DNA of 64,000 bases, taken from NCBI GenBank assembly GCA_947629645.1, contig CANREV010000005.1, forward strand, positions 12,067-76,066, written 5' to 3'. A program made the translations under genes and the position numbers. This document shows, in pieces, positions 1 to 64,000 of this stretch. Source of the stretch: an uncultured Acetatifactor sp. Lineage in GTDB: Bacteria > Bacillota > Clostridia > Lachnospirales > Lachnospiraceae. Within the stretch, counting starts at the first letter, position 1. Each line of letters opens with the position of its first letter. The notes beneath the pieces were generated by a model. That model was not told the DNA's origin and searched no databases. It worked only from the letters and a program-made list of their open reading frames with translations.

Positions 1-1
1 T

Positions 2-439
2 CGGTATTTCGACTATGATTTGGAGCGGATGAAAAACGCGGATGTGGAAACCCTCAGCGCCATAGACGGCGTGGGAGAGGTGATCGCATCGGCATTCGTG
101 GATTATATGCGGGATAAGGGGAATCTTGCCCGTCTGAATCGTCTGATGGAACAATTGCAGACAGAGGCGCCCAGGGCGCAGGAAGGCGGCCGGACGCTGG
201 AAGGGTTCAGCTTTGTCATCACCGGAAGCCTGCTGCACTTTGCCAACAGAAATGACCTGAAAGAGATCATTGAACAAAAAGGCGGAAAGGTGACGGGAAG
301 CGTCACCGGCAGGACCAGCTGCCTGATCAATAATGATATTGCTTCCGCTTCCTCGAAAAATAAGAAAGCAAAGGAATTGGGGATACCGATCCTCTCTGAG
401 GAGGACTTTTTATCGCAGTATGGAATAGATGTGAAATAA
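2..439 (+). CDS. ligA: NAD-dependent DNA ligase, C-terminal fragment (HhH + BRCT); gene starts before the window
   Basis: IDGVGEVIA HhH motif followed by BRCT motifs FVITGSL and GGKVTGSVT...LINN...SSKNKKAKELGIPILSE; frame is open back to the window start. Confidence 0.93.
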   Translation, partial: RYFDYDLERMKNADVETLSAIDGVGEVIASAFVDYMRDKGNLARLNRLMEQLQTEAPRAQEGGRTLEGFSFVITGSLLHFANRNDLKEIIEQKGGKVTGSVTGRTSCLINNDIASASSKNKKAKELGIPILSEEDFLSQYGIDVK

Positions 440-463
440 CTAAGGAAAGCGAGAAACAGCAAA

Positions 464-1372
464 ATGCCTATCAAAACGCAGAGCGGTCTTCCTGCCAAGG
501 AGATCCTAGAAAATGAAAATATATTTGTGATGGATGAATTCCGGGCCATGCATCAGGACATTCGGCCTCTGAAGGTGTTGATTTTAAATAATATGCCTGT
601 CAAGCAGGATACGGAGCTGCAGCTTTTGCGGGCGTTGTCCAACACGCCCTTGCAGGTGGACGTGACGTTCATGAACACCAAAAGCCATGTCTCTCTGAAT
701 ACTTCCGCCAGCCATTTAAATAAATTTTACACCACGCTGGATGAGATCAGAGATCAGAAATTTGACGGGATGATCATCACCGGCGCGCCGGTGGAAGATA
801 TTTCTTTTGAAGAGGTGGACTACTGGGAGGAGACTTGCGAGATTATGGACTGGGCCCGGACCCAGGTGACGTCAACGCTGCATATCTGCTGGGCGGCGCA
901 GGCAGGCTTTTACCATTATTACGGCATCAATAAAAAGAAGCTGTCTCAAAAACTTTTCGGTGTGTATGAACACAGGGTGGCAAACCGTAAGATCCCGCTG
1001 GTCAGGGGGTTCGATGATATCTTCTTAGCGCCCCACAGCCGTCATACGGAAACGCCTGCCGATGAGATTCACGCCTGCAAAGATTTGACGGTGCTGGCGG
1101 AATCTGTTGAGGCGGGAGTCTTTCTGGCCATTGCAGAAGGCGGGAAAAAGATATTTGTGACGGGGCATCCCGAGTATGACCGGTATACGCTGGATAAGGA
1201 ATATCACCGCGATCTGGACAGAGGACTTCCCATACAGCTTCCCTACAATTATTATCCGGAGGATGATCCCGGAAAAAAGCCGCTGCTGCAGTGGAGAAGC
1301 CACAGTAATAACCTCTACAGCAACTGGCTCAATTATTATGTATACCAGGTAACGCCCTATGATTTGATCTGA
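464..1372 (+). CDS. metA: Homoserine O-acyltransferase (MetA family), predicted acetyl-CoA specific
   Basis: [18 protein letters not shown], catalytic HICWAAQ and GHPEY; Glu in APVE is the known acetyl-CoA determinant (Gly in succinyltransferases). Confidence 0.95.
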
Positions 1373-1386
1373 TCAGGAGGAATGAT

Positions 1387-2697
1387 ATGAATATTGTTTT
1401 ATTGTCAGGCGGATCGGGAAAGCGGTTATGGCCGTTGTCCAATGATATCCGCTCCAAACAGTTTATCAAGCTTTTTAAGAATAACGGAGAGTATGAGTCC
1501 ATGGTGCAGCGGGTGTACCGTCAGATTAAGAGCGTGGATCCCCATGCTGATGTCACCATTGCCACCTCCAAGGCGCAGGCTTCCATGATACACAATCAGC
1601 TTGGAGAAGAGGTGGGGATCAGCATTGAACCGTGCCGCAGGGATACTTTTCCGGCCATGGCGCTGGCGGCCGCGTATCTGCATGATGTAAAGGGAATCGG
1701 AAAGGAGGAAGGAGTGGTAGTCTGTCCCGTGGACCCTTATGTGGAAGCAGATTATTTTGAGGCTCTCGGCAGACTGGGCGCTCTGGCAGAGACGGAGGAT
1801 GCCGGCCTTGTTTTGATGGGGATTGAACCTACTTATCCCAGCGCGAAATACGGGTACATTATTCCCGCCTGTATGGAGGAAGTCAGCGATGTCTCCATGT
1901 TTAAAGAGAAGCCGACGGAGGAAGTGGCAAAGGATTACATTGCGCAGGGAGCGCTTTGGAACGGAGGCGTTTTTGCCTTTAAGCTGGGGTATCTTTTGGA
2001 ACGGGCTCATGAATTGATCGATTTTGAGGATTATGATGATCTTTATGCCAGGTATGGGTCGGTGGAAAAGATCAGCTTTGATTATGCGGTGGCGGAACAT
2101 GAGAAAAAGATCAAGGTGATGCGGTTTCATGGTCAGTGGAAAGACATTGGCACATGGAACACTCTGACCGAAGCCATGCCTGATCATGTGGTTGGGGGAG
2201 CGATCTTAAGCGATACCTGTGAAAACGTTCATGTGGTGAACGAATTGAATATGCCTGTTTTATGTATGGGGCTAAAGGATGTGGTGGTTTCCGTCAGTCC
2301 CGATGGCATACTGGTATCGGACAAGACCCAGTCCAGCTACATTAAGCCCTATGTTGATGAGATTGACAGACAGGTCATGTATGCGGAGAAGTCGTGGGGC
2401 AGTTTTCGCGTTCTGGACGTCACTTCCGAGAGCATGACCATTAAGGTGATATTGAACGCCGGCCACAGGATGAACTATCACAGCCACGAATACCGGGACG
2501 AGGTCTGGAACGTGATCTCCGGTCAGGGAAGAACCATTGTGGACGGCATGGAACAAAAGGTTCAGCCGGGGGATGTGATCACTATGACAGCAGGCTGCAG
2601 GCATACCGTGATCGCCGATACGGAGCTGCAGATTATAGAAGTGCAGCTGGGAAAAGAAATCAGTGTGCATGATAAACAGAAATTTGAACTGGAATAA
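1387..2697 (+). CDS. manC: Mannose-1-phosphate guanylyltransferase with C-terminal cupin (PMI type II-like) domain
   Basis: LSGGSGKRLWPLS nucleotidyltransferase motif, EPCRRDT, YGYI, FKEKP, WNGG, WKDIGTW, C-terminal cupin HSHEYRDEVW; AGGAGG RBS. Confidence 0.88.
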   Translation: MNIVLLSGGSGKRLWPLSNDIRSKQFIKLFKNNGEYESMVQRVYRQIKSVDPHADVTIATSKAQASMIHNQLGEEVGISIEPCRRDTFPAMALAAAYLHDVKGIGKEEGVVVCPVDPYVEADYFEALGRLGALAETEDAGLVLMGIEPTYPSAKYGYIIPACMEEVSDVSMFKEKPTEEVAKDYIAQGALWNGGVFAFKLGYLLERAHELIDFEDYDDLYARYGSVEKISFDYAVAEHEKKIKVMRFHGQWKDIGTWNTLTEAMPDHVVGGAILSDTCENVHVVNELNMPVLCMGLKDVVVSVSPDGILVSDKTQSSYIKPYVDEIDRQVMYAEKSWGSFRVLDVTSESMTIKVILNAGHRMNYHSHEYRDEVWNVISGQGRTIVDGMEQKVQPGDVITMTAGCRHTVIADTELQIIEVQLGKEISVHDKQKFELE

Positions 2698-2778
2698 CAG
2701 GAATCAAAACAGAAAACGGGTGACAGAAAGGCTTTGCGAATGGCGCGGGCCAAACTGTCACGAGATGGTGAAAACTGG

Positions 2779-3792
2779 ATGAAGGATAGCAAGGGAGAGA
2801 GAAAACCTTTTTTATTGTCGCCTGCGGGTAAAGATTATATCTGGGGAGGCACCCGATTAAACGATGATTTTTCCAAGGAGATTCCCATGACGCCTCTTGC
2901 GGAGACCTGGGAATGTTCCACCCATGTCGATGGCCCCAGTATCGTGGCAAGCGGAGAGTATGCGGGCAGGAGCCTGAAGGAGCTTTTGCAGGAGCGTCCT
3001 GAATTTCTGGGATCTCATCCTCTGGCAAATCCTGACCTTCCGGCAGGAGAGCTGCCTATTTTGATAAAGTTTATCGATGCCAGAGAGAATCTTTCGGTAC
3101 AGGTGCATCCCGATGACGCCTATGCCAGAGAGCACGAGAACGGTTCTCTGGGAAAGACGGAGATGTGGTATGTGCTGGATGCCAAGGCAGGCACACAGCT
3201 GGTTTATGGCTTCAGGCATGACATGAAAAGGGAGCAGCTGCGTGAAAGCCTGGAAAATAAGACGGTGGAAAAGTATCTGCAGAAAGTGGATGTGCATGTG
3301 GACGATGTTTTCTACATAGAGGCGGGAACCGTTCATGCCATCGGAGCGGGAGCGCTGGTCGCAGAAATACAGGAAAATTCCAATCTGACCTACCGATTGT
3401 ACGATTATGACCGCTTGGGAAAGGATGGAAAGAAGCGGCCGCTGCATCTGAAAAAGGCATTGGATGTGATAAATTTAAGCGCCGCGAGAGAACCCAAACA
3501 GCCTATGAGAATCCTGCGGTATCGGCCCGGATGCGCCTCGGAATTCTTGTGCCGCTGTAAATATTTCCAAGTGGAACGTGTTTTGGTCAATACAGAGCGA
3601 TGCCGCGTCCTGACGCGGTTTCAGACGGACAGCAATTCCTTTCAGGTGCTTTTGTGCGTGGGCGGATGCGGTGTGCTGCTTTTTGCAAATGAATCGCTGC
3701 CATTTTTTAAAGGAGACTGTATTTTTCTGCCGGCCCAATCCGTACAGACAAAAATTCATGGCAGGGCGCAGCTGCTGCGGGTGACATGCTGA
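2779..3792 (+). CDS. manA: Mannose-6-phosphate isomerase, class I
   Basis: KDYIWGG, AETWECSTH, LIKFIDA..NLSVQVHPDD, KTEMWY, GTVHAIG, EIQENS; start moved to ATG 2779 (approximate). Confidence 0.9.
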   Translation: MKDSKGERKPFLLSPAGKDYIWGGTRLNDDFSKEIPMTPLAETWECSTHVDGPSIVASGEYAGRSLKELLQERPEFLGSHPLANPDLPAGELPILIKFIDARENLSVQVHPDDAYAREHENGSLGKTEMWYVLDAKAGTQLVYGFRHDMKREQLRESLENKTVEKYLQKVDVHVDDVFYIEAGTVHAIGAGALVAEIQENSNLTYRLYDYDRLGKDGKKRPLHLKKALDVINLSAAREPKQPMRILRYRPGCASEFLCRCKYFQVERVLVNTERCRVLTRFQTDSNSFQVLLCVGGCGVLLFANESLPFFKGDCIFLPAQSVQTKIHGRAQLLRVTC

Positions 3793-3841
3793 CGCACGGC
3801 AGGCTGCGCAAAGGTAAAAAGAAAGGCGGGAATGAAACATT

Positions 3842-5026
3842 ATGAAATACGATTTTGACAAAGTGATCGACAGACGGAATACAAATTGCCTGAAATATGA
3901 TTTCGCGGCGGAGCGTGGAAAGCCGCAAGGGCTGATCCCGCTCTGGGTGGCGGATATGGATTTCCCCGTTATGGAGGAGGTGAAACAGGCGCTGCACGAT
4001 ATGGTGGAGCACGGAATTTACGGTTACAGTGAGGTGAAAGAATCCTATTTCAACGCCGTCTGCCATTGGATGAAGGATCATCACGGCTGGGAAGTGAAAA
4101 AAGAATGGATGGTAAAAACTCCCGGCATAGTCTACGCTATCGCGGCCTGTGTCCGGGCGTTCACCAGGCGGGGCGAGGGTGTGATGATACAGAATCCCGT
4201 ATATTATCCGTTCAGTCAGGCAGTGCGGGATAACGGCAGAGTGCTGGTGGACAATACCCTGCGGGAAGAAAACGGAAGATATACGATGGATTATGACGAT
4301 ATGGAACGAAAGATCGCTGCATCCAACGTCAGATTGTTTCTGTTGTGCAGCCCCCACAATCCGGTGGGGAGAGTGTGGACGGAGGAAGAACTGCGCAGGC
4401 TGGGTGAAATCTGCCTGAAGCATAATGTTATCATTGTCAGCGATGAAATCCATCATGACTTTGTCTTTCCGGGCCATACGCATTATGTCTTTGCCAATCT
4501 GGACGAGAGATTTCAGAAGATCACCGTGACCTGTACGGCGCCTAGTAAAACCTTTAATATGGCGGGCCTTCAGGTATCCAACATATTTATCTGTGATCCC
4601 GCGCTCCGCCAGGCCTTTCAGCAGGAGATCGACAGGACGGGTTACAGTCAGCTGAACCAGATGGGGCTGGCGGCCTGCGAGGCCGCATACCGGTACGGCG
4701 GGGACTGGCTGGACCAATTGCTGGTGTATCTGAAGGAAAATCTGGATTTTACCAGACAGTTTATAAAAAGAGAGATGCCCGTCATAAAACTGGTGGAGCC
4801 GGAAGGAACGTTTCTCTTGTGGCTGGACTGCAGGGGGCTTCATATCAGCGATGAGGAATTGGACCGTCTGGTGGTCGAAAAAGCCGGACTGTGGCTGGAT
4901 GGCGGCAAAATGTTCGGCCCCTGTGGTTCCGGCTTCCAGCGCGTCAATATGGCTTGTCCGAGAGAAACGCTGAGCCGGGCTTTGACACAGCTGGCAGAGG
5001 CCGTAAAAATGATACAAAAATTGTAA
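3842..5026 (+). CDS. PLP-dependent MalY/PatB family protein (cystathionine beta-lyase)
   Basis: LWVADMDF, CSPHNPVGRVW, SDEIH, APSKTFN (PLP lysine), RVNMAC. Confidence 0.92.
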   Translation: MKYDFDKVIDRRNTNCLKYDFAAERGKPQGLIPLWVADMDFPVMEEVKQALHDMVEHGIYGYSEVKESYFNAVCHWMKDHHGWEVKKEWMVKTPGIVYAIAACVRAFTRRGEGVMIQNPVYYPFSQAVRDNGRVLVDNTLREENGRYTMDYDDMERKIAASNVRLFLLCSPHNPVGRVWTEEELRRLGEICLKHNVIIVSDEIHHDFVFPGHTHYVFANLDERFQKITVTCTAPSKTFNMAGLQVSNIFICDPALRQAFQQEIDRTGYSQLNQMGLAACEAAYRYGGDWLDQLLVYLKENLDFTRQFIKREMPVIKLVEPEGTFLLWLDCRGLHISDEELDRLVVEKAGLWLDGGKMFGPCGSGFQRVNMACPRETLSRALTQLAEAVKMIQKL

Positions 5027-5032
5027 AAGAAT

Positions 5033-5061
5033 GAATATTTTACCAGTCTTGTCCATATACT
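5033..5061 (+). promoter_or_regulatory. Putative sigma-E-type sporulation promoter
   Basis: GAATATT-N14-CATATACT versus the B. subtilis sigma-E consensus ZHATAXX-N14-CATACAHT. Confidence 0.5.
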
Positions 5062-5104
5062 GTAAAAAACGATTGGGATACCGATCTGAATAAGGAGGCA
5101 GTCT

Positions 5105-5344
5105 ATGGCAAGAGGACAGCGTAAGACAATAGAGGAAAAGATTCAGGCAAAGCAGGAACTGATTGACGCCCTGATGACGAGAGTGGAATCCGAAAAGCGT
5201 GAGCTGGAAGAATTGTTTCGGGAGAAAAAGCAGAAGGAGCTTGAAGCGGTGGGAGATCTGATCTCAGATACCGGACTTCAGCCCGATGAGGTGGCGGAGG
5301 CGCTAAAGCAGTACATGGAAACCAGAAGTCAGGCGGCAGTATAA
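5105..5344 (+). CDS. Small coiled-coil hypothetical protein (79 aa)
   Basis: TAAGGAGG RBS, ATG, heptad-rich charged helix, followed directly by a terminator. Confidence 0.85.
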   Translation: MARGQRKTIEEKIQAKQELIDALMTRVESEKRELEELFREKKQKELEAVGDLISDTGLQPDEVAEALKQYMETRSQAAV

Positions 5345-5368
5345 AAAAGCGGGCAGGACCGCTTTTTT
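5343..5368. terminator. Bidirectional intrinsic terminator
   Basis: AAAAAAGCGG-gcagga-CCGCTTTTTT. Confidence 0.85.
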
Positions 5369-5380
5369 ATACTGCCCAAT

Positions 5381-5412
5381 AAAAAATGCGTCCTGGGCGG
5401 GACGCATTTTTT
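5381..5412. terminator. Second bidirectional intrinsic terminator (rpsT side)
   Basis: AAAAAATGCGTCC-tgggcg-GGACGCATTTTTT. Confidence 0.85.
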
Positions 5413-5445
5413 CGCGTATATTCTGACCGGATTACCTGATGTCGG

Positions 5446-5709
5446 TCAGGCCATCTCGTTTACCGCTTTGCTGATACGGGAAACTTTACGGGAAGCGTTG
5501 TTTTTGTGATAAACACCCTTAGAAGCTGCCATCTCAATGGTCTTTGTAGCTGCGGCAAGCTGAGCTTTTGCAGCAGACTTATCACCGGATTCAATAGCGG
5601 CGAACACCTTCTTCATAGCGGTCTTTACACTGGATCTGATCGATTTATTTCTCTCAGCCTTAGTACGGTTCACCAGAATTCTCTTCTTTGCGGATTTGAT
5701 ATTAGCCAA
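5446..5709 (-). CDS. rpsT: 30S ribosomal protein S20
   Basis: ANIKSAKKRI...H+N.ASRK.SR; TTG start at 5709 with GGAGG RBS. Confidence 0.97.
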   Translation of the reverse strand: MANIKSAKKRILVNRTKAERNKSIRSSVKTAMKKVFAAIESGDKSAAKAQLAAATKTIEMAASKGVYHKNNASRKVSRISKAVNEMA

Positions 5710-5800
5710 AGTCGTACACCTCCAATTTACATACAATGATCGTTACCTGTTCTGTTTCACTTTAGCCAGACACGGAAGACTAACGGAAACACACTTAATT

Positions 5801-5829
5801 AGTCTAGTAAATTGTCGGCGATTTGTCAA
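5801..5829 (-). promoter_or_regulatory. sigma-A promoter of rpsT
   Basis: Minus strand TTGACA-N17-TAGACT. Confidence 0.8.
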
Positions 5830-5888
5830 TACATATATTTTTATTTTTTGCAAAAAATAGGAAAAACAAATTCTATATGTGAGGGCTT

Positions 5889-6809
5889 ATGGGAAATTTT
5901 CAAGTGAGAACAGATCTTGCCCTGGAGGCGAGAGAAAGCTTTGGCGAATCGGCGGAGGAACTGCGGGGCGTCAGCGTGGAGGAACATTATAAAGAAGAGG
6001 ATGACATTCATGTTACGAAAGTGGTGATAGACACTAAAAATGCGGCGAAAGCAATGGGGAAACCCATGGGGGTCTATGTAACCATAGAAGCGCCCGCCAT
6101 GGTGGAGCCGGATGAGGGTTACCACAGGGAGATTTCTGAGTGCCTGGCGGATGAACTATTGCAGCTTCTTCCGGGAGCGGATCAGGAGCAGTCTGTCATG
6201 GTAGTGGGGCTGGGCAACAGGGAAGTCACGGCGGACGCGCTGGGGCCTCAGGTGGTGGATAATCTCTTTATTACCCGCCATATTGTGAAAGAGTACGGCA
6301 AAGCGGCTTATGACTGTGAGCGGATCAACCTGATCAGCGCGTTGGAACCGGGCGTCATGGCAAAGACGGGCATGGAGACGGCGGAGATCGTAGCCGGTGT
6401 GGTGAAGGAGACAAAGCCGGATGTGCTGATTGTCATCGATGCCCTGGCGGCACGCAGCACCCGCAGGCTCAACCGCACCATACAGATTACCAACACAGGG
6501 ATCCAGCCGGGCTCCGGCGTGGGAAACCACCGTAACGCGCTGACCAGGGAGAGTCTGGGTGTCCCTGTACTGGCCATCGGTATTCCCACAGTGGTGGACG
6601 CGGCGACTATCGTGGGAGATGCGCTGGAGAAGCTGTTGAGCGAGGAGAGGGAATTTGACAGCATGAAATATCTGGGACAGCATCGAAACGTTTTTTCGGA
6701 ACTGAATAATATGTATATGACAGGGAAAGATATCGATGCCGTGGTAAAGCAGATCAGTTATACCGTGTCGGAAGGCATTAATCTGGCGCTGGAAATGAGA
6801 ATGGAGTGA
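5889..6809 (+). CDS. gpr: Germination protease GPR (SASP endopeptidase)
   Basis: RTDLALEA, VGLGNREVTADALGP, IDALAAR, TGIQPGSGVGNHR, IGIPTVVDA; conserved rpsT/gpr/spoIIP/lepA order. Confidence 0.95.
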   Translation: MGNFQVRTDLALEARESFGESAEELRGVSVEEHYKEEDDIHVTKVVIDTKNAAKAMGKPMGVYVTIEAPAMVEPDEGYHREISECLADELLQLLPGADQEQSVMVVGLGNREVTADALGPQVVDNLFITRHIVKEYGKAAYDCERINLISALEPGVMAKTGMETAEIVAGVVKETKPDVLIVIDALAARSTRRLNRTIQITNTGIQPGSGVGNHRNALTRESLGVPVLAIGIPTVVDAATIVGDALEKLLSEEREFDSMKYLGQHRNVFSELNNMYMTGKDIDAVVKQISYTVSEGINLALEMRME

Positions 6810-6827
6810 GACAGGCGGGCATATAAT
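6799..6827 (+). promoter_or_regulatory. Putative sigma-E promoter of spoIIP
   Basis: GAATGGA-N14-CATATAAT; spoIIP is a known sigma-E regulon member in B. subtilis. Confidence 0.45.
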
Positions 6828-6877
6828 GCAAAAGAAAAGGCTGGGAAGGGAAGTGCGGACCTGTAAAACGGGACACG

Positions 6878-8128
6878 ATGCTACAAGGCAGGATGAAGTA
6901 TTTTGTGGTTCTGGCATTTCTTTTGCTGGGGCTGCAGACATTGACGGGCGGATGTGGAGCGGAACCTGGGGATAAAGCAGGAGAGGATGACTTTGGCAGC
7001 CTTATTTTTAACGGGGTTGCGCAGGATTGGTCTGAGGCTTTGTATGGATGGTACGTCCCCCTCATCTCTTTCGCACAGGGAGAAAAACACGAAACCTATT
7101 GGGCTATGCAGGGGCAGATTGACAGTCTGCTGCCTTTTTATGGATATTATACCCGGGATATGGATACGGATGCGGAACGGACGGAGAACTTTCGTGAGAT
7201 CCTTTTGGCCGAGGCCGAGGAGGGGAGCGGAAGCGGAGAGGAAACAACATACATAGATCCGGAAGGAACAACGGGGCAGTCTCTGGACGAGTTGCTGAAA
7301 GCGGAAAACGAGGCGGCGATGCAGATGCGGCAGCAGGCGGAGGACTGGTCTTTTGTCCCTCATGTAAGACAGGCGCAGGTGGATCTGGAAAGCCTTAGCA
7401 GTTATGAAGATCTGGTCCAGGCCTTTTATACCATCGATGCCAACACTATGGCGGGAAGCGATCAGCTGAATGTGGAGAAATTGCTGGCGGATGACATGAC
7501 GATCTCCAGGGAGGGGGAAGGACCGCAGATTCTGATCTATCATACCCACTCTCAGGAAGCGTTTGCGGATTCGGTGGATGGAGATGAGGATACTTCTATC
7601 ATTGGAGTGGGAGAACATTTGTCTGACATTCTGCGGGAAGAGTACGGCTATCGGGTACTCCATCACACCGCTCAGTATGACGCTTCCAGGGATGATGCCT
7701 ATGCGGAGGCGCTGCCTGCGATAGAGCAGCTTCTTGCGGAAAATCCCTCCATACAGGTTGTGATCGATCTGCACAGAGATTCTGTGGCGGAGGAGACGCG
7801 GCTGGTGACGGATGTGGACGGCAGGCCAACGGCCCGCTTTATGTTCTTTAACGGGTTGAGCCGCACCCGTAAAACGGGGAATATCGCCTATCTTTATAAT
7901 GAAAATCTGGATCACAACCTGGCTTTTTCCTTTCAGATGCAGCTCAAAGCGGCGGAGTACTATCCGGGGCTTGCCAGAAAGATCTATCTGAAAGGCTACC
8001 GCTATAATATGCACCTTGTTCCCAAATATCTTCTGATCGAGCTGGGTGCGCAGAACAATACGGTGGAGGAGGCGATGAACGCCTGTGATCCCCTGGCGCA
8101 TATTCTGGACATGGTGCTTTCCGGGTAA
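6878..8128 (+). CDS. spoIIP: Stage II sporulation protein P (engulfment amidase/endopeptidase)
   Basis: N-terminal hydrophobic anchor; IYHTHSQE, IDLHRDS, YNMHL, LIELGAQNNT motifs; located after gpr. Confidence 0.92.
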   Translation: MLQGRMKYFVVLAFLLLGLQTLTGGCGAEPGDKAGEDDFGSLIFNGVAQDWSEALYGWYVPLISFAQGEKHETYWAMQGQIDSLLPFYGYYTRDMDTDAERTENFREILLAEAEEGSGSGEETTYIDPEGTTGQSLDELLKAENEAAMQMRQQAEDWSFVPHVRQAQVDLESLSSYEDLVQAFYTIDANTMAGSDQLNVEKLLADDMTISREGEGPQILIYHTHSQEAFADSVDGDEDTSIIGVGEHLSDILREEYGYRVLHHTAQYDASRDDAYAEALPAIEQLLAENPSIQVVIDLHRDSVAEETRLVTDVDGRPTARFMFFNGLSRTRKTGNIAYLYNENLDHNLAFSFQMQLKAAEYYPGLARKIYLKGYRYNMHLVPKYLLIELGAQNNTVEEAMNACDPLAHILDMVLSG

Positions 8129-8153
8129 CGGCTCCGCAAAAGGCCGGACCGCT

Positions 8154-8316
8154 CCCAGGGAGCACAGCGACATGTTCTCAGAAAGCAGAGCGTCATGCCC
8201 CCAGGGAGCATAGAGAGACATGCCCCCAGAAAGCAGAGCGTCATGCCCCTAGGGAGCATAGAGAGACATGCCCCCAGGGAGCAGAGAGGCATGCTCCCTG
8301 AGAAGAGAGCCATGCG
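8154..8316. repeat. Intergenic tandem array of about 7 degenerate 21-25 bp quasi-palindromic units
   Basis: Units such as cccagggagcatagagagacatgcc and cccagaaagcagagcgtcatgcc alternate; no unique spacers. Confidence 0.9.
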
Positions 8317-8320
8317 CTGC

Positions 8321-8349
8321 TGGACAACCTGAGGAAAGTCTGATACAAT
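8321..8349 (+). promoter_or_regulatory. sigma-A promoter of lepA-hemW
   Basis: TGGACA-N17-TACAAT with extended -10 TG. Confidence 0.7.
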
Positions 8350-8395
8350 AACAATGGTTCACGCTTCACTAACAACGGAGAAACGAGGGATTTCA

Positions 8396-10210
8396 ATGGC
8401 AGCAATAGATCAGGGCAGGATCCGCAATTTTTGTATCATTGCACATATCGACCACGGTAAGTCTACCCTGGCGGACCGTATCATTGAGAAGACCGGTCTT
8501 CTCACCAGCAGGGAGATGCAGGACCAGGTTCTGGACAATATGGATCTGGAGAGGGAGAGGGGTATCACCATCAAGTCACAGGCGGTGCGCACCGTCTATC
8601 GGGCTAAGGACGGGGAAGAATATATCTTTAATCTGATCGATACTCCCGGACATGTGGATTTTAATTATGAGGTAAGCAGATCGCTGGCGGCATGTGACGG
8701 CGCTGTCCTGGTGGTGGACGCGGCGCAGGGGATTGAGGCGCAGACACTGGCTAATGTCTATCTGGCGCTGGATCATAATCTGGACGTTTTTCCGGTGATC
8801 AACAAGATCGACCTGCCCAGTGCGGATCCCCGGCGGGTTATAGATGAAATTGAGGATGTGATCGGCATTGAGGCGCAGGATGCGCCCTTGATTTCTGCAA
8901 AGAACGGCATCGGGATCGAGGATGTGTTAGAGCAGATCGTGGCTAAGATCCCTGCCCCGTCAGGGGATCCTGAGAGCCCTTTGCAGGCGCTGATCTTTGA
9001 TTCGCTGTATGATCCTTACAAAGGTGTTATCATTTTCTGCCGCATCATGGAAGGCAGGGTAAAGAAAGGCACTAAGATTCGTATGATGGCCACGGGAGCA
9101 AAGGAAGAAGTGGTGGAAGTAGGCTATTTCGGCGCGGGGCAGTTTATCCCCTGCGAGGAACTTTGCGCCGGAATGGTAGGCTATCTCACGGCTTCCATCA
9201 AAAATGTAAAAGATACGGCTGTGGGCGATACGGTGACGGATGATGAGCGCCCCTGCGCGGAGCCGTTAGCCGGGTACAAGAAAGTGCAGTCCATGGTGTA
9301 TTGCGGTATGTATCCTGCGGATGGCGCTAAGTATCCGGATCTGAGGGATGCCCTGGAGAAGCTGCAGCTAAATGATGCTTCCCTGAATTACGAGCCGGAG
9401 ACTTCCATTGCCTTAGGCTTTGGATTTCGGTGTGGTTTTCTGGGGCTTCTGCACCTGGAAATTATTCAGGAGCGTCTGGAGAGAGAGTACAATCTGGATC
9501 TGGTGACTACAGCTCCAGGAGTGGTGTATAAGGTGCATAAGACCAATGGAGAAGTGACAGAGCTGACCAATCCCTCCAATCTGCCGGATCCTTCCGAGAT
9601 CGATTATATGGAAGAACCTGTTGTCAGCGCGGAGATTATGGTTACAAGCGAATTTATCGGCCCTATTATGGAGCTTTGTCAACAGAGGCGGGGACGCTAT
9701 CTTGGCATGGAATATATCGAGGGCGTAAGAGCGCTTTTAAAATATGAATTACCCTTAAACGAGATTATCTACGATTTCTTTGACGCTTTGAAATCCAGAT
9801 CAAGAGGCTATGCTTCTTTTGATTACGATATCAAAGGATACGAGGAATCTAAACTGGTGAAGCTGGACATCCTGATCAACCACGAGGAAGTGGATGCGTT
9901 GTCTTTTATCGTGCACGCGGATTCCGCTTATGAGAGAGGCCGTAAGATGTGTGAAAAGCTGAAGGATGAGATCCCCAGACATTTGTTTGAGATCCCCATT
10001 CAGGCGGCGGTGGGAGGAAAGATCATAGCGAGGGAGACGGTAAAAGCCATGCGGAAGGATGTCCTCGCAAAGTGTTACGGCGGCGATATCACCCGTAAGA
10101 AGAAACTGTTGGAAAAACAGAAGGAGGGCAAGAAGCGCATGCGCCAGGTCGGCAGCGTGGAAATACCTCAGAAAGCGTTTATGAGTGTGTTAAAGTTAGA
10201 TGACAAGTAA
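8396..10210 (+). CDS. lepA: Translation elongation factor 4
   Basis: [60 protein letters not shown]. Confidence 0.98.
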
Positions 10211-11357
10211 GAGAGAACTGGAAATTTACCTTCATATTCCCTTTTGCGTCAAAAAGTGCTTTTACTGCGATTTTTTGTCCGCGCCTGCAGATGAGGAGAC
10301 CCGGACGGCCTATCTGGAAGCGCTCATGCGTGAAGTGAGAGAGAGAGCAGGAGACTACCGAAATTATCGGGTAGTCTCTGTTTTTGTGGGAGGCGGTACG
10401 CCCTCAGCCGTTTCGGAGGAGCTGATGGCAAAGCTGCTAAAAACCTTGCGGGAGGGATTTGAGATTGCGCCGGATGCGGAAATCACCATAGAAGTGAATC
10501 CCAACACCGCAGACAAAGAAAAGCTGTACTGTTATCGGGAGTCGGGAGTCAATCGCTTAAGCATAGGGCTGCAGTCCGCGGACGATGGAGAACTGGCTGC
10601 CATCGGCAGAGTTCATACTTTTGCACAGTTTCTTGAGACCTATCAAAACGCGAGAGACTGCGGTTTTTCCAATGTTAATGTAGATGTGATGAGTGCGCTG
10701 CCGGGGCAGACTGTGGAAAAGTATCTGCATACGCTGGACGCGGTGCTGACGCTGAAAGTACCGCCGGAACATATTTCATCCTACAGTCTGATCCTGGAGG
10801 AGGGAACCAGGTTGTATGAGATGGTATCACAGGGGAAATTATGTCTGCCTGATGAGGAAAGCGACCGCCGGATGTATGAACTGACGGGGCGGATCCTGAA
10901 AAAGGCGGGGTATGCCCGTTATGAAATTTCCAATTACGCGAAAGAGGGATTTGAATGCCGCCATAATTGCGGCTATTGGACGCGCAGGGAATATCTGGGC
11001 TTAGGGGTAGGCGCCGCGTCCCTGATCGGGAACCATCGTTTTAAAAACAACGATTCGCTGCAGGAGTATCTAAAAGATCCTCTGGGACAACGGATCGAAG
11101 AGCAGGAACTGTCCGTGAAGGAAGAAATGGAAGAATTTATGTTTCTGGGGCTTCGGCTGACGAAGGGAGTTTCGGCGGATCGGTTTATGCAGCTTTTTGG
11201 GAGAGAACTGGAAGAAATTTACGGAGCGGTCATAGCCCGTTACACAAAAGCAGGGCTCTTGCGGTACAAAAATGAGGGAAAAGGGGAGAGACGGCTGGCC
11301 CTGACGGCCCGCGGGATGGATGTATGCAACACAGTGATGGCGGAGTTTTTGCTGTAA
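10200..11357 (+). CDS. hemW: Radical SAM heme chaperone HemW (HemN-like)
   Basis: [16 protein letters not shown] (CxxxCxxC), GGGTPS, YEISNY, HNCGYW; overlaps the lepA stop codon. Confidence 0.92.
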
Positions 11358-11363
11358 GGTCAG

Positions 11364-11392
11364 GCACTATGGACGAAATCGGCACATAGACT
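11364..11392 (+). promoter_or_regulatory. Possible sigma-E/sigma-K promoter of sigK
   Basis: CATAGACT -10 (CATAnnnT) with GCACTAT 14 nt upstream. Confidence 0.35.
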
Positions 11393-11422
11393 ATTGTTAA
11401 GAGAGATCCGCGGAGGCTATTT

Positions 11423-12058
11423 TTGAAAACTTTTCAAAAACCGTTGACCTCGGAAGAAGAAGCCGAATATATCCGGATGCTGAGAGAGGGGACACAGGAG
11501 GAGTCCCGCAGGGCGAAAGAAATTCTGATAGAGCGGAATCTGCGTCTTGTGGCCCACATTGCCAAAAAGTACCAGAATGTGGATGAGGACATGGAAGATC
11601 TGATCTCAATCGGCTGTATCGGCCTGATCAAGGCGGTGGATACCTTTGACGCCTCAAAAGGCCGCCTTGCAACGTACGCCTGCCGGTGTATAGATAATGA
11701 ACTGTTGATGCTGCTTCGCGGAAAGAAAAAGACGTCCAGAGAGGTGTCTTTGTTTGAGCCCATCGGGCAGGATAAAGAGGGAAACGAGATTCATCTGGTG
11801 GATGTGATAGAGCAGCATCAGCCCGATATCATAGACAACATGGAAATGGTGGGGAATATTAAGAAACTGCTGCATTTGATCAACGGCTGTCTGACAGACA
11901 GGGAGAAGCAGATCCTGATGCTGCGCTACGGCCTTGGAGGCATGGCGGAGGCGACCCAGAGCGAGGTGGGGGCAAAACTGGGGATATCCCGCAGCTATGT
12001 GTCAAGAATCGAAAAAAAAGCGCTGCAGAAATTAAGGGAAAGATTTGAAGATGAATAA
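11423..12058 (+). CDS. sigK: Sporulation sigma factor SigK, without a pro-sequence
   Basis: F.KPLT.EEE, ERNLRLVAHIAKKY, DLISIGCIGLIKA, YACRCIDNELLM, ISRSYVSRIEK; TTG start with GGAGG RBS. Confidence 0.88.
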   Translation: MKTFQKPLTSEEEAEYIRMLREGTQEESRRAKEILIERNLRLVAHIAKKYQNVDEDMEDLISIGCIGLIKAVDTFDASKGRLATYACRCIDNELLMLLRGKKKTSREVSLFEPIGQDKEGNEIHLVDVIEQHQPDIIDNMEMVGNIKKLLHLINGCLTDREKQILMLRYGLGGMAEATQSEVGAKLGISRSYVSRIEKKALQKLRERFEDE

Positions 12059-12122
12059 CTGCCTCCATCTGTGAAAACAGCCCGGACTGTTACCGAAATT
12101 GCAAAAAATGTTGAAAAAAATC

Positions 12123-12151
12123 TTGTGAAAAGTGATAGGATATGCTATAGT
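12123..12151 (+). promoter_or_regulatory. sigma-A promoter of the HD-GYP-like gene
   Basis: TTGTGA-N17-TATAGT with extended -10 TG. Confidence 0.6.
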
Positions 12152-12232
12152 TACATTAGTGTTTTGCTATTTTGTTCCAGAACAGCCTGAAATTCTTTCA
12201 GTTTCAGGCTGAAAATAACGATGGGAGACATT

Positions 12233-13345
12233 ATGCAGTTTATTGAAATGCCGGATTTAAAAACAGGGATGAGGCTTGCCAGACCGATTTATGATAAAAA
12301 GGGAACGCTCTTGTTTGAACGCAATTCCAAACTGTCGGAGCAGTCTATCAACAGCGTGAAAAATATCGGTCTGCTGGGGATGTATATACTGGATCCCGCG
12401 GAGCCCCTGCCGCCTATGTCGGAGGAAGATGAGGAATTTGAGCGCTTTCAGATGATGACGGTATTCATGATTCAGGATGAGCTGAATCTGATCATACAGT
12501 CAAAGAAGCAGAGTAAACTGCAGTCCATCGTCAGCATGATCGTTAAAAATTACGGCCATTTAAGCGGTAAGATTAATTTTTATCAGAATCTGCGGAGTAA
12601 AGATGATTATGTGTGCCGTCATTCCCTGAATGTGGCCATACTCTGTGCCATGATCTCCCATGTCATGAATATTCGTATCGATGAGCAGCTTCAGACGGTG
12701 GAGGCGGCGCTTGTCCATGATCTCGGAAAGCAGCAGCTTCCCACGGAGGTTCTCTTTAAACAGGGAGCCACAGAGGAAGACAGCGCGAGAGTATACAGCG
12801 AGCAGCTGGCGGCTTTAGATATCCTGAATGATTTCTCGGAGGGCGCAGCGGTCAAACGTCTCTGTGTGCACGCTCTTCGGGAGCAGCATGACAGGAATGC
12901 GGAAGGAAAGCCGGAATCTAATAAAAAGGTGCCGGTTGGCGCTAAGATATTGATCGTTGCCAACCGTTACGATGAGATGACGGCTATGGATCTGATGGGC
13001 CAGTCCGAATCGGAAGTCGCTGCTTTGAGGGAGTTTTATAATTATCCCGAGCTGTATGATTCCAAGGTGGTGGATGCGCTGGTGCAGTCTATCAACATTC
13101 TCTTTCCGGGAACAAACGTGGATCTGAGCACGGGAGAGAAAGCCCTGGTGCTGGTGGAGAATCCTCGGGATATTCTAAAGCCCACGGTGCTGACATTCCG
13201 GGATAATATGATTTTAGATCTGTCGCTGCCGGGAAATTCGGATATTCAGATAGTGGATATCGTGAAAACACTGGACAACCGTTATATTATGGATACCGAT
13301 ACGCTGGCGCAGGTCATGCCTGCGAAGCAGCCGGATGAAAAGTGA
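12233..13345 (+). CDS. HD-GYP-like protein with degenerate catalytic motifs
   Basis: N-terminal LKTGMRLARPIY domain typical of clostridial HD-GYP proteins, RHSLNVA, VHDLGK, AKILIVANRYD; HHE and GYP motifs absent; start 12233 after GGAGA. Confidence 0.8.
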   Translation: MQFIEMPDLKTGMRLARPIYDKKGTLLFERNSKLSEQSINSVKNIGLLGMYILDPAEPLPPMSEEDEEFERFQMMTVFMIQDELNLIIQSKKQSKLQSIVSMIVKNYGHLSGKINFYQNLRSKDDYVCRHSLNVAILCAMISHVMNIRIDEQLQTVEAALVHDLGKQQLPTEVLFKQGATEEDSARVYSEQLAALDILNDFSEGAAVKRLCVHALREQHDRNAEGKPESNKKVPVGAKILIVANRYDEMTAMDLMGQSESEVAALREFYNYPELYDSKVVDALVQSINILFPGTNVDLSTGEKALVLVENPRDILKPTVLTFRDNMILDLSLPGNSDIQIVDIVKTLDNRYIMDTDTLAQVMPAKQPDEK

Positions 13346-13366
13346 CGGATTAAAGTGAAAATGAAC

Positions 13367-13396
13367 TTCCGGGGCGGCGTTTGGCCGCTTCGGGAA
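13367..13396 (+). terminator. GC-rich hairpin after the HD-GYP gene (terminator-like)
   Basis: TTCCGGGGCGGC-gtttg-GCCGCTTCGGGAA; no clean U-tract. Confidence 0.4.
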
Positions 13397-13589
13397 AATG
13401 GTTTTAAGAAGTTTTGCAGATCGTCTTAAATTTCAGCGGATTCATCCGCTCATAATTCCAAACATTCACAGTAAAGTCAAATGTCTTTAGATGTATTCTT
13501 TTTTTATTTTCCCTGATTGATATTTTGGTATCACAAGATGACATATCCTGTCTGACGTTTATCAATTCATAAGGAGGTCTTATCTTTAT

Positions 13590-15137
13590 ATGTATAGTAT
13601 GGTTTTTACCGGTGCGCTTCAGGGCGTTTATGCTTATCTGGTTTCTGTGGAGACGGATATTTCTTCGGGGCTTCCCACCCTGAATCTGGTGGGATCGCCA
13701 AGCCAGGAGACTCGCGAGGCAAAGGAGAGGGTCAGGGTGGCGCTGCACAATATAGGGCTGCGTCTTCCGCCGGCGCACATTACCGTGAACCTTTCTCCGG
13801 CGAATCGCAGGAAAGACGGAACCGCTTTTGATCTGGCGATTGCGGCAGGGCTTTTGGAAGCCATGGACAAAATCCCCCGAGGGGCTGTGGAAAATACGCT
13901 TTTCCTCGGGGAACTGGGACTTGACGGCGAAGTGAAGGGCGTCCCAGGGGTATTGCCTATTGTCAGGGAAGCGGCGTTGCAGGGAATAGGACAGTGTATC
14001 GTGCCCTATGTGAACGGCAGGGAAGGCGCTCTGGTGCCGGATATCAATGTCAGAGGAGTCCCCGATCTGAAAACTTTGTTAGATTTTTTGCTGGCTGAGA
14101 CAAGCAAGGAGAAGGATGAGATCCTGCCTGTGATATCTTCGGAGGCAGGCAAAGCGTTTTTATGCCCGCCGGATGCGAAAATACCTGACTTTTCAGAGGT
14201 GGTAGGACAGGAGACGGCTAAACGGGGCGCGGAGATCGCGGCGGCAGGGTTTCATCATCTGCTCATGGTAGGGCCGCCCGGCGCGGGGAAGTCCATGATC
14301 GCCAGAAGAATCTGCGGTATCATGCCGCCTTTGACAATGGAGGAAAGTCTGGAACTGACCTCCATCGTCAGCGTGTCGGGACTGATGAAGGAGGGGGAGG
14401 CAATGATAACAGGGCGGCCCTTTCAGGCGCCTCATCACACTATCACCCAGACTGCTTTCATAGGGGGCAGTATGGTGCCAAGACCCGGCATGATTTCGCT
14501 GGCCCACAGAGGGGTTCTTTTCCTGGATGAACTTACGGAATTCCAGAGGGCGGTGCTGGACAGTCTGAGGCAGCCGCTGGAAGAACATCAGGTGCAGATC
14601 GCAAGAGTGGGCGGAACTGTCACATATCCCAGTGATTTCATGATGGTCTGCGCCATGAATCCCTGTCCCTGCGGTTATTATCCTGACCGGGACAGATGCC
14701 GGTGTACGCAGCCTCAGATCAGGCGATATATGGGGAAAGTGTCGGGCCCTATTCTGGATCGTATCGATCTGTGCGTTGCCCTGGAGGCTGTAGATATCGC
14801 AAGCCTGAAAGAGAAGGAGAAGGGAGAGAGCAGCCGGGCTGTCAGGGAGCGCGTCATGAGAGCGCGAAAAAGGCAGGAAGAGAGATTCCTTGGCACACCG
14901 TATCGCTTTAATGCGGATATTGATGTCGCGGATATGGAACGGTTCTGCCATCTTGGGAAAAAAGAACATCGCTGTATGGAAGAACTGTATCATAGCTTAG
15001 GGCTGAGCCTTCGTTCCTATCACCGCATTTTAAAGGTGGCGAGAACCATCGCCGATCTGGAAGCGGCTGAAAAGATAGAGATGGAGCATCTTTTGGAGGC
15101 CGCTTCTTACCGGCCGGCTCAGGAATATTGGATGTAG
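13590..15137 (+). CDS. comM: YifB/ComM family Mg-chelatase-like AAA+ ATPase
   Basis: ITVNLSPA..RKDGTAFDLAIA, Walker A GPPGAGKS, LFLDE, AMNPCPCGY, ILDRID; directly upstream of dprA. Confidence 0.9.
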   Translation: MYSMVFTGALQGVYAYLVSVETDISSGLPTLNLVGSPSQETREAKERVRVALHNIGLRLPPAHITVNLSPANRRKDGTAFDLAIAAGLLEAMDKIPRGAVENTLFLGELGLDGEVKGVPGVLPIVREAALQGIGQCIVPYVNGREGALVPDINVRGVPDLKTLLDFLLAETSKEKDEILPVISSEAGKAFLCPPDAKIPDFSEVVGQETAKRGAEIAAAGFHHLLMVGPPGAGKSMIARRICGIMPPLTMEESLELTSIVSVSGLMKEGEAMITGRPFQAPHHTITQTAFIGGSMVPRPGMISLAHRGVLFLDELTEFQRAVLDSLRQPLEEHQVQIARVGGTVTYPSDFMMVCAMNPCPCGYYPDRDRCRCTQPQIRRYMGKVSGPILDRIDLCVALEAVDIASLKEKEKGESSRAVRERVMRARKRQEERFLGTPYRFNADIDVADMERFCHLGKKEHRCMEELYHSLGLSLRSYHRILKVARTIADLEAAEKIEMEHLLEAASYRPAQEYWM

Positions 15138-15147
15138 GAGGCGCAGA

Positions 15148-16161
15148 ATGATGAGCGAGGAAACAATTTCTTTTATTACCCCCTTTGACAGCGGTTATCC
15201 TGAAAGGCTTAAAAATATACCCGATGCGCCTGCGGGCCTGTATATTGGAGGCAGGCTGCCGGAAGATACGGAGATTGCCGTGGCGGTAGTGGGCGCCAGG
15301 GAATGTTCTGAATACGGCAGATATGTGGCGCAGAAGCTGGGGGCGTTTCTGGGGGAAAATAAAGTCACGGTGGTAAGCGGTATGGCCCGGGGGATCGATG
15401 GGATCAGCCAGTGGGCGGCGCTGGAGGCGGGAGGCACGTCTATCGGTGTGCTGGGCTGTGGACCGGATATCTGCTATCCGGCACAGAACCGGAAACTTTA
15501 TGACCGATTGCTCAGGCAGGGAGCCGTTCTGTCCGAATATGCTTTAGGCACGCCCCCGAAACCCGCGCACTTTCCGGCGCGAAACAGGATTGTCAGCGGC
15601 CTTTCGGACGCGGTGGTGGTGGTCGAAGCGAGGGAGAAAAGCGGAACGCTGATTACGGTGGATATGGCTCTGGAGCAGGGGAGAGAAGTCTTTGTAGTCC
15701 CCGGAAGGATCACCGACAGCCTGAGCGATGGCTGTAACAGGCTGATCAGACAGGGCGCCGGAATTCTCCTTTCGCCCCGGGAATTGCTGACAGAACTTCA
15801 GGAGCTGAAGCATCGGACGAAAGAGCGGGATAGGGGGGAAACAGAAACAGAAAAGAAAAAGAAGCGCGCCTGTAAAGTTGAGAAGCGTCAGACAGACGTT
15901 TCCCCGGAAGAAAAGGCGCTGCAAAAAGAGCCTGATATGGGAAAAGAGATCATCTCAGAGAGATTCTCCCGGGAAATGTCCGCGGTGTATCAGGCGTTGG
16001 ACTTTTATCCCCGCTCGCTCGCTCAGATCATGGCGTTTATGCCGGACCGGTCCGCCATCAGCCAGAGACAGGTATTGTCTCAGCTGATGCGGCTCTGCAT
16101 GGAAGGAAAAGCCGTGCAGGTAAGCTCCGGATATTTCTGCCGCAGCGGGCAGGATCGTTGA
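15148..16161 (+). CDS. dprA: DNA-processing protein DprA/Smf
   Basis: VVGARECSEYG, VSGMARGIDG, FPARNRIVSG, EAREKSGTLIT, C-terminal winged helix. Confidence 0.93.
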   Translation: MMSEETISFITPFDSGYPERLKNIPDAPAGLYIGGRLPEDTEIAVAVVGARECSEYGRYVAQKLGAFLGENKVTVVSGMARGIDGISQWAALEAGGTSIGVLGCGPDICYPAQNRKLYDRLLRQGAVLSEYALGTPPKPAHFPARNRIVSGLSDAVVVVEAREKSGTLITVDMALEQGREVFVVPGRITDSLSDGCNRLIRQGAGILLSPRELLTELQELKHRTKERDRGETETEKKKKRACKVEKRQTDVSPEEKALQKEPDMGKEIISERFSREMSAVYQALDFYPRSLAQIMAFMPDRSAISQRQVLSQLMRLCMEGKAVQVSSGYFCRSGQDR

Positions 16162-16174
16162 GAGATAAAACGTA

Positions 16175-16423
16175 TCAGCCGGAATTTTTCTTTTTACGCG
16201 CTGCCTCTTCTCGTTCCTCAAGCATTCTTTGACATTCTTCAAGTATTTCCAACCTGCTGTAACTATTTTTACTACAGAATCTTCTCACTCTGCAGGTTCT
16301 GCTGTCGCATCTCTTTTTGCGGTGGCACCGGATCCAGTAATACAATTGGATCGGCCATCCGATCACAGGCAAAATCATTCCGCCAATCAGAAAAAAATAG
16401 GCTGCAATCTCCAAAAATTTCAT
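16175..16423 (-). CDS. Small single-pass membrane protein with a Cys4 (C-x5-C-x4-C-x5-C) basic tail
   Basis: AGGAGG RBS before ATG at 16423, hydrophobic N-terminal helix, extended -10 promoters just upstream. Confidence 0.7.
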   Translation of the reverse strand: MKFLEIAAYFFLIGGMILPVIGWPIQLYYWIRCHRKKRCDSRTCRVRRFCSKNSYSRLEILEECQRMLEEREEAARKKKNSG

Positions 16424-16454
16424 ATGCGTTCCTCCTGCCATAAATTTACAGTAC

Positions 16455-16476
16455 ATTATAACATAAAATTATAACA
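16455..16476 (-). promoter_or_regulatory. Two tandem extended -10 elements for the small membrane protein gene
   Basis: Minus strand TGTTATAAT twice, 13 bp apart (16468-16476 and 16455-16463). Confidence 0.6.
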
Positions 16477-16544
16477 AAAAACTGCCATTTTGGACACTAT
16501 TTTTTGATCGTTCTGGGTAAAATTCTGTTACGAGGTGACAAGGT

Positions 16545-16790
16545 ATGTCTGAAAGAATCAATCAGTACCGAAATCCCCTTGTCGGAAGTAATATCCAGCG
16601 TCTACGTAAAGAAAGGAATCTTAAAGCGACGGAAGTCATTGCAAAATTGCAGTGCATGGATATTCCGATCACAACGGGGACATTTAGCAAAATTGAAAAT
16701 GGGCGCAATAATCCCACCGTTGATATGTTAATCGCACTGACAGAAATTTTTGATTGTGATTTCAACGCGTTTTTTTATATGGGAAAATAA
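16545..16790 (+). CDS. XRE/Cro-C1 family HTH transcriptional regulator
   Basis: GSNIQRLRKERNL...FSKIENGRNNPTVDMLIALTEIFDC pattern; GAGGTG RBS. Confidence 0.88.
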   Translation: MSERINQYRNPLVGSNIQRLRKERNLKATEVIAKLQCMDIPITTGTFSKIENGRNNPTVDMLIALTEIFDCDFNAFFYMGK

Positions 16791-16858
16791 TCCAGTTTCC
16801 GTCAGTTCGCGCATTCGTCATCTCTGTTTATCACATTTATAAAAAATAAATTCTTCTC

Positions 16859-16888
16859 ATTATACACTTTTTCCGTTTTATTTGTAAA
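16859..16888 (-). promoter_or_regulatory. Near-consensus sigma-A promoter pointing antisense into the XRE gene
   Basis: Minus strand TTTACA-N18-TATAAT. Confidence 0.45.
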
Positions 16889-17060
16889 TATTCTGTTTTC
16901 AAAAAATCCAGCGTTTCAGAATAATTTTATAAAACTGCCGCGACCAATTCCGGATGTTTTAAGGAATCCTTTACTGTCCCGGGATTTGCCTGGTATGATG
17001 TCATGACTGTGACCGGGGACACCGCCTGTCTGTTTTTAAAATATGGCGGATCAATATGCC

Positions 17061-17091
17061 AAAAGGACGCGCGTTTTAAGCGGCGTCCTTT
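17061..17091 (-). terminator. Intrinsic terminator of the PHP gene
   Basis: AAAGGACGC...GCGTCCTTT stem with TTTT on the minus strand. Confidence 0.7.
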
Positions 17092-17115
17092 CGTGTGGGA
17101 AAAATGTGAGAACCG

Positions 17116-17934
17116 TTATATTTTTTTGAATTCCGGGATCCTGTTTTCAAATATGGTGTAATAATCAAATCCGCATTCTTTCAGTACGTCCGCAGCCCGG
17201 TCGAAAGAATCTCCGATGTGTCCGATATCGTGAGCATCGGAGCCGATGGTGATGATTTCGCCCCCCAGTTCATGATAGCGTTTCAGGATAGCCGTGCAGG
17301 GATGAAATTCCCGCATGCCGCTTTGAATCCCGCCGGTGTTGAGTTCGATCCCTTTGCCGTTGTCGATCAGGTGGTTTAAAATTTCATCGATCACATCCCG
17401 GTACGTCTCGTAGGAATAATTTTTATCCTTGTCCGGACCGTATCTGACAACGTAATCCAGGTGGCCGTAGACGTCATAGTTGGAAAATTTTTTGATGTTT
17501 TCCAGTATGGATGTAAAATATTCCCTGAAGGCTTCCTCTTTAGAGCGGCCCTCGAAAAAGTCGGGATAGTAAGGGTCGCGCCCGTGGCAGACGTGGGAGG
17601 AGGCGATGATAAAATCAAATGGGCGGGACTTTGCAAAGATTGCGTTTTCACGCATGATCTCGGGCTGAAGACCCAGTTCCACGCCGAACAGGATTCTGAT
17701 CTGCCCCTTGTATTTTTCCCGCAGTCTGGCAAGGTCATACAGGTAAGAGTCCACATTCAATAAAAAGGTGTTGGCGGGGCAATCGAAAGAGGCGGGATAC
17801 TGAAAATCGTTGTGTTCCGTGAAACACATGGCGGTAAGCCCCTGGGCGATACCCTGCAGGATCATATCTTCCATAGGCGTCTTTGAATCGCCCGAGTGGG
17901 AGGAATGTAAATGGCAGTCTGATTTGATAGGCAT
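17116..17934 (-). CDS. PHP-family phosphatase (histidinol-phosphatase HisJ/HisK-like)
   Basis: DCHLHS, FTEH, GVELG, GHLD, GSDAH metal ligands; AAAGGAG RBS. Confidence 0.88.
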   Translation of the reverse strand: MPIKSDCHLHSSHSGDSKTPMEDMILQGIAQGLTAMCFTEHNDFQYPASFDCPANTFLLNVDSYLYDLARLREKYKGQIRILFGVELGLQPEIMRENAIFAKSRPFDFIIASSHVCHGRDPYYPDFFEGRSKEEAFREYFTSILENIKKFSNYDVYGHLDYVVRYGPDKDKNYSYETYRDVIDEILNHLIDNGKGIELNTGGIQSGMREFHPCTAILKRYHELGGEIITIGSDAHDIGHIGDSFDRAADVLKECGFDYYTIFENRIPEFKKI

Positions 17935-17966
17935 AATTCTGCTCCTTTCCGGAAATACTTGTTCTT

Positions 17967-17995
17967 ATTATAACACTTTCTGTAAAATTTCGGAA
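17967..17995 (-). promoter_or_regulatory. sigma-A promoter of the PHP gene
   Basis: Minus strand TTCCGA-N17-TATAAT with extended -10 TG. Confidence 0.55.
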
Positions 17996-18023
17996 GAATT
18001 GGCAAATATTTTTGAATTACATC

Positions 18024-18052
18024 TTGAATTATTGAATGGAATTATGTAAAAT
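18024..18052 (+). promoter_or_regulatory. sigma-A promoter of gap
   Basis: TTGAAT-N17-TAAAAT. Confidence 0.6.
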
Positions 18053-18059
18053 AGAGTTG

Positions 18060-18077
18060 CTGATAAAATTTTGACAA
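18060..18077 (+). promoter_or_regulatory. Putative Rex operator
   Basis: CTGATAA-aatt-TTGACAA matches 11 of 14 defined positions of TTGTTAANNNNTTAACAA, just after the predicted +1. Confidence 0.4.
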
Positions 18078-18152
18078 TCTGGCAAGCTTCTCCAATGATT
18101 CTTGTGAGGCTGTCAAAAGATATAAAATTATATATTTTAGGAGGAGACTAAA

Positions 18153-19166
18153 ATGGCAGTAAGAGTAGCAATCAATGGTTTCGGCCGTATCGGTCGTCTG
18201 GCGTTCAGACAGATGTTTGATGCAGAGGGATATGAGGTAGTAGCTATCAACGATCTGACCAGCCCCGATATGCTGGCACATCTGTTGAAGTATGATACCG
18301 CTCAGGGCAGATACAAATATGCTGATAAGGTTGAGGCAGGAGAGGATTCCATCACCGTAAACGGCAAGAAGATCACCATCTACAAAGAGGCGGACGCTTC
18401 CAAGCTTCCCTGGGGCGAGCTTAAGGTAGACGTTGTTTTGGAGTGCACCGGTTTCTATACCTCCAAGGAGAAGGCTTCCGCGCATATTACCGCAGGCGCC
18501 CGCAAGGTTGTTATCTCTGCTCCCGCAGGAAACGATCTTCCTACCATTGTATACAATGTAAACCATAAGACCTTAAAGCCCGAAGATACCGTGATCTCCG
18601 CGGCTTCCTGCACCACCAACTGCCTTGCGCCTATGGCTAAGGCGCTGAATGATTTTGCGCCTATCCAGTCCGGTATCATGACCACCGTTCACGCGTACAC
18701 CGGCGACCAGATGATCCTTGACGGACCTCAGAGAAAGGGCGATAAGAGAAGGAGCCGCGCAGGCGCTCAGAACATCGTTCCCAATTCCACCGGAGCCGCA
18801 AAGGCAATCGGTCTGGTAATTCCCGAACTGAACGGCAAGCTGATCGGTTCCGCGCAGCGTGTTCCTACCCCTACCGGTTCTACCACGATTCTGGTAGCTG
18901 TTGTAAAGGGCCATGTTACCAAGGAGCAGATCAACGATGCAATGAAGGCTGCTCAGACTGAGTCCTTCGGTTACAATACGGATGAAATCGTATCTTCCGA
19001 TGTGATCGGCATGACCTACGGCTCTCTGTTCGATGCTACCCAGACCATGGTTGCTCCCATGGAGGACGGCAATACTCAGGTACAGGTTGTTTCCTGGTAC
19101 GACAACGAGAACAGCTATACTTCTCAGATGGTTCGTACGATCAAGTACTTCAGTGAGCTGGCATAA
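18153..19166 (+). CDS. gap: Type I glyceraldehyde-3-phosphate dehydrogenase
   Basis: [25 protein letters not shown]; strongly biased codon usage. Confidence 0.98.
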
Positions 19167-19219
19167 ATTGTGAGAAAAATTTGCAAGTGATTTTTCCCTG
19201 CAAAACGAAGGCCTATAGG

Positions 19220-19255
19220 AGGGTCCGGTCTGTTGGACCGGACCCTTTCCTTTTG
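19220..19255 (+). terminator. Hairpin/terminator between gap and pgk
   Basis: AGGGTCCGGTC-tgttg-GACCGGACCCT (11 bp) followed by TTCCTTTT. Confidence 0.7.
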
Positions 19256-19348
19256 TCGGCGCTTGTAAAACCGGACAGGGGAGAGGTTTTGGCCGCACGT
19301 TGCTGCAGGGTCCTGTCATAGGGAAATAAAAAGAAAAGGAGACTGAAA

Positions 19349-20572
19349 ATGGGATTGAATAAAAAATCTGTTGACGACATCAACGCAAAGGGAAAGAGAG
19401 TGCTGGTGAGATGCGATTTTAACGTGCCTTTAAAAAACGGCGAGATCACTGATGAGACCCGTATAGTGGCGGCGCTCCCTACCATTCAGAAACTGATCAA
19501 TGATGGCGGCAAGGTCATTCTCTGCTCCCATCTGGGCAAGGTGAAAGAGGGCCCCAATGAGAAGGAATCCCTTGCGCCTGTTGCGAAGAGACTTTCTGAA
19601 AAGCTGGGAAAGGAAGTTGTTTTCGTATCGGATTACAATGTAACCGGCGAGGCGGCTACCAAAGCGGTGGAAGCGATGAAGGAAGGCGATGTGGTCCTGT
19701 TGCAGAACACCCGTTTCCGCGGTACGGAGGAAACGAAAAACGGCGAACAGTTCTCTAAGGAGCTGGCTGACCTGGCCGATCTGTATGTGTGCGATGCTTT
19801 CGGTTCCTCCCACAGGGCCCATGCTTCCGTGGAGGGCGTCACCAAATGTATTACCGCAAAAGGCGGCGAAAACGTAGTCGGATACCTGATGCAGAAGGAG
19901 ATCAATTTCCTTGGCAACGCCGTGGAGAACCCCGTGAGACCTTTTGTGGCGATTCTGGGCGGCGCGAAGGTGGCTGATAAACTGAATGTGATCTCCAACC
20001 TGCTGGAAAAATGCGATACCCTGATCATCGGCGGCGGAATGGCTTATACTTTCCTGAAAGCGCAGGGGTATGAGATCGGCAAATCGCTGGTGGACAATGA
20101 AAAACTGGATTATTGTAAAGAGATGATCGAAAAGGCGAACAAGCTGGGTAAGAAGCTGCTGCTTCCTGTTGACTCCGTTACCGTGGCAGCGTTCCCTAAT
20201 CCTATTGACGCTCCCGTGGAGACTGCGGTTTACGGTGTGGCCGACATGCCTGCGGACAGAGAAGGATGCGATATCGGACCGGAGACTGCCGCTATGTATG
20301 CAGATGCTGTAAAGAATGCAAAAACCGTAGTATGGAACGGGCCTATGGGCGTGTTTGAGAATCCCACCCTTGCGGCGGGCACCATCGCAGTTGCAAAGGC
20401 GCTGGCTGAGACGGACGCAACCACCATCATCGGCGGCGGCGATTCCGCGGCGGCTGTAAACCAGCTGGGCTTTGGCGATAAGATGACCCATATTTCCACC
20501 GGAGGCGGCGCATCCCTTGAGTTCCTTGAGGGCAAGGTGCTTCCCGGGGTAGCGGCTGCAGACGATAAATAA
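19349..20572 (+). CDS. pgk: Phosphoglycerate kinase
   Basis: [42 protein letters not shown]. Confidence 0.98.
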
Positions 20573-20694
20573 AAAGCGCATCAGTCTCACAGTCTGGCCG
20601 GAGGCTAAAACTGTGAAAAGCAGATGAAATAATGTGACAGTCCGGTCAGCGGCTGAACTGCTATAAAATAACATAAGTGATTAAGGAGATTATC

Positions 20695-21447
20695 ATGGCA
20701 AGAAAGAAAATTATTGCCGGTAACTGGAAGATGAATATGACTCCCAGCGAGGCAGTAGAATTGATCAATACTTTAAAGCCCCTGGTAAAAAACGATGATG
20801 TGGATGTGCTGCTCTGCGTGCCTGCCATTGACATCATTCCTGCTATGGAGGCGGCAAAGGGCTCCAATATTATGATCGGGGCGGAGAATATGTATTTTGA
20901 GGAGAAGGGAGCCTTCACCGGCGAGATTTCTCCCGCGATGCTTGCGGACGCAGGCGTAAAGTATGTTATCATCGGGCATTCCGAGAGAAGGGAATACTTT
21001 GCGGAGACGGATGAAACTGTCAATAAGAAGGTCCTGAAGGCCTTTGAACATGAGATAACGCCTATTATTTGCTGCGGCGAGACTCTGACCCAGAGAGAGC
21101 AGGGCGTGACCATCGACTTTATCCGCCAGCAGATCAAGATCGCATTTCTGAATGTAACGGCAGAACAGGCGTCAAAGGCTGTGATCGCATATGAGCCGAT
21201 CTGGGCCATCGGCACAGGCAAGGTTGCAACTACAGAGCAGGCGCAGGAAGTCTGCAAAGCAATCCGTGATTGTATCGCGGAGATTTATGACGAGGCGACT
21301 GCCGCTGCGATCCGCATCCAGTACGGCGGTTCTGTGTCCGCCGCCAGCGCGCCCGAGCTGTTTGCGCAGGCTGACATTGACGGAGGCCTGGTAGGCGGCG
21401 CATCCCTGAAAGCGGATTTTGGAAAGATTGTATGCTATAACAAATAA
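20695..21447 (+). CDS. tpiA: Triosephosphate isomerase
   Basis: [36 protein letters not shown]; start at ATG 20695 after AAGGAG. Confidence 0.98.
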
Positions 21448-21467
21448 TTTGACAGGATGATACGGAG

Positions 21468-21510
21468 AAAGGACTGCTGCGTAAGACACATTTTGCAGCA
21501 GTCTTTTTTT
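21468..21510 (+). terminator. Intrinsic terminator after tpiA
   Basis: AAAGGACTGCTGC...GCAGCAGTCTTTTTTT. Confidence 0.8.
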
Positions 21511-21683
21511 GTCCTCTCCTGCACGATAACGTATGTTATAGTTCATAGAAGTTGTGGCGCGATATCAAAAATTATGCTATGCTATTATAGAAACGGGGTC
21601 AATGGAAACTGACTGCGGCGGACAAAAGAAAAGGATAACATCGTCCGGGCAGGGCATATTTACGTGATGTGAGGAAATGGCGT

Positions 21684-22676
21684 ATGATTTTTGTGTGTAA
21701 GAATTGCGGCGGAAATGTGGTTTACAGCCCGGAAAAGCATACCATGTTCTGTCCTTACTGCGACAGTGCAGGCAGCGGTGAGCGCAAAGATCCGGCATCG
21801 GGCGGCGATATTTCGGTCTGTCCCGGCTGTGGCGGCGAGGTTAAGGCAGGGGAGCACATTTCTGCTACCCAGTGTCCCTATTGCGGCAATTATCTGATCT
21901 TTAACGAGCGTGTTGAGGGCGCGTATGCACCGAAAAAGATCATTCCCTTTCAAATGGGGAAGGAAGCCTGTAAAAACGCTTTGAAAGAAAAGTTTAAGAA
22001 AAATACGTTCGCTCCCACCGATTTTTTGTCTGAGGCCAAGCTGGACAGCATTGAGGGCTATTATGTGCCTTACTGGTTTTTCCAATATGACACGAACTGT
22101 AAGTATGATGGCGAGGGTACAAAGTCGCGCGTCTGGACCAGCGGTAATATCGAATATACTGAAATTTCGCATTACAGGATCCACCGCGATATGGACATTG
22201 ATTTTAAGGATATTCCTGTGGACGCGTCTGTGCAGATGCCGGATGACGTGATGGATCTGATCGCTCCCTTTCAGTTTTCTCAGATGGAGCCATTTAAGCC
22301 GGAATATATGTCGGGCTTTTATGGCGAGAAATATAACATGACCTCCGATCTGGTGGAAAGCAGGGCGGACAGCAGGATGAAAGAGGATGCGGAGAAGCTT
22401 TTGAGGGAAAGCGTTTCCGGTTATAGTACCGTTTCCGCCGGAAGCAAAAATATTCAGGTGCTGGACAGCAGTGTGGAATACGGGCTCCTGCCCCTCTGGA
22501 GATATCATTACCAGTATGACGGGCAGGCGTATCCTTTCTATGTCAACGGACAGACGGGTAAGATCGTGGGAACCCTTCCCATTTCCAAGAAAAAGGTCTG
22601 GGCGTATACGGGAACACTCTGGGGCAGCCTTGCCGCTATTCTGGCATTGATACAGCTGATCGCTCTGTGGATTTGA
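21684..22676 (+). CDS. Double zinc-ribbon protein with a C-terminal membrane anchor
   Basis: CKNC, CPYC, CPGC, CPYC; ends YVNGQTGKIVG..PIS followed by a TM helix. Confidence 0.8.
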   Translation: MIFVCKNCGGNVVYSPEKHTMFCPYCDSAGSGERKDPASGGDISVCPGCGGEVKAGEHISATQCPYCGNYLIFNERVEGAYAPKKIIPFQMGKEACKNALKEKFKKNTFAPTDFLSEAKLDSIEGYYVPYWFFQYDTNCKYDGEGTKSRVWTSGNIEYTEISHYRIHRDMDIDFKDIPVDASVQMPDDVMDLIAPFQFSQMEPFKPEYMSGFYGEKYNMTSDLVESRADSRMKEDAEKLLRESVSGYSTVSAGSKNIQVLDSSVEYGLLPLWRYHYQYDGQAYPFYVNGQTGKIVGTLPISKKKVWAYTGTLWGSLAAILALIQLIALWI

Positions 22677-22690
22677 CGGAGGAACCAAAG

Positions 22691-23608
22691 ATGCGTGATA
22701 CGATCAAAAAAGAAGCAAGAAAGCAATTTTTCCGCTATTTTCGCGTATGGTTTATTGTGGTGGGAATTTTGCTGGCATTAGCGGTAATTACATATATAAC
22801 GCACGTTATAAAAAACAACGTTCCCAGAGCCAACCATTCGGCTCCCGCACAACGGGTCTATGATCAGGCCAACGTACTGACGGACAAAGAGGAGGATAGC
22901 CTGCGGCAGCGGATCGCGGAGGTGGAGAGCAAACATCATATCGATGTGGTGCTGGTGACTTTTTCCCAGTCGGTAGAAGGGGAAGACGCCATGCGCCAAT
23001 ATGGGTACCGCTCCACCGACTGGGAGCAGAATATGCAGGATTACGCCGATGATTTCTGGGATGAGAATCAGTACGGCTACAATAAAGGATTTGAGGGGGA
23101 CGGGTGCATACTGGTGCATAACTGGTATGAAGGCCAGAATGGCGAGCATCTGTCTACCAGCGGCAAGGTGGAGGCCGCTTTCAGCAGCTATGACATTGAC
23201 ACCGTGCTTTATGCGGTTGACCGCTATTATGACACCGATCCCTATAAGGCGTATCTGGCCTATATAGATGAGGTGGACAGTCTGCTGTCCCAAAAGGAGC
23301 ATCCGATCGGCACAGGAACCTTTTCCTGGACAGCGGTGCTGTTGATTCCCTCTGTGGCGGCCGCAATCTACGCGCTGGTAAATCTGCGCCAGAAAAAAGC
23401 GGAAGACACTACTTCATCGTCCACTTATGTGGAGGAAAGAAAGCCCGTGATGAAAGCGCAGTCTGATGAATTTATGCATAAAAATGTAGTTACAAGAAGA
23501 ATTGAGTCTGCCAGTTCCGGCGGCGGAGGCGGAGGACACAGCGGAGGCGGAGGCCACCATACCAGCAGCCACGGCGCAAGTCATGGGGGCGGTAGTCACA
23601 GGCACTGA
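22691..23608 (+). CDS. TPM-domain membrane protein with a Gly/His-rich tail
   Basis: RVYDQANVLT..EE..L, IDVVLVT, second TM helix, GGGGGHSGGGGHH...HGGGSHRH tail. Confidence 0.8.
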   Translation: MRDTIKKEARKQFFRYFRVWFIVVGILLALAVITYITHVIKNNVPRANHSAPAQRVYDQANVLTDKEEDSLRQRIAEVESKHHIDVVLVTFSQSVEGEDAMRQYGYRSTDWEQNMQDYADDFWDENQYGYNKGFEGDGCILVHNWYEGQNGEHLSTSGKVEAAFSSYDIDTVLYAVDRYYDTDPYKAYLAYIDEVDSLLSQKEHPIGTGTFSWTAVLLIPSVAAAIYALVNLRQKKAEDTTSSSTYVEERKPVMKAQSDEFMHKNVVTRRIESASSGGGGGGHSGGGGHHTSSHGASHGGGSHRH

Positions 23609-23739
23609 CAGTTTGTGCGGACAACGGGCCGATTTAGGCATTGACAGGCTGTGCGGACGGGCCGTTTCAGGCGCTGACAGTCTGTGCGGACAAAACGGGT
23701 CGATTTAGGGCGTTTACAAGCCTGCAGACAAACGGGTCC
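23601..23739. repeat. About 3.5 degenerate 33-38 bp tandem repeats between the TPM gene and ispG
   Basis: ggcactgacagtttgtgcggacaacgggccgattta / ggcattgacaggctgtgcggacgggccgtttca / ggcgctgacagtctgtgcggacaaaacgggtcgattta plus a decayed fourth unit. Confidence 0.88.
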
Positions 23740-23800
23740 TGGGGAAGAAGGAAGCAGCGAATCTTTCGCGGGAGAAATGCGCAAGAAAGAGGAGAGTTTG

Positions 23801-24865
23801 ATGGATAGAGAACATACAAAAATAGTGCGGATAGGAGAGAAAAAGATCGGCGGCGGAAATCCCATACTGATCCAGTCCATGACGAATACCAGAACGGAGG
23901 ATGTTCAGGCTACGGTGGCTCAGATTTTGGAGCTGGAACGGGCGGGATGCGAGATCATACGCTGCACCGTGCCGAATATGGAAGCGGCAAAAGCGCTGGC
24001 CGGGATCAAACGGCAGATACATATCCCGCTTGTGGCGGATATTCACTTCGATTATAAGATGGCCATAGCGGCTATGGAAAACGGCGCCGACAAGATACGG
24101 ATCAATCCGGGAAACATCGGCGGCGCCGATAAAGTGAAAGCGGTGGCGGATGTGGCAAAGGAGCGCGGGATTCCCATCCGCGTAGGTGTAAACAGCGGGT
24201 CGCTGGAGAAAAATCTGTTGGAGAAATACGGCGGCGTTACAGCGGAAGGGCTTGTGGAGAGCGCGCTGGATAAGGTACATATGATTGAGGAGCAGGGTTA
24301 CGATAATCTGGTGATCAGTATCAAATCCTCCGATGTGATGATGTGCGTAAAGGCGCATGAACTGCTGGCAGGAAGAACAGTGTATCCCCTGCATGTCGGC
24401 ATTACGGAATCCGGCACGGTGCAGAGCGGCAATATCAAGTCTGCTATCGGGCTGGGACTGATCCTGAATCAGGGGATTGGCGATACGATCCGCGTCTCTC
24501 TGACGGGCAGCCCGGTGGAAGAGATCAAGTCTGCAAAGCTTATTTTGCGCACCCTGGGACTTAGAAAGGGCGGCGTGGAGGTTGTGTCCTGCCCTACCTG
24601 CGGCAGAACACAGATCGATCTGATCGGCCTTGCCGCAAAGGTGGAAAAGCTGGTGGAGGATTATCCGCTGGATATCAAGGTGGCAGTGATGGGCTGTGCG
24701 GTCAACGGACCGGGAGAGGCGAAGGAAGCGGATCTGGGCATAGCCGGAGGTATCGGGGAAGGACTGTTGATCAAAAAGGGCGAGATTCTCCGCAAGGTGC
24801 CGGAGGAGAAGCTGCTTACAGCATTGAAGGAAGAGTTGGATCATTGGAATGAAACCGTTTTTTGA
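23801..24865 (+). CDS. ispG: (E)-4-hydroxy-3-methylbut-2-enyl-diphosphate synthase
   Basis: IQSMTNT, PLVADIHF, IRINPGNIG, RVGVNSGS, SCPTCGRT, AVMGCAVNGPGE; start 23801 after GAGGAG. Confidence 0.96.
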   Translation: MDREHTKIVRIGEKKIGGGNPILIQSMTNTRTEDVQATVAQILELERAGCEIIRCTVPNMEAAKALAGIKRQIHIPLVADIHFDYKMAIAAMENGADKIRINPGNIGGADKVKAVADVAKERGIPIRVGVNSGSLEKNLLEKYGGVTAEGLVESALDKVHMIEEQGYDNLVISIKSSDVMMCVKAHELLAGRTVYPLHVGITESGTVQSGNIKSAIGLGLILNQGIGDTIRVSLTGSPVEEIKSAKLILRTLGLRKGGVEVVSCPTCGRTQIDLIGLAAKVEKLVEDYPLDIKVAVMGCAVNGPGEAKEADLGIAGGIGEGLLIKKGEILRKVPEEKLLTALKEELDHWNETVF

Positions 24866-27800
24866 AACATTTCCCACGTTGAAATTAAATCAACCGCTGT
24901 ACGATATCATGGAGCAGACAGAGGTGGAGAGGGTATCCGCAACGAAGAAAAGGGATTTTCTGCGGATCTATTTGTTTAGCACCCGGCTGATCCTGAAAGA
25001 GGATATCTGGCAGACGGAAAAAGAGATCAAGACGCAGCTGTTTCCCAACGCGGATTTGTCTGTAAAGATACAGGAGCGGTTTGAACTTTCTTCCCAGTAT
25101 ACCTTGGAAAATCTGGTGTCTGCCTACCGCGACAGCATTCTTGCGGAGCTGAGAGACTATAGTCATATAGAGTATAATGCTTTTAAGCAGGCGCAGATCG
25201 ACTATCCTGAAACGGACAGGCTGCTGCTCACTCTGGAAGATACTGTGATCAATCGCAGCAGACAAGAGGAACTGGTCCGCATTCTGGAAAAGGTATTGGT
25301 GGAGCGCTGTGGATTTTCCGTGAGGGTGGAGACTACTTATCGGGAAGCCCAAGAGGGAAAGTTTGCCCGTGACAATGAATTGAAGCTGCAGCTGAAGGTA
25401 GACGAGATCTATTCTCGTGTCAGAAAGTCGGAAACTTCCGCGTCCGGCACTCTGAAAGGGGAGGAGTCTGCGGGATCATTGGGCCGGAATGGGTCTTCTT
25501 CTGGGGAAAGCATCTGCCAGGGCGGCAGGGAAGTTTACGATGGCTCCAACGGTCCCAAAGAGGCGTCCGGCGCGCAGAAAGATCTGCGTGATACGATGGA
25601 AGGGGCGCATGAGGCGGATACATCGTCAAAGCAGACTGCAGGGACCTTTGGCGGCGCCACAAAGAGCTTTCAGGGAAAAGGGGAATTTGGCAAAAGAGGG
25701 TTTGGCAAAGGTGAATTCCGCAGAGGAGAATTTCGCAGGAGTGACAGCTTCAAACACTCGGATCATCCTGATGTGATCTATGGGCGGGATTTCGAGGACG
25801 AGGCAATTCCCATTGAGGATGTGATCGGCGAGATCGGCGAAGTGGTCATCCGCGGGAAGATTTTAAAGAGCGATGTCCGGGAGTTGAGAAATGAAAAGAG
25901 CATGATCAGCTTTGACGTGACGGATTACACAGATACTATGACGGTGAAACTGTTTGCTAAGAGTGAGCAGACGAAAGAAATCACCGGAAATCTTAAGACC
26001 GGGACCTGCGTAAAGATCAAGGGAGTCAGCATGATGGACCGTTACGACCATGAGCTGACGCTGGGTTCTCTCACAGGGATCAAAAAGATACCGGATTTTG
26101 CACAACTGCGCATGGATACCGCGCCCCGCAAGAGAGTGGAGCTGCACTGTCACACAAAGATGAGCGATATGGACGGCGTTTCGGAGGCGAAGGACATTGT
26201 AAAAAGAGCCTGCCAATGGGGGCACCGCGCTATCGCTATCACTGACCATGGCGTGGTGCAGGGCTTTACGGACGCTAATCATGTGTGGGACGATCTGTGG
26301 AGCGAAGAGAAGAAAAAGAGATCCCAGGCCGGAGATCCCCATCCGGATAAGCAGGATTTTTTCAAAGTCATCTATGGTGTGGAAGCTTATCTGGTTGACG
26401 ATCTGAAGGAGATCGTTACAAACGATAAGGGACAGTCTCTGGATGAAGAGTTTGTGGTGTTTGATATCGAGACCACGGGATTCTCACCCGTCAACAATCG
26501 CATTATCGAGATCGGTGCGGTGAAGGTGTCGGGAGGAAACGTCACGGACCGGTTCTCTGCTTTTGTGAATCCTCAGGTTCCGATCCCTTTTGAGATCGAA
26601 AAACTCACCGGCATACGGGATGATATGGTGATGGATGCGCCTCTGATTGAGGAGGTGCTTCCTCGTTTTCTGAAATTTTGTGAAGGTTGTGTTCTGGTGG
26701 CACACAACGCCAATTTTGACATGAGTTTTATCATGGAAAATGCGAGAAGACAGGGGCTGCCAACGGAATATACTTATGTAGACACGGTGGGGATCGCCAG
26801 AATATTGCTGCCCCACCAGTCTAAGCATACGCTGGACGCGGTGGCGAAAACTCTGAACATTTCCCTGGAAAACCACCACAGGGCGGTGGATGACGCGGAG
26901 TGTACTGCCTGGATCTTTTTAAAATTTATTAAAATGCTGGAGGAAAAGGAAATCCACACTCTGTCTCAGGTAAATGAAATGGGCGCCGCCAGCGAAGAAC
27001 TGGTGAAAAAACTGCCGTCCTATCACGCGATCATTCTGGCGAAGAACGATCTGGGACGTATCAATCTCTATCGGCTGGTTTCCGCTTCTCACCTGACCTA
27101 TTTCAGCAGGCATCCACGGATACCGAAAAGCCTGGTCATGAAATACAGGGAAGGATTGATTCTGGGGAGCGCCTGTGAGGCGGGAGAACTGTACCGCGCA
27201 CTGTTGGACGGGCAGAGCGATATCCAGATCGCCAGACTGGTGAATTTTTACGATTACCTGGAGATACAGCCCTGCGGGAACAATCAATTTATGATTCATT
27301 CCAATAAGGTGCGGAATGTGAATTCACTGGAGGATATTCAAAATATAAACCGCCGTATCGTGAAGCTGGGAGAGCAGTTTCACAAGCCGGTGGCCGCTAC
27401 CTGTGACGTTCATTTCCTGGACCCGCAGGATGAAGTGTACCGCCGCATCATTATGGCGGGAAAAGGCTTTGAGGATGCGGACGAACAGGCGCCCCTTTAT
27501 CTGCACACCACGGAGGAGATGCTGGAGGAATTCGCTTATCTTGGCAGCGACAAAGCATACGAAGTAGTGGTGAAGAACACGAACATGATCGCGGACATGG
27601 TGGAGACGATCGCGCCGGTGCGCCCGGACAAGTGTCCGCCTGTGATTCCGGACAGCGACAAGATCCTGACAAAGATCTGCTACGACAAGGCTCATGAGAT
27701 CTATGGGCCCGATTTGCCAAAGATCGTGGAAGACAGACTGCAGAGAGAGCTGAATTCTATCATTTCCAATGGGTTTGCGGTGATGTATATCATCGCCCAG

Positions 27801-29567
27801 AAGCTGGTCTGGAAATCCGTGGAAGACGGCTATCTGGTGGGGTCGAGAGGGTCTGTGGGAAGTTCTTTCGTGGCTACCATGGCGGGGATCACGGAAGTAA
27901 ATCCCTTAAGTCCCCATTACTATTGCAGTAAGTGCCACTATGTGGATTTTGAGAGCGAGGAAGTGAAAGCTTACGCGGGCAGGGCTGGTATCGATATGCC
28001 CGACAGGATCTGCCCTGTCTGTGGGGAAAAGCTGAACAAGGACGGATTCGACATCCCCTTTGAAACGTTTCTGGGTTTTAAGGGCGACAAGGAGCCGGAT
28101 ATCGATCTGAATTTTTCCGGCGAATATCAATCCAAGGCTCATAAGTATACGGAGGTCATTTTCGGGGCCGGACAGACTTTCCGGGCGGGAACGATCGCCA
28201 CTCTGGCGGACAAGACGGCTTTCGGTTATGTGAAAAATTATTTTGAAGAGCGGGGGCAGCATAAGCGATACGGTGAGATCAACAGGCTGGCGCTTGGCTG
28301 TACGGGCGTCAGACGCAGCACGGGACAGCACCCCGGCGGGATCGTGGTATTGCCCCTGGGGCAGGATATCAATTCCTTCACGCCGGTGCAGCATCCCGCC
28401 AACGATATGGAGACGGACACCATCACCACTCATTTTGATTATCACTCCATCGATCACAATCTGCTGAAGCTGGATATTCTGGGACACGATGATCCCACGA
28501 TGATCCGTATGCTGCAGGATATGACGGGGAGAGATCCTCTCACTATTCCGCTGGACGGGGCGGACGTCATGAGTCTGTTTCAGAATACGGACGCTCTGGG
28601 AATCACGCCGGAGCAGATCGGGGGGACCAGACTGGGCTGCCTTGGCATCCCGGAATTCGGCACCGACTTTGCCATGCAGATGGTCATTGACGCAAAGCCG
28701 CAGGCTTTTTCCGATCTGGTGCGGATCTCGGGGCTTTCCCATGGAACCAATGTGTGGCTGGGCAACGCGCAGGATCTGATCATGAGCGGCAAGGCCACCA
28801 TCTCCACCGCCATATGTACCCGCGATGACATCATGTTGTATCTGATCCAGATGGGAGTGGAATCGGAGAAAGCCTTCAAGATCATGGAGGCTGTGCGAAA
28901 GGGACAGGTGGCTAAGGGGAAATGCGGCCAGTGGCAGGAGTGGAAAGAGGATATGCTGGCCCACAATGTGCCGGACTGGTATGTGGAATCCTGCCAGAAG
29001 ATCGAGTATATGTTTCCCAAGGCTCACGCGGCGGCATACGTTATGATGGCATGGCGGATCGCTTACTGTAAGATTCACTATCCGTTAGCTTACTATGGAG
29101 CCTTTTTCAGCATCCGCGCAAAAGGTTTTTCCTATGAGCTCATGTGCCAGGGCAGAGAGCATCTGGAGGCTCTTATGGCGGATTACAAAAGGCGGATGGA
29201 GCTGGATAAAAACAGCGCGGAAAAGCTTTCCGATAAGGATAAGGACGTTTACGGGACCATGCGTGTGGTTCAGGAGATGTACGCGAGGGGATTCGAGTTC
29301 GAGCCGATCGATATTTTCCGCGTCCAGTCCAGATCGTTCCAGATCGTGGACGGCAAACTGATGCCCTCTTTAAACAGCATCGAGGGAATGGGCGAAAAAG
29401 CGGCGGACGCCATTGTGGAAGCCGCCAAGGACGGCCCTTTTCTGTCAAAGGATGATTTCAGGGAGCGGACAAAGGCTTCCAAAACGATTGTAGATGTGAT
29501 GGCAAAACTGGGATTGCTGGGTAATCTGCCGGAGTCAAACCAGTTGAGTCTGTTTGAACTGTTATGA
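24849..29567 (+). CDS. polC: DNA polymerase III PolC-type
   Basis: PHP ELHCHTKMS, exonuclease VFDIETTG / HNANFD / HRAVDDA, RGSVGSS, Zn finger, PDIDLNF, YMFPKAHAAAY. Confidence 0.97.
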   Translation: MKPFFETFPTLKLNQPLYDIMEQTEVERVSATKKRDFLRIYLFSTRLILKEDIWQTEKEIKTQLFPNADLSVKIQERFELSSQYTLENLVSAYRDSILAELRDYSHIEYNAFKQAQIDYPETDRLLLTLEDTVINRSRQEELVRILEKVLVERCGFSVRVETTYREAQEGKFARDNELKLQLKVDEIYSRVRKSETSASGTLKGEESAGSLGRNGSSSGESICQGGREVYDGSNGPKEASGAQKDLRDTMEGAHEADTSSKQTAGTFGGATKSFQGKGEFGKRGFGKGEFRRGEFRRSDSFKHSDHPDVIYGRDFEDEAIPIEDVIGEIGEVVIRGKILKSDVRELRNEKSMISFDVTDYTDTMTVKLFAKSEQTKEITGNLKTGTCVKIKGVSMMDRYDHELTLGSLTGIKKIPDFAQLRMDTAPRKRVELHCHTKMSDMDGVSEAKDIVKRACQWGHRAIAITDHGVVQGFTDANHVWDDLWSEEKKKRSQAGDPHPDKQDFFKVIYGVEAYLVDDLKEIVTNDKGQSLDEEFVVFDIETTGFSPVNNRIIEIGAVKVSGGNVTDRFSAFVNPQVPIPFEIEKLTGIRDDMVMDAPLIEEVLPRFLKFCEGCVLVAHNANFDMSFIMENARRQGLPTEYTYVDTVGIARILLPHQSKHTLDAVAKTLNISLENHHRAVDDAECTAWIFLKFIKMLEEKEIHTLSQVNEMGAASEELVKKLPSYHAIILAKNDLGRINLYRLVSASHLTYFSRHPRIPKSLVMKYREGLILGSACEAGELYRALLDGQSDIQIARLVNFYDYLEIQPCGNNQFMIHSNKVRNVNSLEDIQNINRRIVKLGEQFHKPVAATCDVHFLDPQDEVYRRIIMAGKGFEDADEQAPLYLHTTEEMLEEFAYLGSDKAYEVVVKNTNMIADMVETIAPVRPDKCPPVIPDSDKILTKICYDKAHEIYGPDLPKIVEDRLQRELNSIISNGFAVMYIIAQKLVWKSVEDGYLVGSRGSVGSSFVATMAGITEVNPLSPHYYCSKCHYVDFESEEVKAYAGRAGIDMPDRICPVCGEKLNKDGFDIPFETFLGFKGDKEPDIDLNFSGEYQSKAHKYTEVIFGAGQTFRAGTIATLADKTAFGYVKNYFEERGQHKRYGEINRLALGCTGVRRSTGQHPGGIVVLPLGQDINSFTPVQHPANDMETDTITTHFDYHSIDHNLLKLDILGHDDPTMIRMLQDMTGRDPLTIPLDGADVMSLFQNTDALGITPEQIGGTRLGCLGIPEFGTDFAMQMVIDAKPQAFSDLVRISGLSHGTNVWLGNAQDLIMSGKATISTAICTRDDIMLYLIQMGVESEKAFKIMEAVRKGQVAKGKCGQWQEWKEDMLAHNVPDWYVESCQKIEYMFPKAHAAAYVMMAWRIAYCKIHYPLAYYGAFFSIRAKGFSYELMCQGREHLEALMADYKRRMELDKNSAEKLSDKDKDVYGTMRVVQEMYARGFEFEPIDIFRVQSRSFQIVDGKLMPSLNSIEGMGEKAADAIVEAAKDGPFLSKDDFRERTKASKTIVDVMAKLGLLGNLPESNQLSLFELL

Positions 29568-29617
29568 ATGGCGCGGGCAGAAACTGTTGCGAATTGTAAA
29601 AAAAGTTTAAAAAATAC

Positions 29618-29646
29618 TTGCAATTTCTAAAAATATGTATTATCAT
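29618..29646 (+). promoter_or_regulatory. sigma-A promoter of the tRNA
   Basis: TTGCAA-N17-TATCAT. Confidence 0.65.
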
Positions 29647-29697
29647 AAGCAAGTACCGGTGTTGACGGTGCGGACATTGATGTATCAATGTTTAGAT

Positions 29698-29769
29698 GGC
29701 TGATTGGTCAAGCGGTTAAGACGCCGCCCTCTCACGGCGGAAACAGGGGTTCGATTCCCCTATCAGCTG
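29698..29769 (+). tRNA. tRNA-Glu (anticodon CTC); CCA not encoded
   Basis: Cloverleaf: GGCTGAT/ATCAGCT acceptor stem (G1-U72), D arm GTC..GAC, anticodon stem CCGCC-CT CTC AC-GGCGG, T arm AGGGG TTCGATT CCCCT. Confidence 0.96.
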
Positions 29770-29775
29770 TGTTGG

Positions 29776-29827
29776 AAACCTTGTAACCACTCTGAAATGT
29801 GGATTGCAGGGTTTTCTTTTTTGTATT
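29776..29827 (+). terminator. Long hairpin plus T-tract after tRNA-Glu
   Basis: AAACCTTGTAA-CCAC-tctgaaat-GTGG-a-TTGCAGGGTTT followed by TCTTTTTT. Confidence 0.7.
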
Positions 29828-29832
29828 TTTGC

Positions 29833-29861
29833 TTTGAAATACCTTTGAAATACGTTTGAAA
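29833..29861. repeat. 11-bp-period direct repeat (TTTGAAATAC x2 plus TTTGAAA)
   Basis: tttgaaatac c tttgaaatac g tttgaaa. Confidence 0.8.
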
Positions 29862-29868
29862 GAAAAAC

Positions 29869-29897
29869 TTGCGTCCCATAGATTTTTGGTGTATAGT
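29869..29897 (+). promoter_or_regulatory. Putative sigma-A promoter of topA
   Basis: TTGCGT-N17-TATAGT. Confidence 0.5.
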
Positions 29898-29998
29898 GGT
29901 TCACAGTTGAACCCTTCCGGGGCAGTTTTATGACTTTTCCAGAATTTGTATAAAATTTTTACCATTATATATAGAAGAAACAAAAAAATTTACGGGAC
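29873..29998. repeat. Imperfect 15-bp inverted repeats enclosing a 126-bp segment
   Basis: GTCCCATAGATTTTT (29873-29887) versus AAAAATTTACGGGAC (29984-29998), 13/15 complementary. Confidence 0.6.
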
Positions 29999-30044
29999 AT
30001 TAGTTCCAAGATCATATAGCAAAATGGGAAAAGAGGAGTTTACA

Positions 30045-32123
30045 ATGGCAAAGTATCTGGTTATTGTGGAATCGCCTGCAAAAGTAAAAACCATTAAGAA
30101 GTTTCTGGGACCAAACTATGAGGTGGCGGCCAGCAACGGGCACGTCCGCGACCTGCCTAAGAGCACTCTGGGCATTGATGTGGAACATAATTATGAACCG
30201 AAATATATCACCATCCGCGGGAAAGGGGATATTCTGGCGAATCTGCGCAAAGAGGTGAAGAAAGCGGAGAAAATCTATCTTGCCACCGACCCCGACCGTG
30301 AGGGAGAGGCTATCTCATGGCATCTGTATCACGCGCTGAAGCTGGAAGACAAAAAGGTATACCGGATCACTTTTAACGAGATCACTAAAAACGCGGTGAA
30401 GGAATCTTTGAAAAACGCGAGAGAGATCGATATGAATCTGGTGGATGCCCAGCAGGCGCGCCGCGTGCTGGACCGCATGGTGGGATACCGCATCTCCCCC
30501 TTATTGTGGGAGAAGATCAAGAGAGGCTTAAGCGCGGGAAGAGTTCAGTCGGTGGCGCTGCGTATTATCTGTGACAGAGAGGATGAGATCAATTCCTTTG
30601 TACCGGAAGAATACTGGTCTCTGGATGTGAATCTGAATGTAAAAGGTGAAAAAAACCCTGTTGCGGCAAAGTATTACGGAACGGCGGACGGCAGGCAGAC
30701 CATCGCCTCTAAGGAGCAGGCACAGGAGATCATGGACGCCTTAAAGGGAGAAAGCTTTCATGTCACTGAGGTAAAAAAAGGAGAGCGCGTTAAGAGGGCG
30801 CCTCTGCCTTTTACCACGTCAACATTGCAGCAGGAGGCCAGCAAGGCGCTGAATTTTTCAACCCAGAAAACCATGCGCCTTGCCCAGCAGCTTTATGAGG
30901 GCGTAGAAATCAAGGGAGAGGGAACGGTTGGACTGATCACTTATCTGCGTACCGATTCTGCCAGAGTGTCTGAAGAGGCTGAGACTATGGCCCGGAAGTT
31001 TATCGGGGAGAAATATTCGGAGGCTTATCAGGCGGATGCGGTGGCGGAGAAAAAGAGTAGTCAGAAGATACAGGATGCCCATGAGGCGATCCGGCCCACG
31101 GACATCTACCGGATGCCGCCTGAGATCAAAGAACAGCTTCCCAGAGACCTGTTCAGGCTCTATCAGCTGATCTGGAAGCGCTTCACGGCCAGCCGTATGA
31201 GCGCCGCCAGATATGAGACAACCACTGTCAGGATACAGGCGGGCGGGCATTTCTTTACGGTATCGGCTTCCAGATGCCTTTTTGATGGTTTCATGAGCGT
31301 GTATACGTCTGATGAGGATAAGGAGGAGAAAAACACTTTGACGGGCGGATTGGACCGTGACAGTGAACTTTCCTTTGTCTCTTTTGCGCCGGCCCAGCAT
31401 TTTACCCAGCCTCCCGCCCGCTACACGGAGGCGTCTTTAGTGAAGGCGCTGGAGGAGCTTGGGATCGGACGTCCCAGCACTTACGCGCCTACCATTACTA
31501 CAATCCTGGCGAGGCGTTATGTGGCGAAGGAAAATAAAAACCTCTATGTGACGGAACTGGGCGAAGTGGTCAACAATATGATGAAAAAGGCGTTTCCTTC
31601 CATCGTGGATGTGAATTTTACGGCCAATATGGAGGCCCTTCTGGACGGCGTGGAGGAGGGGAGCGTCAAATGGCGCACAATTGTCTCAAATTTTTATCCC
31701 GATCTTGACGAAGCGGTGCAGCAGGCGGAAAAGGATCTGGCGGAAGTAAAGCTTGCGGATGAAGTCAGCGATGAAGTCTGTGAGCTGTGCGGAAGAAATA
31801 TGGTGATCAAATACGGCCCTCACGGGCGTTTCCTTGCCTGTCCGGGATTTCCTGAGTGCCGCAATACCAAACCTTATTTCGAGAAGATCGGCGTGGCCTG
31901 CCCTAAATGCGGCAGGGATATTGTGCTGAAAAAGACGAAAAAAGGGAGAAAATATTACGGCTGTATTGATAATCCCAACTGCGATTACATGGTGTGGCAG
32001 AAACCCTCGGGAGAAATGTGCCCCCGGTGCAATTCCATGCTTCTGGAAAAAGGGAATAAGCTGGTATGCTCCAATGAACAGTGCGGATATCATGTATTGT
32101 CAGAATTGTCACATAAATCATAA
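30045..32123 (+). CDS. topA: DNA topoisomerase I (type IA)
   Basis: LVIVESPAK, GHVRDL, ATDPDREGEAI, SAGRVQS, ITYLRTDS (catalytic Tyr), C-terminal Zn ribbons; start 30045 after GAGGAG. Confidence 0.98.
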   Translation: MAKYLVIVESPAKVKTIKKFLGPNYEVAASNGHVRDLPKSTLGIDVEHNYEPKYITIRGKGDILANLRKEVKKAEKIYLATDPDREGEAISWHLYHALKLEDKKVYRITFNEITKNAVKESLKNAREIDMNLVDAQQARRVLDRMVGYRISPLLWEKIKRGLSAGRVQSVALRIICDREDEINSFVPEEYWSLDVNLNVKGEKNPVAAKYYGTADGRQTIASKEQAQEIMDALKGESFHVTEVKKGERVKRAPLPFTTSTLQQEASKALNFSTQKTMRLAQQLYEGVEIKGEGTVGLITYLRTDSARVSEEAETMARKFIGEKYSEAYQADAVAEKKSSQKIQDAHEAIRPTDIYRMPPEIKEQLPRDLFRLYQLIWKRFTASRMSAARYETTTVRIQAGGHFFTVSASRCLFDGFMSVYTSDEDKEEKNTLTGGLDRDSELSFVSFAPAQHFTQPPARYTEASLVKALEELGIGRPSTYAPTITTILARRYVAKENKNLYVTELGEVVNNMMKKAFPSIVDVNFTANMEALLDGVEEGSVKWRTIVSNFYPDLDEAVQQAEKDLAEVKLADEVSDEVCELCGRNMVIKYGPHGRFLACPGFPECRNTKPYFEKIGVACPKCGRDIVLKKTKKGRKYYGCIDNPNCDYMVWQKPSGEMCPRCNSMLLEKGNKLVCSNEQCGYHVLSELSHKS

Positions 32124-32137
32124 TTTTTAAGAAAATT
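32123..32137 (+). promoter_or_regulatory. Putative CodY box upstream of codY
   Basis: ATTTTTAAGAAAATT, 13/15 match to AATTTTCWGAAAATT. Confidence 0.5.
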
Positions 32138-32160
32138 ATTGAATAATTACTGCTTTTGAG

Positions 32161-32189
32161 TTGCAATTTTCCGCGGAGTATGTTAATAT
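32161..32189 (+). promoter_or_regulatory. sigma-A promoter of codY
   Basis: TTGCAA-N17-TAATAT with extended -10 TG. Confidence 0.55.
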
Positions 32190-32231
32190 AGACACTAAGA
32201 TTTGACGATACGGCAAAACGGAGGAGAACTT

Positions 32232-33020
32232 ATGAGCAGTGTACAGTTGCTGGATAAGACCCGCAAGATCGAAAAATTGCTGCATAACAATAATTCCAGC
32301 AAGGTCGTTTTCAACGACATCTGCAAAGTCATGCGGGAGATTTTGAATTCCAATGTCCTGGTGATCAGCCGGAAGGGAAAAGTGTTGGGAGTCGGGAAAT
32401 CGGACGGCATCGATTCCATTCATGAACTGATAGACGAAAACGTAGGCGGATTTATCGACCCTATGCTCAATGAGAGGCTCCTTGGAGTGCTCTCCACCAA
32501 AGAGAACGTCAATCTGGAAACGCTGGGCTTTGAGAACCCGGATATCAAAAGGTTTCAGGCGATCATCACGCCCATTGAGATCGCGGGGGAGCGGCTGGGG
32601 ACGCTGTTTATCTATAAGTGCGATACCCAGTATGATATCGATGACATTATCCTCTGCGAGTACGGTACGACGGTGGTAGGGCTGGAGATGCTGCGTGCGG
32701 TGAATGAAGAGAACGCGGAGGAGAGCCGTAAGGTGGCGGTGGTAAAGTCCGCGATCAGTACGCTTTCTTTTTCAGAGATGGAAGCGATCACCCATATTTT
32801 CGATGAGTTGAACGGCATGGAGGGGATTCTGGTAGCCAGCAAGATTGCCGACAGAGTGGGGATCACGAGATCTGTGATCGTCAATGCGCTGAGGAAGTTC
32901 GAGAGCGCCGGCGTGATCGAATCCCGTTCCTCCGGTATGAAGGGGACTTACATCAAGGTGCTCAACGATGTGGTCTTTGACGAGATTGAGGAACTGAAGC
33001 GCCAGAGTCAGAAGAATTGA
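32232..33020 (+). CDS. codY: GTP/BCAA-sensing pleiotropic repressor CodY
   Basis: GAF domain plus TLSFSE and ASKIADRVGITRSVIVNALRKFESAGVIESRSSGMKGTYIK. Confidence 0.98.
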   Translation: MSSVQLLDKTRKIEKLLHNNNSSKVVFNDICKVMREILNSNVLVISRKGKVLGVGKSDGIDSIHELIDENVGGFIDPMLNERLLGVLSTKENVNLETLGFENPDIKRFQAIITPIEIAGERLGTLFIYKCDTQYDIDDIILCEYGTTVVGLEMLRAVNEENAEESRKVAVVKSAISTLSFSEMEAITHIFDELNGMEGILVASKIADRVGITRSVIVNALRKFESAGVIESRSSGMKGTYIKVLNDVVFDEIEELKRQSQKN

Positions 33021-33172
33021 TCAGCCGCGGCGGGAAGAGCCGGCGGGATAATCTGTATAAAATGAATAAAACCGACAAACGGATTTGGCGGTTTCGAGGT
33101 TGGAAAATAAAGGGATTTATTGTAAATACAGTAGATCCCTTTTCATTTTTTTCATAAAAATGCATAAAATGA

Positions 33173-33200
33173 TTGTTTTTTTGCGGAAAGTAACTATAAT
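33173..33200 (+). promoter_or_regulatory. Putative sigma-A promoter of the fla/che operon
   Basis: TTGTTT-N16-TATAAT after an AT-rich UP-like tract. Confidence 0.5.
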
Positions 33201-33256
33201 AGAAGTAAGTGGGTTATTGCGTCCACTTTGTTCGTGTGTGAAGAAAGGAGACATTT

Positions 33257-33646
33257 ATGGTTCAGACCAACGTATTTGATTATGTGAGAGTCCTTGATAA
33301 GGCGGCGGATGCGAGCTGGCTGCGCAACGAGGCGATCTCTAACAATATTGCCAATGTGGCCACTCCCGGCTATAAGAGACAGGATGTGGCCTTTGAATCA
33401 GTGCTGAAATCGGCGCTGGGAAGCAGCAGGTATGTTTCCACTGACCAGAAGGTGGCGGACGTCAGATCCGCGGCTTTAGACCCCAGACCGTACACGGATT
33501 ACGCAAATTATTCTTACAGACTCGATGGGAATAATGTGGACGTTGACAATGAAAATGTGATGCTGGCCCAGAACCAGTTGAAATATGAGGGACTGATCAA
33601 CAGTATCAATCAGGAGTTTGCCAATCTGCAGGCCGTGATGAAATAG
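33257..33646 (+). CDS. flgB: Flagellar basal-body rod protein FlgB
   Basis: ISNNIANVATPGYK, DGNNVDVD. Confidence 0.96.
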   Translation: MVQTNVFDYVRVLDKAADASWLRNEAISNNIANVATPGYKRQDVAFESVLKSALGSSRYVSTDQKVADVRSAALDPRPYTDYANYSYRLDGNNVDVDNENVMLAQNQLKYEGLINSINQEFANLQAVMK

Positions 33647-33659
33647 GAGGTAGGAAAGT

Positions 33660-34109
33660 ATGAGCATGTTTGACGCTTTTAATATCAATGCTTCGGGTCT
33701 CACCGCCCAGAGATACCGGATGGACACGATTTCCGAAAATGTGGCGAATGCCAAGACTACGAGGACCGCGGACGGCACTCCTTATCGCAGGAAGATTGTG
33801 ACGTTTGAGGAAAAGGGCGGGCAGACGTCTTTCAGTCATGTGCTGGGAGAGGCGGCTTACTCCCACGGTTATACCGGAAAGGGCGTAAAGGTTTCCGGCG
33901 TCTATGAGGATCAGGAGACAGAGATGAATATGGTGTATGACCCCTCCCATCCCGATGCGGATGAGAACGGTTATGTTACCTATCCCAATGTCAATATCAT
34001 TACGGAGATGACCAATATGATCGATGCCAGCAGGGCTTATGAAGCGAATGCCACGGCGTTTAGTTCAAGCAAATCTATGGCCTTAAAGGGGCTGCAGATG
34101 AACAGTTAA
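33660..34109 (+). CDS. flgC: Flagellar basal-body rod protein FlgC
   Basis: ASGLTAQRYRMD..SENVAN, YDPSHPDAD..GYVTYPNVN, RAYEAN. Confidence 0.96.
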   Translation: MSMFDAFNINASGLTAQRYRMDTISENVANAKTTRTADGTPYRRKIVTFEEKGGQTSFSHVLGEAAYSHGYTGKGVKVSGVYEDQETEMNMVYDPSHPDADENGYVTYPNVNIITEMTNMIDASRAYEANATAFSSSKSMALKGLQMNS

Positions 34110-34144
34110 GGGTGATCTGCGGCATCAGGTGAAGGAGGATATCA

Positions 34145-34483
34145 ATGGACTTATCAGCGATCAATGGAATTGCAGGGTTAAAAGGATTAAGGGAAACGTC
34201 ACAGGTCTCTTCGCTCACGGGGACGCTTGCTGAAAAAGGGGACAAAACTGACGGTACGATGTTTGAGTCCTTTCTGAATTCCGCGATTCAGAATATCAAG
34301 ACAACGAACGGTTATTTGTCGGATGCGGAGGACGAGAAGATCAGGTTTGCCATGGGAGAGACGGAATACCCCCATGATCTGACGATCGCGTTGCAGAAAG
34401 CTTTTACCGCGCTGCAGTATACCGTGGCTATCAGAGACAGGTTCCTGGAGGCCTACAAAGAGATCATGCAGATGCAGATCTGA
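34145..34483 (+). CDS. fliE: Hook-basal body complex protein FliE
   Basis: FESFLNSAI...ALQYTVAIRDRFLEAYKEIMQMQI. Confidence 0.93.
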   Translation: MDLSAINGIAGLKGLRETSQVSSLTGTLAEKGDKTDGTMFESFLNSAIQNIKTTNGYLSDAEDEKIRFAMGETEYPHDLTIALQKAFTALQYTVAIRDRFLEAYKEIMQMQI

Positions 34484-34518
34484 TGATCCGCGGAAAAAGT
34501 AACTAGGGGAGAAACGCA

Positions 34519-36123
34519 ATGGCTGACAGGCTGAAAGAAATACCGGCAAAAGTGCTGGAGTGGTGGAAGAAATTTACGGCGAAGCAGAGAACGATCATTA
34601 TCTCTATCGCCGGAGTGGTGATCTTTACACTGGCGATCATCATATGGACCTTTACAAGACCGCAGTATACACGGCTGGGCACCTATGAAAACACAACGGT
34701 GGCTGCGGAGATCATAAAAATTCTGGATGACGCGGAGATCACGCACAGGGAGAGCGCCGATCTTCTGACGATCGAAGTGGAGACGGAGCAGCTTCCTCAG
34801 GCGAATTACGCCATTGCAGTGGCGGGGTATATGCCGGATGACTTAAAATACGATAATTTCGTAAGCAGCAGCATGTCCGCCACCAATTCGGACAAAGAAA
34901 AGCAGTACGGCATTTTCCTGCAGAAAGAGCTGGAGGCCAGCTTCAGCTCCATCACTTCCGTAAAAGGCGTCACGGCTTACTTACATATTCCCGAACAGAC
35001 GGGAACGCTGATGAGGGAAAAAGTGGAGTCTTCGGCATATATCCAACTGACGCTGGACGGGGAATTTTCTTCTGCCAACGCGGTGGCTATGGCTAAGGCG
35101 GCGGCTACTTTTTTAGGGAACGATACCACTGCCAACATTACCATCCTGGATCAGGACGCCAATATCCTGTTTGCGGGCGGCGATGATTACAGCACGGCAG
35201 GGATCGCCAATTCCCTTCAGGAACTGCAGGACCAGGCGGAGTCCATGGTGGCGAATCAGGTAAAAAGGGTGCTGCTTGGGACCAACCAGTACAATAACGT
35301 GGAGGTAGCCAGCCATCTGGTGATGGATTACTCCAATTATGAGGAAAACCTCAAGGAGTATTATGCGAACGATGACCGGACGGAGGGGATGCTCGCAAAC
35401 GAGAAGACTTATGAGTCTGAGAGCACCAACGGCGTGGCCGGTGTGCCGGGAACGGATTCCAATGGAGAGAACGGCGCGACCACTACATATGTAAATCCGG
35501 ACAGCGCTACCAGCGAGTCCTCTTCCCAGGAGACGGACCGCAGCTATCTGCCAAACGAGCGCGACAGATATACGGTCTCTCCGGCGGGAAGCATAGATTA
35601 TGCCACTTCTTCCATGTCTATCGCCATGATTACCTATCATAAATATTATTATGACGAGGTCAAAAATCAGGGGCTTTTGGACGGCACCAGCTGGGAAGAA
35701 TTTAAGACCGCCAACAGCGCGGATGTCCGTATGACGGTGGACGAGGAGTTTTATGAGATGGCGGCAAACGCTACCGGCATCGGCAGGGACCGGATCACCA
35801 TCATCGCTTATGAATCGCCTATCTTTTATGACAAGGAACCGCTGGACGTGGAGGCTACCGATGTCTTAAGCATCGTCATGATCGTACTGATCCTGGGGCT
35901 GTTGGGATTTGTGGTGCTGCGCAGTATGCGTTCCAAGCAGGAGGCGGAGGAGGAGGAAGAACTTTCCGTGGAGAGTATGCTTCAGTCTACGGCTGATACC
36001 ATTGAGGATATCGATGTGGAGACCAAGTCCGAAACGCGTAAGCTGATTGAAAAATTTGTGGATGATAATCCTGAGGCGGCAGCAAATCTGTTAAAGAACT
36101 GGCTGACGGAGGACTGGGGTTAA
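34519..36123 (+). CDS. fliF: Flagellar M-ring protein FliF
   Basis: Two TM helices, PDDLKYD, ELEAS..SI..VK, C-terminal ANLLKNWL; operon position. Confidence 0.9.
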   Translation: MADRLKEIPAKVLEWWKKFTAKQRTIIISIAGVVIFTLAIIIWTFTRPQYTRLGTYENTTVAAEIIKILDDAEITHRESADLLTIEVETEQLPQANYAIAVAGYMPDDLKYDNFVSSSMSATNSDKEKQYGIFLQKELEASFSSITSVKGVTAYLHIPEQTGTLMREKVESSAYIQLTLDGEFSSANAVAMAKAAATFLGNDTTANITILDQDANILFAGGDDYSTAGIANSLQELQDQAESMVANQVKRVLLGTNQYNNVEVASHLVMDYSNYEENLKEYYANDDRTEGMLANEKTYESESTNGVAGVPGTDSNGENGATTTYVNPDSATSESSSQETDRSYLPNERDRYTVSPAGSIDYATSSMSIAMITYHKYYYDEVKNQGLLDGTSWEEFKTANSADVRMTVDEEFYEMAANATGIGRDRITIIAYESPIFYDKEPLDVEATDVLSIVMIVLILGLLGFVVLRSMRSKQEAEEEEELSVESMLQSTADTIEDIDVETKSETRKLIEKFVDDNPEAAANLLKNWLTEDWG

Positions 36124-36148
36124 ACTAAACAGAAACGAGGTTGAGTAT

Positions 36149-37168
36149 ATGCCAAAGGCTTCAGATAAAGACGGGCTTAAGGGAATACAGAAGGCGGCGA
36201 TCCTTTTGATCGCGCTGGGACCGGAGCGTTCCGCGGGAATCTTCAAACATCTGAAGGAGGATGAGATCGAGGAACTGACGCTTGAGATCGCAAACACCAG
36301 AAGCATCACTCCGCAGATGAAAGAGAACGTTATCAACGAGTTTTATGAGGTGTGTCTTGCACAGCAATACATTGCGGAGGGCGGTATTACATATGCCAAG
36401 GATCTGCTGGAGAAAGCGCTTGGCTCCGAGAAGGCTATGGATGTTATTGGTAAGCTGACCGCATCGCTTCAGGTAAAACCCTTCGAGTTTGTGCGTAAGG
36501 CGGATGCGTCCCAGCTGATCAACTTTATTCAGGACGAACATCCCCAGACGATCGCCCTTATTTTGTCCTACCTTCCGGCTGGTCAGGCCGCGCTTATCAT
36601 CTCAGCGCTTCCTCCTGACAGGCAGGCGGATGTGGCGAGGCGTATCGCGGTGATGGATCGTACCAGCCCCGATGTGATCAAGGAGGTTGAGAAGGTGTTG
36701 GAGTCCAAGCTGGCCAGCGTGGTAAATCAGGATTATACCATCATTGGCGGTGTCGATGCGGTGGTAGATATCCTCAATACCGTGGATCGTGGTACAGAGC
36801 GTCATATCATGGAGACTCTGGAGATCGAGGAGCCGGAACTGGCGGACGAGATCAGAAAGAAGATGTTCGTATTCGAGGATGTGCTTCTTTTGGACGACAG
36901 AGCCATCCAGCGCGTGCTGCGTGATGTGGACAATAATGATCTTGGCATTGCGTTGAAGGGGGCTAATGAGGAAGTGCAGAACGCAATCTTCAACAACCTG
37001 TCCAAACGTCTTGCCGTTATGATAAAGGAAGACATGGAATTCATGGGACCTGTCCGTATGAAGGATGTGGAAGAAGCGCAGCAGAAGATTGTAAATATTA
37101 TCCGTAAGCTGGAGGATTCCGGAGAGATCGTAATTTCCAGAGGCGGAGGTGACGAGATCGTTGTCTAG
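36149..37168 (+). CDS. fliG: Flagellar motor switch protein FliG
   Basis: QKAAILLIALG, EHPQTIALILSYL, GGVDAVVDILN, MFVFED, VEEAQQKIV. Confidence 0.97.
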   Translation: MPKASDKDGLKGIQKAAILLIALGPERSAGIFKHLKEDEIEELTLEIANTRSITPQMKENVINEFYEVCLAQQYIAEGGITYAKDLLEKALGSEKAMDVIGKLTASLQVKPFEFVRKADASQLINFIQDEHPQTIALILSYLPAGQAALIISALPPDRQADVARRIAVMDRTSPDVIKEVEKVLESKLASVVNQDYTIIGGVDAVVDILNTVDRGTERHIMETLEIEEPELADEIRKKMFVFEDVLLLDDRAIQRVLRDVDNNDLGIALKGANEEVQNAIFNNLSKRLAVMIKEDMEFMGPVRMKDVEEAQQKIVNIIRKLEDSGEIVISRGGGDEIVV

Positions 37169-38018
37169 GAATCTGGTAAAGCAAATATTCATCGCAGCGC
37201 CCGAGGAAGATAAACGTGTCATAGACTGCAATGAACGGATCGAAAAGCGCTTAAAGGAGCTTACGAAGGAAAATCAAAAGCCCGCGGACGGTTTTGTGGC
37301 GGGGTTAAATGCCGAGCAGATCGTGCTGCTTCCGGAAGGGGAAGAGGCACAGCCCCCGCAGGATTCCGCTTCTTTCTCCGCTCAGGCGCAGGAGGAAGCC
37401 AGACAGATCCTGGAGCAGGCGGCGATAGATGCCCAGGCGAGGATTGCGGACGCCCAGACGGAGGCGGAACAGATCCGCAGGAAAGCCCGTGAACAGGCGG
37501 AGGCGGAAAGCGCACAGCTAAAAGAGGACGCCAGGCGTCAGGGGTATGAGGAAGGAGCCGAAAAAGCACAGGAAGAAGCGGAGGCCCTCAGGCAGGAGTA
37601 CGCCAGAAAGCAGCAGCAGCTCGAGGCGCATTATCAGCAGCAGATCGATGAGCTGGAGCCTCAGTTTGTGGATGCGATAACAGATATTTATGAGCATATA
37701 TTGGGCGTTGACCTTGGAAATCAGCGCGAGATTTTAGCGCATCTGATCTCCAATACCATCCGGAAAATTGAGGGCGCGCACAGTTTTATCATTCATGTGT
37801 CCAAGGAGGATTACCCTTTCGTAAGCATGCAGAAAAAACAGCTTATGGCGGGGGCTGCCGCAGGCAACAGTACTGTCGAGGTAGTGGAAGATCTGACGAT
37901 GAAACAGAACGAATGCACGATTGAGACGGATGGCGGGATTTTTGACTGTGGTCTGGGTACCCAGCTGACGGAGCTGAAAAAAACGCTGATGCTGTTGGCT
38001 TATTCCAAGGAGGCATAG
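37161..38018 (+). CDS. fliH: Flagellar assembly protein FliH
   Basis: A/E/Q-rich coiled coil with GYEEG, C-terminal CTIETDGGIFD; TTG start overlapping the fliG end. Confidence 0.88.
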   Translation: MSRNLVKQIFIAAPEEDKRVIDCNERIEKRLKELTKENQKPADGFVAGLNAEQIVLLPEGEEAQPPQDSASFSAQAQEEARQILEQAAIDAQARIADAQTEAEQIRRKAREQAEAESAQLKEDARRQGYEEGAEKAQEEAEALRQEYARKQQQLEAHYQQQIDELEPQFVDAITDIYEHILGVDLGNQREILAHLISNTIRKIEGAHSFIIHVSKEDYPFVSMQKKQLMAGAAAGNSTVEVVEDLTMKQNECTIETDGGIFDCGLGTQLTELKKTLMLLAYSKEA

Positions 38019-38027
38019 ACCGGAGGT

Positions 38028-39353
38028 ATGGGTTCTGTCGATTTCCTTAAATATAGAAAAATAACGGAACAAACTTTTTTCCGCAAGCTTGGCAAGGTGG
38101 TGAATGTGGTCGGCCTTACCATCGAATCCGCAGGACCGGACGCCAAGCTGGGCGATGTCTGCCGGATCACTTCGGGAAGCGATGGCGGGCACGAACCGAT
38201 CATGGCGGAAGTAGTCGGGTTTAAAGCGGGCAAGACTCTGCTGCAGCCCTATGATACCGCGGAGGGCATTGGCGCCGGGAGTATTGTGGAAAACACGGGG
38301 AATCCGCTTCGCGTGGCAGTGAGCCGGGAGCTTTTGGGAAAGACGCTGGACGGACTGGGCCGGCCGTTGGACGGCACAGCGGTGGAGGGTACTCCGTACC
38401 CTGTGGAATCTCTGGCGCCGGATCCCATGACGAGAAAGATCATTGATGAAGTGCTGCCTTTAGGCGTAAAGGCTGTGGACGGCCTGCTCACCGTGGGCAA
38501 GGGGCAGCGTATCGGTATTTTTGCCGGATCAGGAGTGGGAAAATCTACCCTGATGGGTATGTTTGCGCGCAATACGAAGGCTGATATTAACGTGATAGCG
38601 CTGATCGGGGAGCGCGGGCGTGAGGTGCGGGAGTTTATCGAGCGCGACCTGGGCGAGGAAGGCATGAAACGCTCTGTGGTGGTGGTAGCTACCTCGGATA
38701 AGCCGGCGCTGGAGCGCAATAAGGCGGCAAAAACCGCCACGGCGATCGCGGAATATTTCAGGGATCAGGGAGAAGATGTGCTGTTGATGATGGACTCTCT
38801 GACCCGTTTTTCCATGGCCCAGAGAGAGATTGGGCTGGCCAGCGGAGAGCCGCCGGTGAGCCGGGGATATCCCCCCAGCGTTTACTCTGAAATGCCAAAG
38901 CTGCTGGAGCGGGCGGGAAGATCTGCCAAGGGCTCCATCACGGGGCTTTACACAGTTCTTGTAGATGGCGATGATTTTAACGAACCCATCACGGATACGG
39001 CTCGAAGTATTCTGGACGGCCATATTATGTTGGACAGAAAGCTGGGCCATAAGAATCATTATCCCGCGATAGACGTGCTGCAGAGCATCTCCAGATGTAT
39101 GAGCCAGATCATTGACAGGGATCACAAAAAGCAGGCCGGAAAGTTAAAGTCCGTGCTTGCGACCTATAATGAGGCGGAGGATCTGATCAATATAGGCGCT
39201 TATAAGCAGGGAAGCAATCCTGCCATTGATTATGCCATCAGCAAGATCGATGCGGTCAATCAGTTTTTGTGTCAGGAAGTAGATGAAAAGTTTGATTTTG
39301 AAACCAGCGTCAGGATGTTAAAACAGCTTTTTGAAGAACAGGGTAACGGGTAA
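38028..39353 (+). CDS. fliI: Flagellar export ATPase FliI
   Basis: GQRIGIFAGSGVGKST, ALIGERGREV, MDSLTRF, GSITGLYTVLVDGDD. Confidence 0.97.
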   Translation: MGSVDFLKYRKITEQTFFRKLGKVVNVVGLTIESAGPDAKLGDVCRITSGSDGGHEPIMAEVVGFKAGKTLLQPYDTAEGIGAGSIVENTGNPLRVAVSRELLGKTLDGLGRPLDGTAVEGTPYPVESLAPDPMTRKIIDEVLPLGVKAVDGLLTVGKGQRIGIFAGSGVGKSTLMGMFARNTKADINVIALIGERGREVREFIERDLGEEGMKRSVVVVATSDKPALERNKAAKTATAIAEYFRDQGEDVLLMMDSLTRFSMAQREIGLASGEPPVSRGYPPSVYSEMPKLLERAGRSAKGSITGLYTVLVDGDDFNEPITDTARSILDGHIMLDRKLGHKNHYPAIDVLQSISRCMSQIIDRDHKKQAGKLKSVLATYNEAEDLINIGAYKQGSNPAIDYAISKIDAVNQFLCQEVDEKFDFETSVRMLKQLFEEQGNG

Positions 39354-39808
39354 TGGCTAAATTTCGGTATTCCATGCAGAGCATTCTGGATATCAAAGTA
39401 AAGATGGAAACGCAGGCAAAGCAGGAGTTTTCGGCTGCGAGGGCGGCTCTTGACGAGGAGGAAGAGAAGCTTAAAATTCTCAACGACCGGAAGAAATGGT
39501 ACGAGGAAGAGTCCGCAAGGCTGCGGTCGGGGACTCTGAATGTGCGGGAGATGGAGACAAACCAGACGGCGATTGTCTGTATGGACAATTTTATTGCGGA
39601 TCAGTCGATGTGCGTGCACCGGGCAGAGCAGGCCTTAGAGCAGGCAAGGGTGAAACTGACCAATGTCATGGTGGAGCGAAAAACACAGGAGAACCTGAGG
39701 GACAAAGCGTTTGCGGAATTCCTGCGGGAGGAGAACAGGCGCGAGGGCAAGGAGATCGATGAGCTGACAAGTTATACCTATGGGCAGAGGCAGAACGCCC
39801 CGGCATGA
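39353..39808 (+). CDS. fliJ: Flagellar export protein FliJ
   Basis: KFRYSMQSILD start, coiled coil, E..EIDEL end; TAATG overlap with fliI. Confidence 0.9.
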   Translation: MAKFRYSMQSILDIKVKMETQAKQEFSAARAALDEEEEKLKILNDRKKWYEEESARLRSGTLNVREMETNQTAIVCMDNFIADQSMCVHRAEQALEQARVKLTNVMVERKTQENLRDKAFAEFLREENRREGKEIDELTSYTYGQRQNAPA

Positions 39809-39843
39809 TCTGTATACTGATACTTTAAAAAGTGAGGAAAAGT

Positions 39844-40719
39844 ATGGCGAAGGAATTAACTCCGGAAGCTGCAGCGGCAGAAGCGGAGAAAAAGAAGTTA
39901 AAAGAAGAGAAAAAACAGCTGAAAAAGGAAGAGAAGGACCGCAAAAAGGAGACGAAGAAGCGCGCTAAGGAAATTTCCAGGCAGGAGGACGAGCTTGCGG
40001 AGGACGAGGGCGGCAATGGATTAGTCACCTTTTTTGCCACCGTGCTCATTGTCGCTTTGTGGCTTGCGGTGGTCTGCGTTGTGGTGAAGCTGGATATCGG
40101 CGGTTTTGGCAGTTCCGTGCTGGCGCCTATTTTGAAGGATGTGCCCGTAGTCAATAAAATCCTGCCGTCCAGCGTCCAGACGGAGACATCGGATCCTGAG
40201 AGCTTTGGCGGATACTCCAATCTGCAGGAGGCTGTAGACTATATCAAACAGCTGGAGCTGGAGCTGGAGCAGGCGCAGAACGCTTCCGCCCAGAAAGACA
40301 TCGATCTGGAGAATCTCAAGGCGGAGGTTGTGCGTCTTCAGGAGTTTGAAAAGCGTCAGACGGAATTTGAGAGAATTCAGAATGAGTTTTATAAAGAAGT
40401 AGTTTATGCTGAAAACGGGCCAGGCGCGGAGGAGTACCGAAAATGGTATGAGGAGATGGATCCGACCACCGCGGAGTACCTCTATAAACAGGTCATTATG
40501 CAGCTGCAGGAGAGCCAGGAGATTCAGGACTACGCCCAGACTTACTCTGATATGAAGCCGAAGCAGGCGGCGGGGATTTTTGAGAAGATGACCAACAATC
40601 TGGATCTGGCGGCAAAGATCTTAAACGCCATGAGCCCGGATGACCGGGGAGCCATCATGGGCGTCATGGATGCGGAAGTGGCCGCAAAACTGACCAAGAT
40701 CATGGATCCCGACTCTTAA
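39844..40719 (+). CDS. YlxF/MotE-like flagellar protein (TM, coiled coil, MgtE_N-like C-terminus)
   Basis: Lys/Glu-rich N-terminus, TM helix, YSDMKPKQAAGIF...ILNAM..DDRGAIM; located between fliJ and fliK. Confidence 0.75.
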   Translation: MAKELTPEAAAAEAEKKKLKEEKKQLKKEEKDRKKETKKRAKEISRQEDELAEDEGGNGLVTFFATVLIVALWLAVVCVVVKLDIGGFGSSVLAPILKDVPVVNKILPSSVQTETSDPESFGGYSNLQEAVDYIKQLELELEQAQNASAQKDIDLENLKAEVVRLQEFEKRQTEFERIQNEFYKEVVYAENGPGAEEYRKWYEEMDPTTAEYLYKQVIMQLQESQEIQDYAQTYSDMKPKQAAGIFEKMTNNLDLAAKILNAMSPDDRGAIMGVMDAEVAAKLTKIMDPDS

Positions 40720-40743
40720 GGAGAATGCCCCAAAAGCCGATAT
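40717..40743 (+). promoter_or_regulatory. sigma-28 (SigD/FliA) promoter upstream of fliK
   Basis: TAAG-N15-GCCGATAT versus consensus TAAA-N15-GCCGATA(A/T). Confidence 0.8.
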
Positions 40744-40815
40744 ATATGGTATGAATACCCATTTGGGTATTTATATATAATCTGTACTTTGAAAATTTAA
40801 GAAAGGAGGAGAAAC

Positions 40816-42210
40816 ATGACAAGTACACCTGTTAAGGATGTAAGTCCTATCCTTACAAACCTGACAACGAAAGCATCGAACAAAAGCGGCGGCGTTGGAC
40901 AGAGCGGATTTCAGGCTGTGCTCAACGATCAGACCAGACAGAACGCGCAGGACCAGGTTGAAACGGGGAAAAGTTCTCTGGAGAAAAAGCCTGTGGAGCA
41001 GTCGGCGCAAAAGCCCCAGACTAAACCCGGCGAATCTCTGAAGGCGAAAGAGCCACAGACAGTGCAGGCTAAAGAAGAGGATTCCATGCCTAAAGAGTCA
41101 GTGGAAGAGCTCTCGCCCGAAGAACTGGAAGCGGCCATGGAAATTTTGGGAACCGCGGCTGCGGATCTGATACAGCAGGTTGCGGATCTGCTGGAAATCC
41201 CGGCGGAGCAAGTGCAGTCTTTGATGGAGGATCTGGGTATGGAAACGCTGGACGTCCTGGATCCGGCAAAGCTTACCGAATTGTTTGTGCAGGCAGTCGG
41301 AGCGCAGGATTCCTGTGAGCTGGTCACGGATGAAACGATGTACGGCGATTACCGGAAACTGATGGCACAGCTGGAAACCGTACTGGAAGTAAGCGCCGAC
41401 AAACTTCAGGCGGACCCCGAACAGCTAAAGATGCTGACAGGCATGCTCAAGGAACAGCCCGCAGTGGAGAGCCAGCCCGCGCCGAAGGAGGTCTTCAGGC
41501 AGGAGGAGGTTATCCCCAAAAGAGAGCAGGATGTTCCAACGCAGGCGCAGAAACCTGAGGAACAGATCGTGGAAACCGTCAGAAAGCCTCAGCCCCAGAG
41601 TGAGGGAAACAGCTCCAAAGAGCAGGATTCCGGTAAGGAGCAGACAACAAAGGAAGAACCCAGGAATATCTTTATCCAGAATTTGAGCAGGGAAGTTTCC
41701 CAGCCGGCCGCGGATAAGCTGGCGGAGCCGATGATGGCGGCAGCGGACAGAGCGGACACTGAAAACATTATGCGGCAGATCATGGATTACATGAAGATCC
41801 AGCTGAAAGCGGATACCACCAATCTGGAGATGCAGCTTCATCCTGCAAGTCTGGGAACGGTGCAGGTCCAGATCGCTTCCAGGGCGGGAGTGGTGACGGC
41901 TAATTTTATCGCCCAGAATGAGACGGTAAAGGCGGCGTTGGAGAGCCAGATGGTTCAGCTGATCGAGCGCTTTGACGAGCAGGGTGTTAAGGTGGAAGCC
42001 ATTGAAGTGACCGTCCAGACCCATGAATTTGAGAGAAATCTTGAACAGGGAAGAGGCGGGGAACAGCAAAACGGCGAACCGGACAAAAAGTCGAGAACCA
42101 GAAGAATCAATTTACATGATGTGGTTTCCATGGAAGATATGGAAGAAGAGGATGCTCTGGCGGCGGACATCATGGCAGCCAACGGCAATACCGTGGATTA
42201 TACCGCGTAG
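40816..42210 (+). CDS. fliK: Flagellar hook-length control protein FliK
   Basis: Long low-complexity N-terminal region, then MQLHPASLGTVQVQI...LESQMVQL..F.EQGV. Confidence 0.9.
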   Translation: MTSTPVKDVSPILTNLTTKASNKSGGVGQSGFQAVLNDQTRQNAQDQVETGKSSLEKKPVEQSAQKPQTKPGESLKAKEPQTVQAKEEDSMPKESVEELSPEELEAAMEILGTAAADLIQQVADLLEIPAEQVQSLMEDLGMETLDVLDPAKLTELFVQAVGAQDSCELVTDETMYGDYRKLMAQLETVLEVSADKLQADPEQLKMLTGMLKEQPAVESQPAPKEVFRQEEVIPKREQDVPTQAQKPEEQIVETVRKPQPQSEGNSSKEQDSGKEQTTKEEPRNIFIQNLSREVSQPAADKLAEPMMAAADRADTENIMRQIMDYMKIQLKADTTNLEMQLHPASLGTVQVQIASRAGVVTANFIAQNETVKAALESQMVQLIERFDEQGVKVEAIEVTVQTHEFERNLEQGRGGEQQNGEPDKKSRTRRINLHDVVSMEDMEEEDALAADIMAANGNTVDYTA

Positions 42211-42320
42211 GCATCATCAAAATCTGTGGGCGAAAAGCCTGACACATCCGTGGGAACAGAAAACGCAGAAAAAACTGCAGATTGAAAAAAGAAAGACGGT
42301 AAAGGAAAGGAGGAAAACAG

Positions 42321-43127
42321 ATGGCATCAAATTTAGTTGCGCCAGTGGAAGATGGCAAGATCGTTGAGACGGAATCCCAGAGTTCCTTAAAGAAAGCGCA
42401 GAGTTCCAATAACGGGATGGATAAGGATGCTTTTCTGCAGCTTCTTGTGGCGCAGATGAGGTATCAGGATCCCCTGGAGCCCACCTCCAACACGGAGTAT
42501 ATCGCCCAGTACGCACAGTTTTCACAGGTGGAACAGATGCAGAATCTGGCGGCTACTTCGGAACTGGCAAGGGCTACGCAGCTGGTAGGACAGGAGGTAT
42601 ACATCAAGACAACGGATTCCACCGGCAATATGAAGTATGTCACAGGCAAGGTGGATTATGTGGTCTTTGAGAACAACAAGGCTTATCTTGCCATCAACGA
42701 ATCGCTGTATTCGCTGGAAGATCTGGATACCGTGGCGGACGCTGCATATCTGGACGCATACAATAAGGCGCTGAAGTTCAGCATCGATATGAACAAGCTG
42801 CCGGCTGTGGGCGGCGTTGATATGACAGACGCAGACGCGATCGACAAGCTGGAAGAGACTTACAACGGCATGAGCGATTACGAGAGGAGTTTCCTGGCTG
42901 AAGAGACTGTGGATAAGCTGCAGAAATACATTGAGAGGCTCAAACAGGTCCGTGCCGCCGCCGAGGAAGCGGAAAAAGGAACCGGAGACGGCGAGAGCAC
43001 GGAAGGCGCGGGAGACGTTGAGGGCTCGGAGGACGTTGAGGGCTCGGAAGGCACCGATCCGGAGAGCGGAAAGGATAACAATAAAGGCGCTGAGGGCGCG
43101 GAAAAAGGAACAGAAACAACGGATTAA
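42321..43127 (+). CDS. flgD: Flagellar hook capping protein FlgD with a C-terminal extension
   Basis: MDKDAFLQLLVAQMRYQDPLEP, AQFSQVEQMQNL, LVGQEV. Confidence 0.93.
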   Translation: MASNLVAPVEDGKIVETESQSSLKKAQSSNNGMDKDAFLQLLVAQMRYQDPLEPTSNTEYIAQYAQFSQVEQMQNLAATSELARATQLVGQEVYIKTTDSTGNMKYVTGKVDYVVFENNKAYLAINESLYSLEDLDTVADAAYLDAYNKALKFSIDMNKLPAVGGVDMTDADAIDKLEETYNGMSDYERSFLAEETVDKLQKYIERLKQVRAAAEEAEKGTGDGESTEGAGDVEGSEDVEGSEGTDPESGKDNNKGAEGAEKGTETTD

Positions 43128-43150
43128 ATTGGACGGGAGCGAGGAGAGAG

Positions 43151-43552
43151 ATGCAGATTAAGAATAACGGATATCTTTCCATTGAGCAGCTGACTGACCA
43201 GTACTTAAGCGGTGCGCAGAAGTCAGAGAACACCCGTGTGACCAGGGAGGGTCTTTCCTTTCAGGACGTTTTGCAGCAAAAGACGCTGCAGGAGGCAGGC
43301 AGCCTTAAATTTTCCAAGCACGCCTTGGGAAGATTGACGGACCGCAGGATCGAGCTGAGTCCGAATCAGCTGGAAAGGCTGAATGAGGGAGCGCAGAGAG
43401 CGGGACAGAAAGGGATCAAAGATTCCCTTGTGATCGTGGATGAATTGGCGTTTATTGTCAATGTACCCAATCAGACAGTTGTGACTGCAATGGACAGCAC
43501 AGAAACAAATAACAATGTATTCACCAATATTAATGGGGCAGTTATCATGTAA
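43151..43552 (+). CDS. Uncharacterised flagellar operon protein (TIGR02530-like)
   Basis: LKFSKHALGRL..R.I, DSLVIV, FIVNV.NQTVVTAMD, VFTNINGAVI; sits between flgD and flgE, as recalled for this family. Confidence 0.85.
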   Translation: MQIKNNGYLSIEQLTDQYLSGAQKSENTRVTREGLSFQDVLQQKTLQEAGSLKFSKHALGRLTDRRIELSPNQLERLNEGAQRAGQKGIKDSLVIVDELAFIVNVPNQTVVTAMDSTETNNNVFTNINGAVIM

Positions 43553-43618
43553 CCGGACCTTACAGGAGGTTACGTCTCCCGAACGACTGACGGAGACGGC
43601 TGTTCCCGGACAGGAGGA
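43553..43618 (+). ncRNA. Candidate structured cis-RNA (three-way junction) in the flgE leader
   Basis: Hairpins ACCT-tacagg-AGGT and CGTCTCC-cgaacgactgac-GGAGACG enclosed by CCGG/CCGG, closing just before the AGGAGG RBS. Confidence 0.5.
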
Positions 43619-43627
43619 ACAAGCACT

Positions 43628-45397
43628 ATGATGAGATCACTTTTTTCTGGTGTGGCAGGTCTTAAAACGCACCAGACCAAGATGGATGTTATCGGTAACA
43701 ATATCGCAAACGTAAACACTGTAGCGTTTAAAAGCAGTTCCATCACTTTCAATGATCTGATGAGCCAGACGACCCAGAAGGCCAGCGGGCCTAACGCGGC
43801 TACCGGCACCGGCGGCGTCAATGCGCGCCAGATCGGTCTTGGCGTAAAGTCCGCGGCGATCAACATCAATATCACGGGACAGGGTTCCGCACAGTCTACC
43901 GGAAATCCTTTTGATATCATGATCAATGGCGAGAACTTCTTCGTTGTCAGCGATGGCAGCCAGAATTTCTTTACCAGGGACGGTTCTTTCTATGTGGACG
44001 CGGCGGGAAACCTCGCCATGACCAGCAACGGTTATAACGTGATGGGCTGGCAGGTGGATCCGGCCACTATGGATATCAGGAAGGATACCGTATCCGCCCT
44101 GCGTATCATGAGCGCGGCTAACATGACCTATCCGCCCGAGGCCACCAGCCAGGCCAATATGTCCGGTATTCTGGATAAGACGGATAAGGATTCCACCAGC
44201 GCCAACGGCAAGGTGGTAAACCTGAACTTCTTCGATGCGCTGGGATATGAGTACACCGCAAAGTTTACCTTTAAAAAGTCTGATAAGACTGCGGAGGGCG
44301 AGGATTCCTACAGTCTGGAGCTGACCAAGATCCTGGACGCAAACGGCGAGGAAGTGTCAATGGAAGGGGATATCTCATCGCTGTTCGGCGATGACGGCAG
44401 GGTACAGGCAAAGGCGCAGAAGATTACCTTCGACTCCACCAATTATAAGTGGAACGGCACCACCTTAAAGAAAAAGGGAGACAATTCCGACATTGTAGAC
44501 ATAAAGGAGCTCTTTGACGGAGGCGCCATAAAGAAGCCTCGTACGACCAATGTTACGGTAAACGGGTCTGCCACAGCCACCGTGCAGGACGGCTTGGACG
44601 CCATTGCCAAGGCTTACGGCTTCGAGGGATCCACAGACGAGTTTCTGAATATGTTCTGTGATGTGACCGATGCGGATGGCAAGGTGACAGATACAATCAC
44701 GATTGAGGAGATGATGGCGAACCTGGCGGGAGGGGTGGCTGATAATGCGCTGCCTACCTTTGCAGATGCGGGTGCGGACGCTGACACTTCGTTTATGTCT
44801 TCCGGCCGCAATTTCACCGGCGTCACTGTTACCTTTAACTCTGACAACGGCGAATTTCTGGGCATCAACGGACAGTCTACGGTGTCGAACCAGACGCTGA
44901 ACCTGTCCCAGCTGGGCGGAAATTTCTCCGACATCAATATCGATTTCTCCCAGATCACGGAATATTACAACATGGGTACTTCCACCATCGGCGCGGACAA
45001 GGGAGATCTGGATGGACTGGGCACGGGACGTAAGCTGGGCGACATGATCGGCGTGTCCGTACAGCAGAACGGTATGATCTACGCAAGCTACGATAACGGC
45101 ATGACCAAGCTTCTGGGTCAGATCGCCACCGCAAGCTTCGCCAACGCTTCCGGTCTGGAGAAGCAGGGCGACAATCTGTATTCCGCAACGCTCAACTCCG
45201 GAGAGTTCGATGGCATCGGCGTGGATATCACCGCGGGAGGCGGTTATATGTCTACCGGCCAGCTGGAGATGAGCAACGTGGATCTGTCCACCGAGTTTAC
45301 GGAGATGATCACCACCCAGAGAGGATTCCAGGCAAACAGCCGTATCATCACGGTTTCCGATACTTTGCTGGAGGAACTTACCAACCTGAAGAGATGA
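43628..45397 (+). CDS. flgE: Flagellar hook protein FlgE (long form)
   Basis: MMRSLFSGVAGL...MDVIGNNIANVNT, FTRDGSF, LEMSNVDLSTEFTEMI.TQRGFQANSR. Confidence 0.95.
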   Translation: MMRSLFSGVAGLKTHQTKMDVIGNNIANVNTVAFKSSSITFNDLMSQTTQKASGPNAATGTGGVNARQIGLGVKSAAININITGQGSAQSTGNPFDIMINGENFFVVSDGSQNFFTRDGSFYVDAAGNLAMTSNGYNVMGWQVDPATMDIRKDTVSALRIMSAANMTYPPEATSQANMSGILDKTDKDSTSANGKVVNLNFFDALGYEYTAKFTFKKSDKTAEGEDSYSLELTKILDANGEEVSMEGDISSLFGDDGRVQAKAQKITFDSTNYKWNGTTLKKKGDNSDIVDIKELFDGGAIKKPRTTNVTVNGSATATVQDGLDAIAKAYGFEGSTDEFLNMFCDVTDADGKVTDTITIEEMMANLAGGVADNALPTFADAGADADTSFMSSGRNFTGVTVTFNSDNGEFLGINGQSTVSNQTLNLSQLGGNFSDINIDFSQITEYYNMGTSTIGADKGDLDGLGTGRKLGDMIGVSVQQNGMIYASYDNGMTKLLGQIATASFANASGLEKQGDNLYSATLNSGEFDGIGVDITAGGGYMSTGQLEMSNVDLSTEFTEMITTQRGFQANSRIITVSDTLLEELTNLKR

Positions 45398-45465
45398 CGC
45401 ATGCTTTTCGGCAATATGTTTTTTCAAACTTTTTTACATTTTTACTCGCATTGTGCAGGAATGTG

Positions 45466-45474
45466 TGTTATACT
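45466..45474 (+). promoter_or_regulatory. Extended -10 element (TGtTATACT), possible internal promoter for flbD-motAB onward
   Basis: TG-n-TATACT directly 5' of a terminator hairpin. Confidence 0.4.
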
Positions 45475-45503
45475 AAGGGAGCGATTTTATCGCTCCCTTT
45501 TTT
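45475..45503 (+). terminator. Intrinsic terminator after flgE
   Basis: AAGGGAGCGAT-ttt-ATCGCTCCCTT followed by TTTT. Confidence 0.85.
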
Positions 45504-45611
45504 CTGTGCGGAAATGGAACGCGGGATTTTGCGGCGTTACAGGGCTGCATAGGGCGGGGCGCGCAGGGCGCAGTGAGGCGGCGGACCGGGCCGCGGGATG
45601 AGGTTTGGAAG

Positions 45612-45797
45612 ATGATTGAAGTGACAAAGCTCAACGGAGAGAAGATTCTTGTGAATCCTCATCTGTTTGAGGTGGTGGAGGAGACGCCGGATACGGTGAT
45701 CACTTTGACCACCGGAAAAAAAATAATTGTAAAAGAAAGTAGACAAGAGATAAAAAATCTTGTAAAATTGTATAGAAAGGATATTTTTACGGATTAA
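45612..45797 (+). CDS. flbD: FlbD/SwrD family protein
   Basis: MIEVTKLNGEKILVNPHLFEVVEETPDTVITLTTGKKIIVKES. Confidence 0.92.
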   Translation: MIEVTKLNGEKILVNPHLFEVVEETPDTVITLTTGKKIIVKESRQEIKNLVKLYRKDIFTD

Positions 45798-45830
45798 TTA
45801 CAATAATTCTGTAAAAAGCAGGTGATTGTC

Positions 45831-46622
45831 GTGGATATAGCATCATTAGCAGGAATAATCCTGTGCTTTGTAATGCTTGTATTTGGTATCTTGAGTTCGG
45901 CCGGCGCCGGCGGTATCCATGAGTACATAGACGTACCTTCCATGGTTATCACGTTTGGCGGATCCTTTTCCGCAACGCTGACTTCTGTCAGCATGGCTGA
46001 TTACATAGGCGGACTGAAAAGCTTCACGCTGATCTTTAAGGCTCCCGCGCTGGATACGGCGGCGATGATCCAAAAAATCATAGAGTTGTCGAACATAGCT
46101 CGTAAGGAAGGCCTGCTCTCTCTGGAGGAAGCGGCATCGGATATGGACGAGCAGTTCTTGAAGAAAGGGATTCTGCTGATTGTAGATGGTACGGATCCTG
46201 ATTTAGTGCGTGCAATTATGGAGACGGAGCTGGTGAGTATCGATGGCAGACATAAAAACCGCATCGGCTTCTGGGACACATTGGGCGCCATGGGGCCTGC
46301 GTGGGGTATGATCGGTACGCTGGTAGGTCTGGTGGATATGTTGTATCATATGGAGGATCCTGCGTCTTTGGGACCCGCGATGGCGGTGGCTCTGATCACC
46401 ACGCTGTACGGTTCGCTTCTTGCGAACTGGATCTGCGGTCCCGTTTCTAATAAATTAAAAGCGGATAACAGCAATGAAATGATGCTCAAGGAAGTTATGA
46501 TCGAGGGTCTTTTATCGATCCAGGCGGGGGAGAACCCCAGAGTCATTGAGGAGAAGCTGAAATCATTCCTCGCTCCTAAGGACAGAGCTTCTTCCAACGA
46601 AGAGGCAGGGGGTGAGGAGTAA
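45831..46622 (+). CDS. motA: Flagellar stator protein MotA
   Basis: ARKEGLLSLE, GPAWGMIGTLVGL, ALITTLYG, SIQAGENP; GTG start. Confidence 0.95.
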   Translation: MDIASLAGIILCFVMLVFGILSSAGAGGIHEYIDVPSMVITFGGSFSATLTSVSMADYIGGLKSFTLIFKAPALDTAAMIQKIIELSNIARKEGLLSLEEAASDMDEQFLKKGILLIVDGTDPDLVRAIMETELVSIDGRHKNRIGFWDTLGAMGPAWGMIGTLVGLVDMLYHMEDPASLGPAMAVALITTLYGSLLANWICGPVSNKLKADNSNEMMLKEVMIEGLLSIQAGENPRVIEEKLKSFLAPKDRASSNEEAGGEE

Positions 46623-47443
46623 TGGCGAAGCGTCAGGAAGATGCGCCGCCCGCCGGGTCGCCGGCGTGGATGTCCACTTTCAGCGATCTGATGAACCTGC
46701 TTTTGTGTTTCTTCGTCATGCTGTTTTCCATGTCTAACATGGAGGAGAGCAAGCTCCACGAACTGGTGGCCGCGATGAATAATACGGTCAGTATCTTCGA
46801 TGCGGGCGCTACCGCTATCGGCGAGGGAGTTTTGATCAGCAACGGCGTCAGCCAGCTAAACGAGCTGGATCAATATATCAACAGTACGGGCAAGACCGCC
46901 GACAGCGAGACTGAGGGAGAAGATTTTCAGGAGTACGAAAAGTCTCCCGAGGCTTTAGAGGAGATGCTCACAGAGACGCAGCTTCAGGAAAATGAGGAGC
47001 TCGCCGAGAATGTGGAGGAGACGATTCAGGAAAACAATCTTGCCGACCAGATAGACGTAAGCTTTACGGCGCAGTATGTGCAGCTTACCATGAACGGCGC
47101 GCTGTTGTTCGACTCCGGAAGCGCTAAGCTTAAGGATGAGGCCATTGAGATCCTGCAGCAGGTCGGCGTGATCTTACAATATTACAGTTCAGGGACCATT
47201 GAGATAGAGGGGCATACGGACAATGTGCCTATCAGCAGCGCCCAGTATGCGGACAATGAGGAACTGAGCAGCGCGAGAGCCCTTTCCGTGTTTTATTTCC
47301 TGCTGGATAATACGGCTCTCGATCCTGTCAACTTAAAACATGCGGGGATGGGTGACCGTGTTCCCGTGGCTGACAATTCGACTGCGGAAGGCAGAAGCAG
47401 AAACAGAAGGGTTGAAATCAGAATCTATAATCCGGCAAGATGA
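46622..47443 (+). CDS. motB: Flagellar stator protein MotB
   Basis: WMSTFSDLMNLLLCFFVMLFSMS (conserved Asp), OmpA-like IEGHTDN, NRRVEI. Confidence 0.95.
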   Translation: MAKRQEDAPPAGSPAWMSTFSDLMNLLLCFFVMLFSMSNMEESKLHELVAAMNNTVSIFDAGATAIGEGVLISNGVSQLNELDQYINSTGKTADSETEGEDFQEYEKSPEALEEMLTETQLQENEELAENVEETIQENNLADQIDVSFTAQYVQLTMNGALLFDSGSAKLKDEAIEILQQVGVILQYYSSGTIEIEGHTDNVPISSAQYADNEELSSARALSVFYFLLDNTALDPVNLKHAGMGDRVPVADNSTAEGRSRNRRVEIRIYNPAR

Positions 47444-47473
47444 CGGCCGGAGCAAAAATGAGGGAAGTTAAAT

Positions 47474-47992
47474 ATGAAAAAGAATTTACTGACTGTGTTA
47501 ATCCTGGCGTTATTGATCGTGAATATTGTCCTTACCACCATCATGATGGTAAGCGTGATCGGCGTCAACAAAAAGACTTCGGAACTGGTCAACAGCGTTG
47601 CCAGCGCGTTGAATCTGGAATTGTCCGCCCCCGGAGAGGCGGAGGAAGAAAAGGAAGCTGTTTCCCTGGCGGATACAGAGGTATATTCGCTGGCCGATTC
47701 CATGATGATTCCGCTTGCTTCTGCGGACGGCAAGACTGTCTATATGATTTTTGAAATGTCTCTCTCCATGAATACCAAGGGAGACGGATATAAAGATCTG
47801 GGAGAGAATATCGCGGCGGGAACTTATGATTCCATCATAGGCGATATGGTCAATTCTATCGTGAGCGCCCATTCCGAGGCGGAGTGCAGAGATAACTTCA
47901 ATGCGATCAGAGATGAGATCCTTCAGGCTGTTCAGGATAAATTTGGAACCTTTATATATGCGATCAACATCAGCGGCATAAAGTTCGGTTGA
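47474..47992 (+). CDS. fliL: Flagellar basal body-associated protein FliL
   Basis: N-terminal TM helix, C-terminal IRDEILQAV...INISGI; located between motB and fliM. Confidence 0.8.
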   Translation: MKKNLLTVLILALLIVNIVLTTIMMVSVIGVNKKTSELVNSVASALNLELSAPGEAEEEKEAVSLADTEVYSLADSMMIPLASADGKTVYMIFEMSLSMNTKGDGYKDLGENIAAGTYDSIIGDMVNSIVSAHSEAECRDNFNAIRDEILQAVQDKFGTFIYAINISGIKFG

Positions 47993-48029
47993 TGAACCCA
48001 GGCGACAGCATGATAGGAGGTGAGCTTGT

Positions 48030-49010
48030 GTGGGCGAGGTCCTTTCCCAAAGTGAAATAGATAATCTGCTTGCGGCGCTGTCCTCGGGTGAACTCGATGC
48101 GGACCAGATGCAGGAGAACGAGGAAAAGAAAGCCAAGGAGTACGATTTTAACCGCCCTGCAAAGTTCTCAAAAGAGCATTTAAGGACGCTTGAGATTATA
48201 TTTGAGCATTACAGCCGTCTGATTTCCACAAACCTTCCCGTGTATTTGCGGAAAAATGTCCAGGTGGCTGTGGCAAGCTCTGAAACGGTAACATTTAATG
48301 AGTTTACAAACGCATTATCCAATCCTGTTATTTTGGGAATTATAAATTTTACGCCCCTGAACGGTACGATCATAATCGACCTTGCAACGAACCTCGGCTA
48401 TGCAATGCTGGACCGCATGCTGGGGGGAGCGGGCATACCGTTAGAGAGGAGCAGGGAATTCTCGGAGATCGAGATGTCCATCATTGAAAAGATATTAGTA
48501 ATGTTCACACAGCTTTTAAGGGAGCCGTGGAGAAATGTTATTGATATATCGCCGGTACTGCAGAGACTGGAGACAAATCCCCAGTTTGCGCAGGTAATTT
48601 CGCCTAATGATATGATAGCGATCATTACGCTCAATATCAAGATAGGCGATGTGGAAGGCTTTATGAATGTCTGCCTGCCGTTCTTTACGTTGGAAGACAT
48701 CATGGATAGGCTGAACACGAAGTATTGGTTCTCCACGATGCAGGAGAATCATGATGAAAATTATAAGGCGTACATTGAGTCGCTGATCCGCAGGGCGGAT
48801 ATCCCCGTAAGGGCGGTCCTTGGAAAGAGCATGATCTCTGTGAGCGACTTCATGAACCTACAGGTGGGCGATTGTATTCGCTTGGGATCCAGAGTGGATG
48901 AGGACATGAACATTTATGTAGGTAATATTAAAAAATTTACTGCATTGCCCGGAACCGAGAAGGATTCTTATGCTGTCCGGATCACATCGGTAATCAGAGA
49001 GGAGGGGTAG
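48030..49010 (+). CDS. fliM: Flagellar motor switch protein FliM
   Basis: LSQSEIDNLL CheY-binding motif, YDFNRPAKFSKEHLRTL, ETNPQFAQ. Confidence 0.96.
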   Translation: MGEVLSQSEIDNLLAALSSGELDADQMQENEEKKAKEYDFNRPAKFSKEHLRTLEIIFEHYSRLISTNLPVYLRKNVQVAVASSETVTFNEFTNALSNPVILGIINFTPLNGTIIIDLATNLGYAMLDRMLGGAGIPLERSREFSEIEMSIIEKILVMFTQLLREPWRNVIDISPVLQRLETNPQFAQVISPNDMIAIITLNIKIGDVEGFMNVCLPFFTLEDIMDRLNTKYWFSTMQENHDENYKAYIESLIRRADIPVRAVLGKSMISVSDFMNLQVGDCIRLGSRVDEDMNIYVGNIKKFTALPGTEKDSYAVRITSVIREEG

Positions 49011-49013
49011 AGA

Positions 49014-50336
49014 ATGGATGGAATGTTATCTCAGGATGAGATAAACGCGCTGCTCAACGGCATGGATCTGTCGGAGGACGCGGAGGGGAGTGATGACAGC
49101 TCTTCCGCTAAAGCAGGCGAAGCCGCATCAGAAGTATCCGGCAGTGAACCGTCTGCGGGCAGCGCAGCTTCTTCAAGTATACCAGACATTCTTACAGAGG
49201 TAGAGAAGGACGCGATAGGGGAGGTAGCCAATATCAGCATGGGCTCCTCGGCAACCACTCTGTATTCATTGGTAAACAGAAAGGTTAATATTACCACACC
49301 GGTTGTGGAGATGGCGCAATGGGAGACTTTGCTGGAAGATTATGAAAAGCCTTGCGTTTTTATACAAATTAAGTATACAATGGGGTTGGATGGCAGTAAC
49401 ATCCTGGTGTTGCGTGAACATGATGTAAAAGTCATCACCGACCTGATGATGGGCGGCGATGGTTCCAACACGGATGGTGAGCTGGGAGAGCTGCACCTGA
49501 GCGCGATCTCGGAGGCCATGAACCAGATGATGGGTTCCGCGGCGACTTCCCTTTCCACCATGTTGAAGACCACCATTGATATCAGCCCGCCGGAAGCTTC
49601 ACTGTTAGATCTGACCACGATCAAGTCGGGCAGTGATGTATCACCTTTTTTGGGAGGAGCTTTTGTCAAGGTTTCCTTCAGGCTGCAGATCGATGAGTTG
49701 ATAGACAGTTCCATTATACAGCTGTATCCGGTTGATTTCGCCCGTATGCTGGTAGATACTTTTATTAATCAGAAGGATGGCGGCGAAGCAGCCCCAACGG
49801 AGACGGCGCCTGCCGCACCTGCACAGAGCAGCAGCGCGGGGGCGGCTCCCCAGATGGATATGGGAGGTATGCAGATGGGGGCAAATCCTCAGATGATGAT
49901 GGGAATGAATCCTCAGATGGGAATGAACCCTCAAATGGGAATGAATCCTCAGATGATGGGAATGAATCCTCAAATGGGAATGAACCCTCAGATGATGATG
50001 AATCCCCAGATGATGATGAATCCCATGGCAATGCAGAACGTAAATATTCAGCCCGCTCAGTTTCAAAGTTTTTCCACGGATATGAGCAGTATTCCGGGAG
50101 GAGAAAACATCGGACTGATCATGGATGTTCCGTTGGAAGTTACGGTAGAGCTTGGACGTACTACAAAGTCCATTTCGGAGATCCTGAATTTCACGCCGGG
50201 CACGATCATCGAGCTTGACCGGATCGCCGGTGAACCGATCGATGTGCTGGTGAATGGAAAGTTTGTTGCTAAGGGCGAAGTAGTGGTAATTGAAGAGAGC
50301 TTTAGCGTAAGAATAACTGAGATTATTAAGGTGTAG
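49014..50336 (+). CDS. fliY: Flagellar motor switch phosphatase FliY
   Basis: LSQDEINALL, CheC-like EVANISMG and EAMNQMMG, FliN-like DVPLEVTVELG...GEVVVI. Confidence 0.95.
   Translation: MDGMLSQDEINALLNGMDLSEDAEGSDDSSSAKAGEAASEVSGSEPSAGSAASSSIPDILTEVEKDAIGEVANISMGSSATTLYSLVNRKVNITTPVVEMAQWETLLEDYEKPCVFIQIKYTMGLDGSNILVLREHDVKVITDLMMGGDGSNTDGELGELHLSAISEAMNQMMGSAATSLSTMLKTTIDISPPEASLLDLTTIKSGSDVSPFLGGAFVKVSFRLQIDELIDSSIIQLYPVDFARMLVDTFINQKDGGEAAPTETAPAAPAQSSSAGAAPQMDMGGMQMGANPQMMMGMNPQMGMNPQMGMNPQMMGMNPQMGMNPQMMMNPQMMMNPMAMQNVNIQPAQFQSFSTDMSSIPGGENIGLIMDVPLEVTVELGRTTKSISEILNFTPGTIIELDRIAGEPIDVLVNGKFVAKGEVVVIEESFSVRITEIIKV
49875..50024 (+). repeat. In-frame repeat encoding (M)GMNPQM units in the FliY linker
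   Basis: ATGGGAATGAAYCCTCAR units; 7 NPQ plus 1 NPM. Confidence 0.9.
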
Positions 50337-50349
50337 GAGGAAGGAATTA

Positions 50350-50712
50350 ATGGCAAAGAATATTTTAGTATGTGACGATGCAGCTTTCATGAGGATGATG
50401 ATCAAGGACATTCTCACCAAGAATGGCTACAATGTTGCCGGAGAAGCGGAAAACGGTGCGAAAGCAATAGAGAAATATAAAGAGCTGACGCCCGATCTGG
50501 TTCTGATGGATATCACCATGCCCGAGATGGACGGACTGCAGGCGTTGAAGGAGATCAAGAAGGTGGACGCAAACGCGAAAGTCATCATGTGTTCTGCAAT
50601 GGGCCAGCAGGCGATGGTTATTGAATCTATCCAGAACGGCGCAAAGGATTTCATTGTAAAGCCTTTCCAGGCGGAGCGTGTTCTCGAAGCCGTAAAGAAG
50701 GTCGTTGGCTGA
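50350..50712 (+). CDS. cheY: Chemotaxis response regulator CheY
   Basis: ILVCDDAAFMR, VLMDITMPEMDG, MCSAMGQ, FIVKPF. Confidence 0.96.
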   Translation: MAKNILVCDDAAFMRMMIKDILTKNGYNVAGEAENGAKAIEKYKELTPDLVLMDITMPEMDGLQALKEIKKVDANAKVIMCSAMGQQAMVIESIQNGAKDFIVKPFQAERVLEAVKKVVG

Positions 50713-51110
50713 TGCCGGTTTTATTGACCGGAGTTGAAAGCGGTTATGCCCAGTTTATCACCGTCCTGATAGTATTTGTTTTGGTACTTGGGGTGACGGC
50801 ACTGACAACGAAGTGGATCGCCGGATATCAGAAGCAGCAGAGCGCTAACAGCAATATCGAGATTATTGAGACCAGCCGCCTGTCGAACAATAAGCTTCTT
50901 CAGATCGTGCGGGTGGGGGAGACCTATATGGTGATTGCGGTCTGCAAAGACACTGTCACCATGCTGGGTGAAATTTCCGGCGAACAGCTTAAGAAACCGG
51001 AATTTACCAGTTCGGGAACAGGATTTAAGGAGCTGTTGGATAAAGCTGTCAGAAAGAGATCCACAAATGCGGGTGAATCAAAGGATAATTCGGGTAATGA
51101 TGGGATTTAA
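50712..51110 (+). CDS. fliO: Flagellar biosynthesis protein FliO/FliZ
   Basis: N-terminal TM helix, IIET..LS.NKLLQIVRVGE; located before fliP. Confidence 0.8.
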   Translation: MPVLLTGVESGYAQFITVLIVFVLVLGVTALTTKWIAGYQKQQSANSNIEIIETSRLSNNKLLQIVRVGETYMVIAVCKDTVTMLGEISGEQLKKPEFTSSGTGFKELLDKAVRKRSTNAGESKDNSGNDGI

Positions 51111-51963
51111 GCGAAATTGTAAACGAATAGTAACGGTAATATGCCTGCTGGTCACGGTAGGCATATTGTGCATTCAAGATACACTGACGGTGCGGGCGAT
51201 AGAAGACCGCCCTGAGGCCGGATCGCAGGGAGAGCGCACTTATATCGATCCTCCGGGGACATATGATAACCCTGAGGATGCAAACCGGATGAACACGGCA
51301 AATACGGTGACTTTTACCTATGACGGGGACAACGGCGAGCTAAACGGCGAGCTGAGGATCCTGATCACGCTGACGCTGATTGCGATCGCTCCGCTGATCA
51401 TCCTGCTGATGACATCCTTTACCCGCATCATTATTGTATTGCATTTTACCAGAGCGGCGCTGAATACGCAGACGGCGCCGCCAAACCAGATCCTGATCGG
51501 TCTGGCGCTGATTTTAACCTTTTTTATCATGGAGCCTACGATTGAGAGGATCAATGAAGAGGCGATCCAGCCCTTTGAGGCGGGGGAACTGACGCAGGAG
51601 GAAGCTTTTGAGGCGGGGATTCAGCCCCTTCGGGAGTTCATGTATCCGCAGACGCAGGTAAAAGATGCGGAATTGTTTATGGATATAGCGGGCAGGGAGT
51701 GGGATGGAGATATCGAGACGATCCCTAACTCCGTTCTGATTCCCAGTTTTATGCTCAGCGAGCTGCGGATTGCTTTCTGGATTGGGTTTATGATCTATAT
51801 CCCGTTCATCGTCATTGATATGGTGGTGGCTTCCACGCTGATGGGTATGGGTATGATGATGCTGCCTCCGACGACCATCTCCATGCCTTTTAAGATATTG
51901 TTGTTTGTCATTGCGGACGGCTGGAACCTTGTGATAGGCAATCTGGTGCGGACATTTTATTGA
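51097..51963 (+). CDS. fliP: Flagellar export gate protein FliP
   Basis: TSFTRIIIV...QTAPPNQ, IYIPFIVIDMVVA, MMMLPP..IS.PFK; start 51097 or 51100. Confidence 0.95.
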   Translation: MMGFKRNCKRIVTVICLLVTVGILCIQDTLTVRAIEDRPEAGSQGERTYIDPPGTYDNPEDANRMNTANTVTFTYDGDNGELNGELRILITLTLIAIAPLIILLMTSFTRIIIVLHFTRAALNTQTAPPNQILIGLALILTFFIMEPTIERINEEAIQPFEAGELTQEEAFEAGIQPLREFMYPQTQVKDAELFMDIAGREWDGDIETIPNSVLIPSFMLSELRIAFWIGFMIYIPFIVIDMVVASTLMGMGMMMLPPTTISMPFKILLFVIADGWNLVIGNLVRTFY

Positions 51964-52037
51964 CACAGATAAAAGTCCTGCGGTCTGGTAAGGGACAGTA
52001 AGGGCAGGGACTGCGAAGAGAAAGGAGTGTGACGGTC

Positions 52038-52310
52038 GTGACTGTTGAGGCGGTATCCGATATCGCGAGAGACGCTTTGTTTTTGATCATCAAGGTATCT
52101 CTGCCGGTACTTTTGATCTCCTTGGTGATCGGTCTGGTTGTCAGTATATTTCAGACAGTCACTTCCATACAGGAACAGACGCTCACTTTTGTGCCTAAGA
52201 TTGTGGGAGTGTTTTTGGGATTGGTTATTTTCGGCCATTGGATGATGAACAGTATAGTGGAGTTTATGACCACGTTGTGGTCAGGCTTCTCTTTTTACGT
52301 CCATAAATAG
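52038..52310 (+). CDS. fliQ: Flagellar export protein FliQ
   Basis: GLVVSIFQTVTSIQEQTLTFVPK. Confidence 0.95.
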   Translation: MTVEAVSDIARDALFLIIKVSLPVLLISLVIGLVVSIFQTVTSIQEQTLTFVPKIVGVFLGLVIFGHWMMNSIVEFMTTLWSGFSFYVHK

Positions 52311-52324
52311 CCGGAGAAACAGAT

Positions 52325-53107
52325 ATGGTTGATCTTGGTTTTTCAATATATGATTTGGAATATTTTCTGCTGATACTCACAAGAGTGTCATGCTTTGTTT
52401 TTATAGCGCCGTTTTTCAGCATGCGGAATACCCCAAACAGAGTGAGGGTGGGGTTCAGTTTTTTTGTTTCCCTGCTGCTTTATCAGTCGCTTGCGCCTTC
52501 GGACGCGGTGACTTTTGAGACGGTGTATGAGTATGCTGTCATCGTGATGAAAGAAGCGGTCGCGGGCCTGCTGATTGGATTTGGGGCCACGATCTGTACT
52601 TCGATCGTCAATTTTGCGGGCGCCATAGCGGATATGGAGACAGGATTGTCCATGGCTACGCTGTTGGATCCTACTACAAGGGAGAATACCAGTATCACGG
52701 GAGTGATGTATCAGTATGTCCTGATGATGATGATGATTGCCACGGGAATGCATCGTTTCCTTCTGGGGGCTTTGGCGGATACCTTTACGCTGATCCCCGT
52801 AAACGGCGCGGTGTTCAACAGTGGGAAACTGCTGGATGTCATGGTCAGATTTCTGGGTGATTATGTGGTGATCGGCTTCCGTATTGTGCTGCCGGTTTTT
52901 TGTTCGATTTTGCTGTTGAACGCCGTTCTGGGCGTTCTGGCGAAGGTATCGCCACAGATGAACATGTTTGCGGTAGGTCTTCAGCTAAAGATTCTGGTAG
53001 GTCTTTCCGTGATCTTTTTCACGGCGGGGCTATTGCCCGGAGCGGCGGATTTTGTCTTCAGGGAGATGGAGCAGATGATCGTTTCTTTTGTGGGAGCAAT
53101 GCAATGA
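52325..53107 (+). CDS. fliR: Flagellar export protein FliR
   Basis: Multi-TM protein, FAGAIADMETGLS, KVSPQMNMFAVG. Confidence 0.93.
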   Translation: MVDLGFSIYDLEYFLLILTRVSCFVFIAPFFSMRNTPNRVRVGFSFFVSLLLYQSLAPSDAVTFETVYEYAVIVMKEAVAGLLIGFGATICTSIVNFAGAIADMETGLSMATLLDPTTRENTSITGVMYQYVLMMMMIATGMHRFLLGALADTFTLIPVNGAVFNSGKLLDVMVRFLGDYVVIGFRIVLPVFCSILLLNAVLGVLAKVSPQMNMFAVGLQLKILVGLSVIFFTAGLLPGAADFVFREMEQMIVSFVGAMQ

Positions 53108-54213
53108 TTCGATACGATCTACAATTTTTTGCAAAGGAAGGGCAGGGCGGCGAAAAGACGGAGCCTGCCACTCAGAAAAAACTGGATGATGCCCGCAAAG
53201 AAGGACAGGTTGCAAAGAGCAGGGAAATCGCGAACGGCCTGAGCCTTTTGGCGCTTTTTTTGATTTTAAAGTTGTATGTAGGAACTATAGCCAATAATCT
53301 GAAAGCGCTTTTTGCCGGATTTTATAACAGGATTCCGGAGGTAGTTACATTTCATTACGGCTATATGCCGCAGGGGGACGTCAATCAGATCTTCCGCTAT
53401 ATGCTGACGCGCGTTTTGCTTATCATTGCGCCTATACTGGCCATTGCCCTGCTGATCGCCTTTGTCAGCGATGTGGTGCAGGTGAAGTGGCGGCCGACTC
53501 TGAAACCGTTAAAGCCCAAACTGAGCAATCTGAATCCGTTGAAAGGCATAAAAAAGATTATTTCCGTCAACTCCCTGGTGGAACTGATCAAATCTATCGC
53601 CAAGATTGGGCTGATCGCGCTGATCTGTTACAACTATTTGAAAGATAAATGGATTTATCTGTTGAACCTTTATGATCTTTCCCTGCTTCAGGGCCTGCAG
53701 CTGGCCGGGGCGACGGTCACCGATCTGGGTATCAGGATTTCCGCGGTCTATATGATCATTGCTCTGGCGGATTACATCTATCAGAAGGTGAAATTCAGCA
53801 ATGACATGAAGATGACCAAGCAGGAGGTCAAGGAAGAGTATAAGCAGTCGGAAGGTGATCCCCAGGTCAAGGGACAGATCAGACAGAAGATGCGTGAAGT
53901 TTCCAGACGCCGTATGATGCAGGCTCTGCCTCAGGCGGATGTGGTCATCACCAATCCTACCCATTACGCGGTGGCTGTCAAATATGATCTGGATGTGGCG
54001 GAAGCGCCCATTGTCATTGCCAAAGGAGAGGATTATCTGGCGGCGCGCATTAAGGAAGTGGCGAGAGAGAACCATATAGAGATTGTGGAGAACAAGCCGC
54101 TTGCGCGTATGCTTTACGCCAATGTGGAGGTGGGGCAGATGATTCCGCCGGAGTTGTATCAGGCGGTTGCGGAAGTGCTGGCTTTCGTATACCATCTTCA
54201 GGGAAAAGTGTAG
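53104..54213 (+). CDS. flhB: Flagellar export switch protein FlhB
   Basis: EKTEPAT.KK, KMTKQEVKEEYKQSEGDP, NPTH autocleavage site; ATGA overlap with fliR. Confidence 0.96.
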   Translation: MIRYDLQFFAKEGQGGEKTEPATQKKLDDARKEGQVAKSREIANGLSLLALFLILKLYVGTIANNLKALFAGFYNRIPEVVTFHYGYMPQGDVNQIFRYMLTRVLLIIAPILAIALLIAFVSDVVQVKWRPTLKPLKPKLSNLNPLKGIKKIISVNSLVELIKSIAKIGLIALICYNYLKDKWIYLLNLYDLSLLQGLQLAGATVTDLGIRISAVYMIIALADYIYQKVKFSNDMKMTKQEVKEEYKQSEGDPQVKGQIRQKMREVSRRRMMQALPQADVVITNPTHYAVAVKYDLDVAEAPIVIAKGEDYLAARIKEVARENHIEIVENKPLARMLYANVEVGQMIPPELYQAVAEVLAFVYHLQGKV

Positions 54214-54274
54214 GATGAATCCCATAAATGAAATCTATAAATGAAATTGAGATCATGGACAGGAGGTGAGGAAA

Positions 54275-56320
54275 ATGAATCTGAGACTGCAGAAAACGGA
54301 CGCCATTGTGGCGATCTATATGCTGATCGCGTTTATCATGCTGATCGTGCCGATGCCGGCGGGGGTCCTCGATGTCCTCATGGCGTTTAACATTGCCATT
54401 GCATTCACCATCCTGTTTGTATGTATGTTTACAAAGGAAGTGCTGGATCTTTCATTTTTCCCCACGATCCTGCTGTTTACGACCATCTTCAGAATCGCCA
54501 TGAACGTGTCTTCCACAAGACTGATCCTGACTACGGGAACCTCGGGAAACGTGGTGCAGACATTCGGACAGTTTGTGGGCGGAGGCGATCTGATCGTAGG
54601 CGCCATTATCTTTATTATCCTGATCATGGTTCAGTTCCTTGTGATCAACAAAGGTTCGGAACGTGTGGCGGAAGTAACGGCGAGATTTACGCTGGACGCT
54701 ATGCCCGGTAAGCAGATGGCCATCGATGCGGATTTAAATACCGGAGCCATCGATGACAATGAGGCTAAGAACAGACGTGACAAAATCCAGCAGGAATCCA
54801 GTTTCTTCGGTTCCATGGACGGTGCCGTAAAGTATGTCAAGGGAGATGCGGTCGCGGGTCTTTTGCTGACGGTGATCAATCTGGTGGGCGGTATCGCCAT
54901 GGGCGTGTTAAGGAGCGGCATGGATGTGAGCACGGCGCTGAATAATTATGGTATCCTGACTATCGGCGATGGCCTGGTGAGCCAGATCCCTTCCCTTTTG
55001 ATCTCTCTTTCCACCGGCGTGCTGGTCACCAAGGGAGGAAAGGAAGCGGAGTTTGGCCCTACGCTGATGAAGCAGTTGTTCGGCGTGCCTAAGGTGATGT
55101 ATCTGGTAGGCGCTACGCTGTCTTTCTTAGGCCTTGTGACGGAACTGAATACGATTCTGTTTTTGGGAATGGGTATTCTGTTTATCATTGGCGGAAGGAT
55201 AATTACCGGCAATCTGGAGACGGCAGGTATTGCGCAGGAGGTTGACAGCGATGAGATCGCGGCGGAGGAGATCCGGCAGCCTGAAAATGTCAACAGCCTC
55301 CTTCAGGTAGACCCTATTGAGCTGGAATTCGGATACGGCATCATTCCGTTGGCGGATGTGAGCCAGGGCGGCGACCTTCTGGATCGTGTGGTAATGATCC
55401 GAAGGCAGATCGCGCTGGAACTTGGTACTGTGGTCCCTATTATCCGTCTGCGCGATAACATACAGTTGAACCCGAACCAATATATTATAAAGATCAAGGG
55501 AATTCAGGTCAGCGAGGGCGAGATCCTCTTTGACCATTATATGGCGATGAATCCCGGTTATGTGGAGGAGGAGATCACAGGTATCCCTACCTTTGAGCCT
55601 TCCTTCCATCTGCCTGCCATCTGGATCACGGAAGGCCAGAGGGAGAGGGCGGAGAGTCTGGGCTATACCGTGGTAGATCCGCCTTCCATCATTGCCACTC
55701 ATCTGACGGAGATCATCCGGCAGTATATTGCCGAGATGTTGTCGCGTCAGGATGTGCAGAATCTGATCAACAATCTGAAAGAGTCCAACCCTTCGCTGGT
55801 GGAAGAACTTGTTCCCAAGCTGCTTGGACTGGGAGAAATACAGAAAGTGCTGCAGAATCTGCTGAAGGAGGGTATCTCCATCAGGGATCTTTTGACGATT
55901 CTGGAAACTCTTGCGGATTATGCGCCCACAACGAGAGATACGGATATCCTGACCGAGTATGTGCGTCAGAGTTTGAAGAGAGCCATTTCCACCAAATATT
56001 TCCCCGCCCAGGAGACGACCAGCGTGGTGACGCTGGACCCCAAGATCGAACAGGAGATCATGGGCAGCGTCAAGCAGACAGAGAGCGGCGCTTTTCTGAA
56101 TCTGGACCCCGCCAGGTCCAAAGCGATCATCGACTCCCTGGGGAAAGAGGTCCAAAAGCTGGAAAATCTGGGGAAAAGTCCCATTGTGATTACTTCGCCC
56201 ATCGTGCGTATTTATTTTAAACGATTGACGGAAGACTATTACAGGGATCTTGTGGTAGTGTCCTATAACGAAGTGGAATCCAATGTTGAATTACAGTCAG
56301 TTGGGATGGTGACGGCATAA
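54275..56320 (+). CDS. flhA: Flagellar export protein FlhA
   Basis: RVAEVTARFTLDAMPGKQMAIDADL, GSMDGAVKYVKGDA, GDGLVSQIP. Confidence 0.97.
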   Translation: MNLRLQKTDAIVAIYMLIAFIMLIVPMPAGVLDVLMAFNIAIAFTILFVCMFTKEVLDLSFFPTILLFTTIFRIAMNVSSTRLILTTGTSGNVVQTFGQFVGGGDLIVGAIIFIILIMVQFLVINKGSERVAEVTARFTLDAMPGKQMAIDADLNTGAIDDNEAKNRRDKIQQESSFFGSMDGAVKYVKGDAVAGLLLTVINLVGGIAMGVLRSGMDVSTALNNYGILTIGDGLVSQIPSLLISLSTGVLVTKGGKEAEFGPTLMKQLFGVPKVMYLVGATLSFLGLVTELNTILFLGMGILFIIGGRIITGNLETAGIAQEVDSDEIAAEEIRQPENVNSLLQVDPIELEFGYGIIPLADVSQGGDLLDRVVMIRRQIALELGTVVPIIRLRDNIQLNPNQYIIKIKGIQVSEGEILFDHYMAMNPGYVEEEITGIPTFEPSFHLPAIWITEGQRERAESLGYTVVDPPSIIATHLTEIIRQYIAEMLSRQDVQNLINNLKESNPSLVEELVPKLLGLGEIQKVLQNLLKEGISIRDLLTILETLADYAPTTRDTDILTEYVRQSLKRAISTKYFPAQETTSVVTLDPKIEQEIMGSVKQTESGAFLNLDPARSKAIIDSLGKEVQKLENLGKSPIVITSPIVRIYFKRLTEDYYRDLVVVSYNEVESNVELQSVGMVTA

Positions 56321-57543
56321 TGATTATCAAGAAGTATGTGGGGAAATCAGAAGAGGAAGCGGTGGAGGCCGCCCAAAAAGAATTGGGCGGCGGCATCGTC
56401 ATCATGAATGTGAAAGAGCTGAAAAGAAAAGGGCTGGCAGCGCTCTTTCGTCCCAGACAGGTGGAGGTCACCGCCGCTCTGGAGGAAGAGGGGGATATTC
56501 CCAAACCTGTGCGCAGGGAGGCGCCCGCTCAACCGGAGCAGAGAAGGGATACGCCCGCCGCAGAGAGGGAGAAGCCGGGCGCGGCGGCGGAAAATACCCA
56601 GAATATTGAAAAAAGGCTGGACAGTCTGCAGACTCTGTTGGAAAACAGGTTTCAGCAGGACGAGGCCGCAAGGCAGGAGCAGGAACAGGGCGAAACCCAG
56701 CAGTCCGCGGAAAAAAAGGAGGAAGAGCCAAGCAGGGAAGAGCAGGAGAGAGAGAAATTTATCCGCCTGTTATACAATACCATGCTGGAGAACGAGGTAG
56801 ATGAAAAGTATGCGAACCAGATTATAGAAGATCTGGAAAAGAATAAGAAACCGAATCTGCCTTTTGATTATATCCTTGCCAATGTCTATCAGAAGATGAT
56901 CCTGAAATTCGGCAAGGCGGAGGGGATCACGGAGGCTTTACAGGGACCGAAAATTGTTTTGTTCATGGGGCCTACCGGAGTGGGAAAGACCACTACGATC
57001 GCCAAATTGGCCAGCGATTTCTCCATGGGCGAGAAAAAGACGGTGGCGCTTTTGACGGCGGATACTTACCGGATCGCGGCGGCGGAGCAGTTAAGGACTT
57101 ACGCCAATATTCTGGAGACGCCGTTTCGCGTGATCTACTCGGAGGAGGATGTGAAGCAGGCGGTGCGGGATTTTGCCGCGTATGATTTTATCTTTGTGGA
57201 TACGGCGGGGCATTCCCATCAGAACGAGGAACAGCTGGACAATATGCAGAAACTGCTGCACGCAGTCGGCGAAGCGGGCGATTATCAGACTTTTCTGGTG
57301 CTCAGCGCCACCACAAAATATCGCGACCTGATTAAGATCGCTTCCAGTTATAAAGAGCTGACAGATTATCAGCTGATTTTCACAAAGCTGGACGAGACGG
57401 ATACTTTGGGGAATCTGCTGAATTTAAAATTGTATACGGATACGCCTATCGCCTATGTGACTTGCGGGCAGAATGTACCGGACGACATTGAGTGTTTCAA
57501 TCCCCAGAAGACGGTGAAGCAGCTTCTGGGCGGAAAGGCGTAG
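56320..57543 (+). CDS. flhF: SRP-family GTPase FlhF
   Basis: GPTGVGKTTTIAKLA, DTYRIAAAEQL, DTAG, TKLDE. Confidence 0.95.
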   Translation: MIIKKYVGKSEEEAVEAAQKELGGGIVIMNVKELKRKGLAALFRPRQVEVTAALEEEGDIPKPVRREAPAQPEQRRDTPAAEREKPGAAAENTQNIEKRLDSLQTLLENRFQQDEAARQEQEQGETQQSAEKKEEEPSREEQEREKFIRLLYNTMLENEVDEKYANQIIEDLEKNKKPNLPFDYILANVYQKMILKFGKAEGITEALQGPKIVLFMGPTGVGKTTTIAKLASDFSMGEKKTVALLTADTYRIAAAEQLRTYANILETPFRVIYSEEDVKQAVRDFAAYDFIFVDTAGHSHQNEEQLDNMQKLLHAVGEAGDYQTFLVLSATTKYRDLIKIASSYKELTDYQLIFTKLDETDTLGNLLNLKLYTDTPIAYVTCGQNVPDDIECFNPQKTVKQLLGGKA

Positions 57544-57585
57544 GCAGCTTTTTCCGTTTTATGAGAGATTAGAAGGAGAAAAGGC

Positions 57586-58458
57586 ATGGACCAGGCGGAA
57601 CAGCTAAGAATTATCAAAGCCAGCCAAATACAGTCTAAACCTCTTGCCCGTGTCATAACTGTTACCAGCGGCAAGGGAGGCGTGGGGAAATCCAATGTCT
57701 CTATCAATCTGGCCATCCAGTTTAGAAAGATGGGCAAAAGAGTCATCATCCTGGATGCGGATTTTGGACTTGCAAATATCGAGATCATGTTCGGGGCGGT
57801 CCCCAGACATAATTTGTGCGATCTGATCTATCAGGGGAAAAATATCAGGGATATTATTACATGGGGCCCCATGGAAGTCGGGTTTATCTCCGGCGGATCC
57901 GGAATCGCGGGAATGTCCAATCTGGGCAGGGATTACCTGAATTACATTATTCAGAATCTGGCGCAGCTGGATTCCATAGCGGATATCATTATCGTAGATA
58001 CGGGCGCCGGCATCTCGGACGCGGTGCTTGAGTTTTTGGTAGCCTGCGGGGAAGTGCTGCTTGTCACAACGCAGGAACCTACTTCCATCACGGATTCCTA
58101 TTCGCTTCTTAAGGCGCTTTACCGTCATCCCAGATTTGACGAGAGGGCTACCAAAGTAAAAATGATCGCCAACAGAGTGAATAAAGAACATGACGGAGAA
58201 ATCATCTTTGAAAAGCTGAATGCGGTGGTGTCCAGATATCTGAAAATCCCTATCACCTATCTGGGCAGTATCCCCGAGGATATACAGCTTTCCAGGGCGG
58301 TGATGCAGCAGCTGCCCGTTTCCTTGCAGAATCCCGGGGCCAGATCCAGCCAGGCTTTTTACGGGATTGCAGCCAGACTTCTGGACAAAGAGGAAGCAGC
58401 CAGACAGCCCAGGCGGGGAATGGCGGCGTTTTTCTCACATATTATCGGCAGGGTCTGA
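57586..58458 (+). CDS. flhG: MinD/ParA-family ATPase FlhG (YlxH)
   Basis: MDQAEQLR start, SGKGGVGKS, DADFGLAN, DTGAG, EPTSITD. Confidence 0.92.
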   Translation: MDQAEQLRIIKASQIQSKPLARVITVTSGKGGVGKSNVSINLAIQFRKMGKRVIILDADFGLANIEIMFGAVPRHNLCDLIYQGKNIRDIITWGPMEVGFISGGSGIAGMSNLGRDYLNYIIQNLAQLDSIADIIIVDTGAGISDAVLEFLVACGEVLLVTTQEPTSITDSYSLLKALYRHPRFDERATKVKMIANRVNKEHDGEIIFEKLNAVVSRYLKIPITYLGSIPEDIQLSRAVMQQLPVSLQNPGARSSQAFYGIAARLLDKEEAARQPRRGMAAFFSHIIGRV

Positions 58459-58519
58459 GCCCTGTGGAGAGGATAAAATAATAACAGTATAAAAAGAAAT
58501 CAAAGGCGGGTGGGAATGA

Positions 58520-59242
58520 ATGCTTTCCAAATTTATTGCACCGGACAACAAGATTGAAATGCGGGCGATCGGCAGAGAGGAAGAGGCTTCCAAAGAAGAG
58601 AAGAAGGTGTATCAAAGCTATGTGCTTACCATTGTGTCGGAGGATACGCTGGAGATCGCGATGCCCATGGAGAAGTCCAAGCTGATCCTGCTTCCGGTGG
58701 ACAGCGAGTACGATCTGGTATTCTACGGCAACACCGGACTTTATCAGTGCTTTGCGCGAATTATAGACCGTTACAAGAGCAACAATGTTTTTATTCTGCT
58801 GGTGGAACTTACCAGCAATCTGCGGAAATATCAGAGAAGGGAATATTACCGGTTTAGCTGTGCCCTGGAAATGTGCGCCAGAAATCTGGAAGAGGATGAG
58901 ATCCAGGCGATTGAAAAGCGTCTTCCCTATGCGCTGACATCGGGGCTGCCTTTAAAGCAGAGCGTGATTGTGGATATCAGCGGCGGCGGGCTGCGGTTTA
59001 TCTCCTCCCAGAAATACGAGCCGGGCAACCTGTTGTATTGCAGTTACAACCTGATCAAAGGGAAACAGCAGAAACAATACGAGGTGATCGGCAAGGTCTT
59101 AAGCGTCAGGGAAGTGGAAAACAGGGACGGATTTTTTGAACATCGGGTGCAGTATTACGACATGGATAAAGATACCAGGGAAGAGATCATTAAGTATATT
59201 TTTGAAGAGGAGAGAAAAAATCTGCAGAAGGAGAGAGAGTGA
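58520..59242 (+). CDS. YcgR/DgrA-like PilZ-domain c-di-GMP flagellar brake
   Basis: QRREYYR (RxxxR) and DISGGG (DxSxxG) motifs. Confidence 0.88.
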   Translation: MLSKFIAPDNKIEMRAIGREEEASKEEKKVYQSYVLTIVSEDTLEIAMPMEKSKLILLPVDSEYDLVFYGNTGLYQCFARIIDRYKSNNVFILLVELTSNLRKYQRREYYRFSCALEMCARNLEEDEIQAIEKRLPYALTSGLPLKQSVIVDISGGGLRFISSQKYEPGNLLYCSYNLIKGKQQKQYEVIGKVLSVREVENRDGFFEHRVQYYDMDKDTREEIIKYIFEEERKNLQKERE

Positions 59243-60324
59243 TGGTGAAAAAAATTTTAGTTGTTGATGACTCTGCACTCATGAGAAGAGTGCTGTGTGA
59301 TATAATAGATAGTGATGAGAGATTTCAGGTTGTCGCGAGAGCGACAAACGGTCTGGAGGCATTGGATCTGCTGAGCCGAAACCAGTACGATGCTGTGGTG
59401 CTGGATGTGAATATGCCTAAGATGAACGGCCTGGAGCTGCTGGAAGAACTGCGCAAGCGCAAGATCCCGGCAAGGGTGATCATGGCGAGCACGGATACCA
59501 GAGAGGGCGCAAAGACTACTCTGGACGCGCTGGAACTGGGAGCGTTAGATTTTATACATAAACCTGACAGCGCGGTGGACTGCCGTGAGGATACCTTTAA
59601 GGACAAACTGCTCAGAATCCTGGATGTGGCGGCAAGCAGTAAGCTGACTGAGTTTGAGTCCAAAGAAAAAGAGGTGGACAATAAGGCGGCAGCGGCGAAG
59701 ATATCGGAGCTTGCCAGAAAGTTTTCCGCCAGGACTACCGGCTCTAAGATCGTGGCCCTTGCCAGTTCTACGGGAGGCCCCAAGGCTCTGCAGTCTGTTG
59801 TCCCCAGGCTTCCGGCGGACCTGGACGCGCCGATGCTGATCGTGCAGCATATGCCCAAGGGTTTTACGGCCTCTTTTGCAGAGCGTCTCAATGATCTGAG
59901 CAGCGTGACGGTCAAGGAAGCGGCGGAGGGCGATGAACTGCAGCCCGGAACGGTCTATATCGCAATGGGCGGCATGCATATGAATGTAGTCACCCATCCT
60001 TCCGGAAAGTACACCATCCATTATTCGGACGAGCCCAGCAGAGAGGGTGTGAAGCCCTGCGCCAACTATATGTTCGAGTCTTTGGCTGACAGCAGGTTTG
60101 ACAAAATCGTATGCGTTGTCATGACGGGGATGGGCGCGGACGGAACGGCCGGCATCAAAACTCTGAAAGCTCATAAGAATGTTCATGTGATCACTCAGAA
60201 TCAGGATACCTGCACGGTGTACGGCATGCCAAAGAGCGCCGAGAACGCCGGGCTGTCCGATCAGGTAGTGCCGCTGAACGAGATTGCACAGGAAATAATT
60301 TTGAACGTAGGTGTAAAAAATTAG
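59239..60324 (+). CDS. cheB: Chemotaxis methylesterase CheB (REC + esterase)
   Basis: LVVDDS, LDVNMP, ASSTGGP, QHMP, TGMGADG. Confidence 0.96.
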   Translation: MMVKKILVVDDSALMRRVLCDIIDSDERFQVVARATNGLEALDLLSRNQYDAVVLDVNMPKMNGLELLEELRKRKIPARVIMASTDTREGAKTTLDALELGALDFIHKPDSAVDCREDTFKDKLLRILDVAASSKLTEFESKEKEVDNKAAAAKISELARKFSARTTGSKIVALASSTGGPKALQSVVPRLPADLDAPMLIVQHMPKGFTASFAERLNDLSSVTVKEAAEGDELQPGTVYIAMGGMHMNVVTHPSGKYTIHYSDEPSREGVKPCANYMFESLADSRFDKIVCVVMTGMGADGTAGIKTLKAHKNVHVITQNQDTCTVYGMPKSAENAGLSDQVVPLNEIAQEIILNVGVKN

Positions 60325-60361
60325 CAAGTAATTTGCCACATGCGGCGGAATGGAGGATACT

Positions 60362-62500
60362 ATGGATGTAAGTCAATATCTCGAGATCTTTCTGGACGAG
60401 ACCAACGAACACTTAACTAATCTGAACACACGGATTCTGGAGCTGGAAACGGATCCTGAAAACATGGATACCATCAATGAGATTTTCCGTGCGGCTCACT
60501 CTCTGAAAGGTATGGCGGGGACCATGGGCTTTAAGAGGATGCAGAATCTGACCCATGACATGGAGAACGTGTTCTCCGAGGTGCGTAACGGCGTAATCAA
60601 GGTAAATTCCGAGATCATTGACGTTCTGTTCCAGTGTCTGGACGCTCTGGAGGGATATAAGGATAACATTCAGGACAGCGCTGATGAGGGGACCAACGAC
60701 AACGAACCCATTATCAAAATGCTGAACGCTATCTTAAACGGCGAAAAGGCTGACGATAAAAAGCCCGCAGAGAAAGAGGCCGCGGCGAAACCCGCGGCTG
60801 CGCAGGAAGATGCCGCCGGCGATAAGTGGGATCATATACCTTTGGACGAGACGCAGGTCGCCGTGATCAAGGAAGCGCAGAACCAGAACAAAAAGGTTTA
60901 CGGTCTGAACGTGGTGGTGCAGGAGGGCTGTATTCTGAAAGCGGCCAGAGCTTTTCTGGTGTTTAAAGCGGTGGAAGAACTGGCGGAGATCATTGTCTCC
61001 AATCCCAGCGCGCAGGATGTGGAAGACGAGAAATTCGATCTGGATTTTACCCTGATCGTCCTTTCCGATGTGGAATTAAATGATGTGATCAAGGCGGCGG
61101 CTTCCGTATCCGAGATCGAGACCGTCACAGGCGGTGTGATCGATCTGGCGAACAATACGCGTCTTAACCCTAAGGCGCAGAGTGAGGCTCCCGAGCAGAA
61201 GGAAGAGCCGAAACAGGCAGCACCCGCACCGGCGGCTAAGGAGGCCTCATCCGCCCCTGCCGCATCAGCGTCATCCGCATCAGAAGCGCCCTCATCGGCT
61301 GCGCATAAGACGGAGACCAAGAAGCAGACGCCTGCAAAGCCTGTTGTAAACCGTACCGTTCGTGTGGATATTGAAAAACTGGATTCCCTGATGAATCTGG
61401 TCAGCGAGCTGATCATAGCGAAGAATTCGCTGGTATCCGCCTCCAGTCAGGAACAGATCGATGTGAACAGTGCGTTTAACGAACAGATTGAATATCTGGA
61501 GAGCGTTACCACAAGCCTGCATGAGTCTGTCATGAAGGTCAGAATGGTTCCCATTGAGAGCGTTGTGACCAAGTTTCCCCGTATGATCCGCGATCTTTCC
61601 AAGAAACTGGGCAAGAAAATGGAACTGTATATGACCGGTGAGGAGACGGAGCTGGATCGTACCGTGGTAGACCAGATCGGCGATCCCCTGATGCACTTGC
61701 TCAGAAATTCCGCGGACCACGGCCTTGAGACCGCCGAGGTGCGCGCGGAGAGAGGCAAGCCGGCGGAGGGAAGCATTTTCCTGAACGCTTATCAGGACGG
61801 CAATACCGTTGTGATCGAAGTGGGCGATGACGGTAACGGTATCGATGTGGAAGCTGTGAAGGCCAAAGCGATCGAGCGGGGAATTGTCACTCCCGAACAG
61901 GCTGCCGGTATGTCCGAAAAGGAAATCATCAATCTGTTGTTTTTGCCCAGCTTTTCTACCGCCAAGCAGATTACGGACGTATCCGGCCGCGGCGTTGGGC
62001 TGGACGTTGTAAAGTCCATGATCGAATCGCTGAGCGGCGATGTGGAAGTAAAATCCAAACTGGGAGAGGGAAGCACCTGGACGATCAGGCTGCCTTTGAC
62101 GCTTGCTATCATTCAGGCGCTGATGGTAGTTGTGGGAAAAGAGAAATATGCGATCTCCCTCGGCTCTATTCAGACATTGGAAGATATTCCTGTCAGCGAC
62201 GTGAAGCTGGTCCAGAATAAAGAAGTGATCAATCTGCGCGGCAATGTCATTCCTCTGATCCGTCTTGACAAAGTGCTCGGCGTTGAGAAAGACCGCTCCA
62301 ATGATGAGAATCTGATCGTTGTCATTGTTAAGAAGGGCGACAGGCTTGCGGGCCTTGTTATCGATGAACTGATCGGACAGCAGGAGATCGTTATCAAGTC
62401 CCTCGGAAAGTATATTAAACAGTGCAAATTCATCAGTGGCGCCACCATTCTGGGTGATGGAGAAATCGCTTTGATTCTTGATACCAACGCGTTGATTTAG
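60362..62500 (+). CDS. cheA: Chemotaxis histidine kinase CheA
   Basis: FRAAHSLKGMA Hpt domain, P2, LMHLLRNSADHG, DDGNGID, GRGVGLDVV, CheW domain. Confidence 0.97.
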   Translation: MDVSQYLEIFLDETNEHLTNLNTRILELETDPENMDTINEIFRAAHSLKGMAGTMGFKRMQNLTHDMENVFSEVRNGVIKVNSEIIDVLFQCLDALEGYKDNIQDSADEGTNDNEPIIKMLNAILNGEKADDKKPAEKEAAAKPAAAQEDAAGDKWDHIPLDETQVAVIKEAQNQNKKVYGLNVVVQEGCILKAARAFLVFKAVEELAEIIVSNPSAQDVEDEKFDLDFTLIVLSDVELNDVIKAAASVSEIETVTGGVIDLANNTRLNPKAQSEAPEQKEEPKQAAPAPAAKEASSAPAASASSASEAPSSAAHKTETKKQTPAKPVVNRTVRVDIEKLDSLMNLVSELIIAKNSLVSASSQEQIDVNSAFNEQIEYLESVTTSLHESVMKVRMVPIESVVTKFPRMIRDLSKKLGKKMELYMTGEETELDRTVVDQIGDPLMHLLRNSADHGLETAEVRAERGKPAEGSIFLNAYQDGNTVVIEVGDDGNGIDVEAVKAKAIERGIVTPEQAAGMSEKEIINLLFLPSFSTAKQITDVSGRGVGLDVVKSMIESLSGDVEVKSKLGEGSTWTIRLPLTLAIIQALMVVVGKEKYAISLGSIQTLEDIPVSDVKLVQNKEVINLRGNVIPLIRLDKVLGVEKDRSNDENLIVVIVKKGDRLAGLVIDELIGQQEIVIKSLGKYIKQCKFISGATILGDGEIALILDTNALI

Positions 62501-62516
62501 AAAGGGGAGCATACAA

Positions 62517-63011
62517 ATGGAATTGAGTACCGTGAACAATAATCAGAATGTTTTGGAAGAAGAAGGCAAGAGTAATGAGGGAGAGACCATCCAGTTCATC
62601 GTTGTCCGCTTAGGCGAGGAACAGTATGGCATCAATATCCGCAACATAGACAATATTGTGAAGATGCAGCATATCACCCGGGTCCCCAAGATGCCTCCGT
62701 ATTTAAAGGGCGTTATCAATATGCGCGGTGAAGTGATTCCTGTGCTGAGCATGCGCTTAAAAATGGGACTGGAGGAAGATGTGATCACGAAAGCCACCCG
62801 TATTCTGGTTGTCAGACTGGAGGAAGAGGGCAATGTGGGATTTATCGTTGATGAGGTAAAAGAGGTTGTAACGCTGGCGGATACGGATATCGAGAGGATC
62901 TCCAGGGATAATATGAGCAGCCGGGAAAGCCTTATTAACGCAGTTGGCAAGCATAATGGCGAACTGATCTCCATTTTTGATCTGGCGGCTATCAGCCTGG
63001 AGGAGAATTAG
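62517..63011 (+). CDS. cheW: Chemotaxis coupling protein CheW
   Basis: ITRVP..P.YLKGVINMRGEVIPV, GFIVDEVKEV. Confidence 0.95.
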   Translation: MELSTVNNNQNVLEEEGKSNEGETIQFIVVRLGEEQYGINIRNIDNIVKMQHITRVPKMPPYLKGVINMRGEVIPVLSMRLKMGLEEDVITKATRILVVRLEEEGNVGFIVDEVKEVVTLADTDIERISRDNMSSRESLINAVGKHNGELISIFDLAAISLEEN

Positions 63012-63033
63012 TGCGCATAGAGGAGATACATTC

Positions 63034-63654
63034 ATGAATGAAATGAGCGTAGAGCAGATTACTGAGAATTATTACGATGTTCTCAAGGAACTGGGAAATA
63101 TCGGCGCGGGCAATGCCATGACCGCGCTTTCCCAGATGCTGCAGTGTAAAGTGGATATGAAAGTACCTCAGGTCAGGCTGTTGGAGTTCTCGGAAGTAGG
63201 CGACATGATGGGCGGTGAAGAGCAGATCATGGTAGGCGTATTTCTGGGAGTGGAGGGGGATATTACCGGAAGCATGATGTTCATGGTGGAGGAAGAGAGC
63301 GCCAGACATCTGATCCAGAAGATCACTATGGGAATGCTGCCGCCCGGCTCTGAATTTGAAGAGATGGGTCTGTCTGCAATGAAAGAGGTTGGAAATATTA
63401 TTACCGGAGCATATCTGAACTCACTTTCCACTCTGACCAATTTAAAGATTGTACCTACGCCGCCGGCTTTGACGGTGGATATGGCTGGCGCGATTTTGAG
63501 CGTGCCCGCGATTCAGTTTGGTATTTTCGGGGACAATATCCTGTTGATCCAGTCCCAATTCTACGATGAGATTGAGCTGGATGGATATTTTATCCTGATC
63601 CCCGATCTGGAATCTTATTCAAAGATTTTGAGCGCTTTAGGTTTGATGGCGTAG
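63034..63654 (+). CDS. cheC: Chemotaxis phosphatase CheC
   Basis: ELGNIGAGNA and EVGNIITGAY (E-x2-N twice); start 63034 after GAGGAG. Confidence 0.93.
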   Translation: MNEMSVEQITENYYDVLKELGNIGAGNAMTALSQMLQCKVDMKVPQVRLLEFSEVGDMMGGEEQIMVGVFLGVEGDITGSMMFMVEEESARHLIQKITMGMLPPGSEFEEMGLSAMKEVGNIITGAYLNSLSTLTNLKIVPTPPALTVDMAGAILSVPAIQFGIFGDNILLIQSQFYDEIELDGYFILIPDLESYSKILSALGLMA

Positions 63655-63687
63655 ATGGCAGGAAACAAGATATAGAAGGTAACACAG

Positions 63688-64000
63688 ATGAGTGAGATAA
63701 TCAAAGTGGGGATGGCGGACCTCAAGACCTGTGTGAGCCCCAACGGGATAACGACCCTTGGACTGGGATCGTGCGTAGGCATTGCCATTTGTGATCCGGT
63801 GACCAAGATTGGCGGACTTGCGCACATTATGCTTCCGAACAGTAAAGCGATGAAGGGCGTCCAGCAGAACGTAGCGAAGTTTGCGGATACCGGTATTGTG
63901 GAATTGGTACAGCAGATGGAGAAGCTTGGGGCGAAAAGGGCGCGCATGGTTTCCAAGATAGCGGGAGGCGCCACCATGTTTAATTTTCAGAGCACAAGCT
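63688..64000 (+). CDS. cheD: Chemoreceptor glutamine deamidase CheD (runs off the window end)
   Basis: VGMAD, TLGLGSCVG, GLAHIMLP, KFADT, KIAGGA.MF. Confidence 0.93.
   Translation, partial: MSEIIKVGMADLKTCVSPNGITTLGLGSCVGIAICDPVTKIGGLAHIMLPNSKAMKGVQQNVAKFADTGIVELVQQMEKLGAKRARMVSKIAGGATMFNFQSTS

What the first reader, a model, noticed from the sequence alone, without database searches (positions are those of the whole stretch)
43151..43552. 'Flagellar operon protein' carries a BECR/DUF4258-like RNase signature
Seen in sequence: the C-terminal ~85 aa read FSKHALGRL..R.I (helix with His and Arg), then a beta-rich segment ending TVVTA. From memory, this xSxHAxxR...VVT pattern is typical of small BECR-fold ribonucleases (RelE/colicin E5/DUF4258-like). 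There is no antitoxin-like partner gene, and the structured RNA above starts at its stop codon. Inference: a domesticated toxin-fold endoribonuclease or RNA-binding protein that processes its own flagellar mRNA. Together they would form an undescribed protein-RNA module controlling hook stoichiometry.
Basis: inference. Interest (0 to 1): 0.66.

Follow-up and report, generated by a model that had tools for sequence, protein, structure and literature searches.

The report
Toxin-fold flagellar protein tied to hook-gene RNA
A small, uncharacterised protein always encoded between the flagellar hook-cap and hook genes is a distant relative of RNA-cutting toxin domains. It is inherited together with a previously undescribed folded RNA in front of the hook gene, which suggests an untested RNA-level control of hook and rod protein production.

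Summary
ORF 43151-43552 (+, 133 aa) lies between flgD and flgE in a Lachnospiraceae flagellar operon and belongs to TIGR02530/PF12611, a family of unknown function.

- **Fold:** Residues about 52-118 are a remote homologue of DUF4258, a BECR-fold toxin family (hhalign 93%, E 3e-7; 70 of 118 family members hit PF14076). His57, Arg61, Arg65, Ile67 and Thr112 are (near-)invariant. His57, Ile67 and Thr112 match the invariant DUF4258 positions. Foldseek support is weak.
- **Not a toxin-antitoxin module:** the gene is single copy, has fixed synteny in 110 of 110 loci, and has no partner gene.
- **RNA:** A covarying two-hairpin RNA starts at the stop codon (43547-43598) and is absent from Rfam. Many genomes carry a second copy before flgG.
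- **Co-occurrence:** Among 229 FlgD-positive genomes, the RNA occurs in 188 of 198 with the protein and 0 of 31 without it. CsrA tracks the RNA poorly.
- **N-terminus:** A flexible N-terminus carries an Fxxxφ motif like the export signal of early flagellar substrates.

RNA binding, RNA cleavage and export are all untested.

The parts
43151..43552 (+). TIGR02530/PF12611 'flagellar operon protein' gene (133 aa plus stop)
   Evidence: ORF. TIGR02530 scores 116.8 bits against a cut-off of 83.2. PF12611 E 2.2e-10. Single copy in the genome.
43151..43300 (+). Flexible, poorly conserved N-terminal ~50 residues with a conserved start (M-x-I-x-N..F/Y-x-S-I-E-Q)
   Evidence: pLDDT is 57-81 in model 1. 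In model 2 the helix and linker score 53-69 and below 50.
43259..43273 (+). F37-Q-D-V-L41: an Fxxxφ motif resembling the flagellar type III gate-recognition motif
   Evidence: F is present in 117 of 118 members and a hydrophobic residue at +4 in 118 of 118. The median position is 37 (range 28-46). The gate-recognition motif lies at FlgD 36-40 and FlgE 39-43 (PMC8983047, PMC10936197).
43304..43504 (+). DUF4258-like BECR core (residues 52-118): pre-strand, helix H57-x3-R61-x3-R65-x-I67, long helix, three strands ending T-V-V-T112-A-M
   Evidence: hhalign of A1 against A2 gives 93.1%, E 3.2e-7, over 67 columns. PF14076 hits 70 of 118 members. AF2 pLDDT exceeds 90.
43319..43321 (+). His57 codon (CAC), the candidate catalytic or RNA-contact residue
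   Evidence: Invariant in A1 and A4. It aligns with the invariant His of DUF4258.
43514..43549 (+). Family-specific C-terminal motif NNVFTNINGAVIM (the PF12611 signature; last strand)
   Evidence: PF12611 matches residues 109-132. T125, N126, I127, D/N128 and G129 are at least 90% conserved.
43547..43598 (+). Conserved leader RNA motif. P1 is 43549-43554 with 43568-43573 and includes the TAA stop. The GGA bulge is 43555-43557. The inner hairpin is 43558-43567. P2 is 43574-43597 with conserved loop CGAACGACUGAC.
   Evidence: Model R1 scores 56.6 bits, E 6e-11. Covariation: 86.8% of cells paired against 36-54% when slid, and 13 of 16 pairs show double changes. No Rfam family matches.
43599..43627 (+). 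Third, window-specific hairpin with a second CGGAC. It partly pairs the flgE Shine-Dalgarno AGGAGG (43612-43617).
   Evidence: Fold and sequence. This part is variable in relatives.
43628..45397 (+). flgE (hook protein, 589 aa), the gene downstream of the RNA motif
   Evidence: Pfam Flg_bb_rod, D1 and Flg_bbr_C domains. NCBIfam FlgE-type hits.
42321..43127 (+). flgD (hook cap), the invariant upstream neighbour
   Evidence: PF03963 E 8e-23.
45475..45499 (+). Terminator-like hairpin plus U-run just after flgE; together with the leader motif it brackets flgE
   Evidence: A similar element occurs in at least 37 of 70 related loci.

Best explanation
The gene encodes a member of the TIGR02530 family. 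Its core (residues about 52-118) is a diverged DUF4258-type BECR domain, the fold of RelE- and colicin-like RNase toxins. The domain has been taken out of any toxin-antitoxin context and fixed in the flagellar operon between flgD and flgE.

I propose (inference) that it recognises the conserved two-hairpin RNA motif. That motif has a GGA bulge and a YGAMUGACWGAR loop. It starts at this gene's own stop codon and forms the intercistronic leader of flgE and, in many genomes, of flgG. I propose that the protein binds or cleaves this leader. That would set the stability or translation of the hook and distal-rod cistrons, which are needed in high copy number, independently of the rest of the long flagellar transcript.

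- **Shown here:** family membership, synteny, remote homology with conserved His/Arg/Thr, the RNA structure, and protein-RNA co-occurrence.
- **Inferred:** RNA binding or cleavage and its effect on FlgE/FlgG output. I give catalysis versus plain binding about even odds.
For: - **Family and synteny:** TIGR02530 scores 116.8 bits. The order fliK-flgD-X-flgE-flbD holds in all 110 loci examined.
- **Homology to DUF4258:** 70 of 118 members hit PF14076, and the next family is hit by only 5. hhalign gives 93.1%, E 3.2e-7. The H-x3-R-x3-R-x-I motif and the strand Thr are shared.
- **DUF4258 is BECR:** it is placed in the BECR fold, whose colicin-like active sites sit on the pre-helix and last strand with a conserved His and Lys/Arg (PMC11980606; bioRxiv 10.64898/2026.08.28.747851).
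- **Structure:** AF2 gives a confident alpha/beta core with the matching order of elements. The only named BFVD hits are DUF4258 proteins (E 0.03, probability 0.95). The only full-length PDB alignments are to BECR or RelE/ParE-type toxins: CdiA-CT, ParE, YafQ and HigB.
- **RNA motif:** covariation score is 0.545 against at most 0.20 in the slid controls.
- **Co-occurrence:** among 229 FlgD-positive genomes the counts are protein+RNA+ 188, protein+RNA- 10, protein-RNA+ 0, protein-RNA- 31. Two of the ten exceptions examined do carry the motif.
- **Genomes without the protein:** in 19 of them flgD abuts flgE with no motif, even with search filters off.
- **Unlinked copy:** the flgG-leader copy also occurs only in genomes that have the protein.
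- **CsrA is a poor partner:** counts 165/29/23/12.
- **Position and bracketing:** P1 overlaps the stop codon or lies within 12 nt of it in 96 of 107 loci. flgE is followed by a terminator-like hairpin.
Against:
- Foldseek finds no significant BECR match (E above 0.7, TM 0.3-0.41).
- The window protein itself is below the Pfam DUF4258 threshold.
- The family has a neutral pI of about 6.6-6.8, which is not typical of RNA binders.
- The motif does not cover the flgE ribosome-binding site, so how binding would change expression is unclear.
- The window genome's own flgF-flgG spacer lacks the motif.
- Co-occurrence is not corrected for phylogeny, and the flgE copy is physically linked to the gene. 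Joint loss is therefore partly trivial.
- The N-terminus resembles an export signal, which points to a role outside the cytoplasm.
Confidence: 0.45

Rival explanations
1. It is an early (rod/hook-class) substrate of the flagellar type III export apparatus. On this reading it is a secreted hook-assembly accessory or hook-cap/hook cofactor with no RNA role, and the BECR-like fold is only a scaffold.
For: - The N-terminal ~50 residues are flexible and poorly conserved.
- An Fxx[IV]L motif sits at a median position of 37 in 117-118 of 118 members, with hydrophobic residues near the N-terminus.
- This matches the two-signal layout of FlgD and FlgE, with the gate-recognition motif at 36-40 and 39-43 and at least 26-30 residues from the N-terminal signal (PMC8983047, PMC10936197).
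- In the window, FlgD (FLQLL 38-42), FlgE (FNDLM 41-45) and FliK (FQAVL 32-36) carry the same pattern.
- The gene sits between two exported hook proteins.
- The pI is neutral.
Against: - Fxxxφ is a short pattern. DUF4258 proteins also have an N-terminal amphipathic helix before the His motif, so it may be structural.
- This reading explains neither the invariant His/Arg/Thr shared with a toxin family nor the strict co-occurrence with the leader RNA, including the unlinked flgG copy.
- No secretome evidence was found in the literature searches.
Confidence: 0.22
2. It is a cytoplasmic protein-binding factor, for example a chaperone or escort for FlgE or FlgD, or a modulator of the export gate. 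The RNA motif would be an independent cis element such as a translational coupling device, a processing site for a housekeeping RNase, or a site for another regulator.
For: - Early substrates have no known chaperone (PMC8983047).
- The nearly invariant C-terminal strand NVFTNIDGAVI looks like an interaction motif.
- The RNA begins within 0-25 nt of an upstream stop codon in all three contexts, so it could act through terminating ribosomes.
- Flagellar gene clusters are inherited as units, which by itself produces co-occurrence.
Against: - The His and Arg residues of the DUF4258 motif are conserved as strictly as in the toxins.
- The unlinked flgG-leader copy is seen in about 72 protein-positive genomes and in none of the 31 flagellated genomes without the protein.
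- Mixed states occur within at least 5 GTDB families: f18, f36, f75, f76 and f89.
Confidence: 0.18
3. The leader RNA is a CsrA (or other GGA-binding regulator) site, and the protein is unrelated to it.
For: The invariant unpaired GGA bulge and the GGAGG Shine-Dalgarno resemble paired CsrA sites. CsrA is known to control flagellin leaders in Firmicutes (from memory).
Against: - Among FlgD-positive genomes, 23 have the RNA but no CsrA, and 29 have CsrA but no RNA (odds ratio about 3, p 0.014).
- The corresponding counts for the TIGR02530 protein are 0 and 10.
- The conserved P2 loop has no GGA.
Confidence: 0.07

Closest known systems
TIGR02530 (flg_new) / Pfam PF12611 Flagellar_put 'flagellar operon protein'
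   Same: It is a full member. It scores above both curated cut-offs, occupies the same flgD-X-flgE position, and carries the same C-terminal signature.
   Different: Nothing differs. The family simply has no assigned function, and no function was found in the searchable literature.
DUF4258 (PF14076; overlaps Ntox49), BECR-fold putative toxins of type II toxin-antitoxin and polymorphic toxin systems
   Same: Both share the helix motif H-A-x2-R-[LM]-x2-R-x-I, the following helix, the three strands and the strand Thr. hhalign gives 93%, E 3e-7. Named BFVD structural hits are DUF4258 proteins.
   Different: - The window protein is below the Pfam gathering score.
- It has about 50 extra N-terminal residues and a unique C-terminal NVFTNIDGAVI strand.
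- It has no antitoxin or immunity gene.
- It is single copy with fixed flagellar synteny.
- DUF4258 itself has never been characterised experimentally (PMC11980606).
RelE/ParE/YafQ/HigB toxins and CdiA-CT(NC101) (solved BECR structures)
   Same: These are the only proteins that align over the whole core in Foldseek (76-89 columns). They have the same strand-helix-helix-strands order.
   Different: TM scores are 0.30-0.41 and E values above 1, which is not significant. There is no partner antitoxin. A ribosome-dependent mechanism is not implied.
Phage T4 RegB endoribonuclease (RelE-like fold; cuts GGAG in intercistronic or Shine-Dalgarno regions; from memory)
   Same: It is a precedent for a BECR-type RNase used as a motif-specific regulator of mRNAs rather than as a toxin. 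The conserved GGA bulge here echoes the GGAG target.
   Different: No real sequence similarity was found (1 of 118 members, E 0.003). RegB belongs to a phage, not a flagellar operon, and no activity is shown here.
Early flagellar export substrates (FlgD, FlgE, FliK) and the FlgM secretion checkpoint
   Same: It shares the disordered N-terminus with Fxxxφ about 37 residues in, and the neighbouring genes are substrates (PMC8983047).
   Different: Export has not been shown. The folded domain is unrelated to axial proteins.
CsrA-FliW control of flagellin leaders; selective RNA processing and stabilisation of operon mRNAs (from memory)
   Same: Both are post-transcriptional tuning of a high-copy structural gene through a structured leader or intercistronic element bounded by hairpins.
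   Different: The RNA motif is different and is not in Rfam. The CsrA phyletic pattern does not fit.

Membership tests
TIGR02530 / PF12611 | Score above the curated HMM cut-offs | tested here: met
   TIGR02530 scores 116.8 bits against 83.2. PF12611 scores 40.6 bits against 21.1.
TIGR02530 / PF12611 | Located between flgD and flgE in a flagellar operon | tested here: met
   True in the window and in all 110 related loci where the contig allows.
DUF4258 (PF14076) | Pfam gathering score (25 bits) for the protein itself | tested here: not met
   The window protein has no PF14076 hit at E<=1. Across the family 70 of 118 members hit at E<=10, with a best E of 0.0011.
DUF4258 (PF14076) | Profile-level homology and shared invariant residues (His, Ile of R-x-I, strand Thr) | tested here: met
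   hhalign gives 93.1%, E 3.2e-7. H57, I67 and T112 align with the three invariant columns of 20 DUF4258 proteins.
BECR fold (colicin-like / RelE-like) | Topology: pre-helix (with or without pre-strand), helix, then an antiparallel sheet | tested here: met
   AF2 elements are E53-54, H56-64, H71-86, E91-96, E99-104, E109-115, H116-121 and E129-132, with core pLDDT above 90. The topology definition comes from bioRxiv 10.64898/2026.08.28.747851.
BECR fold (colicin-like / RelE-like) | Significant 3D similarity to solved or predicted members | tested here: inconclusive
   Against the PDB the best BECR hits have E 1.0-2.0 and TM 0.30-0.41. Against BFVD, DUF4258 proteins score E 0.03, probability 0.95, with target-normalised TM up to 0.57 for unnamed hits.
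BECR fold (colicin-like / RelE-like) | Conserved His plus Lys/Arg on the pre-helix and conserved residues on the last strand | tested here: met
   H57 and R65 are invariant and R61 is at least 90% conserved in the 118-sequence alignment. K87, T112, T125, N126 and I127 are invariant in the 69-sequence set, and D128 and G129 are highly conserved.
BECR fold (colicin-like / RelE-like) | Ribonuclease activity | not testable with these tools
   This needs a biochemical assay.
Type II toxin-antitoxin toxin | Adjacent cognate antitoxin or immunity gene, with variable, often multi-copy or mobile context | tested here: not met
   The neighbours are flgD and flgE in every locus. The gene is single copy per genome in 197 of 199 genomes.
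Flagellar type III early export substrate | Gate-recognition motif Fxxxφ at least 30 residues from the N-terminus, plus hydrophobic residues near the N-terminus | tested here: met
   F is present in 117 of 118 and φ in 118 of 118, at a median position of 37. Every member has at least one A/V/I/L/M/F residue in positions 2-10. This is a pattern match only.
Flagellar type III early export substrate | Export dependent on the flagellar apparatus | not testable with these tools
   This needs a secretion assay.
CsrA-regulated leader | Regulator present wherever the RNA is present | tested here: not met
   23 RNA-positive flagellated genomes lack CsrA and 29 CsrA-positive ones lack the RNA.
Rfam families | Match of the leader RNA to any curated covariance model | tested here: not met
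   No hit was found in the motif in the window (E<=1) or in nine loci (E<=0.1).

The most novel reading that the evidence does not exclude
This would be a secretion-gated RNA checkpoint. The BECR-fold protein represses or cleaves the flgE and flgG leader motif while it stays in the cytoplasm, and it is itself an early flagellar type III substrate (N-terminal Fxxxφ signal). Once the export gate becomes active the protein is pumped out, and bulk synthesis of distal rod and hook subunits is released. The logic is that of FlgM, but it is post-transcriptional, acts one assembly stage earlier, and is built from a domesticated RNase toxin.
Probability: 0.12. Interest if true: 0.9.

Novelty: new variant of a known kind. 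Interest (0 to 1): 0.7.

Why it matters
Clostridia and many other Firmicutes encode most flagellar genes on one very long transcript. Yet they need about a hundred hook subunits and dozens of distal-rod subunits for every few copies of neighbouring gene products. How that stoichiometry and timing is set is unknown.

This work identifies two things. One is a conserved toxin-fold protein present in 199 of 301 sampled genomes of the phylum, and in 198 of the 229 that carry FlgD. The other is an undescribed, covarying RNA motif in exactly the leaders of flgE and flgG. Together they give a concrete, testable candidate mechanism.

It would also be a clear case of a BECR RNase-toxin domain recruited to a housekeeping regulatory role without an antitoxin. 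It would give the TIGR02530 family (function unknown) and DUF4258 (never characterised) their first functional handle.

Tried and rejected
- **PDB sequence searches:** single-sequence and profile searches found only noise.
- **Foldseek:** searches of the full model and of the residue 36-133 model against the PDB gave nothing significant. BFVD gave only borderline hits.
- **Apparent fusions:** family members fused to MFS, short-chain dehydrogenase or permease pieces look like chimeric assemblies and were not used.
- **Anti-SD/decoy-SD switch (my own idea):** the GACCUC/GAGG pairing against the GGAGGUC Shine-Dalgarno is not general. The flgG-leader copies have a different inner stem.
- **CsrA as the RNA's partner:** rejected on phyletic pattern.
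- **Rfam:** no family matches.
- **Literature:** nothing was found for TIGR02530, PF12611 or a flgE/flgG leader RNA, apart from a passing mention in a megaphage paper.

Full report
**What is there.** The ORF at 43151-43552 (+) is real and encodes 133 aa. It lies in a typical Firmicute flagellar operon. The order is fliI, fliJ, an unnamed ORF, fliK (40816-42210), flgD (42321-43127), this ORF, flgE (43628-45397), flbD (45573-45797), motA and motB. Close homologues come from Lachnospiraceae genomes and metagenomes.

The protein scores 116.8 bits on NCBIfam TIGR02530 'flg_new' against a cut-off of 83.2. Its last 24 residues match Pfam PF12611. It is single copy in the window's genome.

The family is large. 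It has 2001 representatives at 50% identity and occurs in 199 of 301 sampled genomes of the phylum. It is absent from 14 control genomes, among which B. subtilis and E. coli do carry FlgD.

In all 110 related loci the order fliK-flgD-X-flgE-flbD is kept. No functional study was found. The only paper that names the family mentions a phage homologue in passing.

The string FSKHALGRLTDRRI and the strand TVVTA are present and are not chance. In 138 aligned homologues H57 is kept in 136, R61 in 136, R65 in 135, I67 in 118 and T112 in 136. K87, G88 and the C-terminal F-T-N-I-D-G-A-V are also near-invariant.

A Pfam scan of the window protein alone shows only PF12611. Scanning all 118 aligned members individually gives DUF4258 (PF14076) in 70 of them. 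The next most frequent unrelated family appears in 5.

I then collected 20 bona fide DUF4258 proteins from genomes of the same phylum. A profile-profile comparison gave 93.1% probability and E 3.2e-7 over 67 columns, matching protein residues 52-118 to DUF4258 positions 18-93. The three columns invariant in those DUF4258 proteins are the His, the Ile of R-x-I and the strand Thr. They align with H57, I67 and T112. The spacing H-x3-R-x3-R-x-I is identical.

DUF4258 is placed in the BECR fold. Gerdes 2025 assigns it to the RelE/ParE superfamily (PMC11980606). A 2026 preprint moves it to the colicin-like branch, overlapping Ntox49. In that branch the active site lies on the pre-helix and the terminal strand, with a conserved His and a Lys/Arg. 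DUF4258 itself has never been characterised, and neither paper mentions flagella.

**Structure.** Two AlphaFold2 models give a confident core with pLDDT above 90. One covers the full length on 118 sequences. The other covers residues 36-133 on 69 sequences taken from loci. The order of elements is short strand, helix 56-64, helix 71-86, three strands, short helix, last strand. This matches the BECR layout described in the preprint.

Foldseek finds no significant match in the PDB. The only proteins that align across the whole core are BECR or RelE/ParE-type toxins: CdiA-CT NC101, ParE, YafQ and HigB. Their TM scores are only 0.30-0.41 and their E values exceed 1.

In BFVD the best hits have E 0.01-0.05 at probability 0.9-1.0. 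The only named ones are DUF4258 proteins.

I therefore treat the fold assignment as well supported by profile homology and topology, and only weakly supported by 3D search.

**Not a toxin-antitoxin module.** There is no partner gene, since the flanks are always flgD and flgE. The gene is single copy in 197 of 199 genomes and shows no mobility.

**The neighbouring RNA.** The 75-nt spacer of the window folds only slightly better than shuffles (z = -1.83). Comparison with relatives, however, shows a strongly conserved motif.
- Stem P1 varies by compensatory changes.
- An invariant unpaired GGA follows P1.
- A short inner hairpin comes next.
- Hairpin P2 has a freely covarying stem and a conserved 12-nt loop, YGAMUGACWGAR.

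On 69 sequences 86.8% of cells pair, against 36-54% when the partners are slid. The covariation score is 0.545 against at most 0.20. Thirteen of 16 pairs show double changes, and P2 is 95% paired.

In the window the motif is 43547-43598, and P1 (43549-43554 with 43568-43573) contains the TAA stop. P1 overlaps the stop codon in 70 of 77 Lachnospiraceae loci and 12 of 30 phylum-wide loci. It lies within 12 nt in 96 of 107.

Rfam 15 has no matching family.

**Is the RNA tied to the protein?** A covariance model finds the motif in 192 of 301 genomes. I combined this with the protein and FlgD. The counts among the 229 FlgD-positive genomes are given below.

| Protein | RNA | Genomes |
|---|---|---|
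| present | present | 188 |
| present | absent | 10 |
| absent | present | 0 |
| absent | absent | 31 |

- Fisher's test gives 5e-30, but it is not corrected for phylogeny.
- Two of the ten 'protein only' genomes were examined. Both carry the motif directly after the gene when search filters are off (35.9 and 21.7 bits). The exceptions are therefore at least partly false negatives.
- In 19 flagellated genomes without the protein, flgD is followed directly by flgE and no motif is found with filters off (best 9 bits).
- The protein-less flagellated genomes fall in 15 GTDB families, and five of those families also contain protein-positive genomes.

About 72 genomes have a second, usually unlinked motif copy. 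In 13 of 14 examined it lies in the spacer between a FlgF-like rod gene and flgG. The flgG assignment rests on TIGR02488 scoring 305-370 bits against a cut-off of 252.75. No protein-less flagellated genome has any copy.

So the motif is a leader of the hook and distal-rod genes, not just the 3' end of this gene. Its distribution follows the protein even where the two are not physically linked.

CsrA, the obvious alternative GGA-binding regulator, fits much worse. The counts are 165/29/23/12, with an odds ratio of about 3.

In the window's own genome the flgF-flgG spacer lacks the motif. A weaker copy (28 bits) precedes an unknown 198-aa ORF on another contig.

**The N-terminus.** Residues 1-50 are poorly conserved and have low model confidence. 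An Fxx[IV]L motif is nevertheless kept in 117-118 of 118 members at a median position of 37, and hydrophobic residues lie near the N-terminus.

This is the layout of the gate-recognition motif and N-terminal signal of early flagellar substrates (FlgD 36-40, FlgE 39-43; PMC8983047, PMC10936197). The window's FlgD, FlgE and FliK show the same pattern at 38-42, 41-45 and 32-36.

The caveat is that DUF4258 proteins also have an amphipathic N-terminal helix, so the motif may be structural.

**Most likely mechanism.** I commit to the following, at about 45% confidence. The protein is a domesticated DUF4258/BECR domain that recognises the leader motif of flgE and flgG. By binding or cutting it, the protein sets the stability or translation of these high-copy cistrons within the long operon transcript.

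Several features fit a processed, hairpin-bounded flgE mRNA segment:
- The motif is intercistronic, 0-25 nt after an upstream stop codon in all three contexts.
- A terminator-like hairpin follows flgE in the window and in at least 37 of 70 relatives.

Several points count against the model:
- There is no direct evidence.
- The pI is neutral.
- The motif does not cover the ribosome-binding site.
- The association is not corrected for phylogeny.

The rivals are an exported hook-assembly accessory (about 22%), a cytoplasmic protein-binding factor with an independent RNA element (about 18%), and a CsrA-type site unrelated to the protein (about 7%).

The most novel reading not excluded combines the first two ideas. 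In it, an RNA-level repressor is removed by flagellar export, giving a FlgM-like checkpoint at the rod/hook stage (about 12%).

**Earlier scan notes.** Notes on other genomes make the same three points: the DUF4258-like signature, the export-like N-terminus, and the leader RNA before flgE/flgG. I read them only after reaching these points myself, and I count them as agreement, not evidence.

**Verdict.**
- The fold interpretation is supported at the level of remote homology.
- The 'protein-RNA module' is supported by comparative genomics but is functionally untested.
- The family is known but unannotated.
- The BECR link and the RNA motif appear undescribed in the searchable literature and in Rfam.

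Noticed in passing
window 45475-45499 (+): A strong terminator-like hairpin (11 bp) with a U-run lies between flgE and flbD inside the operon. A comparable element follows flgE in at least 37 of 70 related loci. The weak Rfam 'Termite-leu' hit (24.6 bits, below threshold) is this hairpin.
   Followed up: partly
window 43599-43627 (+): A third hairpin specific to this genome carries a second CGGAC and pairs part of the flgE Shine-Dalgarno (AGGAGG, 43612-43617). Relatives have a variable linker here instead.
   Followed up: partly
G000 contig C64:5202-5257 (locus L176): A third, weaker copy of the RNA motif (28 bits, E 0.001) starts at the stop codon of a 332-aa ORF and precedes a 198-aa ORF. 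Four neighbouring ORFs, including these two, have no Pfam hit; the cluster may be flagellum-related or secreted.
   Followed up: partly
G000 contig C27:26744-26822: The window genome's own flgF-flgG spacer lacks the motif, although many other genomes have it there.
   Followed up: yes
window 42321-43127 (+): FlgD is long (268 aa). It has an acidic, Gly/Glu-rich, repetitive C-terminal tail (…GDVEGSEDVEGSEGTDPESG…) that most FlgD proteins of the sampled genomes lack.
   Followed up: no
loci L158, L160, L162-L164, L169, L173: Flagellated genomes that lack the TIGR02530 gene and the RNA motif often have two short FlgE-like genes in tandem directly after flgD. This suggests a different hook-gene architecture.
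   Followed up: no
loci L023 and L037 (Lachnospiraceae/Roseburia), flg_new-flgE spacer: The spacer is expanded to 200 and 421 nt by tandem copies of a ~40-nt hairpin-forming unit (…GAAAACCTGCGGTTTTCA…/…GAAGAACCTGCGGTTCTTCG…), inserted between the conserved motif and the flgE ribosome-binding site.
   Followed up: no
proteins P0178, P0242, P0210 (representative library): These are apparent fusions of the flagellar protein's C-terminal part to MFS, short-chain dehydrogenase or permease fragments. They are most likely chimeric assemblies.
   Followed up: partly
loci L094, L097, L101, L105: One lineage has a clearly different P2 loop (CGGCGACAYYGG instead of YGAMUGACWGAR) while keeping the rest of the motif. 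This would be useful for testing protein-RNA co-variation.
   Followed up: no

Follow-up and report, generated by a model that had tools for sequence, protein, structure and literature searches.

A conserved three-helix RNA in the TIGR02530-flgE spacer, a probable new regulatory RNA of flagellar hook protein synthesis

Genetic Context of the flgE Leader

In the 64,000 nt stretch of DNA analysed here (the window), the flagellar hook protein gene flgE is preceded by a gene of the TIGR02530 family (Table 1). Membership of the upstream gene in this family is clear from both profiles, with 116.8 bits against a cut-off of 83.2 for NCBIfam TIGR02530, and 40.6 against 21.1 (E = 2.2e-10) for Pfam PF12611. 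A 2026 survey (PMC13277936) still gives TIGR02530/Flagellar_put proteins as being of unknown function, and cites the family from Negativicutes such as Acetonema. The gap from the stop codon of this gene to the start of flgE is exactly 75 nt (43553-43627), as given in a preliminary description of the locus, and alignment with relatives showed that AGGAGG(AAC) is kept 5′ of ATGATG. All of the strings quoted in that description are present, but the second ACAGGAGG sits at 43610-43617, not 43611-18. The duplication is a coincidence seen in Lachnospiraceae, where the 3′ arm of hairpin P1 (see below) happens to match the ribosome-binding site; in other groups, the arm has GGGAGC, GGAAGC and similar sequences.

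Table 1. Positions of genes, helices and the ribosome-binding site at the TIGR02530-flgE junction.
Feature	Position	Strand	Basis
TIGR02530 / Pfam PF12611 'Flagellar_put' gene, 133 aa	43151..43552	+	NCBIfam and Pfam profiles
P0 5′ strand GGGGCAGU, Gly-Ala-Val codons of the conserved C-terminal peptide of TIGR02530	43535..43542	+	predicted duplex and permutation test
P1 hairpin	43550..43572	+	covariation
P2 hairpin, loop nGAnnGAnnGAn	43573..43598	+	covariation
P0 3′ strand GCUGUUCC, closing strand of the three-way junction, 5 nt before the ribosome-binding site	43599..43606	+	predicted duplex and permutation test
flgE Shine-Dalgarno AGGAGG	43612..43617	+	read from sequence
flgE, flagellar hook protein, 589 aa, gene 3′ of the element	43628..45397	+	NCBIfam FlgE models and TIGR03506 (227 bits)

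One weak promoter-like sequence (43520-43548) does not exceed chance expectation (one found against 0.5 expected), and an internal promoter was rejected. The region 42900-43900 holds no terminator-like site; P2 is followed by GCUGUUCC, to be compared with the GC-rich hairpin and U tract that an intrinsic terminator requires. A small ORF within the spacer was rejected because no start codon is conserved in the alignments, and so was a TIGR02530-FlgE fusion made by readthrough or frameshifting, the spacer lengths modulo 3 being distributed 30/24/22 over 76 loci. Only six of these spacers are in frame and stop-free; the spacer of the window is in frame and stop-free.

Predicted Fold and Covariation

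The 75 nt gap is the core of a conserved RNA for which comparison of aligned sequences predicts three helices, P0, P1 and P2. The final codons of the TIGR02530 gene and its stop codon take part in this fold. In the outer stem of P1, UAACC (43550-54) pairs with GGUUA (43568-72), so that the UAA stop codon (43550-52) is included, and in the inner stem, CCU (43558-60) pairs with AGG (43564-66) around a loop at 43561-63. The two stems are interrupted by a bulged GGA (43555-57) and, on the opposite side, by a single bulged A, a purine, at 43567. The P2 stem consists of CGUCUCC (43573-79) paired with GGAGACG (43592-98), and its 12 nt loop, CGAACGACUGAC (43580-91), bears the signature GAnnGAnnGA. P0 is a predicted long-range duplex of eight pairs that joins the end of the TIGR02530 coding sequence to the segment just 3′ of P2. 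Its 5′ strand (GGAGC) looks Shine-Dalgarno-like.

A three-way junction had been proposed in the preliminary description, and this topology stands, as does its closure just 5′ of the ribosome-binding site, but the closing helix was drawn differently. The proposed pairing of CCGG (43553-56) with CCGG (43606-09) is absent from the minimum-energy fold, and the 3′ CCGG is not kept in 20 congeners; the supported closing helix is P0 (43535-43542 with 43599-43606). The register ACCT/AGGT suggested for the first hairpin has no compensatory pairs, and 11 of 28 sequences lack its A-U pair. The 7 bp hairpin CGTCTCC/GGAGACG with its 12 nt loop, on the other hand, is real and corresponds to P2, with compensatory changes at every pair.

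Taken by itself, the 75 nt stretch folds more stably than its shuffled versions do (z-score of -2.31), of which 5 of 200 fold equally well. In a MAFFT alignment of 28 species, not fitted to the structure, 91.7% of cells are paired and 99 are double-change cells; none of 500 shuffles is as good, and slid controls drop to 39-55% paired. The model alignment of 89 diverse instances gives 94.8% paired cells and 414 double-change cells. P2 is the best-supported helix, with 94.5% paired over the 89 sequences and compensatory changes at all seven pairs. The outer stem of P1 is 93.6-97.3% paired, with compensatory changes at four of its five pairs, and the stop codon is itself exchanged in a compensatory manner (UAA:UUA, UAG:CUA and UGA:UCA). 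Among 163 distinct sequences, the energy of the P0 duplex is -10.7 kcal/mol for cognate strands vs -7.6 kcal/mol for non-cognate strands (permutation p <= 5e-5), and at synonymous third positions, all four Watson-Crick pair types are seen. A pseudoknot score between the variable loop columns and the flanking or start-codon columns returned only trivial matches of pyrimidines with invariant purines.

Unpaired bases are conserved as well. The GGA bulge of P1 is G in 89/89, G in 89/89 and A in 87/89 sequences, the G and A positions of the P2 loop are kept in at least 86 of 88, and the complete GAnnGAnnGA signature is found in 84 of 89. The bulge and the GA steps of the loop are near-invariant over more than 100 families. 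The constancy of these unpaired bases (the GGA bulge with its opposed purine, and the three loop GA steps) points to a specific recognition surface, beyond the mere stability of the hairpins.

Distribution and Novelty of the Element

A covariance model built from the two hairpins, P1 and P2 (53 model positions), matches 135 of 301 genomes of the order and 173 of 401 genomes of a phylum sample (about 45% each), nearly always in a single copy, which bears out the likeness to other Firmicutes leaders mentioned in the preliminary description. The comparison also supports its view of a cis element that is structured, conserved and placed immediately before the flgE ribosome-binding site; the median distance from the end of P2 to the flgE start is 30.5 nt. 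Where the motif follows a TIGR02530 gene, the stop codon lies within the base of P1 in 55 of 73 contexts.

Co-occurrence with TIGR02530, which had been put forward as a check, is close to complete, the gene being present in 170 of the 173 motif genomes. Twenty sampled TIGR02530 genomes that had been missed by the filtered scan all gave a match just 3′ of TIGR02530 once the filters were off (18 at 16.8-36.9 bits, and two weak ones at 12.9 and 13.1 bits), and 30 flagellated genomes lacking TIGR02530, chosen as CsrA-positive, contain no credible motif. In a control panel, Bacillus subtilis has no TIGR02530 gene. Both arrangements can be found within one genus: one genome (G693) has flgD, 36 nt and flgE, and another (G385) has flgD, TIGR02530, the motif and flgE. 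This co-occurrence is partly forced, as the main motif copy overlaps the TIGR02530 gene, and both would be gained or lost as one cassette under any hypothesis. Some lineages carry a second copy of the motif between flgF and flgG, and once a copy precedes a flagellin gene; the P1-P2 unit lies 5′ of flgG at 11 loci and 5′ of a flagellin gene at one. The motif is thus more than a 3′ appendage of the TIGR02530 gene, and the P1-P2 unit behaves like a portable leader serving axial subunits of high copy number. The flgG copies that are physically unlinked from TIGR02530 (about 5-8% of genomes) are too few for an independent test of co-inheritance. By sequence comparison, the fold and its conservation are established, along with its placement and its co-occurrence with TIGR02530. 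Two weak extra matches to the model in this genome (E = 0.06 and 0.09), one just 5′ of an uncharacterised open frame of 391 aa and the other within a long open frame, were treated as chance, as neither neighbour looks flagellar.

An Rfam search had been suggested for the leader, and no family matched it. With all 4227 families of Rfam 15 run against the region 42800-44200 at E <= 10, only chance matches to C/D-box and serC families (13-15 bits) were returned, and at gathering thresholds, the whole window contains one tRNA only. No account of the element turned up in literature searches on flgE RNA motifs, TIGR02530 and PF12611/DUF3766. Two orphan motifs of Rfam, Termite-flg and flg-Rhizobiales, are conserved structured RNAs found upstream of flagellar genes by comparative genomics; the element resembles them in this respect but differs in taxa (Clostridia), in structure and in context (TIGR02530-flgE and flgF-flgG), and neither family matched the region in the Rfam scan. 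Given a fold conserved, with compensating changes, in hundreds of flagellated Clostridia, the lack of an Rfam family and the inheritance shared with TIGR02530, the element is probably a new regulatory RNA for hook protein synthesis. With more than 170 distinct instances and extensive covariation, it is a candidate for a new Rfam family.

The TIGR02530 Protein

The preliminary description had labelled the upstream gene RNase-like, a label whose support, from Pfam DUF4258 and from Foldseek, stays below threshold throughout. Weak matches to DUF4258 (PF14076) occur in 35 of 66 TIGR02530 homologs, the best with a sub-threshold E-value of 0.026. The full-length AlphaFold model (pLDDT 60) was too poor for use, and a trimmed core model (pLDDT 78.7) was compared by Foldseek, which placed ParE, RelE (RelE1), HigB, colicin E5 and CdiA-CT at the top ranks, all below significance (E 0.24-1.2, TM 0.33-0.48). 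A profile search with TIGR02530 against PDB sequences gave nothing relevant, only a spurious match of 25 residues, and no DUF4258 protein was found in this genome. The nearest candidate relatives of TIGR02530 are the RelE/ParE/DUF4258 (BECR-fold) toxins, at matches that are all below significance (E >= 0.24; Pfam E >= 0.026), and the protein may have a RelE/DUF4258-type fold. It resembles these toxins in its predicted core of a strand, two helices and a three-stranded sheet, and in an FSKHAxxRLxxRxI segment. Unlike them, it has no antitoxin partner, and its gene always lies between flgD and flgE. It is further set apart by an additional conserved region at the N terminus and by the C-terminal peptide FTNIDGAVI. 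A RelE-type fold alone does not imply binding to a free RNA hairpin.

Possible Function of the Element

The reading that we favour, with confidence somewhat short of even, is that the element is a putative protein-binding operator on the flagellar operon mRNA, adjoining the ribosome-binding site and tuning flgE translation. That a protein binds, which protein this would be and in which direction it would act are all points that we infer. The three-way junction would form on the polycistronic mRNA, with its 5′ strand taken from the last TIGR02530 codons and its 3′ strand stopping five bases before the ribosome-binding site. A trans-acting protein would dock on the surface made by the GGA bulge and the GA loop, beside this site, and would set the yield of hook protein from the polycistronic message; the control point would probably be translation initiation, with an effect on mRNA stability also possible. 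It counts against this reading that translating and terminating ribosomes cover P0 and the P1 5′ arm, so that the full fold can form only on messages that are untranslated there. In some lineages, distal-rod FlgG or flagellin would be controlled in a like manner. The best candidate for the partner would be the co-inherited TIGR02530 protein, encoded immediately upstream. This proposed logic is that of the autoregulatory leaders of ribosomal-protein and other operons (the L10, L20, S15 and ThrRS operators): a small protein shares its transcript with a conserved structured site, this site adjoins the ribosome-binding site that follows, and the RNA is co-inherited with the gene. It differs from them in that the putative operator is at the 3′ end of the gene of the candidate regulator and would control the downstream gene, and in that the candidate protein is toxin-like (RelE/DUF4258-type, sub-threshold) rather than of a ribosomal-protein fold.

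Two other readings also involve a protein. RelE-family enzymes cleave mRNA at A-site codons, often at stop codons, and the hook needs far more subunits than are needed of the neighbouring gene products. The mRNA might be cut at or near the element, possibly by a RelE-like TIGR02530 protein acting where a ribosome pauses on the stop codon of the TIGR02530 gene, with P1-P2 shielding the new 5′ end of flgE or the 3′ end of the upstream message, so that hook output is raised relative to the low-copy upstream genes. The frequent placement of the stop codon in the base of P1, with compensatory changes for UAA, UAG and UGA, fits such a processing or stability element, as do the RelE, ParE and HigB matches in the fold search and the presence of hairpins that no terminator explains. 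However, the flgF-flgG and flagellin copies, and about a quarter of the TIGR02530 contexts, have no stop overlap, the invariant bases of the bulge and loop would be needless in a simple protective hairpin, and the RNase assignment is sub-threshold; we consider this reading unlikely. CsrA, named as a binder in the preliminary description, has lost ground. A CsrA dimer would bridge the GGA of the P1 bulge and that of the flgE Shine-Dalgarno sequence and repress translation, as on the hag leader of B. subtilis (the FliW-CsrA-Hag switch). The two have in common a structured leader directly 5′ of the ribosome-binding site of an axial-protein gene, a GGA in the structure together with one in the Shine-Dalgarno sequence, and post-transcriptional tuning of a high-copy subunit, which is putative here. 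The GGA of P1 is invariant, that of the ribosome-binding site is shared with most Shine-Dalgarno sequences, and CsrA is found in this genome and in 153 of the 173 motif genomes. In C. jejuni, co-immunoprecipitation with CsrA enriches flgE (68x), flgG2 (44x) and flaA mRNAs (PMC4894983). Against this, the motif persists where CsrA is not detectable, there being no PF02599 match in 20 of the 173 motif genomes, including all six TIGR02530-bearing genomes of one family (f48), and two genomes of another (f43) have a sub-cut-off match or none; conversely, it is missing from the 30 CsrA-positive flagellated genomes without TIGR02530. The structure also departs from the hag leader, as the GGA is in a 3 nt internal bulge between helices instead of a hairpin loop, the closing helix uses coding sequence, and the second hairpin has a conserved loop with no conserved GGA, whose invariant GA-GA-GA is not a CsrA site. 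An operator for CsrA is, accordingly, very unlikely.

The remaining readings dispense with a protein. Covarying helices around near-invariant unpaired nucleotides are what would be expected of an aptamer, and the closing helix adjoins the ribosome-binding site, as riboswitch P1 helices do. Motility genes of Clostridia are known riboswitch targets, for example through the c-di-GMP-I riboswitch upstream of flgB in C. difficile, so the three-way junction might sense a metabolite or second messenger that controls axial protein synthesis. The c-di-GMP-I (GEMM) riboswitches of Clostridial flagellar operons are likewise cis-regulatory RNAs for flagellar genes, but they lie at the operon 5′ end and act on transcription, whereas the element is operon-internal, much smaller (53 model positions), without a terminator and without an Rfam match. 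No expression platform is seen, as there is no terminator and no alternative pairing that would hide the ribosome-binding site is predicted across the family. The closing helix also takes one of its strands from translated coding sequence, and strict co-inheritance with a single protein gene is seen more typically in protein operators. A riboswitch is, on these grounds, improbable. The other reading is a switch that senses translation without a trans-acting factor: ribosomes ending TIGR02530 would melt P0 and P1 and free the P0 3′ strand, which bears CUCC/UUCC, for pairing with the Shine-Dalgarno sequence of flgE, or would have the opposite effect, so that flgE initiation depends on upstream translation. 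Within this genus, GUUCC of the P0 3′ strand has a second possible partner in GGAAC at the ribosome-binding site, and the resulting hairpin appears in minimum-energy folds; the Shine-Dalgarno-like GGAGC of the other P0 strand is also in keeping with such a switch. This anti-Shine-Dalgarno pairing is not seen beyond the genus, however. Across 58 species, the mean unpaired probability of the ribosome-binding site is 0.49 vs 0.49 when the 5′ half is withheld to model a ribosome on the stop codon (Wilcoxon p = 0.9), rising in 16 species and falling in 15. A general switch hiding the ribosome-binding site was rejected on this lack of effect. As translation sensing would also leave the invariant bulge and loop bases and the flgG and flagellin copies unexplained, it is the least probable of the readings considered here.

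A more far-reaching and rather doubtful reading would make TIGR02530 a domesticated protein of the RelE/DUF4258 fold that recognises the three-helix RNA both at the stop codon of its own gene and, acting in trans, on flgG or flagellin leaders. Its binding, or ribosome-dependent cleavage, would make the synthesis of high-copy axial subunits depend on the state of the flagellum as it grows. One route by which this may happen is the removal of the TIGR02530 protein via the flagellar export apparatus, like FlgM.

Implications for Flagellar Gene Expression

Flagellar assembly is a classic example of genes expressed in a set order, and in Clostridia and other Firmicutes, one giant flagellar operon must yield subunits in very different numbers from one transcript. 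The element is positioned where the synthesis of hook, distal-rod or flagellin subunits could be set, and offers a concrete handle on post-transcriptional control within the operon, as well as an initial clue to what the TIGR02530/Flagellar_put family does. Should the partner be the RelE-like protein, a toxin fold would here have been taken into housekeeping regulation, and if TIGR02530 is a domesticated toxin of the kind outlined above, the toxin-derived protein and its RNA operator would represent a new checkpoint module, a cassette that across Clostridia has been inserted between flgD and flgE.

Structure and Conservation of the Element

In the window, the genes run in the order fliK, flgD, TIGR02530, flgE, flbD, motA, motB, and the RNA element lies in the spacer between TIGR02530 and flgE. 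The sequence strings quoted in the preliminary description were all found, with a position error in one only: ACAGGAGG does occur twice, but its second copy is at 43610-17, off by one from the position first assigned. FlgE is long and, compared with the 351-position FlgEFG model, has a large insertion in its centre; the model covers it in two stretches only.

Positions of genes and predicted RNA features in the window
Feature	Position	Paired with	Details
TIGR02530 gene (Pfam PF12611, 'Flagellar_put')	43151-43552		133 aa; 116.8 bits, cut-off 83.2
P0 (closing helix)	43535-42, GGGGCAGU	43599-606, GCUGUUCC	
P1 outer stem	43550-54	43568-72	UAACC/GGUUA; includes TIGR02530 stop codon
Spacer TIGR02530-flgE	43553-43627		75 nt
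P1 GGA bulge	43555-57		
P1 inner stem	43558-60	43564-66	CCU/AGG
P1 single bulged purine	43567		
P2 stem	43573-79	43592-98	7 bp; all seven pairs compensatory
flgE	43628-45397		589 aa

Folded alone, the spacer (-27.1 kcal/mol) beats dinucleotide shuffles (z = -2.31), but a 141-nt context is no better than shuffles (z = -0.40), so a single-sequence fold counts as weak evidence, and the argument depends on comparison. When the 141 nt are folded, the final sense codons of TIGR02530 (43542-43549, UUAUCAUG) are predicted, from this one sequence, to pair with the flgE start region (43627-43634, UAUGAUGA), which would enclose the whole element. AUGAUG is a near-universal start of flgE and flgG in the phylum.

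TIGR02530 gene neighbourhoods from 34 related genomes formed the comparative set. The element directly follows the stop codon in 20 of 21 species of the same genus (apparently Acetatifactor-like Lachnospiraceae), and eight further families in the order also keep it. When 28 species were aligned with plain MAFFT, without fitting to a model, which gives the unbiased pairing figure, the proposed P1-P2 structure had 91.7% of cells paired, and 99 cells showed changes on both sides; no column shuffle out of 500 reached this, and sliding the partners by 1-3 columns cuts pairing to 39-55%. P2, the 7-bp hairpin recognised initially, is the best-supported part, with compensatory changes at seven of seven pairs in this alignment. 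The stop codon covaries with its partner in the P1 outer stem (UAA:UUA, UAG:CUA, UGA:UCA). The ACCU/AGGU register originally proposed for the first hairpin has zero compensatory pairs, and 11 of the 28 sequences break its A-U pair. One locus of the same genus (L013, genome G010) retains TIGR02530 and flgE and has lost the motif, its spacer carrying an unrelated small hairpin, AACCUUUAGGUU.

Among 89 diverse instances, 94.8% of cells are paired, with 414 double-change cells, a pairing figure biased by the fitting of this alignment to R1, a covariance model of P1 and P2 only (53 positions). In the P1 bulge, G, G and A are conserved in 89/89, 89/89 and 87/89 sequences; each base of the three GA steps in the P2 loop is kept in at least 86 of 88. 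Such near-invariant unpaired positions point to a specific recognition surface or a tertiary fold. No Rfam 15 family matches the element, even at E ≤ 10, and full-text literature searches turned up no description of such a motif.

Closing Helix Formed with TIGR02530 Coding Sequence

P0 joins the Gly-Ala-Val codons of the conserved C-terminal peptide to bases 3′ of P2, and reads GGAGCCGU:ACGGUUCC, GGAGCGG:CCGCUCC, GCUGUAAUU:AAUUACAGC and GGCUGUAA:UUACAGCC in relatives. Mean duplex energies are -10.7 kcal/mol for cognate and -7.6 kcal/mol for non-cognate strands (163 distinct sequences; permutation p ≤ 5e-5), and at synonymous third positions in the Gly/Ser and Ala codons, A-U, U-A, C-G and G-C pairs all occur. 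The helix is frequent, not universal; a few lineages instead pair these codons with a segment upstream of P1. This codon pairing, with its permutation support, indicates that a three-way junction exists, one strand of which is coding sequence and which closes 5 nt before the Shine-Dalgarno. A junction closing just before the Shine-Dalgarno had been proposed in the preliminary description and is upheld through P0, but the CCGG/CCGG helix suggested to close it is neither predicted in the fold nor conserved in relatives.

A weak sigma-70-like match (TTCACC-17-TATCAT) is present in the last TIGR02530 codons (43520-43548), no better than chance (1 found, 0.5 expected), and the Phe-Thr codons yield a -35-like TTYACN in most relatives. 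Transcription starting from it would give an RNA beginning at P1, without the P0 5′ strand.

Distribution and Gene Context

R1 gives one strong match in the window's genome, and matches 135 of 301 genomes of the order and 173 of 401 sampled across the phylum, nearly always in single copy. About 77 of the 89 instances sit between TIGR02530 and flgE; P1 and the stop codon overlap in 55 of the 73 unambiguous cases, and the median distance from the P2 end to the flgE start is 30.5 nt. At L006 (same genus, genome G004), the motif still follows TIGR02530 but is not itself followed by flgE, two loci of family f9 (L043, L053) have an extra 118-aa ORF (MDLSYKLS...) between motif and flgE, and at L040 the flgE leader is ~190 nt longer.

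Some genomes carry a second copy that does not adjoin TIGR02530, and twelve such loci were fetched. In ten, flgF and flgG flank the motif, which precedes flgG by 20-201 nt; adding L162 from the phylum set brings such copies to 11 (L172-L174, L176, L178-L183, L162), and their genomes also have TIGR02530 elsewhere. One of the twelve is a variant TIGR02530-flgE locus. The twelfth copy, in genome G387 (L175:2567-2620, minus strand), precedes a 773-aa flagellin gene by 245 nt, with no ORF before it, and appears to lie in the flagellin 5′ UTR. Family f94 combines a canonical flgG copy with a flgE copy whose P2 loop is degenerate (L187, L189).

TIGR02530 is found in 261 of the 401 phylum-set genomes and in 170 of the 173 with the motif, the other three being two weak matches and one fragmented assembly. 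The co-occurrence expected from the preliminary description is thus seen, although partly forced by the overlap of motif and gene. The 91 TIGR02530 genomes without an R1 match are largely a filter artefact: with filters off, 20 of 20 sampled match just downstream of TIGR02530 (eighteen at 16.8-36.9 bits, two weakly at 12.9 and 13.1 bits), and their P2 loops have often diverged. Flagellated genomes without TIGR02530 were drawn from 35 that have CsrA and lack TIGR02530, 31 of which have FlgE/F/G genes. In one of these, the fragmented assembly G572, the match is a flgF-flgG copy; none of the remaining 30 has a credible motif, and the other matches in this set (E 0.015-0.03) are away from flagellar genes. 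At two loci of this kind (L209 in G693, L211 in G416), flgE lies 29-36 nt after flgD. One genus shows both layouts, flgD-36 nt-flgE in G693 and flgD, TIGR02530, motif, flgE in G385. Gene and RNA thus behave as a single cassette, which, by gene order, looks to have been inserted between flgD and flgE. Any model predicts such behaviour, since the main copy overlaps TIGR02530, and the unlinked flgG copies are too rare for an independent statistical test.

Candidate Protein Partners and Function

Flagellar_put (PF12611) is still given as function unknown in a 2026 survey (PMC13277936). An invariant FSKHAxxRLxxRxI segment and, at the C-terminus, FTNI(D/N)GAVI characterise the family, and PF12611 is the only above-threshold Pfam family on its homologs; weak DUF4258 matches occur in 35 of 66 (best E 0.026). 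AlphaFold modelled the full-length protein poorly (pLDDT 60), and no fold match to that model was significant. Residues 50-133 (pLDDT 78.7, pTM 0.67) have a predicted topology of a strand, two helices and a three-stranded sheet, and their top Foldseek matches are ParE, CdiA-CT, colicin E5, RelE1 and HigB (E 0.24-1.2, TM < 0.5). ParE-type members of the RelE/ParE fold are not RNases. Together, the DUF4258 and Foldseek matches make the 'RNase-like' character initially ascribed to the protein a consistent but sub-threshold lead.

CsrA had also been put forward as the binder, a reasonable idea given that flgE and flgG2 mRNA co-immunoprecipitate with CsrA in C. jejuni (PMC4894983). It is present in 269 of the 401 phylum-set genomes, the window's genome included, and, by selection, in all 30 motif-free flagellated genomes. 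However, 20 motif genomes have no CsrA match, among them all six TIGR02530-bearing genomes of family f48, and in the two genomes of family f43, each with a flgE and a flgG copy, the match is sub-cut-off or absent. CsrA therefore cannot be the obligatory partner here, and it leaves the P2 loop unexplained. A CsrA operator is very unlikely.

No terminator was found at the element, and readthrough to a TIGR02530-FlgE fusion was rejected, as spacers differ in frame (30/24/22). Nor is there support for a generic switch that hides the Shine-Dalgarno: over 58 species, the predicted unpaired probability of the Shine-Dalgarno is 0.49 vs 0.49 (p = 0.9) when a ribosome is modelled on the stop codon, so that P0 5′ and P1 5′ are lost. 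Pairing of the P0 3′ strand (GUUCC) with GGAAC at the ribosome-binding site is possible in the window's genus; no alternative pairing of this type was seen in other families. A switch sensing translation with no factor at all is very unlikely, a riboswitch is quite unlikely, and a role in processing or stability is unlikely.

Very probably, the flagellar mRNA carries here a conserved, structured and functional cis element, set against the flgE ribosome-binding site. On the favoured though tentative reading, it may be a protein-binding operator that has TIGR02530 as its partner and acts on translation. The flgG and flagellin copies make the P1-P2 unit more than the tail of the TIGR02530 gene: it is a portable leader for genes of abundant axial subunits.
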